A stretch of DNA of 64,000 bases, from positions 44,412 through 108,411 of the forward strand of contig CAWBMV010000030.1 in assembly GCA_963789955.1 (NCBI GenBank). Direction: 5' to 3'. The stretch is from an uncultured Candidatus Rokubacteria bacterium (GTDB taxonomy: Bacteria > Methylomirabilota > Methylomirabilia > Rokubacteriales > CSP1-6). The notes under the pieces are model-generated. The model worked only from the letters and a program-made list of their open reading frames with translations. It had not been told where the DNA came from and did no database searches. Position 1 is the first letter of the stretch. Every line of letters starts with the position of its first letter. Position numbers and translations under genes: made by a program. Shown piece after piece: positions 1 to 64,000 of this stretch.

Positions 1-2
1 GC

Positions 3-143
3 GCGGCCTACGCGATCTGGGACGTCGAGCGCGGAACGATCGCGGTTCGTCGCGTCGCCTACGATGTCGCGGGGGCGCGCGAGAAGATCCTGCGCGGGGG
101 ACTACCGCGGTTTCTGGCTGATCGGCTCGCGTGGGGCTCCTGA
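3..143 (+). CDS. C-terminal fragment of a metallophosphoesterase-family protein (partial, runs off window)
   Basis: Manual translation AAYAIWDVERGTIAVRRVAYDVAGAREKILRGGLPRFLADRLAWGS* resembles the C-terminus of YfcE/MPP-like phosphoesterases. Confidence 0.6.
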   Translation, partial: AAYAIWDVERGTIAVRRVAYDVAGAREKILRGGLPRFLADRLAWGS

Positions 144-1648
144 GCCTGCGTCCGTCGCCGCGTCGTGCCCTCGTCCTCCTGGGCACCGCCTTCTTCATGG
201 GGCTGGCGTTTCCTCGAACGGACTGGGAAGGGATCGTCTGGGTCGCCCTCGCCCCGCTGATCGTCGATTCGCTGCGCCAGCCGATTCGCCAGGCCTTCGC
301 CTGGGGCTGGGCGTTCGGAACCGTGTTCTACCTGGTCCTCCTGCGGTGGCTCGACTTCACCTTCAGGACGTACAGCACGATTCCGTGGCCGCTCACCTGG
401 GGCCCGACCTTGGCGCTCGCCGGATACTGCGCGCTCTATGTCGGCGCCTTCGCCGCCGCGATCGCGTGGCTCGGGCGGCGCTCGACCGTCTGGGCACTCT
501 GCGCGTCGCCGTTCCTGTGGGTCGCCGGCGAGTGGCTTCGCGGCCACCTCTTCGGCGGCTTTCCCTGGGGTCTCATCGGCTACTCGCAGTACCTGCGCTT
601 GCCGGTCATCCAGATCGCCGAGCTCGGCGGCGTGTACGCCGTGTCGCTGCTGATCGTGGCCATCAACGCCGCGATCGCCGGCTGCTTCGTGCTCGCATGG
701 CGCCCGGCGCTGGGTGGGGTCGCGATCGCCGGGGCGTTGCTGGGAGGGACGCTCGCCTTTGGCGCCTGGCGCTTGGCGGAGCCCGCTCCGCCGGGCGAGC
801 TGAGCGTGGCGGTCATGCAGCCCTCGATCGAGCAGCCCTTGAAGTTCGACCCCGCGTTCGGCCCGACGACCCTGGCGATCTATCTCACCCTGACGTCGCG
901 CGCGGGCGCCGAGCGGCCCGACCTGATCGTGTGGCCGGAGACGGCGGCCCCCACGCCGCTGCGGCGCGACCCGGCGCTTCTCAGAACGCTCGGCGCGCTA
1001 GCCGGCTCTCTGCGCGTGCCGCTCCTGGTGGGCTCGATCGACGTTGATGCGTCGACTCCACCGAAGGTGCGTAACACGGCGTTTCTTCTCACGGAACGAG
1101 GCATCGTCGGGCGATATGATAAAATCCAGCTCGTTCCGTTCGGTGAGTATGTGCCGCTATCGGGACTGATCGGATTCGTTCGGGGCTGGGCCGAGTTCAT
1201 CGCCGAGCTCGAGCCGGGCTCCAGCGCGAGCGTCTTCCCGGGCCCGCCAGCCCCATTCGGAGTGGTGATCTGTTACGAGGGAATCTTCCCTGAGCTTGTC
1301 CGCGAGTTCGTGAAAGGTGGCGCACGTCTGATCGTGAACATGACGAACGACGCATGGTTTGGTCGTACGAGCGGCCCGTGGCAACATCTCGCCATGTATC
1401 CGTTCCGTGCCGTCGAGCACCGCGTCGCGGTGGTTCGGGCGGCGAACACCGGGGTCTCGGCCTTCATCGCACCCAGCGGTAAGATCGTCCGCCGCGTGCC
1501 GCTGTACGAGCGGACCACGGCGACCGAGCGGGTGCCGCTCCGGACGCGGTACACGCTGTACTCGCGCTTCGGAGACTGGGTCGCGTACCTGTCGCTCGCG
1601 GTCTCGGGCGCGCTGCTCGCGCTCCACGCGTGGAAGCGAGTGGCCTGA
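131..1648 (+). CDS. lnt: Apolipoprotein N-acyltransferase
   Basis: TM-rich N-half; GGFPWG, WPETA, YDKIQLVPFGEY, ICYE, NMTNDAWFG, RAANTGVS motifs. Confidence 0.95.
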   Translation: MGLLSLRPSPRRALVLLGTAFFMGLAFPRTDWEGIVWVALAPLIVDSLRQPIRQAFAWGWAFGTVFYLVLLRWLDFTFRTYSTIPWPLTWGPTLALAGYCALYVGAFAAAIAWLGRRSTVWALCASPFLWVAGEWLRGHLFGGFPWGLIGYSQYLRLPVIQIAELGGVYAVSLLIVAINAAIAGCFVLAWRPALGGVAIAGALLGGTLAFGAWRLAEPAPPGELSVAVMQPSIEQPLKFDPAFGPTTLAIYLTLTSRAGAERPDLIVWPETAAPTPLRRDPALLRTLGALAGSLRVPLLVGSIDVDASTPPKVRNTAFLLTERGIVGRYDKIQLVPFGEYVPLSGLIGFVRGWAEFIAELEPGSSASVFPGPPAPFGVVICYEGIFPELVREFVKGGARLIVNMTNDAWFGRTSGPWQHLAMYPFRAVEHRVAVVRAANTGVSAFIAPSGKIVRRVPLYERTTATERVPLRTRYTLYSRFGDWVAYLSLAVSGALLALHAWKRVA

Positions 1649-2752
1649 TGCTCGGCGATTTCAAGCGCGACCTCACGCTGTTGTCGGGCCGGGTGACCGA
1701 GCTCCGAGGCCATCTTTGACGTCCCTGCCAAGGAGCAGCGGCTCGCCGCGCTCGACAGCGACATGGCCAAGCCGTCCTTCTGGGAGGACAACCGCCGTGC
1801 GCAAGAGGTCATCCGCGAGCGGACCGAGCTCTCGCGCCTCGTCGCCCGCCTGAAGGAGCTCAGCGGGAAGGCCGAAGATCTCTCGGTGCTCCTCGAGCTC
1901 GCCGAGGAGGCAACCGACGGAAGCCTCGACGCCGAGATCACCGACGGCCTCGCCGGCCTCGCGAAGGACCTCGACGAGTTCGAGCTGAAGATCATGCTCT
2001 CGGGCCCCCACGACACGAAGGCCGCGATCGTGTCGATCCATCCCGGCGCCGGCGGCACCGAGTCGCAGGATTGGGCTCAGATGCTCCTGCGCATGTACCT
2101 CCGCTGGTGCGAGCGCTCGGGCCTGAAGGCGGAGGTGGTCGATCTGCTGCCCGGCGACGAAGCGGGCATCAAGTCGGCCACCGTCGAGGTCTCCGGCGAG
2201 TACAGCTTCGGCTATCTGCGCGGCGAGACCGGCGTGCATCGTCTCGTGCGCATCTCTCCCTTCGACGCGTCTAGCCGCCGGCAGACGAGCTTCGCCTCGG
2301 TCGCGGTCGTGCCCGAGGTGGACGACGTCGAGGTCAACGTGCGGGAGGACGAGCTCCGGATCGACGTATTTCGAGCGTCGGGGCCGGGCGGGCAGGGCGT
2401 CAACACCGCGGACTCGGCGGTGCGCATCACGCACATGCCGACCGGCATCGTCGTCTCGTGCCAGAACGAGCGCTCACAGCTCCGGAATCGCGACACCGCC
2501 ATGCGGATCTTGAAAGCCAGGCTCTACGAGATCGCCGAGAAGAAGCAGCGCGAGGAGCTGGCGGAGCTGACCGGACACAAGAAGGAGATCGCCTTCGGCA
2601 GCCAGATCCGGTCGTACACGTTCCATCCGTACCAGCTGATCAAGGACCATCGAACCGGGCTCGAGGTCGGCAACGTGGAGGGCGTCATGGACGGCGACCT
2701 CGACCCGTTCATCAAGGCGTACCTGCTCTGGGCGAGAGGTCGTGAAGCATGA
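1648..2752 (+). CDS. prfB: Peptide chain release factor 2 (programmed +1 frameshift at 1714-1720)
   Basis: ATG 1648 [23 protein letters not shown] then CTT TGA C; the +1 frame carries SPF and GGQ motifs. Confidence 0.95.
1705..1720 (+). promoter_or_regulatory. RF2 autoregulatory frameshift site
   Basis: CGAGGC-CAT-CTT-TGA-C: internal SD-like element 3 nt before the slippery CTT TGA C. Confidence 0.9.
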
Positions 2753-4272
2753 GTGACGATCGCGGAGGCCGCGGACGAGGCGAGTCCGCGCCGAACCTGG
2801 ACGACAACGAGCTGATCCGGCTCCGCCGCGAGAAGCTCGACAGCTTGCGTAGCCGCGGGATCGATCCGTTCGGCGGTCGGTATCCGGTGACGCAGTGGGC
2901 CCGCGACCTCGCGGAGCGACTCGGCAGCGCGACCGACGAAGAGCTGAAGGGCTTTGGTCCCGTGAGCCTCGCGGGTCGGATCGTGACCATTCGCCATCAC
3001 GGCAAGACGTGCTTCGCCCATCTCATGGATCAGACCGGGCGGATCCAGCTCTACGCGCGCGCCGACGGCCTCGGCGACGAGTACGCGCGGTTCGTCGAGC
3101 TCGACATGGGCGACTTCGTCGGCGTGACCGGCGAGATGTTCCGCACGCGGACGGGTGAGCTGACGGTGGCGGTGAAGGCGTTCACGTTCCTCGCCAAGTC
3201 GCTGCGGCCGCTTCCCGAGAAGTGGCACGGTCTGAAGGACATCGAGACGCGCTACCGGCAGCGCTACGTGGACCTCATCGTCAACGCCGAGGCGCGCGAG
3301 ATCTTCACGATGCGCGCGCGGCTCGTTCGCGGCATTCGGGCGTTCCTCGACGCGCGGGGCTTCCTCGAGGTCGAGACGCCGATGATGCAGCCGATCCCGG
3401 GCGGCGCGATCGCCCGGCCCTTCAAGACCCACCACAACGCGCTCGACCTGGACCTCTACCTGCGCATCGCGCCCGAGCTCTATCTCAAGCGCCTGCTCGT
3501 GGGCGGCTTCGAGCGGGTCTACGAGATCAATCGAAACTTCCGGAACGAGGGGATCTCGACCCACCACAATCCCGAGTTCACGACGCTCGAGTTCTACCAG
3601 GCGTACGCGGACTACACGGACCTGATGGAGCTGACCGAGGCGCTGTTCGTGGAGCTCGCCCACGCGCTGCGCGGCTCGCTGTCCCTCGTGTGGGGCGAGC
3701 ACGCGATCGATCTCAAGCCACCGTGGCGGCGTCTGACGTTCTTCGATGGCCTGTCGCAGGCCCTCGGAATCGGTGTCACACCCACGACCGACGTCGCGAC
3801 CGTCGCGACGGCCGCGTCGGCGCGCGGGATCGTCCACGACGGGGGACCGGCGTCGACGCTGTGGAAGGAAGTCTTCGAGACCCTGGTGGAGCCGACCTTG
3901 ATTCAACCGACGTTCGTCATCGACTTTCCGACCGAGCTCTCGCCGCTGGCCAAGCGCAAGCGCGACAACTCCCAGCTCGTCGATCGATTCGAGCTCTTCG
4001 TCGCGCGGCACGAAGTCGCCAACGCGTACAGCGAGCTGAACGATCCGATCGACCAGCTGGCGCGCTTCCGCGAGCAGGCGGCCCTGCAGGCGCGCGGCGA
4101 CGACGAGGCCCACTGGCTCGACGAGGACTACGTCCGCGCGCTCGAATACGGCATGCCGCCGGCCGCGGGCGAAGGAATCGGCATCGATCGGCTCCTCATG
4201 ATGTTCGCGAACCAGCCGTCGATCCGCGAGACGATCCTGTTTCCGCTCCTGCGGCCCGAGGGCGGGCGATGA
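2749..4272 (+). CDS. lysS: Lysine--tRNA ligase (class II)
   Basis: [41 protein letters not shown] motifs. Confidence 0.97.
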
Positions 4273-5495
4273 ACCTGCCCTTCGAGCTCCTGCTCGGCTT
4301 CCGGTATCTCCGGTCGCGCGGCCAGCGCACGAATCTCTCGCTCTTCGTGTGGATCGGCCTCGGCGGCGTCTTTCTGGGAGTCGCCGCGCTGATCGTGGTG
4401 CTCGCGGTGATGACCGGCTTCCAGGACGGGATCCGCGATCGGATCATCGCCGGCAGCCCGCACCTGCTGATCTTCCAGGGCGGCTCGGCGGGGCTCGACG
4501 ACGCCGACAAGGTCGCGGCCCGCGTGAAGGCGATCCGCGGCGTTCACTCGGCCACGCCTTTCGTCCACCAGCAGGCGCTCTTCACGACGCCGAACGGCGG
4601 AGCCCGCGGCGGCCTGATCCGCGGGATCGACCTGACGACACCCGCGGTGCGAGACGACGTCCGCGCGCAGCTCCGGCAAGGCTCGCTCGATCCGCTCGCC
4701 GACGGCGCGCCCGCCATCGTGCTCGGGCGCGAGCTGGCGCGCAGTCTCGGTGTGTTCCCGGGCGAATCGATCACGGTGATCTCACCCGAGGGCGCGGTCA
4801 CGGCCGTGGGCATGGTCCCCAAGATGCGCCGCTACCTGGTGGCCGGTACGATCGAGATCGGCATGCACGAGTACGATTCCTCGATCGCCTACCTGAGCCT
4901 GCCGCTGGCGAAAGAGTTCGCCGGGCTGGCCGGGGTCACCGGCATCGAGGTCAAGCTGAACGACCCGTTCGACGCCAAGAACGTCGGCCGTTTCGTCTCG
5001 GCCCAGCTGGGCTTCCGGTACTGGGTCCGGGACTGGATGGAGATGAACCGGAGCCTGTTCGCGGCGCTCCAGCTCGAGAAGCTCGCGCTCTTCGTGGTCG
5101 TGACGATCATCGTGCTGGTGGCGGCGTTCGCGATCATCGGTCACCTCGTGCTTCTGGTCGCCGAGAAGCGCAAGGAGATCGGAATCCTCAAGGCGGTGGG
5201 GGCGTCCGCGCGCTCGATCACCCTCGTGTTCTTCGCCGTCGGCATGACGATCGGCGTCGCCGGCACGGCGGCCGGCGCCGCGGCCGGGCTCACCATGATC
5301 TGGGCCCAGAACACCTACAAGGTCATCCGGCTTGCGGGCGACGTGTACCAGATCGACTACTTGCCGATGAAGCTGACGATGAGCGATGGGCTCATGATCA
5401 TCGGCGCGACGCTCCTCCTGTCGTTCCTGGCCACGATCATCCCGGCGAAGCGGGCGGGCTCGCTGGCGCCGGTCGACGTGCTCCGGTATGAGTGA
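4269..5495 (+). CDS. lolE: Lipoprotein-releasing ABC transporter permease (LolC/E)
   Basis: ATG 4269 [53 protein letters not shown]. Confidence 0.9.
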
Positions 5496-6204
5496 CGTCG
5501 GGTCCGCCGCGCTCCTCGTCGGCGAGGAGCTCGAGAAGGAGTACCGGTCCGGGCCCGAGGTCGTGCGCGTTCTCCGCGGCGCGAGCGTGACGATTGCGCC
5601 CGGCGAGTTCGTCGCCCTGCTCGGCGCCTCGGGCGTCGGGAAGTCGACTTTGTTGCACCTGCTCGGCGGCCTCGATCGGCCGACGGCAGGCCGCGTCTTG
5701 TTCCAGGGAGAAGACCTCGCGGCGTGGCCCGAGACCGGGCTCGCACGTTATCGGCGCCGCGACGTCGGGTTCGTCTTCCAGTTCTACAATCTCCTCGGGG
5801 ACATGAGCGCGCTCGAGAACGCGATGATCCCCGCGCTGATCGAGCGCAAGCCCACTCGCGAGGTGAGGGAGCTCGCCGCGGCGGCTCTGACGGAAGTCGG
5901 GCTGGCCGATCGGATGAGCCATCTCCCGGGAGAGCTCTCGGGGGGCGAGCAGCAGCGGGTCGCGATCGCTCGGGCGCTGATCAACAACCCCAAAGTCATC
6001 CTGGCCGACGAGCCGACGGGCAACCTGGACCCCAAGACCAGCGAGGTCATCTACGATCTCTTCCTCCGGCTTCAGGCCGAGCGGAAGCTGGCCTTTCTCG
6101 TCGCCACCCACAATCCCGACCTGGCCCAAAAGGCCGAGCGGGGCTATCGGCTGGTCGAGGGGCGGGCGCGGGAGATCCGAGGCGAATCGACGTCGATCGG
6201 ATAA
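5488..6204 (+). CDS. lolD: Lipoprotein-releasing ABC transporter ATPase
   Basis: [32 protein letters not shown]; follows lolC/E. Confidence 0.9.
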
Positions 6205-6350
6205 CGGTTTCGCGCAGTTAGTCGGCTGCGGGCAAAAAAGGCTAGCAGGCTTAGGGGGCGTGGGCTATACTGAATTCGCAGTCTGGTAACTAGCCGTCAG
6301 AGCAAGTAAATTCGCATCTCCGCGACCTGCGGGAGGGGTGGGGACCACCA

Positions 6351-8798
6351 GTGTTTGAACGGTTCACCGAACGGGCGCGACGGGTCATTATCTTAGCGCG
6401 TGAGGAAGCCGGTCGTTTCCGCCACGATTTCGTCGGCACGGAACACGTCCTTCTCGGGCTGATCCGTGACGGTGAGGGAATCGCGACCGCGGTTCTCCAG
6501 CGGCTGGGGCTGCGGCTCGAGACCGTCAAGGCGGAGGTCGAGCGCGCGCTCGCAGGATTCCCCAAGACGCTCACGTTCGGGGAAGTGCCGTTCACGCCGC
6601 AGGCCAAGCGCGTGCTCGAGTTGTCCATCGAGGAAGCGCGGCAGCTCGGCCACAACTACATCGGGACCGAGCACTTGCTCCTCGGCCTCATGAAAGAGGG
6701 GCAGTCGATCGCCGCGAAGATCCTCGAGTCACTCGGCGCCCGACTCGACGAGGTTCGCCAGGAGACCCTGGCGCTGCTCGGCGACCAGTACTACCCGCGC
6801 CCCAAGAAGCGCTCGCAGACGCCGGTCCTCGATGAGTTCGCCCGCGATCTCACCCAGCTCGCTCGCGAGACCAAGCTCGATCCGGTCATCGGCCGTGAGC
6901 AGGAAATCGAGCGCGTCATCCAGATTCTCGCGCGCCGGACGAAGAACAATCCGGTCCTGATCGGCGAGCCCGGCGTGGGCAAGACCGCCATCGTCGAAGG
7001 GCTCGCGCAGAAGATCATCGGCCACGACGTGCCGGATGTCCTCGTGAACAAGCGGCTGCTCCAGCTCGATCTGGGCGCTCTCGTCGCCGGGACGAAGTAT
7101 CGCGGCCAGTTCGAGGAGCGGCTGAAGGCGGTCATGAAGGAGATTCGCCAGTCGGAGAACGTCGTCCTCTTCCTGGATGAGCTCCATACGCTCATCGGGG
7201 CGGGCGCGGCCGAGGGCGCGATCGACGCGTCGAACATGCTCAAGCCGGCCCTCTCGCGCGGCGAGATCCAGACGATCGGCGCGACGACTCTCGACGAATA
7301 CCGCAAGTACATCGAGAAGGACGGCGCCCTCGAGCGGCGCTTCCAGCCGGTCATCGTCAAGGCGCCGTCGGTGCCGCAGGCGATCGAGATCATCCGCGGC
7401 CTCCGACACAAGTACGAGGCCCACCACCGGGTGAAGATCACCGAGCGCGCGATCTCCGCGGCGGTGCAGCTGGCCGATCGCTACATCACCGACCGCCAGC
7501 TCCCCGACAAGGCGATCGACGTGATCGACGAGGCCTCCTCGCGGACGCGCCTCATGGCGCTGACGCCGCCGCCCGAGCTCAAGGAGATCGAGAAGGAGCT
7601 CGAGCGGGTGATCCGCGAGAAGGACATGTATCTCGAGGCGCAGGAGTTCGAGAAGGCCGCCTCGCTGCGCGAGAAGGAGAAGGTCCTTCGCCACCGCGAT
7701 GAGGAGCTCAAGCGCGAGTGGGAGAAGAACAAGGGCAAGGGGACGCAGACGGTCGAGGAAGAGGACATCGAGTTCATCGTGTCCCGCTGGACCGGCATCC
7801 CGCTCGCCAAGCTCGAGGAGAAGGAATCCGAGAAGCTCGCCCGGATGGAAGAGGCGCTCCACGGCCGGATCATCGGCCAGAACGACGCGGTCGCGGCCGT
7901 CGCGCGCGCGATCCGCCGCTCCCGCGCCGGCCTGAAGGACGCCAAGCGCCCGGTCGGCTCGTTCGTGTTCCTCGGCCCCACCGGCGTCGGCAAGACCGAG
8001 CTGGCCCGCGCCCTCGCCGAGTACCTGTTCGGCGACGAGAACGCGCTGATCCGCGTGGACATGTCCGAGTACATGGAGAAGTTCTCGGTCTCGCGCCTGC
8101 TCGGCGCGCCTCCCGGATACGTCGGCTACGAAGAGGGCGGGTTCCTCACCGAGAAGGTGCGGCGGCGTCCGTACTCCGTCGTGCTCTTCGACGAGATCGA
8201 GAAGGCCCACCCGGACGTCTTCAACATGATGCTCCAGGTCCTGGACGACGGCCGGCTCACCGACTCGCTCGGCCACGTCGTCGATTTCAAGAACACCATC
8301 CTGATCATGACCTCGAACCTCGGGACGAGCCTGATCGGTAAGCGCGTGTCCCCCGGGTTCTTGCAGGAGACTGACGAGTCGAGCTACGACAAGATGAAGG
8401 AGCGCGTCCTCGAAGAGATGAAGCGGGCGTTCCGGCCGGAGTTCCTGAACCGGATCGACGACATCATCGTCTTCCACGCCCTCTCGCTCGACCACATCAA
8501 GCAGATCATTCGCCTGATGATCGACCGGATCAACAAGCAGCTCAGCGAGAAGGGCATCGAGCTCATGTTGACGCCGGCGGCGGAAGCGGCGCTGGTGGAG
8601 AAGGGCTACGACCAGACGTACGGCGCACGGCAGCTACGGCGGACGATCCAGAAGCACATCGAGGATCCCCTGGCCGAGGCGATCGTTCGCGGCCAGGTCG
8701 CGGAGAGCGCCCGCATCGAGGTGGATATCGAGGGGGCGAACTTCACGTTCCGCGAAGCGCAAGCTGCCGAGGCGCCCCTCGAGCTTGCAGAGCACTAG
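6351..8798 (+). CDS. clpC: ATP-dependent Clp protease ATP-binding subunit ClpC
   Basis: [12 protein letters not shown]lp-N repeats; two AAA+ modules ([16 protein letters not shown]); UVR-like middle domain. Confidence 0.93.
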
Positions 8799-8827
8799 CA
8801 GGCCGTCCTGACACGCCTGAGAGCCTG

Positions 8828-11090
8828 GTGACGACAGCGGGCCGGGTGTGTCTGGCGGTCGTTGTTGTTCTGACGGCAGGCCTCTTCATCGCCTCGACGG
8901 CCCGGGCGCAGCAGTCCCAACCGCCACCCATCCTCATCCGTGACATCCACGTCGAAGGCAATCGACGTGTGCAGGACGCCGTGATCCTCGGCCGAGTCAA
9001 GAGCACCGTCGGCTCGGCCTTCAACCCCTCGCTTCTCTCCGAGGACATCCGCTCCATCTTCAGTCTCGGCTTCTTCGACGACGTCCAGCTGCGGGTCGAG
9101 GACTTCGAGGGCGGCGTGAAGATCGTCTTCGCGGTCTCGGAGCGCCCCTTCGTCCGCGACGTCGACTTCGTGGGCAACAAGGCCGAAGACCGGGACAGCC
9201 TGCAGGACAAGATCGACGTGAAGCTCGGCAGCGTGTACAACCCGGTCGACGTGCAGCGCGCGGTCGAAAAGCTTCGCGACTTCTACGAGGACGAGGGCTA
9301 CTTCGAGGTCCAGATCACTCCCACCGTCGAGAAATTCGCCGATTCGGACGTGAAGCTGATCTTCAACATCGTCGAAGGGCGCCAGATGACGATCGAGGCG
9401 ATCCAATTCCGCGGCAACAAGGGGCTGCGAGACGACCAGCTCAAGGAAGCGATGGAGACGAAGGAGCGGCAGTACTTCATCATGCGCGGCAAGGTCCAGC
9501 GCCAGCGCCTCGAGCTGGACATCGACCGGCTGATCGGCCTCTACAACGACAACGGCTACATCCAGGCCCGCGTCGAGTCGCACGACGTCGCCGTCGATCG
9601 CGAGCGGGCGCGCGTGACGATCACGATCGTCGTCGTGGAGGGACCCCAGTTCCGCGTCGGCGACGTGAAGATGACCGGTGTCACCCTGCTGCCGGAGCGC
9701 GAGGTCGACCGGCAGATCAGGCTCAAGACCGGCGACGTGTTCTCGGTGAGTCGGGTCCGAGACAGCGTCGCGGGGATCCTGAACCTCTACAGCACGATCG
9801 GCCGCGCCTCGGCCGACGTGAACGCCAAGCGCGACCAGCTGCCGGCGTTCAACCAGATCAACCTGACCTTCGAGATCACCGAAGGGCCCGAAGTGTACGT
9901 CGAGCGCATCAACATCAGCGGCAATGTCCGGAGCGAGGACAAGATCCTGCGCCGTGAGCTGCCGCTGCACGAGGGTGATCTCTACACGCTCCAGAACAAG
10001 GAACGGGCCCGCCAGCGGCTCGTCAACCTGGGCTACTTCGAGACGGTCAACGTCGACACGCAGCCCGGCTCGGACAAGACGCGCATCATCGTGAACATCG
10101 TGGTCGTCGAGCGAGCGACCGGCCTGTTCAGCATCGGCGGCGGCTACTCCTCGGTGGACTCGCTGGTCGGCACGATCGACCTCGCCCAGCGCAACTTCCT
10201 GGGCCGCGGCTGGGAGGTCGCGATCCGGATTCGCGCCGGTGTCGAGACGCAGCAGGGGACCATCAGCTTCACCGACCCCTGGCTCTTCGACCGCCCGCTG
10301 TCGGGCGGGTTCGACGTGTACAAGAGCATCCGCAACTACCAGGACTACACGTACGACACCACCGGCCTCAATCTCCGGATGAGCCATCCGTTTGCCGAGT
10401 ACTGGCGCTGGAGTACCGGCTATCGCCTGTCGCAGGACATCATCAGAGACCTCAGCGACAACGCCCCAGCCGGACCTGGTGGAGCAGAAAGGGACGACGA
10501 TCACCTCGTCGATCGGCGGCGCCCTGACCCGTGACAGCCGGGACTTCATCGCGGCTCCCAGCAAGGGCGGGCAGACCGCCATCACCCTCGACTTCGCCGG
10601 CCTCGGGGGCGACTCGCAGTTCTACAAAGTGAACTTCCTCCAGACGTATTTCTGGCCGATCTGGTTCGGCCACATCCTGGGAACCCGGTTCGAGACGGGA
10701 CTCGTGGAAGGGTGGGGCGGCCAAGAAGTCCCGATTTACGAACGCTACTACCTCGGCGGCCCGAACACGATCCGCGCCTTCAAGTTCCGCAGCGTGTCGC
10801 CGGTCGACGACGCCGGGTTCAAGACGGGCGGCACGTCCCAGGTCCTGGCCAACGTCGAATACATCATCCCGCTGCCCTTCGGACTGCGGGTCGCGTTCTT
10901 TTTCGACATCGGTAATGTCTACGGGTTCGGCACCCCGTTCGATCCCACGGATCTGCGGTATGGGCCGGGTGCGGGTATACGATGGCAGTCACCGTTCGGG
11001 CCTATCCGGGTCGACTACGGTTTGAACGTCGCCCCGAGGCCGGGCGAGGGGTCCGGCGCATTTCAATTCTCCGTAGGGTCGCCGTTTTAG
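8828..11090 (+). CDS. bamA: Outer membrane protein assembly factor BamA (apparent +1 frameshift ~10464-10467)
   Basis: POTRA repeats in ORF 8828..10534 join the beta-barrel frame 10392..11090 ([15 protein letters not shown]-terminal F). Confidence 0.92.
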
Positions 11091-11099
11091 GAGGGTCGG

Positions 11100-11669
11100 A
11101 TGAGGCATTGGAGTGCTGTACTCGTACTGGTGGGGGGGCTCCTGGTCGTCGGACCGAGCCTGGCCGCGGCCCAGCAACCTGCGCCGGCGGCGGTCTCGGC
11201 GTCGTCGGTCCGGATCGCCTACATCGACGTCCAGCGCGTGCTCGCGCGGTCGTCGGCCGGCGTGGCGGCGCGCGAGCAGCTCGAGCGGGAGAAGGGGGGC
11301 ATGCAGAAGGAGATGGACGGCAAGCGGCAGGAGCTCGAGAAGCTCCGCGACGAGCTCGAGAAGAAGGGGCCGCTCATGACGGCCGACGCTCGGCGCGAGA
11401 AACAGGAGACGTTCGAGCGCAAGCGCCGCGACGCCGCCCGGATGATGGACGACTACCAGAAGGAGCTCGAGAAGAAGGAGCAGATCTTGCTCCAGAAAGT
11501 GCTCCAGGAGCTGTCGGGCGTCATCGAGAAGGTGGGCAAGGACAAGGGCTTCTACATGATCGTCGAGAAGCGGGGCGCTTCGGTTCTGTACGCGTCGCCC
11601 GACGCCGATCTGACCGACGAGGTCATCAACGCGTACAACCAGGCGGTTCCGGCGAAGAAGACCCCTTGA
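11100..11669 (+). CDS. skp: Skp/OmpH periplasmic chaperone
   Basis: Signal peptide, [11 protein letters not shown], coiled coil, DLTDEVI; lies between bamA and lpxD. Confidence 0.9.
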
Positions 11670-12757
11670 TGGGTACGCCTGCCGGGTTCACGCTCGGTGA
11701 GCTCGCCGCGACCCTCGGCGCGAAGCTCGAGGGCGACCCCGGCCGGCGTGTGACCGGTGTCGCGGCGCTCGATGCGGCCGGCCCGGAACAGATCTCCTTT
11801 CTGATTGACGCCCGATATCGCCCGGCCGCCGAGACTTCGCGTGCCGGTGCCCTACTGGTGGCGGACAGCATGTCGGGCCTGCCGGGGCCGCTCCTGCGCT
11901 CCAGCAGCCCGCAACAGGCCCTGATCGCGCTGCTCACCCTGTTTCACCCGGTGACGGCGCCGCCGGCCGGCATCGACTCGTCGGCGATCGTGGCCCGTGA
12001 CGCGCGTATCGACCCGAGCGCGTCGATCGGTGCGATGGCGGTGATCGGCTCGGGCGCCGTGATCGGGCCGCGCGTCGCGATCCATCCGCTCGTCTATGTC
12101 GGACCGGGGGTCGAGGTCGGCGAGGCCTCGGTGCTCCATCCCCGGGTCGTGCTGTGCGAAGGCGTCCGGCTCGGATGCCGCGTCGTCGTTCAGGCCGGCG
12201 CCGTCATCGGCGGCGATGGCTTTGGCTACGTCTTCGACGCCGGCGGGCATCGCAAGATCCCGCAGGTCGGCATCGTGGTGATCGAGGATGACGTCGACAT
12301 CGGCGCCAACACGACGATCGATCGTGCCATGCTCGGCCGGACGATCGTTCGTCGCGGGACCAAGATCGACAACCTCGTCCAGGTCGGCCACAACGTCGAG
12401 ATCGGCGAGCACTCGATCATCGTGGCCCAGGTCGGGATCTCGGGCTCGTGCCGGCTCGGCCGCGGCGTCATCGCCGCGGGACAGGTCGGCTTCGCCGACC
12501 ACCTGACGATCGGCGACGGCGCGGTGCTCGGTGCCCAGGCGGGCGTCTCGGAAGACGTGCCTGCGGGCGAGCGGCGTCTGGGCACGCCGGCCGTGCCGAT
12601 GCTGCAGGCCAAGCGGCTCTTCGCCTCTCAGAAGCATCTGCCCGAGATGTCCCGCCGCCTTCGCGCCGCCGAGCGTCGCCTCGCTCAGCTGGAGAGCCGA
12701 CTCGGAATCGCGCCGTCGCCGGCCGGTGAGCCGGGCACGATCGATGACGGCGCCTGA
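11669..12757 (+). CDS. lpxD: UDP-3-O-acylglucosamine N-acyltransferase
   Basis: ATG 11669; hexapeptide repeats, [28 protein letters not shown]. Confidence 0.95.
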
Positions 12758-13590
12758 CAGTATTCATCCGACCGCTCTGGTCGACCCCAAGGCGAGCCTC
12801 GCCCGGAATGTCCGTGTCGGTGCGTTCTCGATCATCGGTCCCGAGGTGACGATCGGCGCCGACGCCGAGATCGGTCATCACTGCGTGCTGGAGGGCCGCG
12901 TCGAGATCGGCGACCGCGCCAAGATCGGCCACGGAACGATCCTCGGCGGCCGGCCCCAGGACCTCAAGTTCAAGGACGGTACGCCGTCGGGGGTCAGGGT
13001 CGGTGCCGACACGGCCATCCGGGAGTACGTCACGGTCCACCGGGCGACACACGCCGAAGAATGGACCGAGATCGGCGCGGGCTGCCTCATCATGGCAATG
13101 AGTCACGTGGCCCACGATTGTCGGCTCGGCGACGGAGTCATCGTGATCAACTACGCAGGCATCACCGGGCACTGTGAGATCGGCGACCGCGCCACCATCG
13201 GCGGTCACGTCGGCATCGTACCGTTCACGCGAGTCGGGGCGTACGCCTACGTCGGCGGCGCCTCGAAGGTCACCGCTGGACGTGCCGCCGTTCGTGCTCG
13301 CGGACGGAAATCCGGCCGCCGCCCACGCGATCAACGTCGTCGGGCTCAGACGCGCGGGGATGACTCCCGCGGACCGCCGGCTGCTTCAGGACGCGTATCG
13401 GCTGCTCTACCGGAGCGGGCTCGCGCCTCAGCGGGCGGTCGAGCGAATCCGCCAGGAGCTTCGGGCAACGGGCCCGGTTCTCCAGCTGCTCGAGTTCATT
13501 GCCGGGTCGCGGCGTGGTATCTGCGGTGCCGCGGAGCCCGGCAGCACGGTGGCGGACGGGGTGCCGAGCGCCGAGAGCGAGCCGGTGTGA
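12744..13590 (+). CDS. lpxA: UDP-N-acetylglucosamine acyltransferase (apparent +1 frameshift ~13274)
   Basis: [39 protein letters not shown]-terminus DVPPF...[10 protein letters not shown] in the next frame. Confidence 0.92.
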
Positions 13591-14627
13591 TGGCGGTACG
13601 AGCCAGGGACGAGCGCAGGCTACGCGCTGGTGTCGTGGGCGCCGGCCACATGGGCCAGTACCACATGCTCGCCTACGCGGAGCTGTGGGACATCGATCTG
13701 ATCGGAGTCGTCGATATCGATCGCGATCGCGCCAAGCAGGTCGCGGCCTACTACGACACCCAGCCGCTGTCCGACCACCACGAGCTGATCGGCAAGGTCG
13801 ATCTCGCGAGCGTCGCCGTGCCGACCGAGCAGCACTTCCAGGTCGCCGCCGACCTGCTCGAGGCCGGCGTCGGCGTTCTCGTCGAGAAGCCGATCACCCC
13901 GACGCTCGAGGAGGCGCGCGAGCTCTTCGCGATCGCGCGCCGGAGCGGCGCCGTGCTGCACGTCGGGCACGTCGAGCGGTTCAACGGCGCGGTGCAGGAG
14001 CTGAAGAAGATCGTGGAGCGCCCGATCCTCATCGAATCGCGGCGTCTGGGACCGTTCGCCCCGCGGGTGCAGAAGGACAGCGTGGTGATGGATCTGATGA
14101 TCCACGACCTCGACATCGTGCTGGGCCTGGTCGACTCGCCGCCGCGGCGGCTCACCGCGATGGGGTCGACGGTCCACTCCGCCACGACCGACATCGCCAA
14201 CGTGCAGATCGGCTTCGAGTCCGGCACGATCGCCCTCATCACCGCGAGTCGCGCCACCGAGGAGAAGATCCGTGTGCTGGCGGTCACGCAGCCGGAGGCG
14301 TACGTCGTCCTCGACTACTCCGAGCAGGACATCCGCATCCACCGTCGCGCCGCGCAGGAGTACACGCTCAACCGCGAGTCGATCCGCTACCGGCGCGCGT
14401 CGTTCGTGGAGCACGTGCAGGTTCACAAGGACAATCCCCTCAAGCTCGAGGTCCTCCATCTGGTCCGGGCCGTCCGGCGGTCGCGCGGGGGCGAGAAGGT
14501 CGTCCTGGCCGAGACCGAGGACGTGCGCTCGCTGGCCATGGCGCTCGAGATCGAGCGCATGATCCGAGAAGGCCGCTGCGAGGCGGCCTACTCGACTGAT
14601 CCTCCGTGGAGCGCTCCCTCGGCTTGA
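13590..14627 (+). CDS. Gfo/Idh/MocA oxidoreductase, GnnA-like
   Basis: GVVGAGHMG, VLVEKP, VGHVERFN, DLMIHDLD; located within the lpx cluster. Confidence 0.85.
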   Translation: MAVRARDERRLRAGVVGAGHMGQYHMLAYAELWDIDLIGVVDIDRDRAKQVAAYYDTQPLSDHHELIGKVDLASVAVPTEQHFQVAADLLEAGVGVLVEKPITPTLEEARELFAIARRSGAVLHVGHVERFNGAVQELKKIVERPILIESRRLGPFAPRVQKDSVVMDLMIHDLDIVLGLVDSPPRRLTAMGSTVHSATTDIANVQIGFESGTIALITASRATEEKIRVLAVTQPEAYVVLDYSEQDIRIHRRAAQEYTLNRESIRYRRASFVEHVQVHKDNPLKLEVLHLVRAVRRSRGGEKVVLAETEDVRSLAMALEIERMIREGRCEAAYSTDPPWSAPSA

Positions 14628-15403
14628 TATGCGGCGCCGGCGTGCTGCCGGCGCGCATGGCCGGCGAAGCGCGGCGCCACGGGTGGCGCGTGGTCGCGTT
14701 TACCTTCGGCGAGGCGCCCGGCGTGGCCGAGCATGCCGACCGCACGTTCCCGAGCCGGCTCAGCGAGACGGGCGCCGTGCTGGCGGGTCTTCAGGCCGAG
14801 CGCATCGGTGCCGTCGCCTTCTCCGGCAAGTTCTGGATGAAGGACGTGCTCCACGAGCGCCGTCCGGACGGCGTGCTCGCCGAGCTGAAGGCGGGGGGCG
14901 CGCTGACCGACGCGAATCTCGTCCAGGCCGTCGTGGCGACGCTCGGCCAGATGGGCATCGAGGTCCTCGACCAGCGGCCGTTCCTCGGCGACTGGATCGG
15001 ACGAAGCGGCTGCTGGTCGAGCCGAGCCCCGACCGATACCGAATGGGCGGACGTCCAGCGGGGCCTCGGCGTCGCGCGTCTCGTCGCCGACGCTGGTGTC
15101 GGTCAGGCCGTCGTGGTCAAGTTGGGCGCTGTCACCGCCGTCGAGGCGACCGAAGGAACGACGGAGACCATCCGCCGCGGCCTGGCGCAGGCCGGGCCCG
15201 GCGCCGTCGTCGTCAAGGCGGCAGCGCGCGAGCACGACTATCGCTTCGACACGCCCGGCGTCGGTCCCGAGACGATCGAGGCGGCGGCGTCCGGCGGCGC
15301 CAAGGTGCTCGCGGTCGAAGCGGAGCGAGTTCTCGTGCTGGATCGCGACGAGTGCCTGCGTATCGCGAACCAGGCCGGTATGGCTCTGGTCGGTGTCGAG
15401 TGA
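14606..15403 (+). CDS. lpxI: UDP-2,3-diacylglucosamine pyrophosphatase LpxI
   Basis: LGLICGAGVLP, VGQAVVV, AVEATEGT, DYRFDTPGVG. Confidence 0.85.
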   Translation: MERSLGLICGAGVLPARMAGEARRHGWRVVAFTFGEAPGVAEHADRTFPSRLSETGAVLAGLQAERIGAVAFSGKFWMKDVLHERRPDGVLAELKAGGALTDANLVQAVVATLGQMGIEVLDQRPFLGDWIGRSGCWSSRAPTDTEWADVQRGLGVARLVADAGVGQAVVVKLGAVTAVEATEGTTETIRRGLAQAGPGAVVVKAAAREHDYRFDTPGVGPETIEAAASGGAKVLAVEAERVLVLDRDECLRIANQAGMALVGVE

Positions 15404-16551
15404 CGCCGTCCGGTTCCCCGGCCGTGATGCTCGTCGCCGGCGAAGCCTCCGGTGACCTGCACGGCGCCGTGCTGTGCCGCGCGCTCCGCGGGCTCGACCC
15501 GGGTTGCCGGCTCTTCGGTATGGGCGGGATGCGCATGGCGGCGGAGGGAATGAAGCTCATGGTGGACGTCACCACCAAGGCCGTGGTTGGCGGCAGCGAG
15601 GCGCTCGGTCAGGTGCCGCGACTGTACCGAGCCTACCGTGAGCTTCGCGCGGTGCTCGAGAGCGTCGACCGGCCCGCGGTCCTCGTGCTGATCGACTTCC
15701 CGGAGTTCAATCTGCGCCTGGCCCGCGCCGCTCGGAAGGCGCAGGTTCCGGTCGTGTATTTCATTCCGCCCCAGGTGTGGGCCTGGCGCGGCGGCCGCGT
15801 GAAAACGATCCGGCGATTCGTCTCGCTCGTGCTCGCGGTATTTCCGTTCGAGGCCGCGCTCTACCGCCGGGCCGGAGTGCCCGTGGAGTTCGTCGGCCAT
15901 CCGCTCCTCGATCAGCTGCAGGCGCCGCCGACGCGTGGGACCGCGCGCGAGCAGCTCGGGATCGACGACCGGGCGGCCGTGGTCGCGCTCTTGCCGGGCA
16001 GCCGTCATCAGGAGGTCGTCCGCGTGCTGCCGGCGATGCGAGACGCCGCCACGGAAATTCTGCGGACGGTGCCCGGGACCCGGTTCGTGCTCGGCCTGGC
16101 TCCGACGATCGAGCGAGACCTGGTCGTGCAGCATCTTGCCGGCGGTCCGCCCGTGGAGATCGTCGAAGGCCAGACGCACGCCGTCATCCGGGCGGCCGAC
16201 GTGGGGCTCGTCACCTCGGGCACCGTCACGCTCGAGACGGCGCTCCTCGGCACGCCAATGGTCGTCTGCTATCGTCTCTCGTTCGTGAGCGAGCTGCTCG
16301 CTCGGCTGGTGCTGCGCGTCCCGTGGGTCAGCCTCGCCAACCTCACGCTCGGACGCGCCGTCGTTCCGGAGCTCTATCGGCGGACGACAACCGGCGAGCG
16401 CCTCGCGCGCGAGGCGCTGCGGCTCTTGACCGACGCCGGCGCCCGCGAAGCGCAGCGCGCCGCGTTCAGCGAGCTCGCCGGCCAGCTCGGCGAGCCGGGC
16501 GTGGGAGCGCGCGCGGCGCGGCTCGTGCTCGCGCAGGCGGGTGCGGCGTGA
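15400..16551 (+). CDS. lpxB: Lipid-A-disaccharide synthase
   Basis: VAGEASGDLHG, IDFPEFNL, PPQVWAWR, LLPGSR, SGTVTLE. Confidence 0.95.
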   Translation: MTPSGSPAVMLVAGEASGDLHGAVLCRALRGLDPGCRLFGMGGMRMAAEGMKLMVDVTTKAVVGGSEALGQVPRLYRAYRELRAVLESVDRPAVLVLIDFPEFNLRLARAARKAQVPVVYFIPPQVWAWRGGRVKTIRRFVSLVLAVFPFEAALYRRAGVPVEFVGHPLLDQLQAPPTRGTAREQLGIDDRAAVVALLPGSRHQEVVRVLPAMRDAATEILRTVPGTRFVLGLAPTIERDLVVQHLAGGPPVEIVEGQTHAVIRAADVGLVTSGTVTLETALLGTPMVVCYRLSFVSELLARLVLRVPWVSLANLTLGRAVVPELYRRTTTGERLAREALRLLTDAGAREAQRAAFSELAGQLGEPGVGARAARLVLAQAGAA

Positions 16552-16576
16552 TCGTGTCGCGCCGCCGGAGCGCCTG

Positions 16577-17233
16577 ATGGAACCGCTGCTCGCGCTCGTG
16601 CCGCCGCTCGCCGCCGGGCTCGTTCGTGTCGTCGGCGCGACCTTGCGCCTGCGCGCCGAGGGCGTCGACGCGCTGGCGCCGAGCTGGACGGCCGCGCGCC
16701 CGCTCATCTATTGCGTCTGGCACGGCCGGATCCTCATGGTGCCCTGGCTCAACGCCCGCCTGCGGCGCAGCCACGGCGCGCGCGCGGTGAGCGTGCTCGC
16801 GAGCCGCTCGCGGGACGGCCGCCTCATGGGAGACTACGTGCGCCGCTTCGGGCTCGACGTGATTCGCGGCTCGTCGTCGCGGGGCGGCGCCGAGGCGCTG
16901 CGCGCGCTCAAGACGGCAGTCGACGCGGGGCGCGACGTGGCGCTGGCGCCCGACGGGCCGCGCGGGCCGCGCGGTCAGCTCGGATCCGGCGTCGTCGCGC
17001 TGGCGGCGCTCACCGGGGCTCCCGTCGTGCCGCTCGGATTCGCCGCGAGCCCGGCGTGGCATCTGTCGAGCTGGGATGCGTTCCAGATTCCGGTGCCGTT
17101 CGCGCGCGCGGCGCTCGTATTCGGGGCGATGACGTCGATCGACCGCGACGGCGATCGCGAGCAGGCCCGCAAAGAGATCCAGCGAAGCCTCGACGAGGCG
17201 ACGGCCGCGGCCGACCGGCTGGTGAACGCCTGA
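16577..17233 (+). CDS. DUF374 / lysophospholipid acyltransferase-like protein
   Basis: WHGR, SRSRDG, IRGSSSRGG, PDGPRGP, SWD motifs; start could be 16541 or 16577. Confidence 0.8.
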   Translation: MEPLLALVPPLAAGLVRVVGATLRLRAEGVDALAPSWTAARPLIYCVWHGRILMVPWLNARLRRSHGARAVSVLASRSRDGRLMGDYVRRFGLDVIRGSSSRGGAEALRALKTAVDAGRDVALAPDGPRGPRGQLGSGVVALAALTGAPVVPLGFAASPAWHLSSWDAFQIPVPFARAALVFGAMTSIDRDGDREQARKEIQRSLDEATAAADRLVNA

Positions 17234-18531
17234 TGTACGCCCTCTATACGGCCCTCGCCCTGGTCGGACTGGTCGTGCTCTGGCTGCCGGTGGCGCTCGT
17301 CCGGCGTGTGACGCGCGGCGTGCCGCTCAACGCGCGGGCGCGACTGGCGCGAGGGGCGCCGAGTGACGCGGATCGCACCGCGGGCTGGGTGCACGCGGTG
17401 TCGGTGGGCGAGGCGATTGCCGCCGCGCCGCTGGTCGAGGGGCTGCGCCGGCTGCACCCCGAGCTGCCGCTGGTGATGACGACCGTGACGAGCACCGGCG
17501 CCCAGATCGTTCGCGAACGGTTTGCCGGGCTCGCGACCCACCGGTTCTTCCCGCTCGACCTTCCCTCGGTCACGCGCCGCGCGGTGGCGGCCATCAATCC
17601 CGCGTTCCTGATCTGCATGGAAACCGAGCTGTGGCCGAATACCCTGCGCACCCTGGCCGCGCGGGGTGTGCCGGTGATGATCGCCAACGGCCGGATCTCC
17701 GACCGGTCGTATCGCCGGTACCGTCTGATCCGGAGCTTCATGACGTCGGTCCTCGCCAACGTTCGCGTCTTCGCCATGCAGTCGGACGAGGACGCACGGC
17801 GCATCATCGCGCTGGGCGCCCAGCCGGAGCGTGTGGTGGTGACCGGCAACATCAAGGTCGACGCCTCCGTGCCCGATCCGGCGGGCTCGGTCGATCTCTG
17901 GCGCCGGCTGCTGGGCCTCGCCCCCGGGCAGCGGGTGTGGGTCGCCGGAAGCACCCATCAGGGTGAGGAAGCGCTCGTGCTCGACGCCCACCGCGCCGCG
18001 CTCACCGAGTTTCCCGAGCTGGTCCTCGTGATCGCGCCCAGACACCCGGAGCGAACGCGCGAGGTGCTGGCGCTCGTGGATCGTCGCGGCTGGCCGTCGG
18101 TGCGCCGCAGCGAGCTTCCGGCCGCCGTGACGACCACGGACGCGCCGGTGCCGCCGGTCGTCATCCTCGACACGATCGGCGAGCTTGCGATGCTCTACGC
18201 CATCGCCGACGTCGTATTCGTCGGCGGAAGCCTGGTGCCGATGGGAGGCCACAACGTGCTCGAGGCCGCTCAGCGGCGAAAGCCGGTGCTGATCGGTCCC
18301 CACACCGGCAACTTCCGCGAGTCGGTCGGCCTGCTCGAGTCCGCCGGCGCGGCGCTCGTCGTCCGCGACGCGTCCGAGCTGTCTCGCGAGCTCCGGCGGC
18401 TCCTCGCCGATCCCGATCTTCGCTTGAAGCTCGGGGACGCCGGACACGAGGCGGTCGCCTCGCGTCACGGCGCGGTTCGCGAGACGCTCGATCTGATCGG
18501 CCGCTATCTCTATCCAGGGCCCCGCGCATGA
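17233..18531 (+). CDS. waaA: Kdo transferase
   Basis: WVHAVSVGE, ETELWPN, NGRIS, AGSTH, APRHPER, GGHNVLE. Confidence 0.95.
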   Translation: MYALYTALALVGLVVLWLPVALVRRVTRGVPLNARARLARGAPSDADRTAGWVHAVSVGEAIAAAPLVEGLRRLHPELPLVMTTVTSTGAQIVRERFAGLATHRFFPLDLPSVTRRAVAAINPAFLICMETELWPNTLRTLAARGVPVMIANGRISDRSYRRYRLIRSFMTSVLANVRVFAMQSDEDARRIIALGAQPERVVVTGNIKVDASVPDPAGSVDLWRRLLGLAPGQRVWVAGSTHQGEEALVLDAHRAALTEFPELVLVIAPRHPERTREVLALVDRRGWPSVRRSELPAAVTTTDAPVPPVVILDTIGELAMLYAIADVVFVGGSLVPMGGHNVLEAAQRRKPVLIGPHTGNFRESVGLLESAGAALVVRDASELSRELRRLLADPDLRLKLGDAGHEAVASRHGAVRETLDLIGRYLYPGPRA

Positions 18532-19610
18532 ACTCGCGAGAGCGCTTCGTGCGCGGCTGGGAAGAGGGCTTCAAGACCGGGCCGGCGCGCATGCTCGCGG
18601 TCGCCGGCGGCGGCTACCGCGGGCTGCTCGGCGCGCGGGACTTCCTCTACGGCCGGGGTGTCCTGAAGTCGCGCGCGTTGCCCTGCCGCGTGGTCTCGAT
18701 CGGCAACCTGACCGTCGGCGGCACCGGGAAGACGCCCGCGGTGGAGGTGGCCGTCCAGTCGCTGACCGCGCTCGGTCATCGTCCGGCGGTCGTCAGCCGC
18801 GGCTACGGGCGGAGCACGCGCGGCGTCCAGGTCGTCGCCGATGCCGCCTCGATCCGGCTCGATCCGGAAGAGTCGGGTGACGAGCCGTTTCTGCTCGCGC
18901 GCCGCCTGCCGGGTATTCCCGTCGTGGTCGGCTCGAATCGGCACGACGCCGCGCGCGTGGCGATCGAGCGGTTCGGCGTGACCGCGATCGTGCTCGACGA
19001 TGGATTCCAGCACCGCACGCTCAAGAAGGATCTGGAGATCGTGATGGCGCGCGCGCGCCGCCCGTGGGGCAACGGACACCTGCTCCCGGCCGGCCCGCTG
19101 CGCGAGCCGCTCGACGCGCTCTCCCGGGCCGATCTCGTCGTCGCCACGGGCGCCCTCGATCTGGGCGACGCGCGCGAAGTCGTCGACGCGGTGGACGAGC
19201 ACGCGCCGCGCGTGCCGGTCGTCACCGCGACGCTGGCGCCCGCCGAATGCTGGGAGGCGGGCCGCATGCGGTCGGTCCGGATCGCCGACCTTGCCGGCAA
19301 GCGTCTCGCCGCGTTCGCCGGCATCGCCGCGCCCGCGGCGTTCGCGGACACGCTGCGGAACGCCGGCGCGGTGGTCGAGGAGATGTCAGCCTTCGCCGAC
19401 CACCACTGGTATTCGAGCGAAGACCTCTCACGGCTCGACGCGCGCGCCGCCGAGCTCGGCGTCGATGTGCTCATCACGACCGAGAAGGACTGGGTTCGCC
19501 TGCGGCGGCTGCGCCTGCCGCGCCGCCCGCTCTACGTCTTGAGCGTGCGGCTCGTCGTCCAGACGGGCGAGACCGCGTGGCGGCAAGCCTTCCGACGCGC
19601 GTGCCCGTGA
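18528..19610 (+). CDS. lpxK: Tetraacyldisaccharide 4'-kinase
   Basis: GNLTVGGTGKTP, SRGYG, GDEP, DDGFQH, LPAGPLRE, TTEKD. Confidence 0.95.
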   Translation: MNSRERFVRGWEEGFKTGPARMLAVAGGGYRGLLGARDFLYGRGVLKSRALPCRVVSIGNLTVGGTGKTPAVEVAVQSLTALGHRPAVVSRGYGRSTRGVQVVADAASIRLDPEESGDEPFLLARRLPGIPVVVGSNRHDAARVAIERFGVTAIVLDDGFQHRTLKKDLEIVMARARRPWGNGHLLPAGPLREPLDALSRADLVVATGALDLGDAREVVDAVDEHAPRVPVVTATLAPAECWEAGRMRSVRIADLAGKRLAAFAGIAAPAAFADTLRNAGAVVEEMSAFADHHWYSSEDLSRLDARAAELGVDVLITTEKDWVRLRRLRLPRRPLYVLSVRLVVQTGETAWRQAFRRACP

Positions 19611-20600
19611 AGATCGCCGTACGCCTCCCGAACTGGCTCGGCGACACCGTGATGGCCGTGCCCGCGATCCGCTCGCTGCGCGAGACGTTTCCCGGAGCAC
19701 CCGTGCTGCTCGCCGGTCCCTGGGTCCAGCTTCTCGCGGGGCAGGGCCTCGGCGACGTGCTGGTGTCGTACCCGCGGGCGTGGAGCGCGCGGCTCCGCGC
19801 CGCCGACACGGTGCGGGGCTTCGGCGCCGACACGGTGGTGCTCTTGCCGACCTCGTTCGAGGCCGCGGCGAGCGCGATCTACTGGGGCGGCCGGCGCCGC
19901 ATCGGATTCGCCGGCGATGCGCGGCGCTGGCTCCTCACCGACGCGCCGCCGCTCCCGGAGCCGCGACTCCATCAAGTGGACGAATACCTGCGACTGGTTG
20001 GCGTTCTCGACGCGGTCGCGACGGCGCGCGAGCCACGCCTGACACCGCCCGAGCCCTATGCCGACGCGCGGCAGCGCGTACGTGATCTTCTGCTCCGGAG
20101 CGGCGCGCCGGAGGGAAAGCCCATGGTCGGCGTCCATCTGGGCGCCGCCTACGGGCCGGCGAAGGTCTGGGTTCGCGAGCGGGTCGTCGAGTTCTGTCGG
20201 CTCGGGCCTTCGCTGGGTGTCGTGCCCGTGCTGCTCGGTGCGCCCTCCGATGAGGCGGAGGCCGCGGCCGTGCAGGGAGCGGCGCCAACGGTGAGCCTCG
20301 TCGGGCGAGACAGTCCGGAGCTCCTCCCGTCGGTGCTTGCGGAGATGGCGGCGCTGGTCATGCGGCGACACGGGGGTCGCGCACCTGGCGGCCGCGCTCG
20401 GCACACCGGTCGTCACGCTCTTCGGGCCGACCGACCCGGCGCTGAGCGCGCCGCTCGGTCGAGTCGCGGTCGTACGCCACGCGGTGCCGTGCGCGCCGTG
20501 CTTCTACCGCGCGTGCCCGATCGATCATCCCTGCATGCGCGGGATCTCGGCCGACGAGGTCGGTGAGCGGGTTGCCGCGCTCCTGGCGGGAGTCTCGTGA
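19607..20600 (+). CDS. waaF: LPS heptosyltransferase II, GT9 (apparent +1 frameshift ~20360)
   Basis: [34 protein letters not shown]...FGPT in the next frame. Confidence 0.85.
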
Positions 20601-21715
20601 CACCGCTGACGATCCTGCACCTGGCGGCGAATCGCTGGTGGACCGGAAGCGCCGATCCGGTCATCCAGCTCGTGTCCGGTCTTCGCGCGCGCGGCCACCG
20701 GGTCCTGCTCGGTGTCATTCCCGGCGACCGGTTCGAGGTCAAGGCGAAGCAGGCGGGGCTCGAGCTGGTCGAGGGGCTCCGCATGGACGCGCGCCGCGGC
20801 CCGCGTGCGCTCGCGAGCGACGTGCTGAAGGTGCGGGCGCTCATTCGCGACGAGAGCGTGGACATCGTGCACACGCACCACTCGCACGATCACTGGCTGG
20901 CGGTGCTCACGCGGCCCAAGCGGGCCCAGGGCGGCCGGACGCCCGTCGTGCGGACCTTCCACAACCTGCGATCGGTGCGGCGCGACCGGCTCGGCGCCAC
21001 GCTCTATCGCCGGACCGCGGCGGTCTTCGCGGTGTCGCGGATGATCGAGTCACGCTGCCGCGAGGTCGGCATCCCGCCGGAGAAGATTTCCTGGATCCCG
21101 GGCTCGGTCGATCTGACCCGGTTCACCGCGAACGCGGACGGCGCGCCGATCCGCGACGAGTTCAAGCTCGGTGACGCGCCGGTCGTCGTCTCGGTCTCGC
21201 GGCTGGCGACCAACCGTGGTCACGAGCTTCTGCTCTCCGGCTTTCGCCTCCTGATCGACCGCATGCCCCGCGCGCGGCTCCTGCTCGTCGGAAAAGGCGA
21301 GACGCGGGCGCGACTCGAGCAGATGGTCGCCGAGCTCGGGCTCGGTGGCCACGTGATCTTCACGGGCTACCGGGATGCCGACCTGCCGTCGGTCCTCGCC
21401 GCGTCGGACTGCTTCGCGCTCATGGCCGCGGGCTCGGACGAATCGTGCCGGGCAGCGCTCGAGGCGATGGCCGCCGCGCGGCCCGTCATCGCGCGACGGG
21501 TCGGCGCCCTGCCGGAGACGGTGGTGCACGACGAGACCGGGCTCCTGATCGATGACGACACTCCGGAGAGTGTCGCGCGCGCGCTCGAGACGATCCTCGG
21601 TGAACCGGCGCGCGGCCGCGCGATGGGCAACGCCGGGCGCGTCAGCGCCGAGGAGCGGTTCAGCGCCGAGCGCTCGGTCGAGACGGTCGAGCGCGTCTAT
21701 CAGAGCATCTGGTGA
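20597..21715 (+). CDS. Glycosyltransferase family 4
   Basis: GT-B fold; ESCRAALEAMAAARPVI, ETGLL. Confidence 0.85.
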   Translation: MTPLTILHLAANRWWTGSADPVIQLVSGLRARGHRVLLGVIPGDRFEVKAKQAGLELVEGLRMDARRGPRALASDVLKVRALIRDESVDIVHTHHSHDHWLAVLTRPKRAQGGRTPVVRTFHNLRSVRRDRLGATLYRRTAAVFAVSRMIESRCREVGIPPEKISWIPGSVDLTRFTANADGAPIRDEFKLGDAPVVVSVSRLATNRGHELLLSGFRLLIDRMPRARLLLVGKGETRARLEQMVAELGLGGHVIFTGYRDADLPSVLAASDCFALMAAGSDESCRAALEAMAAARPVIARRVGALPETVVHDETGLLIDDDTPESVARALETILGEPARGRAMGNAGRVSAEERFSAERSVETVERVYQSIW

Positions 21716-22836
21716 AGATTCTCCAGCTGATGTCCTGTCGCGGGTGGTCGTCCGATGCCTACTGGGCGGCCCGGATGACGCGAGAGCTCGCGCGGCGCGG
21801 CCACGTGGTGACCCTCGGCTGCCGCGCCGGAACCGAAGCTCGCGTGATCGATCGCGCGCGGCGCGAGGGGGTCGAGCGGGTGACGACCCTGGCGATGGCG
21901 AGCGGCGCGCGGCCCCTGGCGGACGGCGGTGATCTTCGCCGCCTGCGCACTCTCATGCCCGAGGCGGACGTGGTGCATGTGCATCGCGGCAAGGAGCACT
22001 GGCTGGCCGCGATGGCGAATCGGCTGATCGCGACCCCGCGACCCATCGTGAGGACCCGTCACATCGCGCAGTCGGTGCGGCCTCACGCGGCGAATCGATG
22101 GCTCTATCGTCGAGCGACCGCGTTCGTCGTGACCGTGACCGACGCCATCCGGCGTCAGTACGTCGCCGCCGGGCTCGTCGATCCGGACCGTGTCGCCGCG
22201 CTGCCGGGTGGCGCCGACACCGAGCGTTATCATCCGCTCCCGCGCGATCCGGAGACCTATGCGCGGCTCGGTGGGCGCCCGGATCGTCCGCTGATCGGGA
22301 TGATCGCGGGGCTCCGCATCATGAAAGGCCACGAGATCGTCGTCGCCGCCGCGGCGCGGCTGGCCGCCCGCGGCGTGCGGCCGCATTTCGTCTTCATCGG
22401 ACGCGGGCCCATGGAGCACGCCGTCCGTGACGCGATCGAGCGCGCCGGGCTCGGCGCCCAGTTCACGTTCGCGGGCTTCGTCGACGATCTGCCGGTGGCG
22501 CTCGCGGCACTCGACGTCGTGCTCTACACCCCGCTCGACTCCGACGGGATGTCGCGCGTGATCTTCGAGTACCTGGCGGCGGGACGGCCACTGGTCGCGG
22601 CGCGCGTCGGCGTCGTGCCCGAGGTGCTGATCGATGGCGAGCACGCGGCGCTCGTGCCGGGCGGTGACGCCCCGGCCCTTGCCGCGGCACTCGAGCGGCT
22701 CGTGGGCGACCCGGCGCTGGCGGCCCGGCTCGGCGAGGGCGGGCGGCGGCTCGTCGAGGCGCGGTACTCGGGGGCTCGTGTCGCGGCGGCGCTCGAGGCG
22801 CGCTACACGAGCCTCGTCGCCGCCGGGGCCGCGTGA
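21712..22836 (+). CDS. Glycosyltransferase family 4
   Basis: MKGH, DGMSRVIFEYLAAGRPLVA. Confidence 0.85.
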   Translation: MKILQLMSCRGWSSDAYWAARMTRELARRGHVVTLGCRAGTEARVIDRARREGVERVTTLAMASGARPLADGGDLRRLRTLMPEADVVHVHRGKEHWLAAMANRLIATPRPIVRTRHIAQSVRPHAANRWLYRRATAFVVTVTDAIRRQYVAAGLVDPDRVAALPGGADTERYHPLPRDPETYARLGGRPDRPLIGMIAGLRIMKGHEIVVAAAARLAARGVRPHFVFIGRGPMEHAVRDAIERAGLGAQFTFAGFVDDLPVALAALDVVLYTPLDSDGMSRVIFEYLAAGRPLVAARVGVVPEVLIDGEHAALVPGGDAPALAAALERLVGDPALAARLGEGGRRLVEARYSGARVAAALEARYTSLVAAGAA

Positions 22837-23957
22837 AGGTTTCCGTCCTCGCCGCCGACCTGTCGGACAACGCGACGGGTCGCGCGGACCTGCTCGCGCG
22901 GCTTCTGTCCCCGCGGTACGATGTCGAGGTCGTTGGGCCTCGCTTCGGCGCGGATGTCTGGATGCCCGCGCGGGAGGGGACGATTCCACAGCGTAGCGTG
23001 AGAGTCGGTCGCTACCCCGGGTTCGCGCAGCGTGTTCCCGGTCTGCTCGAGCTCGTCGACGGTGATGTGCTCATCGCCTCCAAGCCTCGTCCGACGAGCT
23101 TCGGGCTGGGCCTGCTCGCCCGCGCCCGGCGCCGGCGCCCCCTGGTGCTCGACATCGACGACTGGGAGGTCGGCTTCTTCTCCCGCTCGGGCTTCTGGGG
23201 CCGCGTCGGTCGAGCCCTCAACCTCGCCAATCCCAACGGGCTTCCGTGGACCTGGCTCGCCGAGCAGCTCGTCCCTCGCGCGGACGCGATCACGGTGGCC
23301 TCACGTTTCCTGGAGCGGCGCTTCGGCGGAACGCTCTTGCCGCACGTGCGCGACACGGACGCCTGGGATCCCGCCCGGTACGATCGCGCCGCGGCGCGCG
23401 AGCGGCTGGGAGTGGGCACCGGCAAGGTCGTCATGTTTCTCGGGACGCCGCGTGGCCACAAGGGCGTCGACGATCTGGTCGAGGCGGTCGGCTCGCTCGG
23501 GCCGGGTGTGGTGCTGGCGCTGGTGGGTGTCGATCCCGCCCGGAGCGGCGCCCCGCGCTGGTCGGCGTCCTCGCACGTCCGGGTCATCGGCGAGATTCCC
23601 TTCGACGACGTGCCGCGCTATCTCGTGGCCGCCGACGTCGTCGCCGTGCCCCAGCGGGACACGACGGACACGGTCGGACAGGTACCCGCGAAGCTTTTCG
23701 ACGCGATGGCGCTCGGTCGCCCCATCGTCTCGACGTCGGTCTCGATGATTCCGGAGATCCTCGAGGGCTGCGGCGTCGTGGTCGATCCCGGCGATGTCGC
23801 AGCACTCGCGGGCGCGATCAAACGCCTGCTCGACAACCCGGACGAAGCCGCGACCCTCGGCCGCCGCGCACGCGAGCGCTGCGAAGCCCGCTACAGCTTT
23901 CGCGTCGCCCGCGCCACCCTGTTCCCGCTCCTCGAGAAACTGCTAGAGCGCCGATGA
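22833..23957 (+). CDS. Glycosyltransferase family 4
   Basis: HKGVDDL, PAKLFDAMALGRPIVST. Confidence 0.85.
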   Translation: MKVSVLAADLSDNATGRADLLARLLSPRYDVEVVGPRFGADVWMPAREGTIPQRSVRVGRYPGFAQRVPGLLELVDGDVLIASKPRPTSFGLGLLARARRRRPLVLDIDDWEVGFFSRSGFWGRVGRALNLANPNGLPWTWLAEQLVPRADAITVASRFLERRFGGTLLPHVRDTDAWDPARYDRAAARERLGVGTGKVVMFLGTPRGHKGVDDLVEAVGSLGPGVVLALVGVDPARSGAPRWSASSHVRVIGEIPFDDVPRYLVAADVVAVPQRDTTDTVGQVPAKLFDAMALGRPIVSTSVSMIPEILEGCGVVVDPGDVAALAGAIKRLLDNPDEAATLGRRARERCEARYSFRVARATLFPLLEKLLERR

Positions 23958-24025
23958 GGAACTCCGGGCGGGGCTCGCAGACCGTCTCACGATGAATATC
24001 ACCGTGCGGAGCCGGGTCGCTCCTA

Positions 24026-24060
24026 TCTCAGGCCACCCTCGGTCCAAGCCGGCCTCAAGG
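24026..24060. repeat. Dispersed 35-bp intergenic repeat, copy 1
   Basis: TCTCAGGCCACCCTCGGTCCAAGCCGGCCTCAAGG; 34/35 identical to 42856-42890. Confidence 0.9.
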
Positions 24061-24071
24061 CCATCGCTCCA

Positions 24072-25182
24072 ATGAAGCTCCTCATCATCGCGCGCCCGTT
24101 CGTCTTCCACGGGGGCGTGGAGCGAGCGACGGCGGGTCTGGTCGGGCGCGCTCGTCGATCACGGCCACGACGTACATCTCCTGAGCCCACGCGGGCAGGG
24201 GCCGCTGCGCGGCGTGACGCTCCACACCTTGTTCCTGCCGCCGCTGCCCTCGGCGGCGCGCGCGCTGGCGCTCGCTCTGAGCGCCCGGCGCGCGGTCGCG
24301 GGCGGGAGCTGGGACGTGGTCCAGAGCCACGAGCGCACGATCGATCAAGACGTCTACCGTGCGGGTGAAGGGTGCCATCAGGCGTATCTCGCCAGCGAAA
24401 CGCGGCCGCGCGCCCGAGGGCTCTATCACCGGATCGTTCTGGCGCTCGAGCGGCGCGTCTTCGAGCGGACGCCGCGTATCGTCGCGATCGCCGAGGCGGG
24501 ACGGCGCGAGATCGCCTCGCTCTATGGCGTCGAATCGGATCGTCTGTCGGTGGTCTACAACGGCGTCGACCTCGAGCGCTTCCACCCGAAGAATCGCGCG
24601 ATGTACCGAGGCGGCGTGCGGGCCGAGGCCGGCATTCCGGCGGGCGCGTTCACCGTCCTCTTCGTGGGCAGCGGCTTCGCGCGCAAGGGGCTCGCGACTG
24701 CCGTCGAGGCGTTCGCGGCGTTCTCCGACCGGGGCAGCCGGCTCGTCGTGCTCGGCAAGGGCGACGCGCGCGAGTACCAGGATCTCGCGCTGCGGCTCGG
24801 AGTCGGCGAGCGAGTCGTCTGGCTCGGCGCGCGTGACGATCCGGAGCGCTGGTACGCCGGAGCCGACATCGTCGTGCTGCCGAGCCGATACGAGCCGTTC
24901 GGGAACGTCCACCTGGAGGCGCTCGCGGCGGGACTGCCCGTGGTGGCGAGCTCGTGCGCCGGCGGGGCCGAGGTGATCACCGAAGGCGTCAACGGTTCGG
25001 TCGTGAGCCCGACCGACACACGCGCGATCACGTCCGCGCTCGAGCGATTTCGTGAGCGCTCCGCGGCCGAGCTCACGGAAGCGGCTCGACGATCCGCGGA
25101 ACCCCACACGTACGCGGCGCAGGTCGAGGGGTTTGCTCGAGTGTATGCTCGGGTGACGCGCGCAACGTGCGATTTTCCTTGA
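24072..25182 (+). CDS. Glycosyltransferase family 4, WaaG/RfaG-like (apparent +1 frameshift ~24145)
   Basis: MKLLIIARPFVFHGGVER joins frame 24214.. with DVYRAGEGCH, FVGSGFARKG, YEPFGNVHLEALA. Confidence 0.85.
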
Positions 25183-25207
25183 GAAATCCGGCCCCAAGAC
25201 GTAGACT
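25179..25207 (+). promoter_or_regulatory. sigma70-type promoter for gmhB (probably leaderless)
   Basis: TTGAGA-N17-TAGACT, then 7 nt to GTG 25215. Confidence 0.6.
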
Positions 25208-25214
25208 TTCGCAC

Positions 25215-25796
25215 GTGGCTCCCAGGCCCGCGGTCTTCATGGATCGTGACGGGACGCTCACCGAGGAAGTGGGGTACGTCAACCATCCGAGCCGACTTCG
25301 GCTGCTCCCGCAGTCGGGTGCGGCCGTCCGCCGTCTGAACCAGGCCGGCATCGCCGTCGTCGTCGTCACGAATCAGGCGGGTATCGCGCGGGGCTATTTC
25401 TCGCCGGAGGTGCTCGCCGCGGTGAACGCGACCCTGGTGTCCCAGCTCAAGGACGAGGGCGCGCACCTGGACGGCGTCTACGTGTGCCCGCACCATCCGA
25501 CCGAAGGCGAGGCCCCCTATCGGCTGGTGTGCGACTGTCGAAAGCCCAAGCCCGGCCTGTTGCTGCGCGCCGCCGCGGATCTCGGGCTCGATCTCGGACG
25601 CTCGACGCTCGTCGGCGACAAGGGCTCCGATCTCGTCGCCGCCCGAGCCGTCGGGGCGCGCGCGGTCCTGGTGCTCACGGGCTACGGGCTCGGCGAATGG
25701 GAGTACCGGCGCAGCGCGCTGCCCGTCCAGCCCGATCACGTGGCCGACGACCTGCTCGGCGCGGCCGACTGGGTGATCAAGGAGCTCGCGCGGTGA
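25215..25796 (+). CDS. gmhB: D,D-heptose 1,7-bisphosphate phosphatase
   Basis: HAD motif FMDRDGTL, VTNQAGI, CPHHP, CDCRKPKPG. Confidence 0.9.
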   Translation: MAPRPAVFMDRDGTLTEEVGYVNHPSRLRLLPQSGAAVRRLNQAGIAVVVVTNQAGIARGYFSPEVLAAVNATLVSQLKDEGAHLDGVYVCPHHPTEGEAPYRLVCDCRKPKPGLLLRAAADLGLDLGRSTLVGDKGSDLVAARAVGARAVLVLTGYGLGEWEYRRSALPVQPDHVADDLLGAADWVIKELAR

Positions 25797-26800
25797 ACGA
25801 GGCGCTGAAGGCCATGCGTGGAGCGATCGACGCGTTCGCCGGACGGCACGTGGTCGTCGTCGGCGATCTGATTCTCGACGAGTATCTGTTCGGCAAGCCG
25901 GCCCGGATCTCGCGGGAAGCGCCCGTGCTCATCCTGCGCTTTGCCGAGCGACAGGTCTTCCTGGGCGGTGCGGCGAACGCCGTGAACAACGTCCACGCGC
26001 TCGGCGCCCGCGTGACGCCCGTCGGCGTGATCGGGCCGGACGGCGCCGGCGAGGAGCTCCTGGCCCTGTTCCGCGGGGCCGGCATCGCGACCGACGGGAT
26101 CGTCACGGAGAGCGGTCGCACCACGCCGATGAAGACGCGCATCATGGCCGGCGGCTACCAGGCGACGCGCCAGCAGGTCGTGCGGGTCGATCGCGAGCCG
26201 TCCGGCGAGCCGCAGCCGACGACCGAGGACGCGCTGCTCGCGCGGCTGACCGCGCTCGGCTCGCGGATCGACGCGATCGTGATCTCCGACTACGGCTACG
26301 GGACCGTCACGCCGCGGATCTTCGAGCACGTCAAGACGATCGCGCGAAGCGCGAACGCGGTGGTCAGCGTGGACAGCCGCTATCAGATGCCTCGGTTCAC
26401 CGGCGTCACCGCCGCCACGCCCAACGAGGCCGAGCTCGAGCAGCTGGCCGGCGTGCCGGCCGACGACGAGCGCACGGTCGAGAAGGCCGGACGCCAGGTG
26501 CTCGAGCGGCTCGACGCGCGGCTGCTCCTCGTCACACGCGGCAGCCGCGGCATGGCGCTGCTCGAGCGCGACGGGGCGACGACGTTCATCCCGATCCACG
26601 GCACCGACGAGATCGCCGATGTGACCGGAGCCGGCGACACGGTGATCAGCACGTTCACCCTGGCCCTGGCGAGCGGCGCGACGGCGCTGCAGGCGGCCAC
26701 CCTGGCGAACATCGCGGGCGGCATCGTGGTCATGAAGCGCGGCACCGCGACGGTGCTCCCGTCGGAGCTCAGGCAGGCGATCGCGCTGCATGACTCTTGA
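25793..26800 (+). CDS. Heptose-7-phosphate kinase (RfaE/HldE domain I, standalone)
   Basis: [36 protein letters not shown] (PfkB family). Confidence 0.88.
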
Positions 26801-27254
26801 CGAGGCCGTCCAGCTGGCCGATCGGCTCCGGGCCGAGCGAAAGCGGATCGTGCTGGCGAACGGCTGCTTCGACCTCCTCCACGTCGGTCACGTTCGCTAT
26901 CTGCGCGCCGCCCGCGGGCTGGGGGACGTCCTCTTCGTCGGGATCAACTCCGACGCGGCGGTGGCTCGGCTCAAGGGCCAGGGGCGCCCGCTGATGCCGG
27001 CGGCCGAGCGCGCCGAGATCTTGATGTCGCTTCGCGAGGTCGACCACGTCGTCGTGTTCGAGGAGGACACCGCCGACCGGCTGATCGCCTCGTTGCGCCC
27101 CGACGTGCACGCGAAGGGCACCGACTATCGCCCCGGCACGGTGCCCGAAGAGGCGACGGTGCGGTCGATCGGCGGGCAGGTCGCGTTCGTCGGCGACCCG
27201 AAGGATCACTCGACCCGCGATCTGATCGCCCAGATCCGCGAGCGGTTTCGATGA
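26790..27254 (+). CDS. Heptose-1-phosphate adenylyltransferase (RfaE/HldE domain II, standalone)
   Basis: [29 protein letters not shown]. Confidence 0.88.
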
Positions 27255-28294
27255 ACATCGCGCTGGTCAAGCTCTCCGCGATCGGCGACGTCGTGCATGC
27301 GCTGCCGGTCGCCGCGGCGCTGCACGCCGCGCTGCCGCAGGCGCGCCTGGTCTGGATCGTCGAGCGTCGCGAAGCCGCGGTGCTGCGCGATAACCCGGCA
27401 TTGAGCGAGGTCGTGCCGGTCGACACGCGCGGCTGGCGGCGGGCGCGCAGGCCGCTCGCCGTCGCCGAGACGACGGGGGCGCTGGTCGCCCTGCGGCGTC
27501 ATCTGCGCGCGTCGCGGTTCGACGTGGCAATCGATCTGCAGGGACTGGTCAAGAGCGGAGTGATCACGGCCGCGACCGGAGCGCCGCTGCGGATCGGCTT
27601 CACGGCGGCGCACTGCCGGGAGGGCCTGAACGTGCTGTTCACCAACCAGCGCGTGGCGCCGCCGCCGGCGGCGCGTCACATCGTCGACCGCTACCTCACG
27701 CTCGTGGAGCCGCTCGGTGCGCGCGCCCGCTCGGTCGAGTTCTCGCTGCCGACGGACGGGGCGGCCGAGGCCCGCATCGACGAGTTCCTGATGGGGGCCG
27801 GTCTCAAGCCGCGCGACCGCCTGGTGGTGCTCAACCCCGGTGCCGGGCGACCCGACAAGCGGTGGTCCACCGCGAGCTTTCGCGACCTGGCTCGGCGGCT
27901 CGCCGGCGAAACGGGCGCGTCGGTGCTCGTCACCTGGGGACCGAACGAGCTCGCGGACGCGCGCGCGATCGTCGGGACCGAGGCGCCGGGTTACGCGACC
28001 CTGGCGCCCCCGACGAACCTCGACGAGCTGCTGGCGGTGCTCCGTCGCGCGAGCGTCGTCGTCGCGGCCGACACCGGCCCTCTGCACCTGGCGGCGGCGC
28101 TCGGGACGCGATGCGTGGGTCTCTACGGCCCGACGGCGGCCGAGCGGAACGGACCGTACGGGCGCGGACACCGGTCGCTTCAGAGTCCGGACCACACGAT
28201 GAGCTCGCTCGGCGTGGATCCCGTATTTCGCGCGGTGGCCGACCTCCTCGACGGATCCGCCGCCGAGCCGTCGACCTCGGAGCCGACGCGGTGA
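27251..28294 (+). CDS. waaC: LPS heptosyltransferase I, GT9
   Basis: [36 protein letters not shown]. Confidence 0.85.
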
Positions 28295-29052
28295 CGCGGC
28301 GCCGCCTCTCGGTCGTCGTGGTCACCCTGAACGAGGAGGAGCGTCTGCGCGCGTGCCTGGAGAGCGTGGCCTGGGCCGACGAGGTCGTGGTCGTCGACGC
28401 GCTGTCGCAGGACAAGACGGCGCAGATCGCGCGCGAGTTCACCGACCGCGTGATCGTGCGGCCGTGGCCCGGCTTCGCCGCGCAGAAGAACTTCGGTCTG
28501 GCGGAGGCGGGCGGGGACTGGATCCTGTCGCTCGACGCCGACGAGCAGGTATCTCCGGAGCTTCGCGACGAGATCCTCGGCGTGCTGGCCGCCGACGGGC
28601 CGAGCGACGGCTATCGCGTGCCGCGGCGCAACCTGTTCGGCGGGCAGTGGATTCGCCACGGCGGCCTCTGGCCCGACTGGCAGCTCCGGCTCTTCCGGCG
28701 AGGCCGCGGGACGTTCGTCGAGCGCGCCGTTCACGAGTCGGTCGAGGTGGCCGGCTCGGTCGGCCGCTGTCGCGGCGCGCTGGTGCATCGCAGCTACCGC
28801 GACGTCGCGGACTTTCTCGCGCGCGCCGATCGCTACTCGACTCTGGCGGCGGAGGAGTGGGTGAAGCGTGGCCGGCGAGTCCGCGCGACCGATTTCGTCC
28901 TCCGGCCGGCGGGGCGATTCCTGTCCATGTATATCCTCAAGCTCGGATGCCTCGACGGCGTGCGAGGCCTTCTGCTGGCGTGCCTCTACGCGTACTATGT
29001 GTTCATCCGCTCCGTCAAAGCGTGGGAGTACCAGGGAGAATCGAGACGGTGA
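28291..29052 (+). CDS. Glycosyltransferase family 2 (LPS core beta-glucosyltransferase-like)
   Basis: LSVVVVTLNEE, WPGFAAQKN, LDADE, PDWQLRLF, VHE. Confidence 0.85.
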   Translation: MTRRRLSVVVVTLNEEERLRACLESVAWADEVVVVDALSQDKTAQIAREFTDRVIVRPWPGFAAQKNFGLAEAGGDWILSLDADEQVSPELRDEILGVLAADGPSDGYRVPRRNLFGGQWIRHGGLWPDWQLRLFRRGRGTFVERAVHESVEVAGSVGRCRGALVHRSYRDVADFLARADRYSTLAAEEWVKRGRRVRATDFVLRPAGRFLSMYILKLGCLDGVRGLLLACLYAYYVFIRSVKAWEYQGESRR

Positions 29053-30035
29053 CGTCCAAGGAACGCGTGCTGTCGGGAATGCGGCCGACCGGCCGGCTGC
29101 ACCTGGGTAACTACCTCGGTGCCCTGGCCAACTGGGTCAAGCTCCAGGACACGCTCGACTGCTTCTATTTCGTCGCCGACTGGCACGCGCTGACGGACGA
29201 CCTGGACACCTCGGACGTCGCCGGTAACGCCGTCGAGATGCTCGCCGACTGGCTCGGCGCCGGGCTCGATCCCGAGCGCTCGACGCTCTTCATCCAGTCG
29301 CTGGTGCCGGAGCACGCGGAGCTCCACCTGCTGTTCTCGATGACCACGCCGGTCGCCTGGCTCGAGCGTGTGCCGACGTACCGCGAGCGGATCGAGCAGC
29401 AGCATCTCGAGTCGCCCTCCTACGGGCTGCTCGGCTATCCGCTGCTGCAGTCGGCGGACATCTTGATGTACAAGCCCAAGTGGGTGCCGGTCGGCATCGA
29501 CCAGGCGCCCCACGTGGAGCTGACGCGCGAGGTGGCGCGCCGGTTCAACAATACGTTCGGCCAGCTGTTCCCGGAGCCCGAGGTGAAGCTGACGGAGATC
29601 CCCAAGGTGCCGGGGACCGACGGACGCAAGATGTCGAAGTCCTATGGCAACACGATCGAGCTCGCCGACACCGCCGAGACGATCACCAAGAAGGTTCGCC
29701 CGATGGTGACGGACCCGGCGCGCAAGCGGCGCTCGGATCCGGGCAACCCCGACATCTGTCCGGTGTTCGATCTGCACAAGATCTTCACCCCGACGGCGGA
29801 TCGCGATTTCGTCGCGAACGGATGCCGCACCGCGGGCATCGGCTGCCTCGATTGCAAGGACGTGCTGCTCAAGCACATGCTGCCGCCGCTGACCGCGATC
29901 CGTGAGCGACGGCAGAAGTTCGCGGAGAAGCCGGCGGCGATCGTGGAGATCCTGCACGAGGGCTCGCGCCGCGCGCGCAAGGTCGCCCAGACCACGATGG
30001 AAGGCGTCCGGGCGGCCATTCGTCTGACTCCATGA
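29049..30035 (+). CDS. trpS: Tryptophan--tRNA ligase
   Basis: SGMRPTGRLHLGN, GYPLLQSADI, KMSKS. Confidence 0.96.
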   Translation: MTSKERVLSGMRPTGRLHLGNYLGALANWVKLQDTLDCFYFVADWHALTDDLDTSDVAGNAVEMLADWLGAGLDPERSTLFIQSLVPEHAELHLLFSMTTPVAWLERVPTYRERIEQQHLESPSYGLLGYPLLQSADILMYKPKWVPVGIDQAPHVELTREVARRFNNTFGQLFPEPEVKLTEIPKVPGTDGRKMSKSYGNTIELADTAETITKKVRPMVTDPARKRRSDPGNPDICPVFDLHKIFTPTADRDFVANGCRTAGIGCLDCKDVLLKHMLPPLTAIRERRQKFAEKPAAIVEILHEGSRRARKVAQTTMEGVRAAIRLTP

Positions 30036-30838
30036 GCGAAGAAGCCAACGTCGCCGACGCGAGCCACGACCTCACCCTCCGCGTCGAAGGCTTCGAGGGG
30101 CCCTTCGATCTGCTCCTGCATCTCTGCCGCACGAGCGAGATCGACCTCAGCGCGCTGCCGGTGCGCGCGATCACCGATCAGTACCTCGCCCATCTCGAGG
30201 CGATGGAGTTCCGTGACCTCGAGGCGGCGGGCGCCTACCTCGTCATGGCGGCCACGTTGATCTATCTGAAGTCGAAGCTCCTGGTACCGCCCGACGAGAC
30301 GCAAGATGAGCAGCTCGACGAGGACGGCCTGGCGCTCAGGCTCGAGCTCGAGGCGCGACTGCGCGAGTACGCGCGGGTCAAGACGCTCGGCGAGTGGCTG
30401 TCGGCACGCGAGGCCGCGCAGGGGCTCATCTGGGGTCGTCCGAGCAGCACCTTGCCGCCGCCCGAGGAGGTGCCGCTCGAGGATCTGAGCGTGCACCTGA
30501 TCGAGAAGACCTTGAGACGCTTGATCGAGGAGCAGGCCCGGCAGCGGCCGCGGCAAGTCGAGCCGAACCCGCCGTCGGTGGTGGAGCGGATGACGATGAT
30601 CCTCTCCGTGCTCCGCGACACGTGGTCTCTGCTCTTCTCGTCCTTGACCGCGGGCGATCGTCGCCGCTCCGAGATCGTGGTGTCGCTGCTGGCCGTGCTC
30701 GAGCTGGTCCGCCTGGGCCGCATCAAAACGCAGCAGACCGAGCTCTTCGGAGAGATCGTGATCGAACGCCAGACCACGGTACCCAATGGAGAGTCCACGG
30801 TACCGAATGGGGAGCAAACTCGTGCCGACTCCAACTGA
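30032..30838 (+). CDS. scpA: Segregation/condensation protein A
   Basis: FEGPFDLLLHL, ITDQYL, YLVMAATL, LAVLELVR. Confidence 0.92.
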   Translation: MSEEANVADASHDLTLRVEGFEGPFDLLLHLCRTSEIDLSALPVRAITDQYLAHLEAMEFRDLEAAGAYLVMAATLIYLKSKLLVPPDETQDEQLDEDGLALRLELEARLREYARVKTLGEWLSAREAAQGLIWGRPSSTLPPPEEVPLEDLSVHLIEKTLRRLIEEQARQRPRQVEPNPPSVVERMTMILSVLRDTWSLLFSSLTAGDRRRSEIVVSLLAVLELVRLGRIKTQQTELFGEIVIERQTTVPNGESTVPNGEQTRADSN

Positions 30839-31427
30839 CGTCGTCGAAGCGCTGCTGTTCGCGTCCGATACGCCGCTGGAAGCCGAGCGCATCAGCGAGG
30901 TGCTCGATCTGGGCGACGTCGGTGAGGCGCGCCGCCTGATCGACGAGCTCCGTGCTCGCTATGAGGCATCGAGCCAGGGGCTCCAGATCGTCGAGGTGGG
31001 TGGCGGCTATCGCATGGTCACCCGGCCCGAGGTCGCGCCGTGGCTCGTGCGGCTCGCGCGCGCGCGAACGCGGACCCGCCTGTCGCGGCCCGCGCTCGAG
31101 GCCCTGGCGATCATCGCCTACAAGCAGCCGGTGTCGCGGCCCGAGATCGACGCCGTTCGCGGTGTCAACTCCGAGGGCGTGCTCGACAACCTGCTCGAGC
31201 GCCGGCTCGTGCGCATCGCCGGCCGGAAGGAAGCGCCGGGGCGACCGTACCTCTTCGAGACGACGCGCGAGTTCCTGGTCGCCTTCGGCTTGCGCGACGT
31301 GGGCGACCTGCCGAAGGTCGAGGGTGAGCTGGTCGTGCCGGAGCTGGCGGCCGTCGCCGAGCATGGCGAAGCTGAGACTCAACAAGATCCTGGCTCAAGC
31401 GGGGCTGACCTCTCGCCGGGGAGGTGA
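30822..31427 (+). CDS. scpB: Segregation/condensation protein B
   Basis: VEALLFAS, LSRPALEALAIIAYKQP, IDAVRGVN, FLVAFGL. Confidence 0.92.
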   Translation: MPTPTDVVEALLFASDTPLEAERISEVLDLGDVGEARRLIDELRARYEASSQGLQIVEVGGGYRMVTRPEVAPWLVRLARARTRTRLSRPALEALAIIAYKQPVSRPEIDAVRGVNSEGVLDNLLERRLVRIAGRKEAPGRPYLFETTREFLVAFGLRDVGDLPKVEGELVVPELAAVAEHGEAETQQDPGSSGADLSPGR

Positions 31428-32107
31428 CCGCCTGATCGTCGACGGCCACGTCGCCGTCAACGGGGCCGTCACCCGCAGTCCCGCCACCCTCGCCGATCCC
31501 GAGCTCGACGCCATCACCGTCGATGGCCGCCGCCTGCCGCCGGCCGAGGCGAAGCGCTACGTCCTGCTGAACAAGCCCCGCGGCTACGTGACCACCCTGA
31601 GTGATCCCCAGGGACGCCCGGTCGTCGCCGATCTCGTGCAGCGAGACGTGCGTCTGTATCCCGTCGGACGGCTCGACTGGGACGTCGAAGGCGCGCTTCT
31701 GCTGACGAACGACGGCCCCCTGACACACCGACTCCTTCATCCGCGATACGCGTTGCCGCGGGTCTACGAGGCCCTGGTGGAGGGGAGCGTGCGCGCGGGC
31801 CGATCTCGACCGGTGGCGGCGTGGCGTCACCCTCGACGACGGCCCCGCCAAGCCGCTCGCGGTCGAGCTCGAGCGGACCGGACCGCGGGAGAGCCGGCTC
31901 CGGTTGACGTTCGCCGAGGGCCGCAAGCACGAGGTCAAGCGCTTCTGCGAGGCGCTCGGCCATCGGGTGAGGTCGCTCCGGCGGATGTCGTTCGGCCCGG
32001 TGGCCCTCGGGGCGCTCCGACCGGGCGAGTCGCGGCCCCTGACGGCACGCGAAGTGACCGCGCTCCGCGCCGCCGTCGCGACGGAACTTGATAAGCCAGG
32101 AACGTGA
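31363..32107 (+). CDS. rluB: 23S rRNA pseudouridine synthase RluB-like (apparent +1 frameshift ~31798)
   Basis: S4 domain RLNKILAQAG, LLNKPRG, PVGRLD; EGRKHEVKR in the next frame. Confidence 0.85.
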
Positions 32108-32108
32108 C

Positions 32109-32137
32109 TTGCTCTTAGGGGGGGTGGAGCCTATAAT
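32109..32137 (+). promoter_or_regulatory. sigma70-type promoter upstream of pheA
   Basis: TTGCTC-N17-TATAAT. Confidence 0.7.
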
Positions 32138-32175
32138 CCGCGATATCCCGAAGCCAGGCCGCACTGGGAGTTTCT

Positions 32176-33239
32176 ATGAACCTGGACGATTGGCGTTCCA
32201 GGATTAACGACCTCGACAACCGAATCCTCCAACTCCTCAACCAACGCGCCGAGGCCGTCCTCCAGATCGGAGACCTCAAACGAAGGCAGGATGCGCCGGT
32301 CTATGCCCCGGACCGTGAGGCGGAAATTCTCCGCCGGCTCTCGGAATCGAGCGCGGGGCCGCTGGGCGGCGCGGCGATCGGAGCCATCTGGCGAGAGATC
32401 CTGTCGGCGAGTCGCGCGCTCGAATCGGCGCTGACCGTCTCCTACTTCGGACCGCAGGCCACCTTCACGCATCAGGCCGCGCTTCGGCACTTCGGCTCCT
32501 CGGCGAAGCTACCATCCGGCCAAGACGATCCTCGACGTGTTCGACGACGTCGAGCGGTGGCCGCGCCCACTTCGGCGTCGTCCCGGTCGAGAACAACACC
32601 GAGGGCGCGGTCAACGTGACGCTCGATCGCCTGATCGACTCGGACGCACTCATCTGTGGCGAGCTGCGGCTCGAGATCACCCAGAACCTTCTGTCGCGGG
32701 CCACGGGGCTCGACGGGATCAAGCGCGTGCTGTCGCATCCCCAGGGACTCGCACAGTGCCGCCGCTGGCTGGCCCAGCATCTGCCGGACATCCCGACCGA
32801 GCAGTCGCTTTCGACCGCCGCCGCCGCCGAGACCGCGGCCTCGGACGTGACCGTCGCGGCGATCGCGTCCGACCTGGCGGGCGAGCTCTACGGCGTGCCG
32901 ATTCTCCGAGCCGGCATCGAGGACAACCCGCACAACTCCACGCGCTTTCTGGTCGTCGGCCGCCACCCGAGCGGTCCGACGGGACACGACAAGACTTCGA
33001 TCCTCTTCGCCATGCGCAACGAGCCCGGCACGCTCTACCGGATCCTCGAGCCGCTCGCGCGACTGGGGATCAATCTCACGAAGATCGAATCGCGGCCGGC
33101 CAAGCAGCGGCCCTGGGAGTACGTGATCTTCGTGGACGTCGAGGGCCATCGCGACACACCACCGGTCTCGTCGGTACTGCGGGAGATCGGCGAGCGGACC
33201 TTGTTCCTGAAGGTTCTCGGATCGTACCCGGCCCTGTAA
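32176..33239 (+). CDS. pheA: Chorismate mutase/prephenate dehydratase (two apparent +1 frameshifts ~32510 and ~32557)
   Basis: CM domain WRSRINDLDN; VVPVENNTEG, SHPQGLAQC, NSTRF, LTKIESRP, LGSYP across three frames. Confidence 0.9.
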
Positions 33240-33249
33240 AGGAGAGCGC

Positions 33250-34362
33250 ATGCCAACGCAGTGGGAGTCGATCGCGAACGAGCACATCCTGGGCATCGCT
33301 CCGTACGAGCCAGGTAAGCCGATCGAGGAGCTCGAGCGCGAGCTCATGATCCACAATCCGATCAAGCTCGCCTCGAACGAGAACCCGCTCCCGCCCTCCG
33401 AGCGGGTGCAGAAGGCCATCATCGCCGCGCTCTCGTCGCTGAACCGGTATCCGGACGGGAGCGGCTTCTATCTGCGGCAGGCGCTGGCCAAGAAGCACGG
33501 GGTGATGCCCGACCAGATCGTGCTCGGCAACGGCTCGAACGAGCTCATCGAGCTCCTGGTGCGCACCTTCCTGCGCCCCGGCGACGAGGCGGTGGTGCCC
33601 CATCCGTCGTTCGTCGTGTACCCGATGATCGTCCAGGCCGCGGGCGGCGTGCGCGTGATGGTCATGCTGAAGGACTTCCGGCTGGATCTCGACGCGATGG
33701 CGCGGGCCCTCACGCCGATGACGAAGATCGTCTTCGTGGCGAATCCGAACAACCCGACGGCCACCATCGTCACCCGGGACGAAGTCGAGCACTTCATGGC
33801 CCGGGTGCCGGAGCGCACGATCGTCGTGTTCGACGAGGCGTACATCGAGTTCGCGATGGGCCCGGACTTCCCGGACATGATCGCCTCGGTCAAGCAGGGG
33901 CGGAAGGTGGTCGTCCTCCGCACGTTCTCGAAGGCGACGAGCCTCGCCGGCCTGCGGGTCGGCTACGGCGTCGCGGATGCCGACGCGATCGCCCTGATGA
34001 ATCGGATCCGCCAGCCCTTCAACGTGAACTCGCTGGCGCAGGCCGCCGCGCTCGCGGCCCTCGACGACGACGCGCACGTGCTCGAGTGCGTCCGGATGAT
34101 CGAGGCGGGCCGCCACTTCCTCTACGACGAGTTCAAGAGCATCGGGCTCTCGTACGTGCCCTCGCGCGCCAACTTCATCCTGGTCGACGTCGGCCGCAGC
34201 GCCGCCGACATCTACCAGAAGCTCCTGCACAAGGGCGTGATCGTGCGGCCGATGACGCCGTTCGGGCTCGAGACGGCGCTGCGCATCACCGTCGGGACGC
34301 CGGAAGAAAACCGCAAGCTCGTCAAGGCGCTCCGCGTGGTGCTGGGGAAGTCGCCCGCGTGA
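33250..34362 (+). CDS. hisC: Histidinol-phosphate aminotransferase
   Basis: KLASNENP, GNGSNE, NPNNPT, DEAY, RTFSK. Confidence 0.93.
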   Translation: MPTQWESIANEHILGIAPYEPGKPIEELERELMIHNPIKLASNENPLPPSERVQKAIIAALSSLNRYPDGSGFYLRQALAKKHGVMPDQIVLGNGSNELIELLVRTFLRPGDEAVVPHPSFVVYPMIVQAAGGVRVMVMLKDFRLDLDAMARALTPMTKIVFVANPNNPTATIVTRDEVEHFMARVPERTIVVFDEAYIEFAMGPDFPDMIASVKQGRKVVVLRTFSKATSLAGLRVGYGVADADAIALMNRIRQPFNVNSLAQAAALAALDDDAHVLECVRMIEAGRHFLYDEFKSIGLSYVPSRANFILVDVGRSAADIYQKLLHKGVIVRPMTPFGLETALRITVGTPEENRKLVKALRVVLGKSPA

Positions 34363-35207
34363 TCCGGCAGCTCTCGATCGTCGGTGTCGGCCTGCTCGGC
34401 GGCTCCGTGGCGAAGGCGGCGCGGTCGGGCGGGCTTGCTCGGCGTATTGTCGGTGTCGGGCGCGACCCGGAGCGGCTGCGCCCGGCCGTGGACGACGGGA
34501 CACTCGACACCGCGGTCACCGATCTCGACGCGGGCGTGCGCGAGGCGGACGTCATCCTGCTGGCCGCGCCGGTGCTGGCCATCGAAGGGCTCCTCGAGCG
34601 TGTATGGGGCGCGGCGGCGAACGGCGCGCTCATCACCGATGTCGGCTCGACCAAGCGCAACATCGTGCGCGCGGCCGAGCGCCTGGCCGTGACACGCCCG
34701 CTCGCGTTCGTCGGCAGCCATCCGCTCGCCGGCTCGGAGCAGGCCGGCTATCGCGTGGCGCGCGCCGATCTCTTCCGCGGCGCGACGGTGGTCGTGACCC
34801 CGACGGAGAAGACCGAGCTCGCGGCGCTCAAGACGACCACCGAGCTGTGGGAAGCCCTGGGCGCGCGCGTGACGTCGCTCGATCCCGAGACGCACGACCG
34901 GACCGTCGCGGCGATCAGCCATCTGCCGCATCTGATCGCGTGCGCGCTGGTCGACGGCGCGGGCCGCGTCGAGCCCGGCGCGCTCGAGCTCGCCGCGCGC
35001 GGCTTCCGGGACACGACGCGCATCGCCGGCGGGGATCCGGACATGTGGACCGAGATCTTCCTGGCGAATCGCGACGCGCTGACCGCCGGCATCGAGGCGT
35101 TCCGCCAGGCGCTCGGCGACCTCCAGCGCGTCATCGACGCAGGCCGCGCCGACGCGCTCAGAGCGGAGCTGGCGCGGATCAAGGCGATTCGGGAGCAGCT
35201 GCGGTGA
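34359..35207 (+). CDS. tyrA: Prephenate/arogenate dehydrogenase
   Basis: GVGLLGGS, TDVGSTK, HPLAGSE, SHLPH, FRDTTRIA. Confidence 0.9.
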   Translation: MIRQLSIVGVGLLGGSVAKAARSGGLARRIVGVGRDPERLRPAVDDGTLDTAVTDLDAGVREADVILLAAPVLAIEGLLERVWGAAANGALITDVGSTKRNIVRAAERLAVTRPLAFVGSHPLAGSEQAGYRVARADLFRGATVVVTPTEKTELAALKTTTELWEALGARVTSLDPETHDRTVAAISHLPHLIACALVDGAGRVEPGALELAARGFRDTTRIAGGDPDMWTEIFLANRDALTAGIEAFRQALGDLQRVIDAGRADALRAELARIKAIREQLR

Positions 35208-35880
35208 TGCCGCGAAAGAATCCGGTCATCACGATCGACGGTCCGGCCGGGGCCGGCAAGAGCACGGCGGCTCGAATGCTGGCCGAGCGGCTCGGCTACA
35301 CGCTGATTCCCACCGGCGCCATGTACCGCGCCCTGGCCCTCAGCGTGATGCGGGCCCGCGTCCCGGTGCGCGAGAGTGCGGAGCTCCGCGCGCATCTGGC
35401 GCCGCTCTCGATCGTGGTCGCGGCCGGCCACGTCTACCTCGACGGCGAGGACGTGACCGAGGCGATCCGGAGCCGCGAGGTCGCGCAGGTCACGTCCGAT
35501 GTGACGACCTTGGCCTCGGTGCGCGCCAAGGTCACGCCGCTGCAGCGACAGCTCGCGGCCGACGGCGGCGTCGTCCTCGAGGGCCGCGACACCGGCACGG
35601 TCGTGTGTCCGGACGCCGAGGTGAAGTTCTACCTCACCGCCTCGCTCGACGCGCGCGCGCGGCGACGCCAGGCCGAGCTCGCGGCGTCGGGGACACCGGT
35701 GCCGCTGGCGGCGATCACGAGCGAGCTCGCGGCGCGCGACAAGCAGGACGAGACGCGTGAGCTGGCGCCGCTGCGCAAGCCCGACGGCGCGATCGAGCTC
35801 GATACGTCCGGCCTCACCGCGGATCAGGTGGTCGAGCGTCTGATGGCGGCGATCGAGCATCATAAGAACGGCCGGCGGCG
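35207..35880 (+). CDS. cmk: Cytidylate kinase (no stop at the domain end; end approximate, probably fused to plsC)
   Basis: ITIDGPAGAGKST, TGAMYRA, EGRDTGTVVCP, RDKQDETR. Confidence 0.9.
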
Positions 35881-35900
35881 CGACGACTCCGTGGAATCGG

Positions 35901-36569
35901 TTGTATGCTGCCTGCAAGGTCCCGACGCTCGCGTTCATGCGCCTCATGTTCCGGCTCGAGGCGATCGGGGTGGAGAACATCCCCGCGCACGGGTCGGTGC
36001 TGATGGTGGCGAACCACTCGAGCGTGCTCGACCCGCCGCTCATCGGTAGCGCCTCGGATCGGCAGCTGACGTACCTGGCCAAGGCGGAGCTCTTCAAGAT
36101 CCCGCTGTTCGGCGCGCTGATCCATGGGCTCAACGCGCGTCCGGTCCGCCGCGAAGGCGCCGATGCCGGCGCGCTCAGGACCGCCAAGCGCGTGCTCGAG
36201 GAAGGCGGCGCGCTGCTCGTGTTCCCGGAGGGAACGCGCGGCGAGGAGGGCGTCATTCGGCCCGCCAAGCCGGGTGCGGGCCTGCTCGCGGTATCGTGCG
36301 GCGCCGCGGTCGTGCCGGTCTACGTGAGCGGTTCGGGTCGGGCGTGGCCGAAGGGGCGCCGCTTGCCGCGCCGCGCGAAGGTGACGGTGACGTTCGGCAA
36401 GCCGCTCCGGTTCGAGGCCGCCCGGGGGGCGGATCGCAAGGCCCAGTACGAGGTTGCGAGTCGTCAGATGATGGACGCCATTTCGCGCCTCCGGAACGGT
36501 ATCATTGCCGGCACCGGCCAGGGCCGGCCGGGGTCGGTTCGAGTCGTAGGCAGTAGCTCGGGCAAATAA
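35901..36569 (+). CDS. plsC: 1-acyl-sn-glycerol-3-phosphate acyltransferase
   Basis: ANHSSVLDP, AKAELF, FPEGTR. Confidence 0.88.
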   Translation: MYAACKVPTLAFMRLMFRLEAIGVENIPAHGSVLMVANHSSVLDPPLIGSASDRQLTYLAKAELFKIPLFGALIHGLNARPVRREGADAGALRTAKRVLEEGGALLVFPEGTRGEEGVIRPAKPGAGLLAVSCGAAVVPVYVSGSGRAWPKGRRLPRRAKVTVTFGKPLRFEAARGADRKAQYEVASRQMMDAISRLRNGIIAGTGQGRPGSVRVVGSSSGK

Positions 36570-36591
36570 AATGACTGGAGGAACGGGCGGT

Positions 36592-38319
36592 ATGAAGAAG
36601 GACGAACCACGGCAGCAACTCGGCGGACCGCGTTTGGAGGGCGGTGAGGCAGCCGAGGAACGCATGGAGGATTGGTACGAGAGCGGCGTGACCGAGTTCG
36701 AGGAAGGCGAGGTGGTCCGCGGTCGCGTGGTCCACATCGGCTCGAGCGAGGTCCTCGTCGACGTCGGCTACAAGAGCGAAGGGGCGATCCCCATCGAGGA
36801 GTTCCACCGCCACGGCAGCCTGCCGAAGGTGGGCGAGGAGATCGAGGTCTACCTCGAGGCCAAGGAAGACTCCGAAGGGCTCATCGTCCTCTCGAAGGAC
36901 AAGGCCGACAAGATCAAGGTCTGGGACGCGATCACCCAGGCGTACGAAAAGGGCGCACCGGTCGAGGGCCGCGTCGTCGAGGTCGTCAAGGGCGGTCTCG
37001 CCGTCGACGTCGGCGTCAAGGCGTTCCTGCCGGGCTCCCAGGTGGATCTCCGGCCGGTGAAGAACCTCGCCTCGATGGTGGGCCAGACGATCCGCTCCAA
37101 GGTGATCAAGCTCAACCGGCGCCGCGGCAACGTCGTGCTCTCGCGCCGGTCGGTGCTCGAGGAGGAGCGTGAGGAGAAGAAGAAGCACACGCTCCAGGTC
37201 CTGTCCGAAGGCATGGTGCTCACGGGCACCGTCAAGAACATCACCGACTACGGTGCGTTCATCGACCTCGGCGGGATCGACGGCCTCCTGCACGTGACCG
37301 ACATGAGCTGGGGCCGCGTGGGGCACCCTTCCGAGATCTTCCAGGTCGGCGACCAGGTCGAGGTCGTGGTGCTCCACTTCGACCGCGAGACCGGGCGGGT
37401 GTCGCTCGGCTACAAGCAGAAGTCGTCGGATCCGTGGGAGCGGGTCGAGAAGACGTACGCGGCCGGCACCAAGACCAAGGGCAAGGTCGTCAGCCTGACC
37501 AACTACGGCGCCTTCATCGAGCTCGAGCCCGGCGTCGAAGGGCTCGTGCACGTGTCGGAGATGTCGTGGACCCGGCGCGTGCGACATCCGTCGAAGCTCG
37601 TCAACGTCGGCGACGAGGTCGACGTGATCGTGCTCGACGTGAATCGTGCCGCCAAGCGGATCTCGCTCGGCATGAAGCAGGTCGAGCCCGATCCGTGGGC
37701 GACGATCGAGCAGCGCTACAAGCCGGGCGCGCGGATGCTCGGCCGCGTGCGGAACCTCACCGACTTCGGCGCGTTCATCGAGCTCGAGCCCGGGGTCGAC
37801 GGGCTCCTGCACATCTCGGACATGTCCTGGACCCGCAACGTGGGGCACCCTTCGGAGATCCTCAAGAAGGGCCAGGAGATCGAGACGCAGATCCTGAATC
37901 TCGACCGCGACAACAAGCGGATCTCGCTCGGGCTCAAGCAGATCCAGCCCGACCCGTGGACGACGGTCGCGAGCCGGTACCCGATGGGCTCACGGGTGAC
38001 GGGCAAGATCGTCCGCCTCACCGACTTCGGCGCGTTCGTCGAGCTGGAGGCCGGTGTGGACGGGCTGCTCCACATCTCGCAGATGTCGAATCGTCCGATC
38101 GGGCGCCCCGACGAGCTCGTCAGCGTCGGCGACGAGCTGACCTTGCTGGTCATCCGCGTGGACGCGAACGAGCGGCGCATCGGCCTCTCCCTCAAGGAGC
38201 TGGCCCACGCCATCGAGCCGCCGAAGGAAATGGAAGGTGAGCGTGGCGGCGGGCGTCGCGGCCAACAAGGCCGGCGCGGCAAGCACCGTGACGACTACGA
38301 CGACGACGACGAGGAATAG
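36592..38319 (+). CDS. rpsA: 30S ribosomal protein S1
   Basis: Six S1 domains (VDVGYKSEG, AFLPGSQVD, repeated DGLLHV/ISDMSW); GGAGG upstream of ATG 36592 (alternative start 36571). Confidence 0.97.
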   Translation: MKKDEPRQQLGGPRLEGGEAAEERMEDWYESGVTEFEEGEVVRGRVVHIGSSEVLVDVGYKSEGAIPIEEFHRHGSLPKVGEEIEVYLEAKEDSEGLIVLSKDKADKIKVWDAITQAYEKGAPVEGRVVEVVKGGLAVDVGVKAFLPGSQVDLRPVKNLASMVGQTIRSKVIKLNRRRGNVVLSRRSVLEEEREEKKKHTLQVLSEGMVLTGTVKNITDYGAFIDLGGIDGLLHVTDMSWGRVGHPSEIFQVGDQVEVVVLHFDRETGRVSLGYKQKSSDPWERVEKTYAAGTKTKGKVVSLTNYGAFIELEPGVEGLVHVSEMSWTRRVRHPSKLVNVGDEVDVIVLDVNRAAKRISLGMKQVEPDPWATIEQRYKPGARMLGRVRNLTDFGAFIELEPGVDGLLHISDMSWTRNVGHPSEILKKGQEIETQILNLDRDNKRISLGLKQIQPDPWTTVASRYPMGSRVTGKIVRLTDFGAFVELEAGVDGLLHISQMSNRPIGRPDELVSVGDELTLLVIRVDANERRIGLSLKELAHAIEPPKEMEGERGGGRRGQQGRRGKHRDDYDDDDEE

Positions 38320-39208
38320 ACCGGCCCGCCGGCGCACGATCCTTCTCGCCGCGCTGGCGATCTACTTCGCAGTCGCCATCCTGTTCGTCGTCGCCCTGTC
38401 GGCGGGTCTCGCGCCGGCGGGCGGCGGCGGCGCGGTCTTCGGCGCACGGGTGGCCATCGTCGAGCTCGAGGGGACCATCGTCGATGTCGACGACGTGCTC
38501 CGCGAGCTGAAATCGTACCGCGACAATCCCCAGGTCAAGGCCGTGGTGCTCCGCATCAACAGTCCGGGCGGCGTCGTCGGTCCGACCCAGGAGCTGCACG
38601 CGGCCGTCATGCGGCTGCGCGAGTCCGGAAAGCCCGTGGTGGCCTCGCTGGGCGCGGTCGCGGCGTCCGGCGGGTACTACGTCGCGGTGGCGGCCGACAA
38701 GATCTACGCCAACCCGGGCACCCTCACCGGATCGATCGGCGTGATCTTCCAGCTCCCCAACCTGGACGGTCTCATGAAGAAGGTGGGAGTCGACTACGTG
38801 GTCGTGAAGGCCGGCCGGTACAAGGACATCGGCAACATCGCCCGGCCGATGACGGCCGAGGAACAGCGGATATTGCAGTCGTTGCTCGACGACGTGCACG
38901 CGCAGTTCATCTCGGCGGTGGCGACCGGCCGCAAGCTCGACCGCGCTCAGGTCCTGGGCTTTGCCGACGGACGGATCGTGTCGGGCGCTCAGGCGAAAGA
39001 CTTGAAGATGATCGACGCCCTCGGCGGCCTCGAGGAAGCGCTCGACGGTGCGGCCGCGCTCGCCGGTCTTCCGCGGCCTCCCAAGGTCGTCGGGCCGCAT
39101 CGGAAGCTCTCGATCATGGACCTCCTGCGTAACCAGCTCGACCTCAGGGGGTGGACGGGTGTCGCGCCGTTGTCGCTCATGAAGACCCCTCTCTACCTGA
39201 TGGATTGA
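38288..39208 (+). CDS. sppA: Signal peptide peptidase SppA (S49)
   Basis: LRINSPGG, AASGGYY, TGSIGV, YKDIG, DGR; start uncertain, overlaps the rpsA tail. Confidence 0.88.
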   Translation: MTTTTTTTRNRPARRRTILLAALAIYFAVAILFVVALSAGLAPAGGGGAVFGARVAIVELEGTIVDVDDVLRELKSYRDNPQVKAVVLRINSPGGVVGPTQELHAAVMRLRESGKPVVASLGAVAASGGYYVAVAADKIYANPGTLTGSIGVIFQLPNLDGLMKKVGVDYVVVKAGRYKDIGNIARPMTAEEQRILQSLLDDVHAQFISAVATGRKLDRAQVLGFADGRIVSGAQAKDLKMIDALGGLEEALDGAAALAGLPRPPKVVGPHRKLSIMDLLRNQLDLRGWTGVAPLSLMKTPLYLMD

Positions 39209-39490
39209 GAGTCACGATTCCCCACGAATACTCAAGCTGGGTCGAAGGCATCGTGTCTCAAGACGCTTCCGTATAAAGCGAAATATGTGATCATCCAGCC
39301 TCGGCTCCCCGGGCGCCCGGCGGCCAACACAGCGTGGCTGCGAACTTTCTCGTTCCGACCAGCGATATTTCTGCGGTAACCTGGCAGTGGTCGCTAAATG
39401 CTTACGACGGTGGACATTATTGTGTGCAGCGTGCTAACTTGCTATGGAGTTCGAGCCAAGGTCACCCCCGAATTGGGACGGGAGTAGACG

Positions 39491-39766
39491 ATGACGAAAG
39501 CCGACCTGATCGACGAAGTCTCGAAGATCTCGAGCCTGACCAAGAAAGAGACGGAAACGATCGTCAACACGATCTTCGACAACATCACCGACGCATTGTC
39601 GAAGGGCGACAAGGTCGAGCTTCGAGGCTTCGGGAGCTTCCGGATCCGTCACCGGAACTCGCGAAAGGGCCGCAATCCCAAGACGGGATCGAGCGTGGAC
39701 GTCCCGCAGAAGCGGGTGCCCTTCTTCAAGGTAGGAAAGCGGCTGCGCGAGCTCGTCAACGGCTGA
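39491..39766 (+). CDS. ihfB: Integration host factor beta / HU-family protein
   Basis: MTKADLI, VELRGFGSF, GRNPKTG, PFFKVGK; downstream of rpsA-sppA. Confidence 0.85.
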   Translation: MTKADLIDEVSKISSLTKKETETIVNTIFDNITDALSKGDKVELRGFGSFRIRHRNSRKGRNPKTGSSVDVPQKRVPFFKVGKRLRELVNG

Positions 39767-39782
39767 GGCTCCTCCAGGCGGT

Positions 39783-40265
39783 GTGAATCGCCTCTGGGCG
39801 CCTTGGCGCATGTCCTATATCACCGGCCCCAAGACCTCCGGCGGGTGCGTGTTCTGTGACGCCCTCTCCGGATCGGACGACCGAAAGAGCCTCCTGCTCG
39901 CCCGCCGAGACCAGGCGTTCCTGATCCTGAATCGCTATCCGTATGCGGCCGGCCATCTCATGGCCGTGATCAACCGGCACGTCGGGACATTACCCGAGGC
40001 GGCGACCGGCGAGATGACCGGCGCGATGGAGCTGGTCTCGCTGGCGATCTCGATCCTCTCGGCCGAGTACCGGCCCGAGGGCTTCAACGTCGGCCTCAAT
40101 CAAGGCCGCGTCGCCGGCGCCGGCATCGTCGACCATCTGCACATCCACGTCGTCCCCCGCTGGAACGGCGACAACGCCTTCATCTCGGTCGTGGGCGACA
40201 CACGCGTCCTCCCGGAGGCGCTCGAAACGACGTACGATCGCCTCAAGGGCCGGCTCGGTGACTGA
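39783..40265 (+). CDS. HIT-family hydrolase
   Basis: LWAPWR, CVFC, NRYPY, HLHIHVVPRW. Confidence 0.9.
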   Translation: MNRLWAPWRMSYITGPKTSGGCVFCDALSGSDDRKSLLLARRDQAFLILNRYPYAAGHLMAVINRHVGTLPEAATGEMTGAMELVSLAISILSAEYRPEGFNVGLNQGRVAGAGIVDHLHIHVVPRWNGDNAFISVVGDTRVLPEALETTYDRLKGRLGD

Positions 40266-42825
40266 TCGCGACGACCTCACGCCGATGATGCGGCAGTACC
40301 GCGACCTCAAGCGGCGCTACCCGGATCACGTCCTGCTCTTTCGCCTGGGCGATTTCTACGAGACCTTCTTCGAGGACGCCGAGCTCGCGGCCCGACTGCT
40401 CCAGATCACCCTGACCGCCCGTCAAGGCGCGCCGATGGCGGGGATTCCCCACCACGCGTCCGACGGCTACATCGCCCGGTTGGTGCGCGCGGGCCAGAAA
40501 ATCGCGGTGTGCGAGCAGCTCGAGGCGCCCGAGCGCGAGAAGAAGCTCCTGCGCCGCGACGTCGTACGGATCATCACGCCGGGCACCTTGACGGACACCG
40601 CCTACCTCGAAGGCGCGGCGAACAACTTCCTCATGGCGGTGATCGCCGGCCGCGATTCGACGGGCGTGGCGCTGGTCGATGTCTCGACCGGCGAGTTCTG
40701 GGCCGGCGAGGACGCAGGGAAAGGGACCGAGGTCCTGGCGACGGCGCTCCTGCGGCGCCCCGCGGAGATCCTGGTGCCCGACTCCGTGCGCGCCGACCCG
40801 GCCTTCCTGGCGCGCCTGCAGGCCACGGGCGCGGCCCTGACCTTTTGCGACCCGCAGACCTTTGCGCCCCGCCGCGCCTCCGCGGACCTCTGCGCCCACT
40901 TCCGCGTGGAGTCGCTCGCCGCGTTCGGCGTGGGCGATCTCACGGCCGGACTCGGCGCCGCCGCGGCGGCGCTCGCGTATCTGCGCGCGACGCAGGGCGA
41001 CGCGCTCGGCCATCTGACGCGCCTGCAGCGACTGACGGCCGCCGACGCCATGGTGCTCGACGAGACCGCCGTCGTGACGCTCGAGCTCTTGAGCTCGAGC
41101 GCGGGAAGCGTCCGCGAGTCGCTGTTCGGTGTGCTCGACGCCACCGTCACGCCCATGGGCGCGCGCCTCCTGCGCCAGTGGCTCCTGCGGCCGCTCCTCG
41201 ATCCGCGGGTGATCGCTGCACGTCAGGACGCGGTCGGAGCCCTCGTCGAGGCGCCGGCCGAGCGCTCGAAGCTCTCCACACTCCTGCGTCGCATCGGCGA
41301 CGTCGAGCGTCTGACGAGCCGCGCGACCCTGGGGCAAGCGCACGCTCGCGATCTCGTCGGTCTGCGCGGATGTCTGGCGCCGCTCCAGGACATCCGTCGG
41401 CTCGCGGCGTCGATCGCAGCACCGGCGATCGCCGAGGCGGCCGGTGATCTGGCGCAGCTCGACGACCTCCACGACTTCCTGATGTCGGCGCTCGAGGACG
41501 AGCCGCCCCTGGTGCTCCGCGACGGCGGGATCATCCGCGAGAGCTGGCATGCCGAGCTCGGCGCGATCGTGCGCGACGCGCGCGAGGCCCGGGCGTGGAT
41601 CGCCGGGCTCGAGGAGCGCGAGCGGGCGCGCACCGGCATCTCCAGTCTTCGCGTACGCTTCAACCGGGTGTTCGGCTACGGCATCGAGGTGACGCATGCG
41701 CAGACCGCGCGCGTACCCGCGGAGTACGTGCGCCGCCAGACGCTGTCGGGAGCCGAGCGGTATGTGACGCCCGAGCTGAAGGAGTACGAGGCGAAGGTGC
41801 TCGGCGCCGACGAGCGGCGCCGGCGGCTCGAGTACGAGCTGTTCGAAGAGGTACGCCGGCGCGTGGCGGCACGCGCCGAAGACCTCATGACGACCGCGCG
41901 CGCGCTGGCGCGGCTCGACGTCTTCGCGTCGCTCGCGGAGGTGGCGCACACCCGCGGCCACGTTCGGCCGATCGTGGACCAGGGCGACGCGCTGGCGATC
42001 GTCGAGGGCCGCCACCCCGTGCTCGAGGCGCGGGCGGGAAGCCCGGTGACGCCCAACGACCTGGCGCTCGACCACGACGCGCGGATCGTGATCCTCACCG
42101 GCCCGAACATGTCCGGGAAGTCCGTCTACCTGCGGCAGACCGGCCACATCGCGATCATGGCGCAGATCGGCGCCTTCGTGCCCGCGCGCGAGGCGCGCAT
42201 CGGCGTGGTCGATCGCGTGTTCACGCGCGTCGGCGCGCAGGACAACCTGGCGCGCGGCCAGAGCACGTTCCTCGTCGAGATGATCGAGACCGCGACGATC
42301 CTGAACAACGTGACCCCGCGGAGCCTGGTGCTGCTCGACGAGGTCGGCCGGGGGACCTCGACGTTCGACGGTCTCGCGATCGCGTGGGCCGTGGTGGAAG
42401 CCCTGCACGACCGCGGACACGGCGCGAAGGTGCTGTTCGCGACTCACTTCCACGAGCTGACGCGCCTGGCGGGGCGTCTGGGCGGCGTGCGGAACTTCCA
42501 CGTCGCGGTCCGCGAGTGGAACGACGAGATCGTGTTCCTGCACAAAGTGCAGCCCGGCGGCACCGACCGGAGCTACGGCATCCAGGTCGCGCGGCTCGCG
42601 GGCCTGCCCGCGACCGTCGTCGCGCGCTCGAAGGCGCTCCTGGCCGAGCTCGAGGAGGCGGGCCAGCTTCGGAGCGACGCGAGCGACGCCGTGCAGCTCG
42701 GCCTCTTCGCTCCCGCGGCGCCCGATCCGGTGCTGATCGAGCTGGCGAGCCTCGACCTCGCGCATTTGACGCCGCTCGAGGCGCTGAACATGCTGGCGAA
42801 ATGGCAGGACCAACGGAAACGGTGA
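40258..42825 (+). CDS. mutS: DNA mismatch repair protein MutS
   Basis: TPMMRQY, GDFYE, TGPNMSGKS, STFLVEM, DEVGRGTST, ATHFHEL. Confidence 0.97.
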   Translation: MTDRDDLTPMMRQYRDLKRRYPDHVLLFRLGDFYETFFEDAELAARLLQITLTARQGAPMAGIPHHASDGYIARLVRAGQKIAVCEQLEAPEREKKLLRRDVVRIITPGTLTDTAYLEGAANNFLMAVIAGRDSTGVALVDVSTGEFWAGEDAGKGTEVLATALLRRPAEILVPDSVRADPAFLARLQATGAALTFCDPQTFAPRRASADLCAHFRVESLAAFGVGDLTAGLGAAAAALAYLRATQGDALGHLTRLQRLTAADAMVLDETAVVTLELLSSSAGSVRESLFGVLDATVTPMGARLLRQWLLRPLLDPRVIAARQDAVGALVEAPAERSKLSTLLRRIGDVERLTSRATLGQAHARDLVGLRGCLAPLQDIRRLAASIAAPAIAEAAGDLAQLDDLHDFLMSALEDEPPLVLRDGGIIRESWHAELGAIVRDAREARAWIAGLEERERARTGISSLRVRFNRVFGYGIEVTHAQTARVPAEYVRRQTLSGAERYVTPELKEYEAKVLGADERRRRLEYELFEEVRRRVAARAEDLMTTARALARLDVFASLAEVAHTRGHVRPIVDQGDALAIVEGRHPVLEARAGSPVTPNDLALDHDARIVILTGPNMSGKSVYLRQTGHIAIMAQIGAFVPAREARIGVVDRVFTRVGAQDNLARGQSTFLVEMIETATILNNVTPRSLVLLDEVGRGTSTFDGLAIAWAVVEALHDRGHGAKVLFATHFHELTRLAGRLGGVRNFHVAVREWNDEIVFLHKVQPGGTDRSYGIQVARLAGLPATVVARSKALLAELEEAGQLRSDASDAVQLGLFAPAAPDPVLIELASLDLAHLTPLEALNMLAKWQDQRKR

Positions 42826-42855
42826 GGACGGGCGTGTCGGAGCCACACGCTTCTG

Positions 42856-42890
42856 TCTCAGGCCACCCTCGGCCCAAGCCGGCCTCAAGG
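42856..42890. repeat. Dispersed 35-bp intergenic repeat, copy 2
   Basis: TCTCAGGCCACCCTCGGCCCAAGCCGGCCTCAAGG; matches 24026-24060. Confidence 0.9.
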
Positions 42891-42901
42891 TCCCCGCTAC
42901 A

Positions 42902-44590
42902 ATGGACCCCGCTACAATAAAGATCCGTCGGCTTCCGGACCACCTCGTCAACAAGATCGCCGCGGGAGAGGTTGTCGAGCGCCCGGCCTCCGCGGTGAAG
43001 GAGCTGGTCGAGAACGCGCTCGACGCCGGCGCGCTGACGGTGACGGTCGACCTGCGTGACGGCGGGACCGCGCTCATCCGGGTGACCGACGACGGGATCG
43101 GCATGACGGCCGACGAGCTGCCGCTGGCCCTCGAGCGTCACGCGACGTCCAAGCTCGCCCGCGACGAGGACCTCGACGCCATCGCCACGCTCGGGTTCCG
43201 CGGCGAGGCCCTGGCCGCGATCTGCGCCGTCTCGCGCTTCATGCTGACGAGCTGCCCGCGCGGCGCCTCGCACGGGCTGCGTCTGGCCGGCGAAGGCGGC
43301 ACGGTCAAGCAGCACCTTGAAGTGCCGGCCGACTCCGGCACCAGCGTCGAGGTGCGGGACCTCTTCTTCAATACGCCGGCGCGGCTGAAGTTCTTGAAGT
43401 CGTCGGCGACGGAGCTGTCGGCGAGCCTCCGCGCGCTGACTCAGCTGGCGCTGGCGCATCCCGGAACGCATCTGCGCGTGGCCAACAACGGGCGCGCCGT
43501 CCTGACGGCGCCCGCGGCGACCGAGCCGCGCCCGCGCGTCGGCGCCTTGTGGGGCCACGACGTCGCCGAGCGTCTGCTGGCTGTCGACCGGACCGAGCAC
43601 GGCGTGCGCGTGCGTGGGCTGATCAGCCCGCCGGATCTTGCCCGCGGCAATCGCGATCAGATCGTCCTGATCGTGAACGGCCGGCCGGTACGCGATCCGG
43701 CGCTGCTGCAGGCGACGCTCGACGCGTATCGGCCGCTGCTGCCGCGCGACCGGTTCCCGGTGGCGCTGCTCGCGATCACCTTGTCGGAGACGGACGTGGA
43801 CGTCAACGTCCATCCGACGAAGGCGTGGGTGCGGTTCCGCCATCCCCGGCTCATCTACGAGATGGTGGCGGCGGCCACGCTCGGAGGTCTCCGCCGTCCG
43901 GCCGTGATTCCCGACGTGGGCGTACGCGGGGGCGACGGTGGTCTCGATCAGCCGGCGCCCGGCGGCGTCGCCGAGCAGACGGCGCTCTTCGGCGTGACGG
44001 CCGCGCTCGAGCCGCGAGCCCTCTTCGGGCGCGTCCTCGGCCAGGTGCAGGACACGTTCGTCGTTTCGACCTCCGACCAGGAGGTGTTCTTCCTCGATCA
44101 GCACGTCGCCCACGAGCGCGTGCTGTTCGAGCGCCTGCAGCACGAGCTCCGGGAAGGCACACAAGCCGCCCAGACGTTGCTCTTCGCGGAGCCGCTCGAG
44201 CTGCCGCCGGCCTCCTGCGCGTTGCTCGAGCGCTGGCGCGGGCCGCTCGAGCGCCTCGGCTTCGCGTTCGAGGGGCTCGGCACCGCCACGATCGTCGTGC
44301 GCGCGGTCCCGGCGCTCCTCAAGGGCAACGAGCCGAAGCGGTTGATCGAGGCCGCCGTGGACGAGTTCGGCGGGCCCGGCGCCGGAGAGCCCACGCTCGA
44401 CCGGGCGCTCGCGTTCGTGGCGTGCCGGGCCGCGGTGAAGGCGAACATGCCGCTCGCGCGCGAGGAGATGGAGCGTCTCGTGGCCGAGCTGTCCTCGACG
44501 GAGACGCCGTACTTCTGCCCGCACGGGCGGCCCATCGTCAGCCGCGTGTCGCTTCACGATATTCGGCGGGAGCTCAAGCGCACGTGGTAG
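42902..44590 (+). CDS. mutL: DNA mismatch repair protein MutL (endonuclease type)
   Basis: IAAGEVVERP, GFRGEAL, DVNVHP, DQHVAHER, ACRAA, CPHGRP. Confidence 0.96.
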   Translation: MDPATIKIRRLPDHLVNKIAAGEVVERPASAVKELVENALDAGALTVTVDLRDGGTALIRVTDDGIGMTADELPLALERHATSKLARDEDLDAIATLGFRGEALAAICAVSRFMLTSCPRGASHGLRLAGEGGTVKQHLEVPADSGTSVEVRDLFFNTPARLKFLKSSATELSASLRALTQLALAHPGTHLRVANNGRAVLTAPAATEPRPRVGALWGHDVAERLLAVDRTEHGVRVRGLISPPDLARGNRDQIVLIVNGRPVRDPALLQATLDAYRPLLPRDRFPVALLAITLSETDVDVNVHPTKAWVRFRHPRLIYEMVAAATLGGLRRPAVIPDVGVRGGDGGLDQPAPGGVAEQTALFGVTAALEPRALFGRVLGQVQDTFVVSTSDQEVFFLDQHVAHERVLFERLQHELREGTQAAQTLLFAEPLELPPASCALLERWRGPLERLGFAFEGLGTATIVVRAVPALLKGNEPKRLIEAAVDEFGGPGAGEPTLDRALAFVACRAAVKANMPLAREEMERLVAELSSTETPYFCPHGRPIVSRVSLHDIRRELKRTW

Positions 44591-44605
44591 CCGTTGCGCT
44601 GGAGG

Positions 44606-44763
44606 CGGACAGGTGTCGGGGGCCGCGGCGGCACGGGGGCATCCGAGCGGCTGCGTCACCCACTCGCCCGATTCGCAGCTCTTCGCGCTGCGGGCGGGAC
44701 GAGGGGGTCCCACTTCGCCGATCGCATACCCCCCGCACCACCGCGGCCCCCGCCACCTGTCCG
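44606..44763. repeat. Long imperfect palindrome / rod-like stem-loop
   Basis: 44606-44646 is near reverse-complementary to 44722-44763; nested inner stems. Confidence 0.85.
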
Positions 44764-44835
44764 ATCGCCGTCGACGTTTTTCGGTCGGAATGGCGGGCGG
44801 AGTCCGCCGGAAAACGGGCTGATACACTGAGGTTG

Positions 44836-45784
44836 GTGAGCGAGGGCGTGAAGGTTCCCCTGGTCGTGATCGTCGGGCCCACCGGGGTAGGGAAGACCGC
44901 GGTGGCGGCGGCGCTGGCGAAGCGGGTCGCGATCGAGGTCGTGAGCGCGGACTCGCGTCAGGTCTATCGCGGGATGGACGTGGCGACCGGCAAGCCGAGC
45001 GCCGAGATTCGGCGGCAGGTCGCTCATCATCTCGTCGACGTGGTCGATCCCGACGACCGCTACCAGGCCGCTCGTTTCCGCGTCGACGCCGCGGCGGCGA
45101 TCGATGCGATTCACGCCCGCGGGCATCTGCCGGTCGTCGTCGGGGGGACGGGCCTCTACGTCCGGGCGCTCCTGCGCGGGCTCGACCCGGCGCCGCCGGC
45201 CGACCCCGAATTCCGCCGTGAGCTCGCGTCGATCGCGGCCGCCGAGGGTCGCGCTGTCGCTCCACGCGCGGCTGAATCTGGCGGCGCCCGCCGTCGCGCG
45301 GCGACTGCACCCCAATGACCACGTGCGGGTCATGCGCGCGCTCGAGCTGGCCCGCGCGGGCGCCCACACGCTCGAGCAGGAACGGTGGCGCGACCCGGTC
45401 GAATCGTACGACGTGACCTACTTCGGTCTCACGATGGATCGCGAAGCGTTGACCCGGCGTCTGGCGTCGCGGGCGGCGTCCTTCGTCGAAGCCGGTCTGC
45501 GCGCCGAGGTCGAGCGCCTGCTGGCGCGCGGGTACGATCCGTCGCTGCCGTCCTTGCAGTCGATCGGGTATCGCGAGTTCGTCCGCGTCGTGCGCGGCGG
45601 GCTCGACCCGGCCGAGGCGCTGCGGCTCATGCAGCGCGATACCGCGCGCTACGCCAAGCGTCAGTGGACCTGGTTCGCGCGCGAGCCGGGTATCGAGTGG
45701 ATCGACGTGGAGAAGGCCGGCGGCGCCGAGGACACGGCCGACGTGATCGCATCGGCGCTGGCACGGGGAGGCGTGCGCGGATGA
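44836..45784 (+). CDS. miaA: tRNA dimethylallyltransferase (apparent +1 frameshift ~45250)
   Basis: [39 protein letters not shown] in the next frame; start 44836 or 44848. Confidence 0.92.
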
Positions 45785-47076
45785 AGCGCGGCGCGACCAG
45801 TACTCGGAGCGCGCGGGAGCGCGCGGTGATCGGCGCGCTGCGCCGACCCTCGCAGCGTCGGTTCCAGGTCGACGAGTCGCTGGAGGAGCTGGCGGGTCTG
45901 GTCACGGCGGCCGGCGGCACCGTCGTCGGACGGATCACGCAGGAGCGGGCCGCGCCGGCGCCCGGGCTCTTCTTCGGACGCGGCAAGATCGACGAGATCG
46001 GGCAAACGGCGCGCGACGCGTCCGCCGTGCTGTTCGTCTCCGACGACCCGCTCTCGCCGATCCAGGAGCGCAACATCTCGCAGGCGCTCGGCATCAAGGT
46101 GATCGACCGGACGGCGCTGATCCTCGACATCTTCGCCCAGCGCGCGCGTACGAGCGAGGGCAAGCTCCAGGTCGAGCTCGCGCAGCTCACCTATCTCTTG
46201 CCGCGGCTGGTCGGTCAGTGGACGCACCTCGAGCGTCTCGGCGGCGGCATCGGCACACGGGGACCGGGCGAGACCCAGCTCGAGTCCGACCGTCGCGTCA
46301 TCCGGAGAAAGGTGATGCAGATTCGCCGGCAGCTCGACGGCGTGCAGGTGCATCGGCGTCTGCAGCGCCAGGGCCGCCGCCGATCCGGCGTGCCCGTCGT
46401 CGCGCTCGTCGGCTACACGAACGCCGGCAAGACGACCCTGCTGAACCGGCTCGCGGGCTCTCAGCTCACGGCGGCCGATCAGCTGTTCGTGACCCTCGAT
46501 CCGGCCGCGCGCCTGGTGCATCCGGAAGGCGGCCGGCGCTTCGTCCTGACCGACACCGTCGGATTCATCCGCAAGCTCCCGCACGAGCTCGTCGCGGCGT
46601 TTCGCGCGACGCTCGAGGAGCTGGCCGACGCCGACGTCCTGCTGCACGTCGTGGACGCGAGCCATCCGGCGATCGACGACCACAAGCAGGCCGTCGACGA
46701 TCTCCTGGGCGAGCTCGGCGTCGCCGATCGCCCGACCATTCTGGTGATGAACAAGATCGACCGGCTCGACATCGACCCGGGGGTCATGGCCGCGCGGAGC
46801 GAGGCGATCGCGATCTCGGCCGCCGATGGAACCGGGATCGACGCGCTGCTGGCGGCGATCGAGCGGTCGCTGCCTCCGGTCGGAAGCCTGACCTTGAGGA
46901 TTCCCCACGGTGAGGGCGCCCCGCTGGCGCTCTGCTACGAGCGTGGCCGCGTGCTGGCGCGCCGCGATACGCCGGGGCACGTCGAGCTCGATGTCGACCT
47001 TCCGGTCGGCCTCCTGAGGGCGCTGGCGCGCTATCGAGTCACCGACTCTGGGCCCGCCGCCGGAATGATAGACTGA
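45781..47076 (+). CDS. hflX: GTPase HflX
   Basis: ILDIFAQRA, GGGIGTRGPGETQLE, GYTNAGKT, DTVGFI, NKID. Confidence 0.95.
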   Translation: MKRGATSTRSARERAVIGALRRPSQRRFQVDESLEELAGLVTAAGGTVVGRITQERAAPAPGLFFGRGKIDEIGQTARDASAVLFVSDDPLSPIQERNISQALGIKVIDRTALILDIFAQRARTSEGKLQVELAQLTYLLPRLVGQWTHLERLGGGIGTRGPGETQLESDRRVIRRKVMQIRRQLDGVQVHRRLQRQGRRRSGVPVVALVGYTNAGKTTLLNRLAGSQLTAADQLFVTLDPAARLVHPEGGRRFVLTDTVGFIRKLPHELVAAFRATLEELADADVLLHVVDASHPAIDDHKQAVDDLLGELGVADRPTILVMNKIDRLDIDPGVMAARSEAIAISAADGTGIDALLAAIERSLPPVGSLTLRIPHGEGAPLALCYERGRVLARRDTPGHVELDVDLPVGLLRALARYRVTDSGPAAGMID

Positions 47077-47084
47077 ACAGCCCC

Positions 47085-47657
47085 ATGGGACTCGCGAACT
47101 GGCTGACTCTGCTCCGGATCCTCCTGATTCCGGTATTCGTCTCACTCCTCGTCTACCGGCGGCCGGGTCCGGCCCTGATCGTCTTCGGCCTTGCCGCGCT
47201 GACCGACCTCCTGGACGGCTGGGCGGCGCGTCATTGGAAGGACGAGAGCTCGCTGGGCGCGTTCCTCGATCCGATGGCCGACAAGCTCCTGCTGACGGCG
47301 TCGTTCGTCACCTTGACCTATCTCAAGGTCTTGCCGTTCTGGATCGCGGCGGTCGTGATCAGTCGCGACGTGATCCTGGTCCTCGGCGCGCTGCTGATCT
47401 ACATGCTGGGCAGCCGGATCCGGCCGCGCCCGACGTGGGCGGGGAAGGCGGCGACGTTCTTTCAGGTCCTCGTGGTGCTGAGCGGCCTGCTCGCGCGTGT
47501 CTTCCAGGTGCAGCTCCCGCTCTGGTCGGTGCTCTGGCTCGCGGCGGCGTTCACGGTGATCTCAGGACTTCAGTACATCTTCCAGGGCATGCGGTTCCTC
47601 AACGCCTCTCCCGCGGCCCAGCGAGAGGACTCTCCTGAAAACGCCCTGTTCCGCTGA
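47085..47657 (+). CDS. pgsA: CDP-alcohol phosphatidyltransferase (PgsA-like)
   Basis: NWLTLLRI, TDLLDGWAAR, GAFLDPMADK. Confidence 0.82.
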   Translation: MGLANWLTLLRILLIPVFVSLLVYRRPGPALIVFGLAALTDLLDGWAARHWKDESSLGAFLDPMADKLLLTASFVTLTYLKVLPFWIAAVVISRDVILVLGALLIYMLGSRIRPRPTWAGKAATFFQVLVVLSGLLARVFQVQLPLWSVLWLAAAFTVISGLQYIFQGMRFLNASPAAQREDSPENALFR

Positions 47658-47667
47658 GCCGGCGGGC

Positions 47668-48961
47668 GTGACCGTGGCCGCGGTCGCGCCCCGGACGCCG
47701 GCCGCGGGGGCGGGTCTGGCGCGCGGCGATCGGATCGTCGCGGTCAACGGCCACCCGCTTCGCGACGCGATCGACTTCCAGTTTCACGCCGGAGACGAGC
47801 GGCTCGAGCTGACCGTCGAGCGCGACGGCGTCACCGCGACGAAGCGGCTGCGTCGCCACGGGCCGGGCCTCGGGCTCGAGCTGGCGCCGCCGCGCCCGGG
47901 CGACATCGCGACGTGCGCGAACAAGTGCGTGTTCTGCTTCATTCATCAGCTCCCGAAGGGCATGCGCAAGAGTCTCTACGTGAAGGACGACGACTTCCGA
48001 CTCTCGTTCCTGCACGGCAACTACATCACGCTCAGCGACCTCGACGAGGCCTCGTTCGAGCGCATCATCGAGCAGCGCCTGTCGCCGCTCTATATCTCGG
48101 TGCACGCGACCGATCCGGAGCTCCGCTACGCGCTGCTCGGCCGGCCGCGGCACTCGGCCGAGATCCTGCCGCGGCTCGAGCGGCTGGCCAAGGCCGGCAT
48201 CCGGATGCACGCGCAGATCGTGCTGTGTCCCGACCTGAACGACGGCACGCACCTCGAGCGCACTGTCTTCGAGCTGGCTCCGCTTCACCCGCACGTCGCG
48301 ACGACCGCGATCGTCCCGGTCGGGCTGACCCGCCATCGCGAGCGGCTTCCCGCGCTGCGTAGCCTCACCCCTGACGAGGCGCGCGCGCTCGTGGCGACGG
48401 TCGACCAGTGGCAGAGCCGGTGGCTCGCGGATCTGGGCAGCCGGTTCGTGTTTCTGGCCGACGAGATCTACCTGCTCGCGGGCATGCCGCTGCCACCCGC
48501 CGCGGCGTACGAAGGCTTCGCGATCGCCGAAGACGGCATCGGCCTCGTGCGCCAGGTTCGAGGACGGCTTCCACCGTTCCGTCGCCAGGCGAACGCGCGT
48601 CGCGCGCGCCGGCGCGCTGACGGTCGTGACCGGCGAGATGTTCGCGCCGCGGCTTCGCGCCTTGCTCGCCGCCGGCGGATGCGATCCGGCGACGATTCGC
48701 GTCGCGGCGGTGCCCAACGACTTTTTCGGTCCAGCGATCGGTGTGGCGGGCCTGCTGACCGGGCGCGACATCCAGCGCCATCTGGCGGCGCAGCCCGACC
48801 TCGGCCGCGCGGTGCTGGTGCCGGCGGTGGCGGTGCGCGACGGTGACGGGATCTTCCTCGACGATCTGACGCCGGCCGACCTGGCGCGAGACCTCGGCGT
48901 GCCCGTCAGGGTGATCCAGCCGACACCGAGCGCCCTGCTCAACGCGATCCGCGATTCCTGA
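47668..48961 (+). CDS. PDZ + radical SAM-like DUF512 protein (apparent +1 frameshift ~48554)
   Basis: CANKCVFC, KDDDFRLSFLHGNY, FLADE; NDFFG...VAGLLTGRD...FLDD in the next frame. Confidence 0.82.
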
Positions 48962-48977
48962 CAGGGGAGCGACCCGG

Positions 48978-50324
48978 ATGATCCGTCCGATCATCGCGAT
49001 CGTCGGGCGCCCGAACGTCGGCAAGTCGACGCTCTTCAACCGTCTCGTCGGCAGGCGTCAGGCGCTCGTCCGTGATACGCCCGGGGTGACGCGCGATCGG
49101 CTCTACGGCCGCGTCAGCTTCGAACGGTGGCAGGCGACCGTGATCGACACCGGCGGCTTCGATCCCTCGTCGGAAGAGCCGCTGATCGAGGGCGTGCGTC
49201 GTCAGGTGCTCGCCGCGGTCGAGGAGGCGGATCTCGTCGTATTCGTCGTCGACACGCGGGTCGGTCCCACCGCGCTCGACATCGAGATCGCGCGGATCCT
49301 CCGGCGCGGCGGGCGTGCCGTCGTGCTGGCGGCGAACAAGGTCGACGCCGCCGCCCAGGAGGGCGCCATGGCGGATCTCTACCGCCTGGGCTTCGGCGAT
49401 CCCATCCCGGTCTCGGCCGAGCACGGGCGCGGCGTCGCCGAGCTTCTCGAGATGCTGCGCGAGCGCTGCCCGGCGCCCGCGGCGCCTGCGTCGCGGACCG
49501 AGACCACGGTGCACGTCGCGGTCGTGGGGCGCCCCAACGTCGGCAAGTCGTCGCTCGTGAACGCGATGGTCGGCGCCGAGCGCGTGCTCGTCCACGCGGA
49601 GCCCGGCACGACTCGCGACGCCGTCGACACGACCCTCGTTTACGAGGGGCGCACCTACGTGCTGGTCGACACCGCCGGGATCCGGCGCAAGGGTCGAGTT
49701 CTGGAGGCGCTCGAGAAGCTCGCCGTCGTCATGGCGCTCAAGAGCCTCGAACGGTGCCAGGTGGCGCTGGTGGTCGTCGACGCCTCCGAGGGCATCGCCT
49801 CGCAGGACGCGCACATCGCCGGGTACGCCAACGACGCGGGCCGTGCCGCCGTCATCGTCGTCAACAAATGGGATCTCGTGCCCGGCGGAATGGTCCGAAG
49901 GGCCGAGGTCGTCGAGCAGATCCGTGATCGGCTCCCGTTCCTGGACTACGCGCCCGTGTGCTTCACGTCGGCGACGAAGCCAGAGGGCATTCCCGAGCTG
50001 TTCGACACGATCGCGCAGGTCGCGGCGGAAGCGCGGCGCCGCATTCCCGCCGGCGCCGTCACGGAGGCCTTGCGCGCCGCGGTCGCCCGCCGCCCGGCGT
50101 CGCTCCGGGGCGATCCGCTGACGATCCAGTCCGCGTCGCAGGTCGCCATCGAGCCCCCGACCTTCGCGCTGCGCGTGAACCGGCCGAACGACATCCACTT
50201 CTCCTACGAGCGCTACCTGGTGAAGTCGCTCCGGCACGCGTTCGGGCTCGCGGGCTCACCGATCCGGCTCTCGTTGAGGAAAGCGACGGGCTCGAGGACC
50301 CGCGCGAGGCGAGTGCGGCGGTGA
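48978..50324 (+). CDS. der: Ribosome biogenesis GTPase Der
   Basis: Two G domains (GRPNVGKS x2, DTGG/DTAG, NKVD/NKWD). Confidence 0.95.
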   Translation: MIRPIIAIVGRPNVGKSTLFNRLVGRRQALVRDTPGVTRDRLYGRVSFERWQATVIDTGGFDPSSEEPLIEGVRRQVLAAVEEADLVVFVVDTRVGPTALDIEIARILRRGGRAVVLAANKVDAAAQEGAMADLYRLGFGDPIPVSAEHGRGVAELLEMLRERCPAPAAPASRTETTVHVAVVGRPNVGKSSLVNAMVGAERVLVHAEPGTTRDAVDTTLVYEGRTYVLVDTAGIRRKGRVLEALEKLAVVMALKSLERCQVALVVVDASEGIASQDAHIAGYANDAGRAAVIVVNKWDLVPGGMVRRAEVVEQIRDRLPFLDYAPVCFTSATKPEGIPELFDTIAQVAAEARRRIPAGAVTEALRAAVARRPASLRGDPLTIQSASQVAIEPPTFALRVNRPNDIHFSYERYLVKSLRHAFGLAGSPIRLSLRKATGSRTRARRVRR

Positions 50325-51210
50325 GCCTCAAGGACTTGTGGGCGCGCCTCGGCCTCTGGCGCCTCTGCGTGGTCCTCGTCGTCCTGGCCGGCGCGATAGC
50401 CGTGCTGACGGTCCCGCGCCTTCGCGCCTTCTACTTCGGACCGGGGGGGCGGCCCGGCGTGGCCGTCGCGCGCGTCGTGACGCAGGCCGCCGCGACCACG
50501 ACCCCTACCGACGCGACGGGCAGGAAGACGGGACAGCGGCCGGTCCTCCCAGACGCCGATGGGCGAATCCGCGTCCGGGTCAGCGACCGGACGCCGCAGC
50601 GTCTGCCGGCCGACGGGGTTCCCGGTGGGGTGGACGGCCAAGGAGTTCGTGGGCCAGGCCTCAGTCGAGCTCGTGCGGGACGAGGCCCGCCTGGCGCTCA
50701 GGCTCCGGAGCGAGCACTCGTCCTTCGCCCTCTATCGCGATGTCGTGGTCGACCTCAACGAGTTCCCGTTTCTCTCGTGGGCCTGGAAGGTCGTCCGCCT
50801 GCCGGCCGAGGGTGACGTGCGGGAGCGCGCCACTGACGACCAGGCGGCGCAGGTCTACGTGATCTTCCCGCGCTGGCCCTGGCCAGCTGAAGAGCAGCGA
50901 CGTGATCGGCTACGTCTGGGACAGCCGGGCGCCGGTCGGCACGCAGCTCACGAGCACCAAGGCCGCCAACGTGAAGATCATCGTGGTGGCGTCGGGGCGG
51001 CGGGAGGCCGAGACCTGGCGTGTGGAGCAGCGCGACGTCGCCAAGGACTACGCGGCCCTCTTCGGTCGCCAGCCCCCCAGGGTCGGTGAGGTCGCCGTCA
51101 TGATCGACACCAACGACACCCGGGGGGTGGCCGAGGCCCTCATCGGCGACCTGGTCTTCGCCCGGACGCGCGCTGAAAGCATGGAAAGCCCAACGTCTAT
51201 GCTAAGATGA
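50321..51210 (+). CDS. DUF3047-like membrane-anchored protein (two apparent +1 frameshifts ~50626 and ~50879)
   Basis: N-terminal TM; LSWAWKV..LP..GD, DDQAAQVYVIF, IGYVWDS, MIDTNDT across three frames. Confidence 0.65.
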
Positions 51211-51215
51211 CGCGC

Positions 51216-52256
51216 ATGGCGGATCCTGAGCGCCCGCGCGACGATCACGAATACGACGACGAGCGCTTCGAAGACGAAGGACGGCGCTCGATTTTTTCGG
51301 CACTGTGGTTCCGTGCGATCCTCGTCGTGATCGTGCTCGGAGTCGTCGCCGCCGTCGCAGTTCCTTACGTACTCGAGATCGCCAATCAGCCCGCGCCGAA
51401 GACCACCGCGCTCGGCAAGCCCGAGATGACGCCGGCGCCCGCACCCGTTGCGCCGCCGACGCCGCCCGTCGCGAGCGCACCGATGGCGCCGCCCGCGCCC
51501 GAGAAATCACCGACGGTGGACAAGCCGTCCGCGATGGACAGACCCGCGACGAGCGAGAGCGCGCCGACGCCGATGACACCGGCGACCGAAAAGCCGACGC
51601 CGGCTCCGAAGAAATCCGAATCGAGCAAGAGCGTCGTCGCAAGCAAGAGCGCGAGCTCGACACCGAAGGAACAGTCGGCGTCGCACGCGCCGCGGACGTC
51701 GGCCGCGCCGAGCCCGACGGGACCGGGCGAGTATTTCGTGCAGGTCGGCGCCTTCAAGAATCCCGATACCGCCAAGAAGGTCGCCGCGCGCCTGCGCGAG
51801 CAGAAGTACAACGTGGAAGAGACGTCGGCGAGCGGCGTCAAGACGGCTCGCGCCGCAGCGCCGAGCGCGCCGCAAGCATCGGGATCGCCGAGCGATCGGT
51901 ACGACGTGTACGTCACCGGCGGCGCGCCCGGCGATATCAACGGGAAGCTCTCGGCCAAAGGGCTCAGCGCCGAGCCGTCGGGCGCGGGCGTGGTCGTGAA
52001 GCCGAGCATGCCGCTGCGCGACGCCGTCGCGCTCTCGAAGGATCTCGCGGTCGACGGACTCAAGGTGCAGGTGCGCCGCGCCGCCGGTGGTCCGGCGCCC
52101 TCGGCGACGACGCCGAGCAGCGCCAGCATGGCGAGCGACGGAACGCTGTATCGCGTGCGCGTCGGTCCGTTCGATGACAAGTCGACCGCGACGTCGACAC
52201 TCCGCGAGCTCGAGCAGAAGGGGTACACGCCCTTCATCGCGCGAGGCGGGCAGTGA
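51216..52256 (+). CDS. Membrane-anchored SPOR-domain protein
   Basis: Single TM, Pro/Ala/Ser-rich linker, YFVQVGAFK and YRVRVGPF SPOR half-repeats; start 51207 or 51216. Confidence 0.8.
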   Translation: MADPERPRDDHEYDDERFEDEGRRSIFSALWFRAILVVIVLGVVAAVAVPYVLEIANQPAPKTTALGKPEMTPAPAPVAPPTPPVASAPMAPPAPEKSPTVDKPSAMDRPATSESAPTPMTPATEKPTPAPKKSESSKSVVASKSASSTPKEQSASHAPRTSAAPSPTGPGEYFVQVGAFKNPDTAKKVAARLREQKYNVEETSASGVKTARAAAPSAPQASGSPSDRYDVYVTGGAPGDINGKLSAKGLSAEPSGAGVVVKPSMPLRDAVALSKDLAVDGLKVQVRRAAGGPAPSATTPSSASMASDGTLYRVRVGPFDDKSTATSTLRELEQKGYTPFIARGGQ

Positions 52257-52261
52257 CCGCC

Positions 52262-52293
52262 GGGGACGCGTGGACGCTCCACGCCGCGTCCCC
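52262..52293 (+). other. GC-rich hairpin immediately upstream of the ihfA RBS
   Basis: GGGGACGCG...CGCGTCCCC stem with inner TGGA/TCCA; GGAGGTGA follows. Confidence 0.55.
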
Positions 52294-52314
52294 AGGGGGA
52301 GGTGACTTCCAACC

Positions 52315-52593
52315 GTGACGAAGAACGATCTGGTCAATGCCGTGGCCAACCACGGACTTTCGAAGCGGCAGTCGTCCTCGGTGGTCGAATCCGTGTTCGA
52401 CATCATCTTCCGCTGCTTCGAGAAGGGCGAGGACGTGAAGATCGTCGGCTTCGGTCATTTCCGCATCCGCCGGAAAGCATCGCGGCGTGGACGGAATCCC
52501 CAGACCGGCGAATCGATCGAGATCACCGCGCGCAAGGTGCTCACCTTCAAGCCAAGTAAGGGGCTCAAACAACGGATCAACGTAACGGCGTGA
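52315..52593 (+). CDS. ihfA: Integration host factor alpha / HU-family protein
   Basis: TKNDLV, VKIVGFGHF, GRNPQTG, VLTFKPS; ihfA-merR-tRNA-Pro synteny. Confidence 0.85.
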   Translation: MTKNDLVNAVANHGLSKRQSSSVVESVFDIIFRCFEKGEDVKIVGFGHFRIRRKASRRGRNPQTGESIEITARKVLTFKPSKGLKQRINVTA

Positions 52594-52943
52594 CCACGGA
52601 AGTCGCCGAAAAGCTCTACTATCGTATCGGTGAGGTGGAGTCGATCACCGGTATCCCTGCCTACGTCCTTCGCTACTGGGAGTCGGAGTTCAAGCTGCTT
52701 CGGCCCAAGAAGAATCCGGCGGGCCAGCGTCTGTATCGCCCGCGCGACCTCGAGCTGGTCCAGCGCATCAAGACGCTGCTGTACGAGGAGCGGCTCACGC
52801 TCGAGGGCGCCAAGAAGCGGCTGATCAGCGAGTCGCGCCGCACCGACCAGCTCGAGCTCGGGATGAAGGAGGCCACGTACGCGGAGACGCTCAAGCGCAT
52901 CCGCGATCGCCTCGGCGTCCTGCGCGCGCGCCTCGGTTCTTGA
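52590..52943 (+). CDS. MerR-family regulator (ihfA-associated)
   Basis: KLYYRIGEV, YVLRYWESEF, GQRLYR, LTLEGAK. Confidence 0.88.
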   Translation: MTTEVAEKLYYRIGEVESITGIPAYVLRYWESEFKLLRPKKNPAGQRLYRPRDLELVQRIKTLLYEERLTLEGAKKRLISESRRTDQLELGMKEATYAETLKRIRDRLGVLRARLGS

Positions 52944-52968
52944 AGGGCCCCGGGATATCTGCGACAAT
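52940..52968 (+). promoter_or_regulatory. Putative promoter of tRNA-Pro(GGG)
   Basis: TTGAAG-N17-GACAAT, 14 nt before the tRNA. Confidence 0.45.
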
Positions 52969-52982
52969 CCACGCCTGAAGGT

Positions 52983-53059
<77 letters not shown>

Positions 53060-53083
53060 TTTCTCTTCGCGCTCACAAGCGTT

Positions 53084-53899
53084 ATGTCGGTCGTAGTCCT
53101 CACCAACGATGACGGCGTGCACGCTCCGGGCCTCGCAGCGCTCGAAAAAGCGCTCGCCGAGCTCGGGGACGTGTACGTCGTCGCGCCCGAGCGCGAGCAG
53201 AGCGCCTGCGGCCACGCGCTGACCCTGCACCGGCCGCTGCGACCGCTGAAGCTCGGCGAGCGGCGCTACTCGGTCAACGGCACGCCGTCCGACTGCGTGA
53301 ATCTCTCGGTCCTCGGCTTCTTGCCGGAGACGCCCGTGCTCGTCGTGTCGGGGATCAACCACGGCGCCAATCTGGGTGACGACGTCACGTATTCCGGCAC
53401 CGTGTCGGCCGCGATGGAGGGCACGCTCCTCGGTGTGCCGTCGATCGCCGTGTCGCTCGTGGACGGCGGCGATTTCGAGATCGCCGGCCGCGTCGCACAC
53501 CTGGTGGCGATGCGTGTCCTGGTCGGAGGGATGCCGGGCAACACGCTGATGAACGTCAACGTACCGCCGCAGGTGCCGCGAGGAATCCGGATGACGCGGC
53601 TCGGCCATCGCGTCTACAAGGAGAAGATCGTCGAGCAGGCCGACCCGCGCGGGCGGAGCCACTACTGGATCGGCGGCGGCGAGGCGCGTTGGGACGATCT
53701 GGAAGGCACCGACATGGGCGCGGTGCACGACGGCTACGTCTCGCTGACGCCGCTCCACCTCGATCTGACGAACCATCGCGCGCTCGTGCAGCTGGGCGAC
53801 TGGCAGGGCGGTCTCAACGCCCAGTTCCTGAGCGAGACCGGTCGCGCGTCTCGCCGAGCGCCCGCGGCCGCGCCGAAGAGGAAGCCACGGAGAGGGTAG
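53084..53899 (+). CDS. surE: 5'/3'-nucleotidase SurE
   Basis: LTNDDG, GTPSDCV, SGINHGANLG, YSGTV. Confidence 0.95.
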   Translation: MSVVVLTNDDGVHAPGLAALEKALAELGDVYVVAPEREQSACGHALTLHRPLRPLKLGERRYSVNGTPSDCVNLSVLGFLPETPVLVVSGINHGANLGDDVTYSGTVSAAMEGTLLGVPSIAVSLVDGGDFEIAGRVAHLVAMRVLVGGMPGNTLMNVNVPPQVPRGIRMTRLGHRVYKEKIVEQADPRGRSHYWIGGGEARWDDLEGTDMGAVHDGYVSLTPLHLDLTNHRALVQLGDWQGGLNAQFLSETGRASRRAPAAAPKRKPRRG

Positions 53900-54555
53900 T
53901 GGAGCGGACGCGCGACGCGTACGAGACGGCCCGCGCCCGAATGGTCGAGGAGCAGCTCGTGCAGCGCGGGGTCACCGACGAGCGCGTGCTCGCCGCGATG
54001 CGCCGGGTGCCGCGCCATCTCTTCGTCGAAGTGCCGCTCCGCGATCGCGCGCACGGCGACCATCCGCTGCCGATCGGCGAGGAGCAGACGATCTCCCAGC
54101 CCTACATCGTCGGGCTGATGAGCCAGCTGCTCGAGCTGCGCGGCCAGGAAAAGGTGCTCGAGGTCGGGACCGGCTCGGGCTATCAGACCGCGGTGCTGGC
54201 CGAGCTGGCGCGGCGCGTGTGCTCGATCGAGCGATTGCCGCGTCTGGCCGAGCGCGCGCGGGCGCTCCTCGAGCAGCTCGGCCACGACAACGTCTGGGTG
54301 CGCGTGGGCAGCGGTACGCTCGGCTGGCCCGACGAGGCGCCCTTCGACCGGATCCTGGTCACCGCGGGCGGCCCGTCGGTGCCCCCGCCGCTCTTCCAGC
54401 AGCTCGCCGAGGGCGGGCGCATGGTGGTGCCGGTCGGGGACGTTGCGAATCAGACCCTGACGGTGGTCGAGAAGATCCGCGGCGAGATGAAGACTCGCCT
54501 CTGCGGCGAGTGCAAATTCGTCAAGCTTGTCGGCAAGTACGCCTGGGAGACTTGA
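53899..54555 (+). CDS. pcm: Protein-L-isoaspartate O-methyltransferase
   Basis: VPRHLFV, QTISQPY, LEVGTGSGYQ, APFDRI. Confidence 0.95.
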   Translation: MERTRDAYETARARMVEEQLVQRGVTDERVLAAMRRVPRHLFVEVPLRDRAHGDHPLPIGEEQTISQPYIVGLMSQLLELRGQEKVLEVGTGSGYQTAVLAELARRVCSIERLPRLAERARALLEQLGHDNVWVRVGSGTLGWPDEAPFDRILVTAGGPSVPPPLFQQLAEGGRMVVPVGDVANQTLTVVEKIRGEMKTRLCGECKFVKLVGKYAWET

Positions 54556-54601
54556 CGACCTTGTGCAGACCTGACGACCCTGTACAATAAGCCCGTCGCG
54601 T

Positions 54602-54678
<77 letters not shown>

Positions 54679-54686
54679 TCTCTCTT

Positions 54687-54723
54687 GACCGTCCGGCGGC
54701 CGCGAACCGGCTGCCGGACGGTC
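54687..54723. terminator. 16-bp stem hairpin after tRNA-Pro(CGG) (terminator/processing-like, no clear U-tract)
   Basis: GACCGTCCGGCGGCCG-CGAAC-CGGCTGCCGGACGGTC. Confidence 0.5.
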
Positions 54724-54745
54724 GCTGAAATCCGAGCCACCATTC

Positions 54746-55045
54746 GTGAGCGGATCGAAATCGGCCGCCGAGATCGTCGTCGCCGGGCGGGTCCAGGGCG
54801 TCGGCTATCGCAACTATGCACAACGACGCGCGTCGAATCTCGGGCTGGAAGGCTTCGTGATGAATCTCAAGGACGGCCGGGTGCGCGCGCGCGTCGAGGG
54901 CCCGCGTCCGGTCATCGAGAAGTTCATCCAGGAGCTCGGTAAGGGGCCGCCGCTCTCGCTGGTCGAGCATCTCTCCGTCCGCTGGCTCCCGGCCTCGGGC
55001 CGCTTCGCGGCATTCGGAATCCGCTACGCGGAGTTCGAGCAATGA
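54746..55045 (+). CDS. acyP: Acylphosphatase
   Basis: GRVQGVGYR, GFVMNLKDGRV, GPPLS. Confidence 0.9.
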   Translation: MSGSKSAAEIVVAGRVQGVGYRNYAQRRASNLGLEGFVMNLKDGRVRARVEGPRPVIEKFIQELGKGPPLSLVEHLSVRWLPASGRFAAFGIRYAEFEQ

Positions 55046-55096
55046 CCTCGGGCGTCATGTCCCGCGGCAAGCGCCTCGCGGATCGCCACGCTCGGG

Positions 55097-55856
55097 TTGC
55101 TCGTGGCGCTGGGGCCCGCGCTGGCGTTCACTGAGCCGGTCGCGGGGCCGCGCACGCCGCAGCGGGTGTACGAGGTGAAGCCGGGCGACACGCTGACCTC
55201 GCTCGCGAAGCGCTACGGCGTCAGCGTCGCCACCCTCGTGAAGCTGAACAAGCTGCCCAGCGTCAACGCCCAGTTGAAGGTCGGCCAGCGCCTCGTCATT
55301 CCCGGCTCGGACGCGCCCGCGACGACCGCGCACCGGACCGGCCCGACTCACCCGGTCGGGAGCGCGCCGACACGCACCGTCGCCGCGACGAACTCTCAGG
55401 CGCCCGTCAGGCTTGCGCTGGCGGTGCCCGACTTCGACAGCGATGCGCTGCCGCTCGGCTGGCCCGCCGAAGGCCCGGTGGTCTCGGCCTTTGGCCATCG
55501 CCGGAGCGGCTGGCACGGCGGGATCGACATCAAGGCGCCGCTCGGGACACCCGTGCAGGCCGCCGCCGCCGGTGTCGTCGTCACGTCCGGGGTCGAGACG
55601 CGGTACGGTCTCGTGGTGAAGATCGAGCACAAGGCAGGCTTCATGACCGTCTATGCCCACAACGACGTGAACCTGGTCGAGGTCGGCGACCGGGTGGACG
55701 CGGGCGATCTGATCGCGCTCGTCGGCAACACCGGCCGCGCGACGACCTACCACGTACACTTCGAGGTTCGCCGCGACGGGCTTGCGTACAATCCGCTCTA
55801 CCTGCTGCCGATGCCGCCACGGATCGCGCAGATCGACGAGACCACGCAGAGGCCGC

Positions 55857-55864
<8 letters not shown>
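55097..55864 (+). CDS. LysM + M23 peptidase (NlpD-like); true start possibly 55042/55057 via a +1 error near 55080
   Basis: YEVKPGDTL LysM; HGGID, YAHN, HVHFE M23 motifs; upstream of rpoS. Confidence 0.85.
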
Positions 55865-56775
<911 letters not shown>

Positions 56776-56794
56776 CCACGACGGAGGATTCGCG

Positions 56795-57955
56795 ATGAAG
56801 AACGGCTTCCGGGTGCTCGACAGCGATCTTCATACGATGGAGCCGGACGGCCTCTGGGAGACGTATCTCGAGGAGCCGTTCCGGAAGTTCGCGCCCTCCT
56901 TCGTGCGCCGGACGGAGAACGCGTCGAATCAGCCCGTGATCCGGATCGGCGCGCTCGAGATCGGCGAGATGTCGATGCGGCCGCAGAGCGCCCTGGTCGG
57001 CAAGGACCTCCAGCGCCGCGCCTTTGCCCGACACCCGCACTACGAGATCGCCCACGCGCGCGGCTACGACTCCGAGTCGCACGTGGCCGCGATGGATATC
57101 GAGGGCATCGACGTCGCGGTCATCTACGGCACGCGCGGCCGCCAGGTGCAGATGCACGACGAGCTCGATCCCGAGGTGGCCGCGGCGCTGGCCCGGGCCC
57201 ACAACAACTGGACGCGCGACTTCTGCGCCTACAAGCCCGACCGGCTGAAGTTCGCCGCGCAGATTTCCTTCCACGATGTCGACCTGGCCATCCGCGAAGC
57301 CCGGCGGGCGGTGCGCGAGCTGGGTGCGGTCGCCGTGATCGGGAACCCGAATCCGGTCCGCGGACGCCACATTCACGATCCGGAATTCGAGCCGCTCTGG
57401 ACGGCGATCGAGGAGCTCGAGGTGCCCGTCGGCTTCCACCCGACCGGGCAGGCCTCGCTCCGTGACGACATCGCGCGGCGCTATCTCGATCATCCGAACG
57501 GGCGCGTCATCGGCGCGGCCGCGCGCAACCCGATGGAGCTGATGCTCGCCTTCGCCAGCTTCGCGGCCGGCGGGGTGCTCGAGCGGCACCCTCGGCTGCG
57601 CTGCGCCTTCCTCGAGGGCACCTGCGGCTGGCTTCCCTGGTGGCTCTGGCGTCTGGACGAGGCCTGGGAGAAGTTCGGGCCGGGCTCGGAGGTGCAGATC
57701 TCGCAGCTCCCGAGCCAGTACTTCTTCCGGCAGTGCTACGTGGCGACCGACGCCGACGAGAAGGTGCTCCGGCAGGTGGTCGAGGCGGTCGGCGACGACA
57801 ACATCGTCGTCTCGACCGACTACCCGCACTCGGACGGGCTCTTCCCCCACGCGATCGAGGAGTTCGTGGCGCTGGACGGCGTGAGCGACAAGACCAAGGC
57901 CAAGATCCTCTGGGACAACTGTGCGCGACTCTACAAGCTGAACGGCGCCCGCTGA
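56795..57955 (+). CDS. Amidohydrolase_2-family protein
   Basis: [47 protein letters not shown]. Confidence 0.85.
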
Positions 57956-58215
57956 GGCTCGGGTTCGGGCAGGGTCACGATCGCGAACGAGGTGAGCCGG
58001 AGCTCCTTGTCCACGTGAGGCCGTGTCCGGCGATCGGCCCGCCGCCGGTCCGCGGTGATGTCGGCCGCCCGCTGCCGTCGCTCCCCGTAACGCCGATCGA
58101 CGACCACCCGAACCGTTGTATCGCCGGTGAAGTGGTGCTGAAGCTCGCTCGCCAGCTTCGTGTTGCCCCGGGAGACGATGAACAGGAAGCGATCGGGCGG
58201 GCTCGTCAATGCCAT
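57931..58215 (-). CDS. Small hypothetical protein (DRR-repeat family)
   Basis: MALTSPPDRFLFIVSR...VVVDRRYGERRQ...DRRRADRR; coherent short ORF. Confidence 0.6.
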   Translation of the reverse strand: MALTSPPDRFLFIVSRGNTKLASELQHHFTGDTTVRVVVDRRYGERRQRAADITADRRRADRRTRPHVDKELRLTSFAIVTLPEPEPQRAPFSL

Positions 58216-58332
58216 GGGAGCGCCCCCACCGATCTCGTCGCGCGGCGCATCGGCGAACAATATCGCACAGGCCGGACCCGACCACGCACTTATAGCGAGA
58301 TCGACCTCGCGTGATAGGCTCGATGTAGACGC

Positions 58333-59022
58333 ATGGCATCGCGGAAGCGGCAATCGCGAACGCGTACGAAGAGCCGAGAGCGTGCCCGTCGCACCGCCTC
58401 GCAGTGGCTGATCCGGCTCAAGGGCGGCGAGGGGAAAGCCGCCCTTCATCTCCCGCCGGACTTCGTCCTCTGGGTCTTCGCCGGTCTCCTCGCGCACCTC
58501 GATCGTCAGGGCGATGCGCACGTCGCCGACCTCGCCGAGGGCGCGCTCATTCACGGCGGCGGCCTCTCCGTACACGACGGCACGCGCTGGCAGAGCGCCG
58601 GGCCCGCCCACGACGCGGCGCTTCGCGCGATCGCCCAGGCCTTTGCGGATCTGGATCTGACTCGCGGGCGCCGGCAAGACCGCGGCGCGTGGGAGATGCT
58701 CGACAAGGTCGAGGTGGCCTACACGAGCTTCTGCGTCGGCCTCAGACCCGACGGGACGGAATCCGACCGCGACTATCTCGACGAAGAGCAGCGGCGCCTC
58801 GGCCAGGAAAATCTCAGCGACTCGTCGACCCGCAAGAAGCTCAGGACGAACATCCGTCGACGGCTGCTCCGCGCGGCGCTCGACGATGTCGCCCGCCGGC
58901 AGCTTTCGGCCCGCGCGACGAAGCGCCAGATCCGCGCGCGTGGTGACGAGATCCAGCGGCAGCTGCAGCGCGCCGGCCTCTTGAAGCTGGTCGGCGGCTC
59001 CGTCCCGTTCGTCAGCGCCTGA
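58333..59022 (+). CDS. Hypothetical Arg-rich protein
   Basis: 229-aa ORF with host-like codon usage; TGATAGGCT -10-like box upstream. Confidence 0.6.
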   Translation: MASRKRQSRTRTKSRERARRTASQWLIRLKGGEGKAALHLPPDFVLWVFAGLLAHLDRQGDAHVADLAEGALIHGGGLSVHDGTRWQSAGPAHDAALRAIAQAFADLDLTRGRRQDRGAWEMLDKVEVAYTSFCVGLRPDGTESDRDYLDEEQRRLGQENLSDSSTRKKLRTNIRRRLLRAALDDVARRQLSARATKRQIRARGDEIQRQLQRAGLLKLVGGSVPFVSA

Positions 59023-59138
59023 GAAGCGCGCGCGGTATTCTCAGTCTCTATTTTGTGGAAGCAGTCTGGAGCACGTAGTGCGGCCAGCGAGATGCCTGCC
59101 GCCGCGATTGCCTGGCGCTTTCGCTCGAGGAGGATCTC

Positions 59139-59357
59139 ATGGCCATCACGTACAGAGTGGACAGCTCGACCGGTGAGGGAACGTTCATCCGCGTCCTTCG
59201 CGACGGGCAACCATTCGGGAAGATTATCGACGCCGTCGGCGTCTACCGGTTCTACGAGGCCGACAACGAAAAGCTCGGCAGCGCGGCGCTCCAAGACGCG
59301 AATCTCGATCGGCTGAAGACCGCGATCCAATCGAAGTACGAAGGGCGGGTCCGGTGA
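59139..59357 (+). CDS. Small hypothetical protein
   Basis: 72 aa with a strong GAGGAGG RBS. Confidence 0.65.
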   Translation: MAITYRVDSSTGEGTFIRVLRDGQPFGKIIDAVGVYRFYEADNEKLGSAALQDANLDRLKTAIQSKYEGRVR

Positions 59358-59375
59358 TTTCCATTCCCGACGCTA

Positions 59376-59404
59376 TTCACAATAGCGCCGGACCCACGTA
59401 GACT
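59376..59404 (+). promoter_or_regulatory. sigma70-type promoter of tRNA-Arg
   Basis: TTCACA-N17-TAGACT. Confidence 0.55.
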
Positions 59405-59435
59405 GGTGACGCGCAGGCGTTTGGCATGACTGGTT

Positions 59436-59512
59436 GCCCCCGTAGCTCAGGTGGATAGAGCAGCAGTTTCCTAAACTGCGTGCCGGGTGTTCGAGTCACC
59501 CCGGGGGCACCA
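59436..59512 (+). tRNA. tRNA-Arg(CCT)
   Basis: GCCCCCG acceptor stem, anticodon arm GCAGT-TTCCTAA-ACTGC, T-arm GGGTG-TTCGAGT-CACCC, CCA. Confidence 0.96.
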
Positions 59513-61112
59513 CACCCACTACACACGGCAAGCCCTCGAAAAGTTGGCCATACGTGGCCTGGCCCTCGACCTGGTACCAGCGCCCCGCGTCGGTGACGTG
59601 CGGCGTGAGCTTCAGGCGCCCCACCAGGAGTCGGCGGAGGATCTGGCGCGCGACCTCGGGCTCACGCCCGATCAGCTCCTGCCATTCGACGAGCCGCCGA
59701 CGGATCTCGTCTCGCAGTGAGTCGTCCCACGCCGGCGCCTTCGCTAGCCCCTCGAGATGCTCGAGCTGGGCGAGCACGTCCGCCCGCCGCTGCTCCGTGT
59801 GCTTGATCTCCGCCACGAGGGAGACGAGCGGACCGCCGAGCCGGATGGCCTCCGTGAACCGCGCGAGCTCGTCCTGGAGCCGCGTGGCTTCCGCCGTGAG
59901 CCGGTCTCGACGTTCGGCGTAGACGTCGGCCTCGCTGGCGTAGAGCTCGATCGCGCGGGTGATCACGTCCTCGACGATCTCGGGCGTCAGGACGTACTTC
60001 CGGATCGTCTCGACGACGACGCGATCGAGTTCCGAGACGGTCAGCGAGAGGCGGTTCCCACAGGCGCCGTTCACCCGGGCGTTGTTGCAGGTGAAGTAGA
60101 TCTTCGGACGTCCCCGCCGGCCGGTGCGGCGAATCGCGTGCATCGCGCCGCCACACGTGCCGCAGACCACAAACCCGCTGAGGAGGTGACGGGCTTCGAT
60201 GCCAGCCTCGGGGCGGCCCCACAACGCCCCACCGGTGCGACGGAGGTAGGTCTGCCGCGTGCGATCTAGGCGAGTGTGCGCCGCCTTCCAGAGGTCCTCG
60301 TCGACGATGCGGAGCCGGGGATCCTCGCGGATGATCCAGGCGCTCTCGGGCGCGGCGATCTTGAACTTGCGCCCCTTGCGGTAGTCCCACGTCGTCTTGC
60401 CGTAGACGACGCGCCCCTGGTAGAGGTCGCGGAACACCATCTCGCGCACCCCCGACATGGCCCAGCAGCGCCCACGCGGGCAGGGGACGGCGTCGGCGTT
60501 CAACCCCTTCGCGATCAGCGCGAAGCCGCGCCCCTGCGCGATCTCCGCGAAGATGCGGCAGATGATCGCGGCCTCGGCGGGGATGATCTCGCGCTCGACA
60601 TGGTCGCCCGTGCGGACGTTCTTGTAGCCGTAGCAGAGGCCGCCGGCCACGTGCCCGCGCTGCGCCTTGCTCCTCAGCGCTTCGCGAGTCCGCGACTGGG
60701 CGGCCTCGCGCTCGGCGGCCGCGAAGGTCGCCTTCATGGAGAGCATCCCGCGCGTCAACGCCGTGCGCGTATCGACGCGGCTCCGGTCGGCGTAGTACCA
60801 GATCTCCACGCCGCAGTCCTCGAGGGCGTAGATGAATCCGGGGCCCTCGCGGTCGTCACGCGAGAGGCGGTCGTAGTCGCGGACGATGACGGCCGAGAAC
60901 TTGCCCTCGGACGCCGCCGCCAGCAGGCGCGCGCGGTTCACTAGCTTGGAGGCGACCGCGCCTGAGATCCCGTCGTCGACGTACTCCTCGGCGACGGTCC
61001 AGCCGCGCTCGTCGGCGAAGGCTCGCGCGAGGGCGAGCTGGCGGGTGACGCTCTTGGCGTCGTCGCTCACGTCCTGCTCGGTGGATTTTCTCGCGTAAAC
61101 CGCGCAGATCAT
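59496..61112 (-). CDS. Large serine recombinase (integrase)
   Basis: VYARKST catalytic Ser, DRLSR, recombinase domain (YGY), Zn ribbon LLSGFVVCGTCG...C...C, coiled coil; AAAGGAGA RBS. Confidence 0.93.
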   Translation of the reverse strand: MICAVYARKSTEQDVSDDAKSVTRQLALARAFADERGWTVAEEYVDDGISGAVASKLVNRARLLAAASEGKFSAVIVRDYDRLSRDDREGPGFIYALEDCGVEIWYYADRSRVDTRTALTRGMLSMKATFAAAEREAAQSRTREALRSKAQRGHVAGGLCYGYKNVRTGDHVEREIIPAEAAIICRIFAEIAQGRGFALIAKGLNADAVPCPRGRCWAMSGVREMVFRDLYQGRVVYGKTTWDYRKGRKFKIAAPESAWIIREDPRLRIVDEDLWKAAHTRLDRTRQTYLRRTGGALWGRPEAGIEARHLLSGFVVCGTCGGAMHAIRRTGRRGRPKIYFTCNNARVNGACGNRLSLTVSELDRVVVETIRKYVLTPEIVEDVITRAIELYASEADVYAERRDRLTAEATRLQDELARFTEAIRLGGPLVSLVAEIKHTEQRRADVLAQLEHLEGLAKAPAWDDSLRDEIRRRLVEWQELIGREPEVARQILRRLLVGRLKLTPHVTDAGRWYQVEGQATYGQLFEGLPCVVGVVPPG

Positions 61113-61132
61113 TCCGCGTCTCCTTTCTACTT

Positions 61133-61627
61133 CTAGGGTCGGTCGCTCAGGTCGAGGTTGAGACCGGCGGCCACTTTGGACATATGACGAATGGCCTCCC
61201 AGACGACAGCGTGCGACTCGGATGCCTCAACGTCGTTAACCGATTGACCCTTGTGGGCTACGGCATGGCGGCGAGTCACATGGTCTTTCAGTCGCGACCA
61301 GAACGGTGCCTGGGCGATTGTGGTGTCTCCCGTCACGGCCTCGTACAACTCTCTGATCTCCCGAGTTGTGAGGATGTACGGTCGCCGAAGTGAGCCGATC
61401 CAGTCGCTGAGAGAACCGACGTTACGCTGATCGAGCGCACGGGCGATGATGCGCTGCGTGCATACTTCGAGGGCGGTCTCAGTAACGAGTACCGCCGCGC
61501 CGTAGTGGCGGCCTTTCAGAAGTCCATTCGCCGAATGCATCAAGGCCTCAAACAGCGGGCTGATTTTGACTATTGGGGCATCGGACGCGAATACCGCGTC
61601 CCCTGTGTTGGGCCGCAGAGCCATCAC
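61133..61627 (-). CDS. HEPN-like domain protein
   Basis: Helical protein with YGAAVLVTETALE helix and RHAVAH (R-x4-H) motif; GAGGGGGG RBS. Confidence 0.65.
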   Translation of the reverse strand: MMALRPNTGDAVFASDAPIVKISPLFEALMHSANGLLKGRHYGAAVLVTETALEVCTQRIIARALDQRNVGSLSDWIGSLRRPYILTTREIRELYEAVTGDTTIAQAPFWSRLKDHVTRRHAVAHKGQSVNDVEASESHAVVWEAIRHMSKVAAGLNLDLSDRP

Positions 61628-61664
61628 GCGCCCCCCTCGAGGTATCGGGCGTAGACCACGGCTA

Positions 61665-61970
61665 TCATCGGGAATCCCCCTGGTGGCGGTCGGGTTTGCG
61701 AATGGCGAGCAGCAGGATCCCGAAGGCGGTCACGCCGGCACCGGTGATGACACCAGGCCAATGGGTGAGGCCCTGCCGCTCATCATGGAGAATTGCGGCT
61801 CGCCGAGCTTCGATCGAATAGGGTATGAACACGGCTGGCCCCAGCGCGCTGCTCTCGCGCTGGATCGCGCCGTCACGGTAGGGCACGTAGGCGACCGCGC
61901 CGACAGCGATCACGATGCCAGCGAGGACACACGCCCACGCGAACATGCGAATAGGATCCCGGCGCTTCAC
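61665..61970 (-). CDS. Small two-TM hypothetical protein
   Basis: Hydrophobic segments FAWACVLAGIVIAVGAVAYV and GVITGAGVTAFGILLLAI; start uncertain (61970/61946). Confidence 0.5.
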   Translation of the reverse strand: MKRRDPIRMFAWACVLAGIVIAVGAVAYVPYRDGAIQRESSALGPAVFIPYSIEARRAAILHDERQGLTHWPGVITGAGVTAFGILLLAIRKPDRHQGDSR

Positions 61971-62066
61971 GTTCCGAGCCCCTCGAGCAGCACGCGCAGC
62001 CAGGCCTCGGCCCATGTCATGCCGGGCGGGCGTACTTCACACGGAAGGGCTTCGTTGTAGTGGCCA

Positions 62067-62765
62067 TTATTTGCCTCGTTTGGAAACAGCAGTGGGAAAC
62101 CCGAGAAGGAGAAAGCGACTGGTCGCGTATGTGGAGATGGCGACTCCCAGCCCAATCAGTATCAAGTAAGGTTTGAGAGGAGGGCCTGTAGGCACGAAGC
62201 GCCATGCCATCGCCAATACGACAAGCCAAGATATGGCAACCTGAATTTTGCCACGCAACTTCGGCCTTACCCTTAGGTTCCCGATGCGCAGACTTTTGAA
62301 GTTGTCAATCGTTTGTGCTGTAAGAGCCCCGACCATTAGTGGCAATAAGAAGACCGTCGGCAGGTAGAGGGCGATTATGTCGGCGATCTGTGTTTCTAAC
62401 GACGTCTGGACGATATACAGCACTACTCCTGCCGTGCCAATTAAGTGCGCCAACGCAAAATCAATCCGCGACGGTCGACGAGCTCGGCGACCTTCATCCG
62501 CCTGGTACCACTCAACCGTAAATCGGGACCCGAAGTAGATGACCAGCGCAATCAGGACATAGGGGACCGCTTGCGGGCTCTTGAACGTGACTTTAAGACT
62601 TTCAATCGGCTTGTCATCTACATCGATTCCGATGAGTGCCCATGCGAGAAGTAGAGCGCTGCTCAGGCTATACGCCTTTCGCGCTTTGTCATAGGACGCG
62701 CTGAATTCAGGGGGCGACTTCTGCCCGGCCTCCGCCAGCCTAAACTCTTCTTCCTCAGCCATCAC
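62067..62765 (-). CDS. Multi-pass membrane hypothetical protein, AT-richer than host
   Basis: 232 aa, about six hydrophobic segments; AGGAGG RBS; GTGA overlap with the upstream gene. Confidence 0.7.
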   Translation of the reverse strand: MMAEEEEFRLAEAGQKSPPEFSASYDKARKAYSLSSALLLAWALIGIDVDDKPIESLKVTFKSPQAVPYVLIALVIYFGSRFTVEWYQADEGRRARRPSRIDFALAHLIGTAGVVLYIVQTSLETQIADIIALYLPTVFLLPLMVGALTAQTIDNFKSLRIGNLRVRPKLRGKIQVAISWLVVLAMAWRFVPTGPPLKPYLILIGLGVAISTYATSRFLLLGFPTAVSKRGK

Positions 62766-63017
62766 GCGCCTCCTGTTCGTTTCACCGCGACGCGCTCATG
62801 CGCGCCCCAAATGCGCATCATCGTGACGTCGGACGCGACTCTCTTGACGCGGACGTTCGCGGTTTTCCCGCCCCGCGGTCGTGTACGGCCGCGCGACGAC
62901 TTCATATGTGCCGGTTTCGTCCGTGAGTCGGTCGCCGATCCGAAGCTGCATCGGAAGCACCTTGGTCGGGGCCGGTCCTTCCGGCTCACGCTTCTTCTCG
63001 GGCTTCGGTTTAGCCAT
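62762..63017 (-). CDS. Small beta-rich hypothetical protein (apparent +1 frameshift ~62870)
   Basis: MAKPKPEKK...LRIGDRLTDETGTYEVVARPYTTAG joins GKTANVRVKRV...WGAHERVAVKR in the next frame. Confidence 0.6.
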
Positions 63018-63026
63018 CGGCTCGCC

Positions 63027-63245
63027 TCAGCGGCCCCGAATCCGCAGGATCACGACTCCGATTGCAAGAAGGCCAGCCGCTATGATGGCGAACGGAATGA
63101 AGCCCGGAAACTCTTCCCGGAAGAATGCCTCCACGTTGCTCTCCCGACGGCGACGCCTTCGTCTGGGTCTCACAAAGTGACCAGCGAGCAGACCAGCCAG
63201 CAGCGAGATACCTGCGCCAAAGATGCAGAGCCAGCCGATCTTCAC
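63027..63245 (-). CDS. Small two-TM hypothetical protein
   Basis: 72 aa with two hydrophobic segments flanking an Arg run. Confidence 0.45.
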   Translation of the reverse strand: MKIGWLCIFGAGISLLAGLLAGHFVRPRRRRRRRESNVEAFFREEFPGFIPFAIIAAGLLAIGVVILRIRGR

Positions 63246-63329
63246 ATCGCTGCTTTCTACTCCACACCGCCGGCGTATCTGTCCGGCGACATTGCTCGCG
63301 CCCGGAGTGCTTTGCTATCGTCGGAGGCC

Positions 63330-63554
63330 ATGGACCCCCACGAGCGCGCGACGAGCGTGTGGTACCGCGTGGCCGGGCTGCTGCGTCGGAAAGAGCTCGC
63401 GATCGAGATCGTTGAGGCCGAGATCCGCTCGGCGCCGTACGAGATATTGCTCGAGGCCGCGAAGCTGGTGTTGAGCGGCGAGCCGATCGAAATCGCGAGA
63501 CAGCTCCGTGACCGCGCGGAACGGACGATCAGACCGAAACCGGACCGGCATTGA
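63330..63554 (+). CDS. Small hypothetical protein
   Basis: MDPHERATSVWYRVAG...; GGAGG before the ATG and TTGCTC-N18-TATCGT promoter-like boxes. Confidence 0.5.
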   Translation: MDPHERATSVWYRVAGLLRRKELAIEIVEAEIRSAPYEILLEAAKLVLSGEPIEIARQLRDRAERTIRPKPDRH

Positions 63555-63590
63555 ACCGGCGTGCGGCAAAGCCAGTCGCGGTGCGCTGCC

Positions 63591-63917
63591 ATGCCTGACG
63601 AGCCACTCGGCGAGAAAGTCCGCGCAGCAATCAGTAGCGGCAGGCTGCCATCGACCAACCCGAGCCGCATGTTCAACGGCCCAGGCGCAGGAGCGAGGTG
63701 CGCGGTATGCGGCGATCCGGTGCAGCCTAGTGAAATGGAGTTCGAGCTCGAATTCCAACGTGTCCCTGTGTTCAAGGGGAAGTCACTCATAGATAGACTC
63801 AAGCGACTCAACGCGAAGCCGGAGATCCGCCGCTACCACCTGCACCAGCGTTGCTTCACGGTTTGGGAGTTCGAGCGCATCAAGGCAGGAGAGCCCGAGC
63901 GCCGCCCGTGGACCTAG
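63591..63917 (+). CDS. Small putative Zn-binding protein (CxxC...HxxC)
   Basis: GPGAGARCAVCGDP...HLHQRCFTVWE. Confidence 0.6.
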   Translation: MPDEPLGEKVRAAISSGRLPSTNPSRMFNGPGAGARCAVCGDPVQPSEMEFELEFQRVPVFKGKSLIDRLKRLNAKPEIRRYHLHQRCFTVWEFERIKAGEPERRPWT

Positions 63918-64000
63918 CACTCGCCTCGTCCCGACAACGATGGAGCCGTTGGCGAAGTCGGTCAGGATCAGAGCGCCAGCGCCGCTGCAGCATAGCGGCT

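Follow-up and report, generated by a model that had tools for sequence, protein, structure and literature searches.

Two of the closest described systems use tyrosine integrases, i.e., Mx8, whose attB is tRNA-Asp, and the mycobacteriophage BPs. According to the available parts of the sources cited here, attP of Mx8 is located inside int, and integration swaps 112 C-terminal residues for 13 with a fall in activity (PMC6070905, PMC4701971). In BPs, Brujita and Charlie, attP is located in the repressor gene, whose product loses its C-terminal proteolysis tag when the phage integrates; the BPs integrase is also tagged but keeps its tag in both states (PMC3694055). Among serine recombinases, DsiB of the Dehalococcoides ssrA islands (about 540 aa) is convergent on the 3' end of an RNA gene, and its gene always overlaps attL and takes its stop codon from outside the island; McMurdie et al. 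2011 suggested a regulatory role for this overlap (PMC3146451). The serine integrases of the streptococcal rumA ICEs have att inside the integrase gene and different C-termini in the excised and integrated states (PMC4701971). The classical large serine integrases (LI/A118, phiC31, Bxb1, SPbeta SprA) share a domain order with zinc ribbon and coiled coil; their attP is symmetric about a central dinucleotide, with half-sites of about 25 bp and outer motifs, the zinc-ribbon motif being at positions 16-24 (PMC3783163).

The locus described here works like DsiB, like the rumA ICE and Mx8 integrases and like BPs, and is a member of none of these systems. The window, i.e., the whole stretch of 64,000 nucleotides that was analysed, comes from an uncultured Candidatus Rokubacteria bacterium (genome G000) and its end is the end of contig C30. 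The initial annotation had seen in it a 538-aa recombinase ORF convergent on tRNA-Arg(CCT), which is exact (17 bp of overlap, protein end VVPPG; Table 1); it had also implied a layout with less precedent than DsiB, the rumA ICE integrases and Mx8 give it. The likeness with DsiB (size, convergence on an RNA gene, overlap with attL, stop codon from outside) is one of layout. DsiB targets tmRNA/ssrA and has the small serine recombinase DsiA upstream in a six-gene module, whereas the target is here tRNA-Arg(CCT) and the upstream ORF is HEPN-like; the available text on DsiB describes no crossover dinucleotide, free-form tail or degron (PMC3146451). The rumA ICE integrases differ by their protein-gene target, a reciprocal 3' exchange and the absence of a tRNA, and no degron is noted in the parts of the source at hand (PMC4701971). 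An attP inside int and a C-terminus replaced on integration, as in Mx8, are found in relatives of the window integrase and expected for the window copy; Mx8 Int differs in being a tyrosine recombinase with a large replaced part, and no degron is reported for it in the available passages (PMC6070905, PMC4701971). As in BPs, attP is inside a gene, and relatives carry the sequence signature (11/16) of a C-terminal tag that integration would remove; unlike BPs, the crossover is inside the integrase ORF and not in a repressor gene, and a serine integrase would shed its own tag-like end (PMC3694055). The domain order of the classical large serine integrases is found again, and the symmetric attP with outer motifs is seen in relatives (PMC3783163), with only 15-20% identity to the window integrase in fold alignments.

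Table 1. Features of the tRNA-Arg(CCT) locus (positions in the window; strand given where it applies).
Feature	Position	Strand	Remarks
tRNA-Arg(CCT), restored at the attL junction next to the integrase	59436..59512	+	ARAGORN call
Predicted composition of this tRNA at attL			nt 1-64 from the host; nt 65/66 as crossover dinucleotide; nt 67-76 from the element
Large serine integrase, 538 aa, integrated (attL) form	59496..61112	-	
TGA stop of the integrase, supplied by the host arm	59496..59498	-	complement of tRNA T60-C61-A62
Predicted half-site derived from attB, in host sequence: 3' strand of the anticodon stem, variable loop and T arm	59477..59500	.	from the crossover and half-sites of about 25 bp
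Predicted crossover dinucleotide CC, tRNA nt 65/66	59501..59502	.	across codons P537/G538; position as in relatives
Predicted attP-derived half-site, serving at once as tRNA nt 67-76 and as integrase codons ~530-537	59503..59526	.	arm of an inverted repeat in relatives
Part of the element in view, truncated by the end of the contig	59513..64000	.	attR and P' arm outside view
Shine-Dalgarno-like AAGGAG	61120..61125	-	7 nt upstream of the integrase ATG
164-aa cargo ORF, HEPN-like (RxxxxH motif)	61133..61627	-	directly upstream of the integrase

By its domains, its residues and its modelled fold, the protein is assigned to the large serine integrases, and it looks intact. Three Pfam domains are found: Resolvase at 4-154 (PF00239, E 2.9e-24), Recombinase at 178-284 (PF07508) and Zn_ribbon_recom at 310-371 (PF13408). 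In an alignment of 44 sequences R8, R82, L83 and R85 are invariant and S10 is nearly so; the zinc-ribbon cysteines C317, C320, C342 and C351 are also invariant. The AlphaFold2 model displays long helices at 395-457 and a final hairpin (strands 496-507 and 510-519), the last 10 residues being of low confidence; its top Foldseek matches are the SPbeta, Bxb1 and phiC31 integrases.

The stop codon was correctly read by the initial annotation as the complement of a TCA in the T-arm, i.e., the last T-loop base and the first two bases of the 3' T-stem. It is localized on the host side of the crossover mapped in relatives, so its loss on excision is predicted. It must be noticed that the T stem of the window tRNA-Arg contains a T52-A62 pair (59484-59500), where the common tRNA pair is G52-C62; the usual antisense G-F-E-P frame thus becomes G-stop. 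A promoter and terminator scan gave no above-chance signal relevant to antisense transcription of the tRNA; the geometry makes such transcription through the tRNA possible.

This tRNA is the sole one with a CCT anticodon in the window genome (58 ARAGORN calls). Its sequence is letter-identical in 8 congeneric loci, none of which has an integrase homologue within 1.4 kb downstream (0/8), and two of the eight share the upstream flank of the window. The integrase gene is thus not fixed at this place (a fixed gene had been named beforehand as contrary to a switch), and the TCA that forms the stop is native. By comparison of sequences the tRNA gene is the host's own. A change in the T-stem made by the element, creating the stop, is ruled out by the same tRNA in the 8 congeners. 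Duplicates of 45-47 bp of this tRNA, beginning at the anticodon loop, exist in four congeners, hence tRNA-Arg(CCT) is also the target of other integrases. No clean empty attB was established among the congeners compared, where other islands often occupy this tRNA. Elsewhere in the window, ARAGORN also calls an 86-nt tRNA-Thr(CGT) (16486-16571, anticodon at position 39, in a region of 73% GC), which is probably spurious.

In order to localize the crossover, exact duplicates of at least 12 bp were searched upstream of 137 integrase C-termini. Sixteen loci in which the nearest duplicate is a tRNA 3' end no longer than 20 bp were picked by hand; L115 and L119 (tRNA duplicates of 25-51 bp) and the non-tRNA repeats in L210, L216, L217, L219, L238 and L265 were left out. 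The 16 complete elements span 2.4-22 kb. In relatives with both ends, the duplicated core corresponds to the last 12-22 nt of the tRNA; it starts between tRNA nt 55 and 65 in the 16 loci, at exactly 65 in four and never later. The inverted symmetry of the rebuilt attP, scored at 11-25 bp from the centre, reaches a mean of 7.7/15 at nt 65/66 vs. 3.3-5.4 at the 16 other registers, and nt 65/66 is the best register in 9 elements out of 16. The attP arm next to the tRNA pairs with the far-end arm as an inverted repeat in these relatives, which fits the attP of serine integrases with its zinc-ribbon motif at positions 16-24, as given in the available text of PMC3783163. The attB symmetry at 5-20 bp has no clear peak (the tRNA numbering is off by 3 in 6 loci). 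A tyrosine integrase inside the element was found in none of the five elements checked.

These comparisons place the crossover of the family inside the integrase ORF, where that of the window copy would also fall. The proposal of an att site inside the 3' end of the integrase gene, with a C-terminus altered by recombination, is thereby sustained, and the opposite case that had been envisaged, a crossover outside the ORF, is not what the relatives display. With a crossover at nt 65/66 (P537/G538), the residues VPP would come from the element's own copy of the tRNA (nt 66-76), and only 'G-stop' from the host. The initial reading of the end VPPG from the tRNA 3' end is thereby refined: the ORF does end within the tRNA, but VPP would be encoded by the copy carried by the element. 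The host-derived part of the window ORF would be limited to the stop and to the second and third bases of codon G538.

The far end of the window element is missing. The GC content is 0.60 at 61001-64000 vs. about 0.69 in the upstream part of the window. Scans of the window genome by blastn and by pattern revealed no other copy of the 12-bp att core; three 11-bp core matches were rejected as attR, being chance matches located inside other sequence. No attP- or attR-informative junction was found in the contigs of four DNA sequencing runs (a small share). Since attR is unassembled, the tail swap is inferred for the window copy, its own tail being unseen. The 164-aa ORF upstream of the integrase has no Pfam match, resolvase included; its Atlas feature matches (0.94-0.96, one named RiboL-PSP-HEPN) are a lead only, and it is possibly a defence cargo. 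In large serine integrases attP x attB recombination is unidirectional and excision requires an RDF; none was identified in the visible 4.5 kb. Three short ORF-sized stretches, 62796-63017 (-), 63027-63245 (-) and 63330-63550, recur elsewhere in the window genome and have several copies in 13 of the 16 congeners searched; the one that was tested has no Pfam match. Outside the element, a sigma-70-like gene at 55782-56798 (+) seems to lose its frame near 56500-56572, and a 67-aa ORF (56572-56775) resembles its C-terminal region, i.e., a possible frameshift or assembly error.

The tail of the free form was rebuilt in silico from the 16 complete elements. The attP frames end in AA or VA in 11 of them (AA alone in 8), with a tail of 17-28 residues in these 11; the initial annotation had not anticipated such an end. 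The same ends are found in 1/32 of the other two frames (Fisher p=2e-6) and in 2.0% of the 163,214 stop-ended frames of the window genome. If L115 and L119 are counted as failures the rate is 11/18; three farther duplicates (tails ending in LN, VA and IA) are listed outside the 16-element count. It must be noticed that the idea of AA was taken from natural sequences before the systematic rebuilding, and that VA was added after seeing the data. For tRNA-Arg(CCT) cores, 4 of 5 tails end in AA, including L109 and L110 of the window clade; the exception is L256, an enzyme whose natural end is already AA. Among the five rebuilt tails with another end, two come from one close clade (G241, G242), and one has a strong attP symmetry (12/15).

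Among 29 tails that were selected by their ends, AA/VA just ahead of the stop is the feature that varies least, the remainder being barely alignable. Hydrophobic residues alternate at -12/-10/-8 (0.52/0.55/0.76 of the tails). The AlphaFold2 model of a natural homologue contains a strand at 563-572 (pLDDT about 70-76) after a disordered linker; the alignments with solved integrases stop at model residues 532-559, so this strand has no aligned counterpart. A separate case is L255 (G182:C7, about 699,000-709,500), a tandem array of elements of the same family: three tRNA-Glu cores of 13-14 bp are stacked, and an in-frame tail with AA, VA or IA at its end precedes each of them.

Homologues of the integrase are present in 114 of 251 genomes of the phylum (the tally includes the unpublished G076 and G034, which enter no other result). 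A search of genome contigs with the single protein retrieved 3 distant loci only, and cultured phage records contain only distant relatives (best rows at 22-30% identity). Among the matches listed, query included, 60/120 homologues end in PPG, APG or PRG; also among these matches, RG[DE]SNTR (same tRNA, other frame) is found in 13/120, GFEP in 4/120, AA or VA ends in 3/120 and other ends in 40/120. Of the 123 distinct closed C-termini in the loci retrieved, 45 overlap a tRNA called by ARAGORN. These ends and this proportion indicate that the overlap of integrase and tRNA is not due to chance. The anticodons seen in these loci are Arg-CCT, Glu-TTC, Glu-CTC, Leu, Ser and Met. AA/VA is absent from the 45 natural termini that overlap a tRNA vs. 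17/78 without a called tRNA; for viral contigs, 9/12 of the termini without a called tRNA end in AA/VA. The AA-ended natural contigs may be free forms or tandem junctions. Natural long-tailed homologues diverge directly after VPP, and the integrated tails vary freely in length and frame. In the family tree (FastTree, 87 rows) the window enzyme belongs to a seven-row Arg-CCT clade (SH-like 100) with the complete elements L109 and L110.

Several members of the family deserve mention on their own. The window genome contains a paralogue, L004 (G000:C34:1262273-1263939, 33-37% identical), which ends antisense in tRNA-Glu(CTC), beside tRNA-Gln(CTG), and whose attR is likewise unassembled. A second tRNA frame (W-C-P-R-G-D-S-N or P-N-G-I-R-T-R-V) is used by L136, L006, L273, L162 and L196; L196 (tRNA-Ser) still rebuilds to a VA-ended tail, i.e., frame and tail co-vary. 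L107 (G112:C21:76827-94190) is a complete 17.3-kb tRNA-Arg element with a prim-pol, a terminase-like ATPase and an HTH_17 protein; it would be phage- or satellite-like, with the HTH_17 protein as candidate RDF, and on the host side a tyrosine recombinase match is localized immediately upstream of the tRNA. In G181, islands with tyrosine and serine integrases (L086, L091 and L081, G181:C10:22888-39688) are stacked at one tRNA-Glu, the displaced fragments being long (tyrosine) vs. short (serine).

A C-terminal AA is a signal for ClpXP. The tmRNA tag of the host ends in LALAA, as in all the genomes in which a tmRNA was found (4/4, i.e., the host and three relatives); none was found in the fourth relative searched. 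The host tmRNA is on a different contig from the window. ClpP is present in the host with a Clp-ATPase gene 1 kb downstream, presumably ClpX.

The following mechanism is proposed for the element whose attL the window would contain: a large serine integrase has its crossover at tRNA nt 65/66 and its attP within its own last codons. (i) attP would carry tRNA nt 66-76, as shown in relatives, so that integration restores the tRNA exactly. (ii) As rebuilt in relatives, the ORF of the free circle would extend about 17-28 codons beyond VPP, reaching into the far arm, most often with AA/VA as its end, and the integrated ORF would end one codon after VPP at the antisense TGA of the tRNA. (iii) The AA/VA end would be an ssrA-like ClpXP degron. 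The free element would then produce a short-lived integrase, tying integration to the protease load of the host and limiting re-integration after excision; the integrated element would produce a stable integrase, restrained by the usual RDF requirement. A further effect, of a structural kind, may come from the stretch of the tail that forms a strand. The exchange of the C-terminus is right for the family and very probably for the window copy. Control led by a degron, i.e., a tag on the free-form integrase that integration removes, is given a probability of about 60% from the sequences. A fuller version is put forward tentatively: recombination would act as a switch contained in one gene; the tail of the free form would combine the ClpXP degron with a strand docking near the RDF pocket, making that form unstable and biased to integration, and integration would yield a stable, RDF-ready and excision-competent enzyme, throughout a widespread family of tRNA-targeting serine integrases.

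The tail could also be mainly a structural or directionality module, with the AA end as secondary, forming a beta-strand on the zinc-ribbon domain or a cover of the RDF pocket. The amphipathic pattern of the 29 tails and the strand modelled for the natural tail, which no solved integrase matches, point in this direction; they count against a degron, since a simple unstructured degron has no need of a strand. The available text on SPbeta integrase has its extreme C-terminus lining the RDF pocket, with F532 needed for excision (bioRxiv 2025.01.03.631226); the integrated form of Mx8 is less active (PMC4701971, parts available), and the accessible text of McMurdie et al. proposes that DsiB is perhaps fully functional only on the circle (PMC3146451). 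On such grounds the attP form would be fully active and biased to integration, and the attL form weaker or tuned to excision, as in Mx8; this is doubtful rather than improbable, and so is the structural role as the main one. Indeed every conserved element of the integrase, including the final hairpin, precedes the crossover, and in a tail otherwise barely alignable AA/VA before the stop is the constant feature, which fits a degron with a free C-terminus. The structural role and the degron are compatible and may coexist.

If attP simply overlapped a dispensable, disordered C-terminus, any tail would suffice. The free length and frame of the integrated tails, the low confidence of the last 10 residues of the window protein and the 5/16 rebuilt tails without AA/VA agree with such a neutral swap, but this is very improbable in view of the contrast between 11/16 in frame and 1/32 out of frame over a background of 2%: a bias to AA/VA that divergent enzymes share, with four or more tRNA targets among them, indicates selection on the free-form tail. 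It is hardly credible that the integrase gene is fixed here, or carried as a passenger, and keeps a constant C-terminus, the junction being made by another enzyme that cuts in the anticodon loop. The attR outside the assembled sequence and the 45-47-bp duplicates of congeners at the same tRNA would suit such an origin; the closest relatives with both ends have instead cores of 13-17 bp and no internal tyrosine integrase, this integrase is absent at tRNA-Arg(CCT) from the 8 congeners, and the long-tailed homologues diverge right after VPP.

A literature search, confined largely to freely available main texts, retrieved no description of a serine integrase that targets a tRNA and loses a tail ending in AA. 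In the available text of Durrant et al. 2023 (PMC10083194) the term 'trna' is absent, and nothing on such shedding was found in the available parts of PMC12884075, PMC13626063 and bioRxiv 2020.12.28.424599; such integrases may figure in the TIGER/ProBord tables or in the supplements of Durrant et al.

In this family, the integrases that are mined from integrated genomes are truncated forms, hence screens may test the wrong isoform; free-form integrases may express poorly on account of their tag. The family also offers serine integrases whose attB is defined and lies in a conserved tRNA gene (Arg, Glu and Ser seen with both ends). If true, the degron-led control would provide a testable answer to the question raised by DsiB, i.e., why such genes have no stop of their own at attL. 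It would also mean that the level or the directionality of a serine integrase is under a built-in control dependent on the state of the element, as shown so far for the repressor of phage BPs and for the tyrosine integrase of Mx8.
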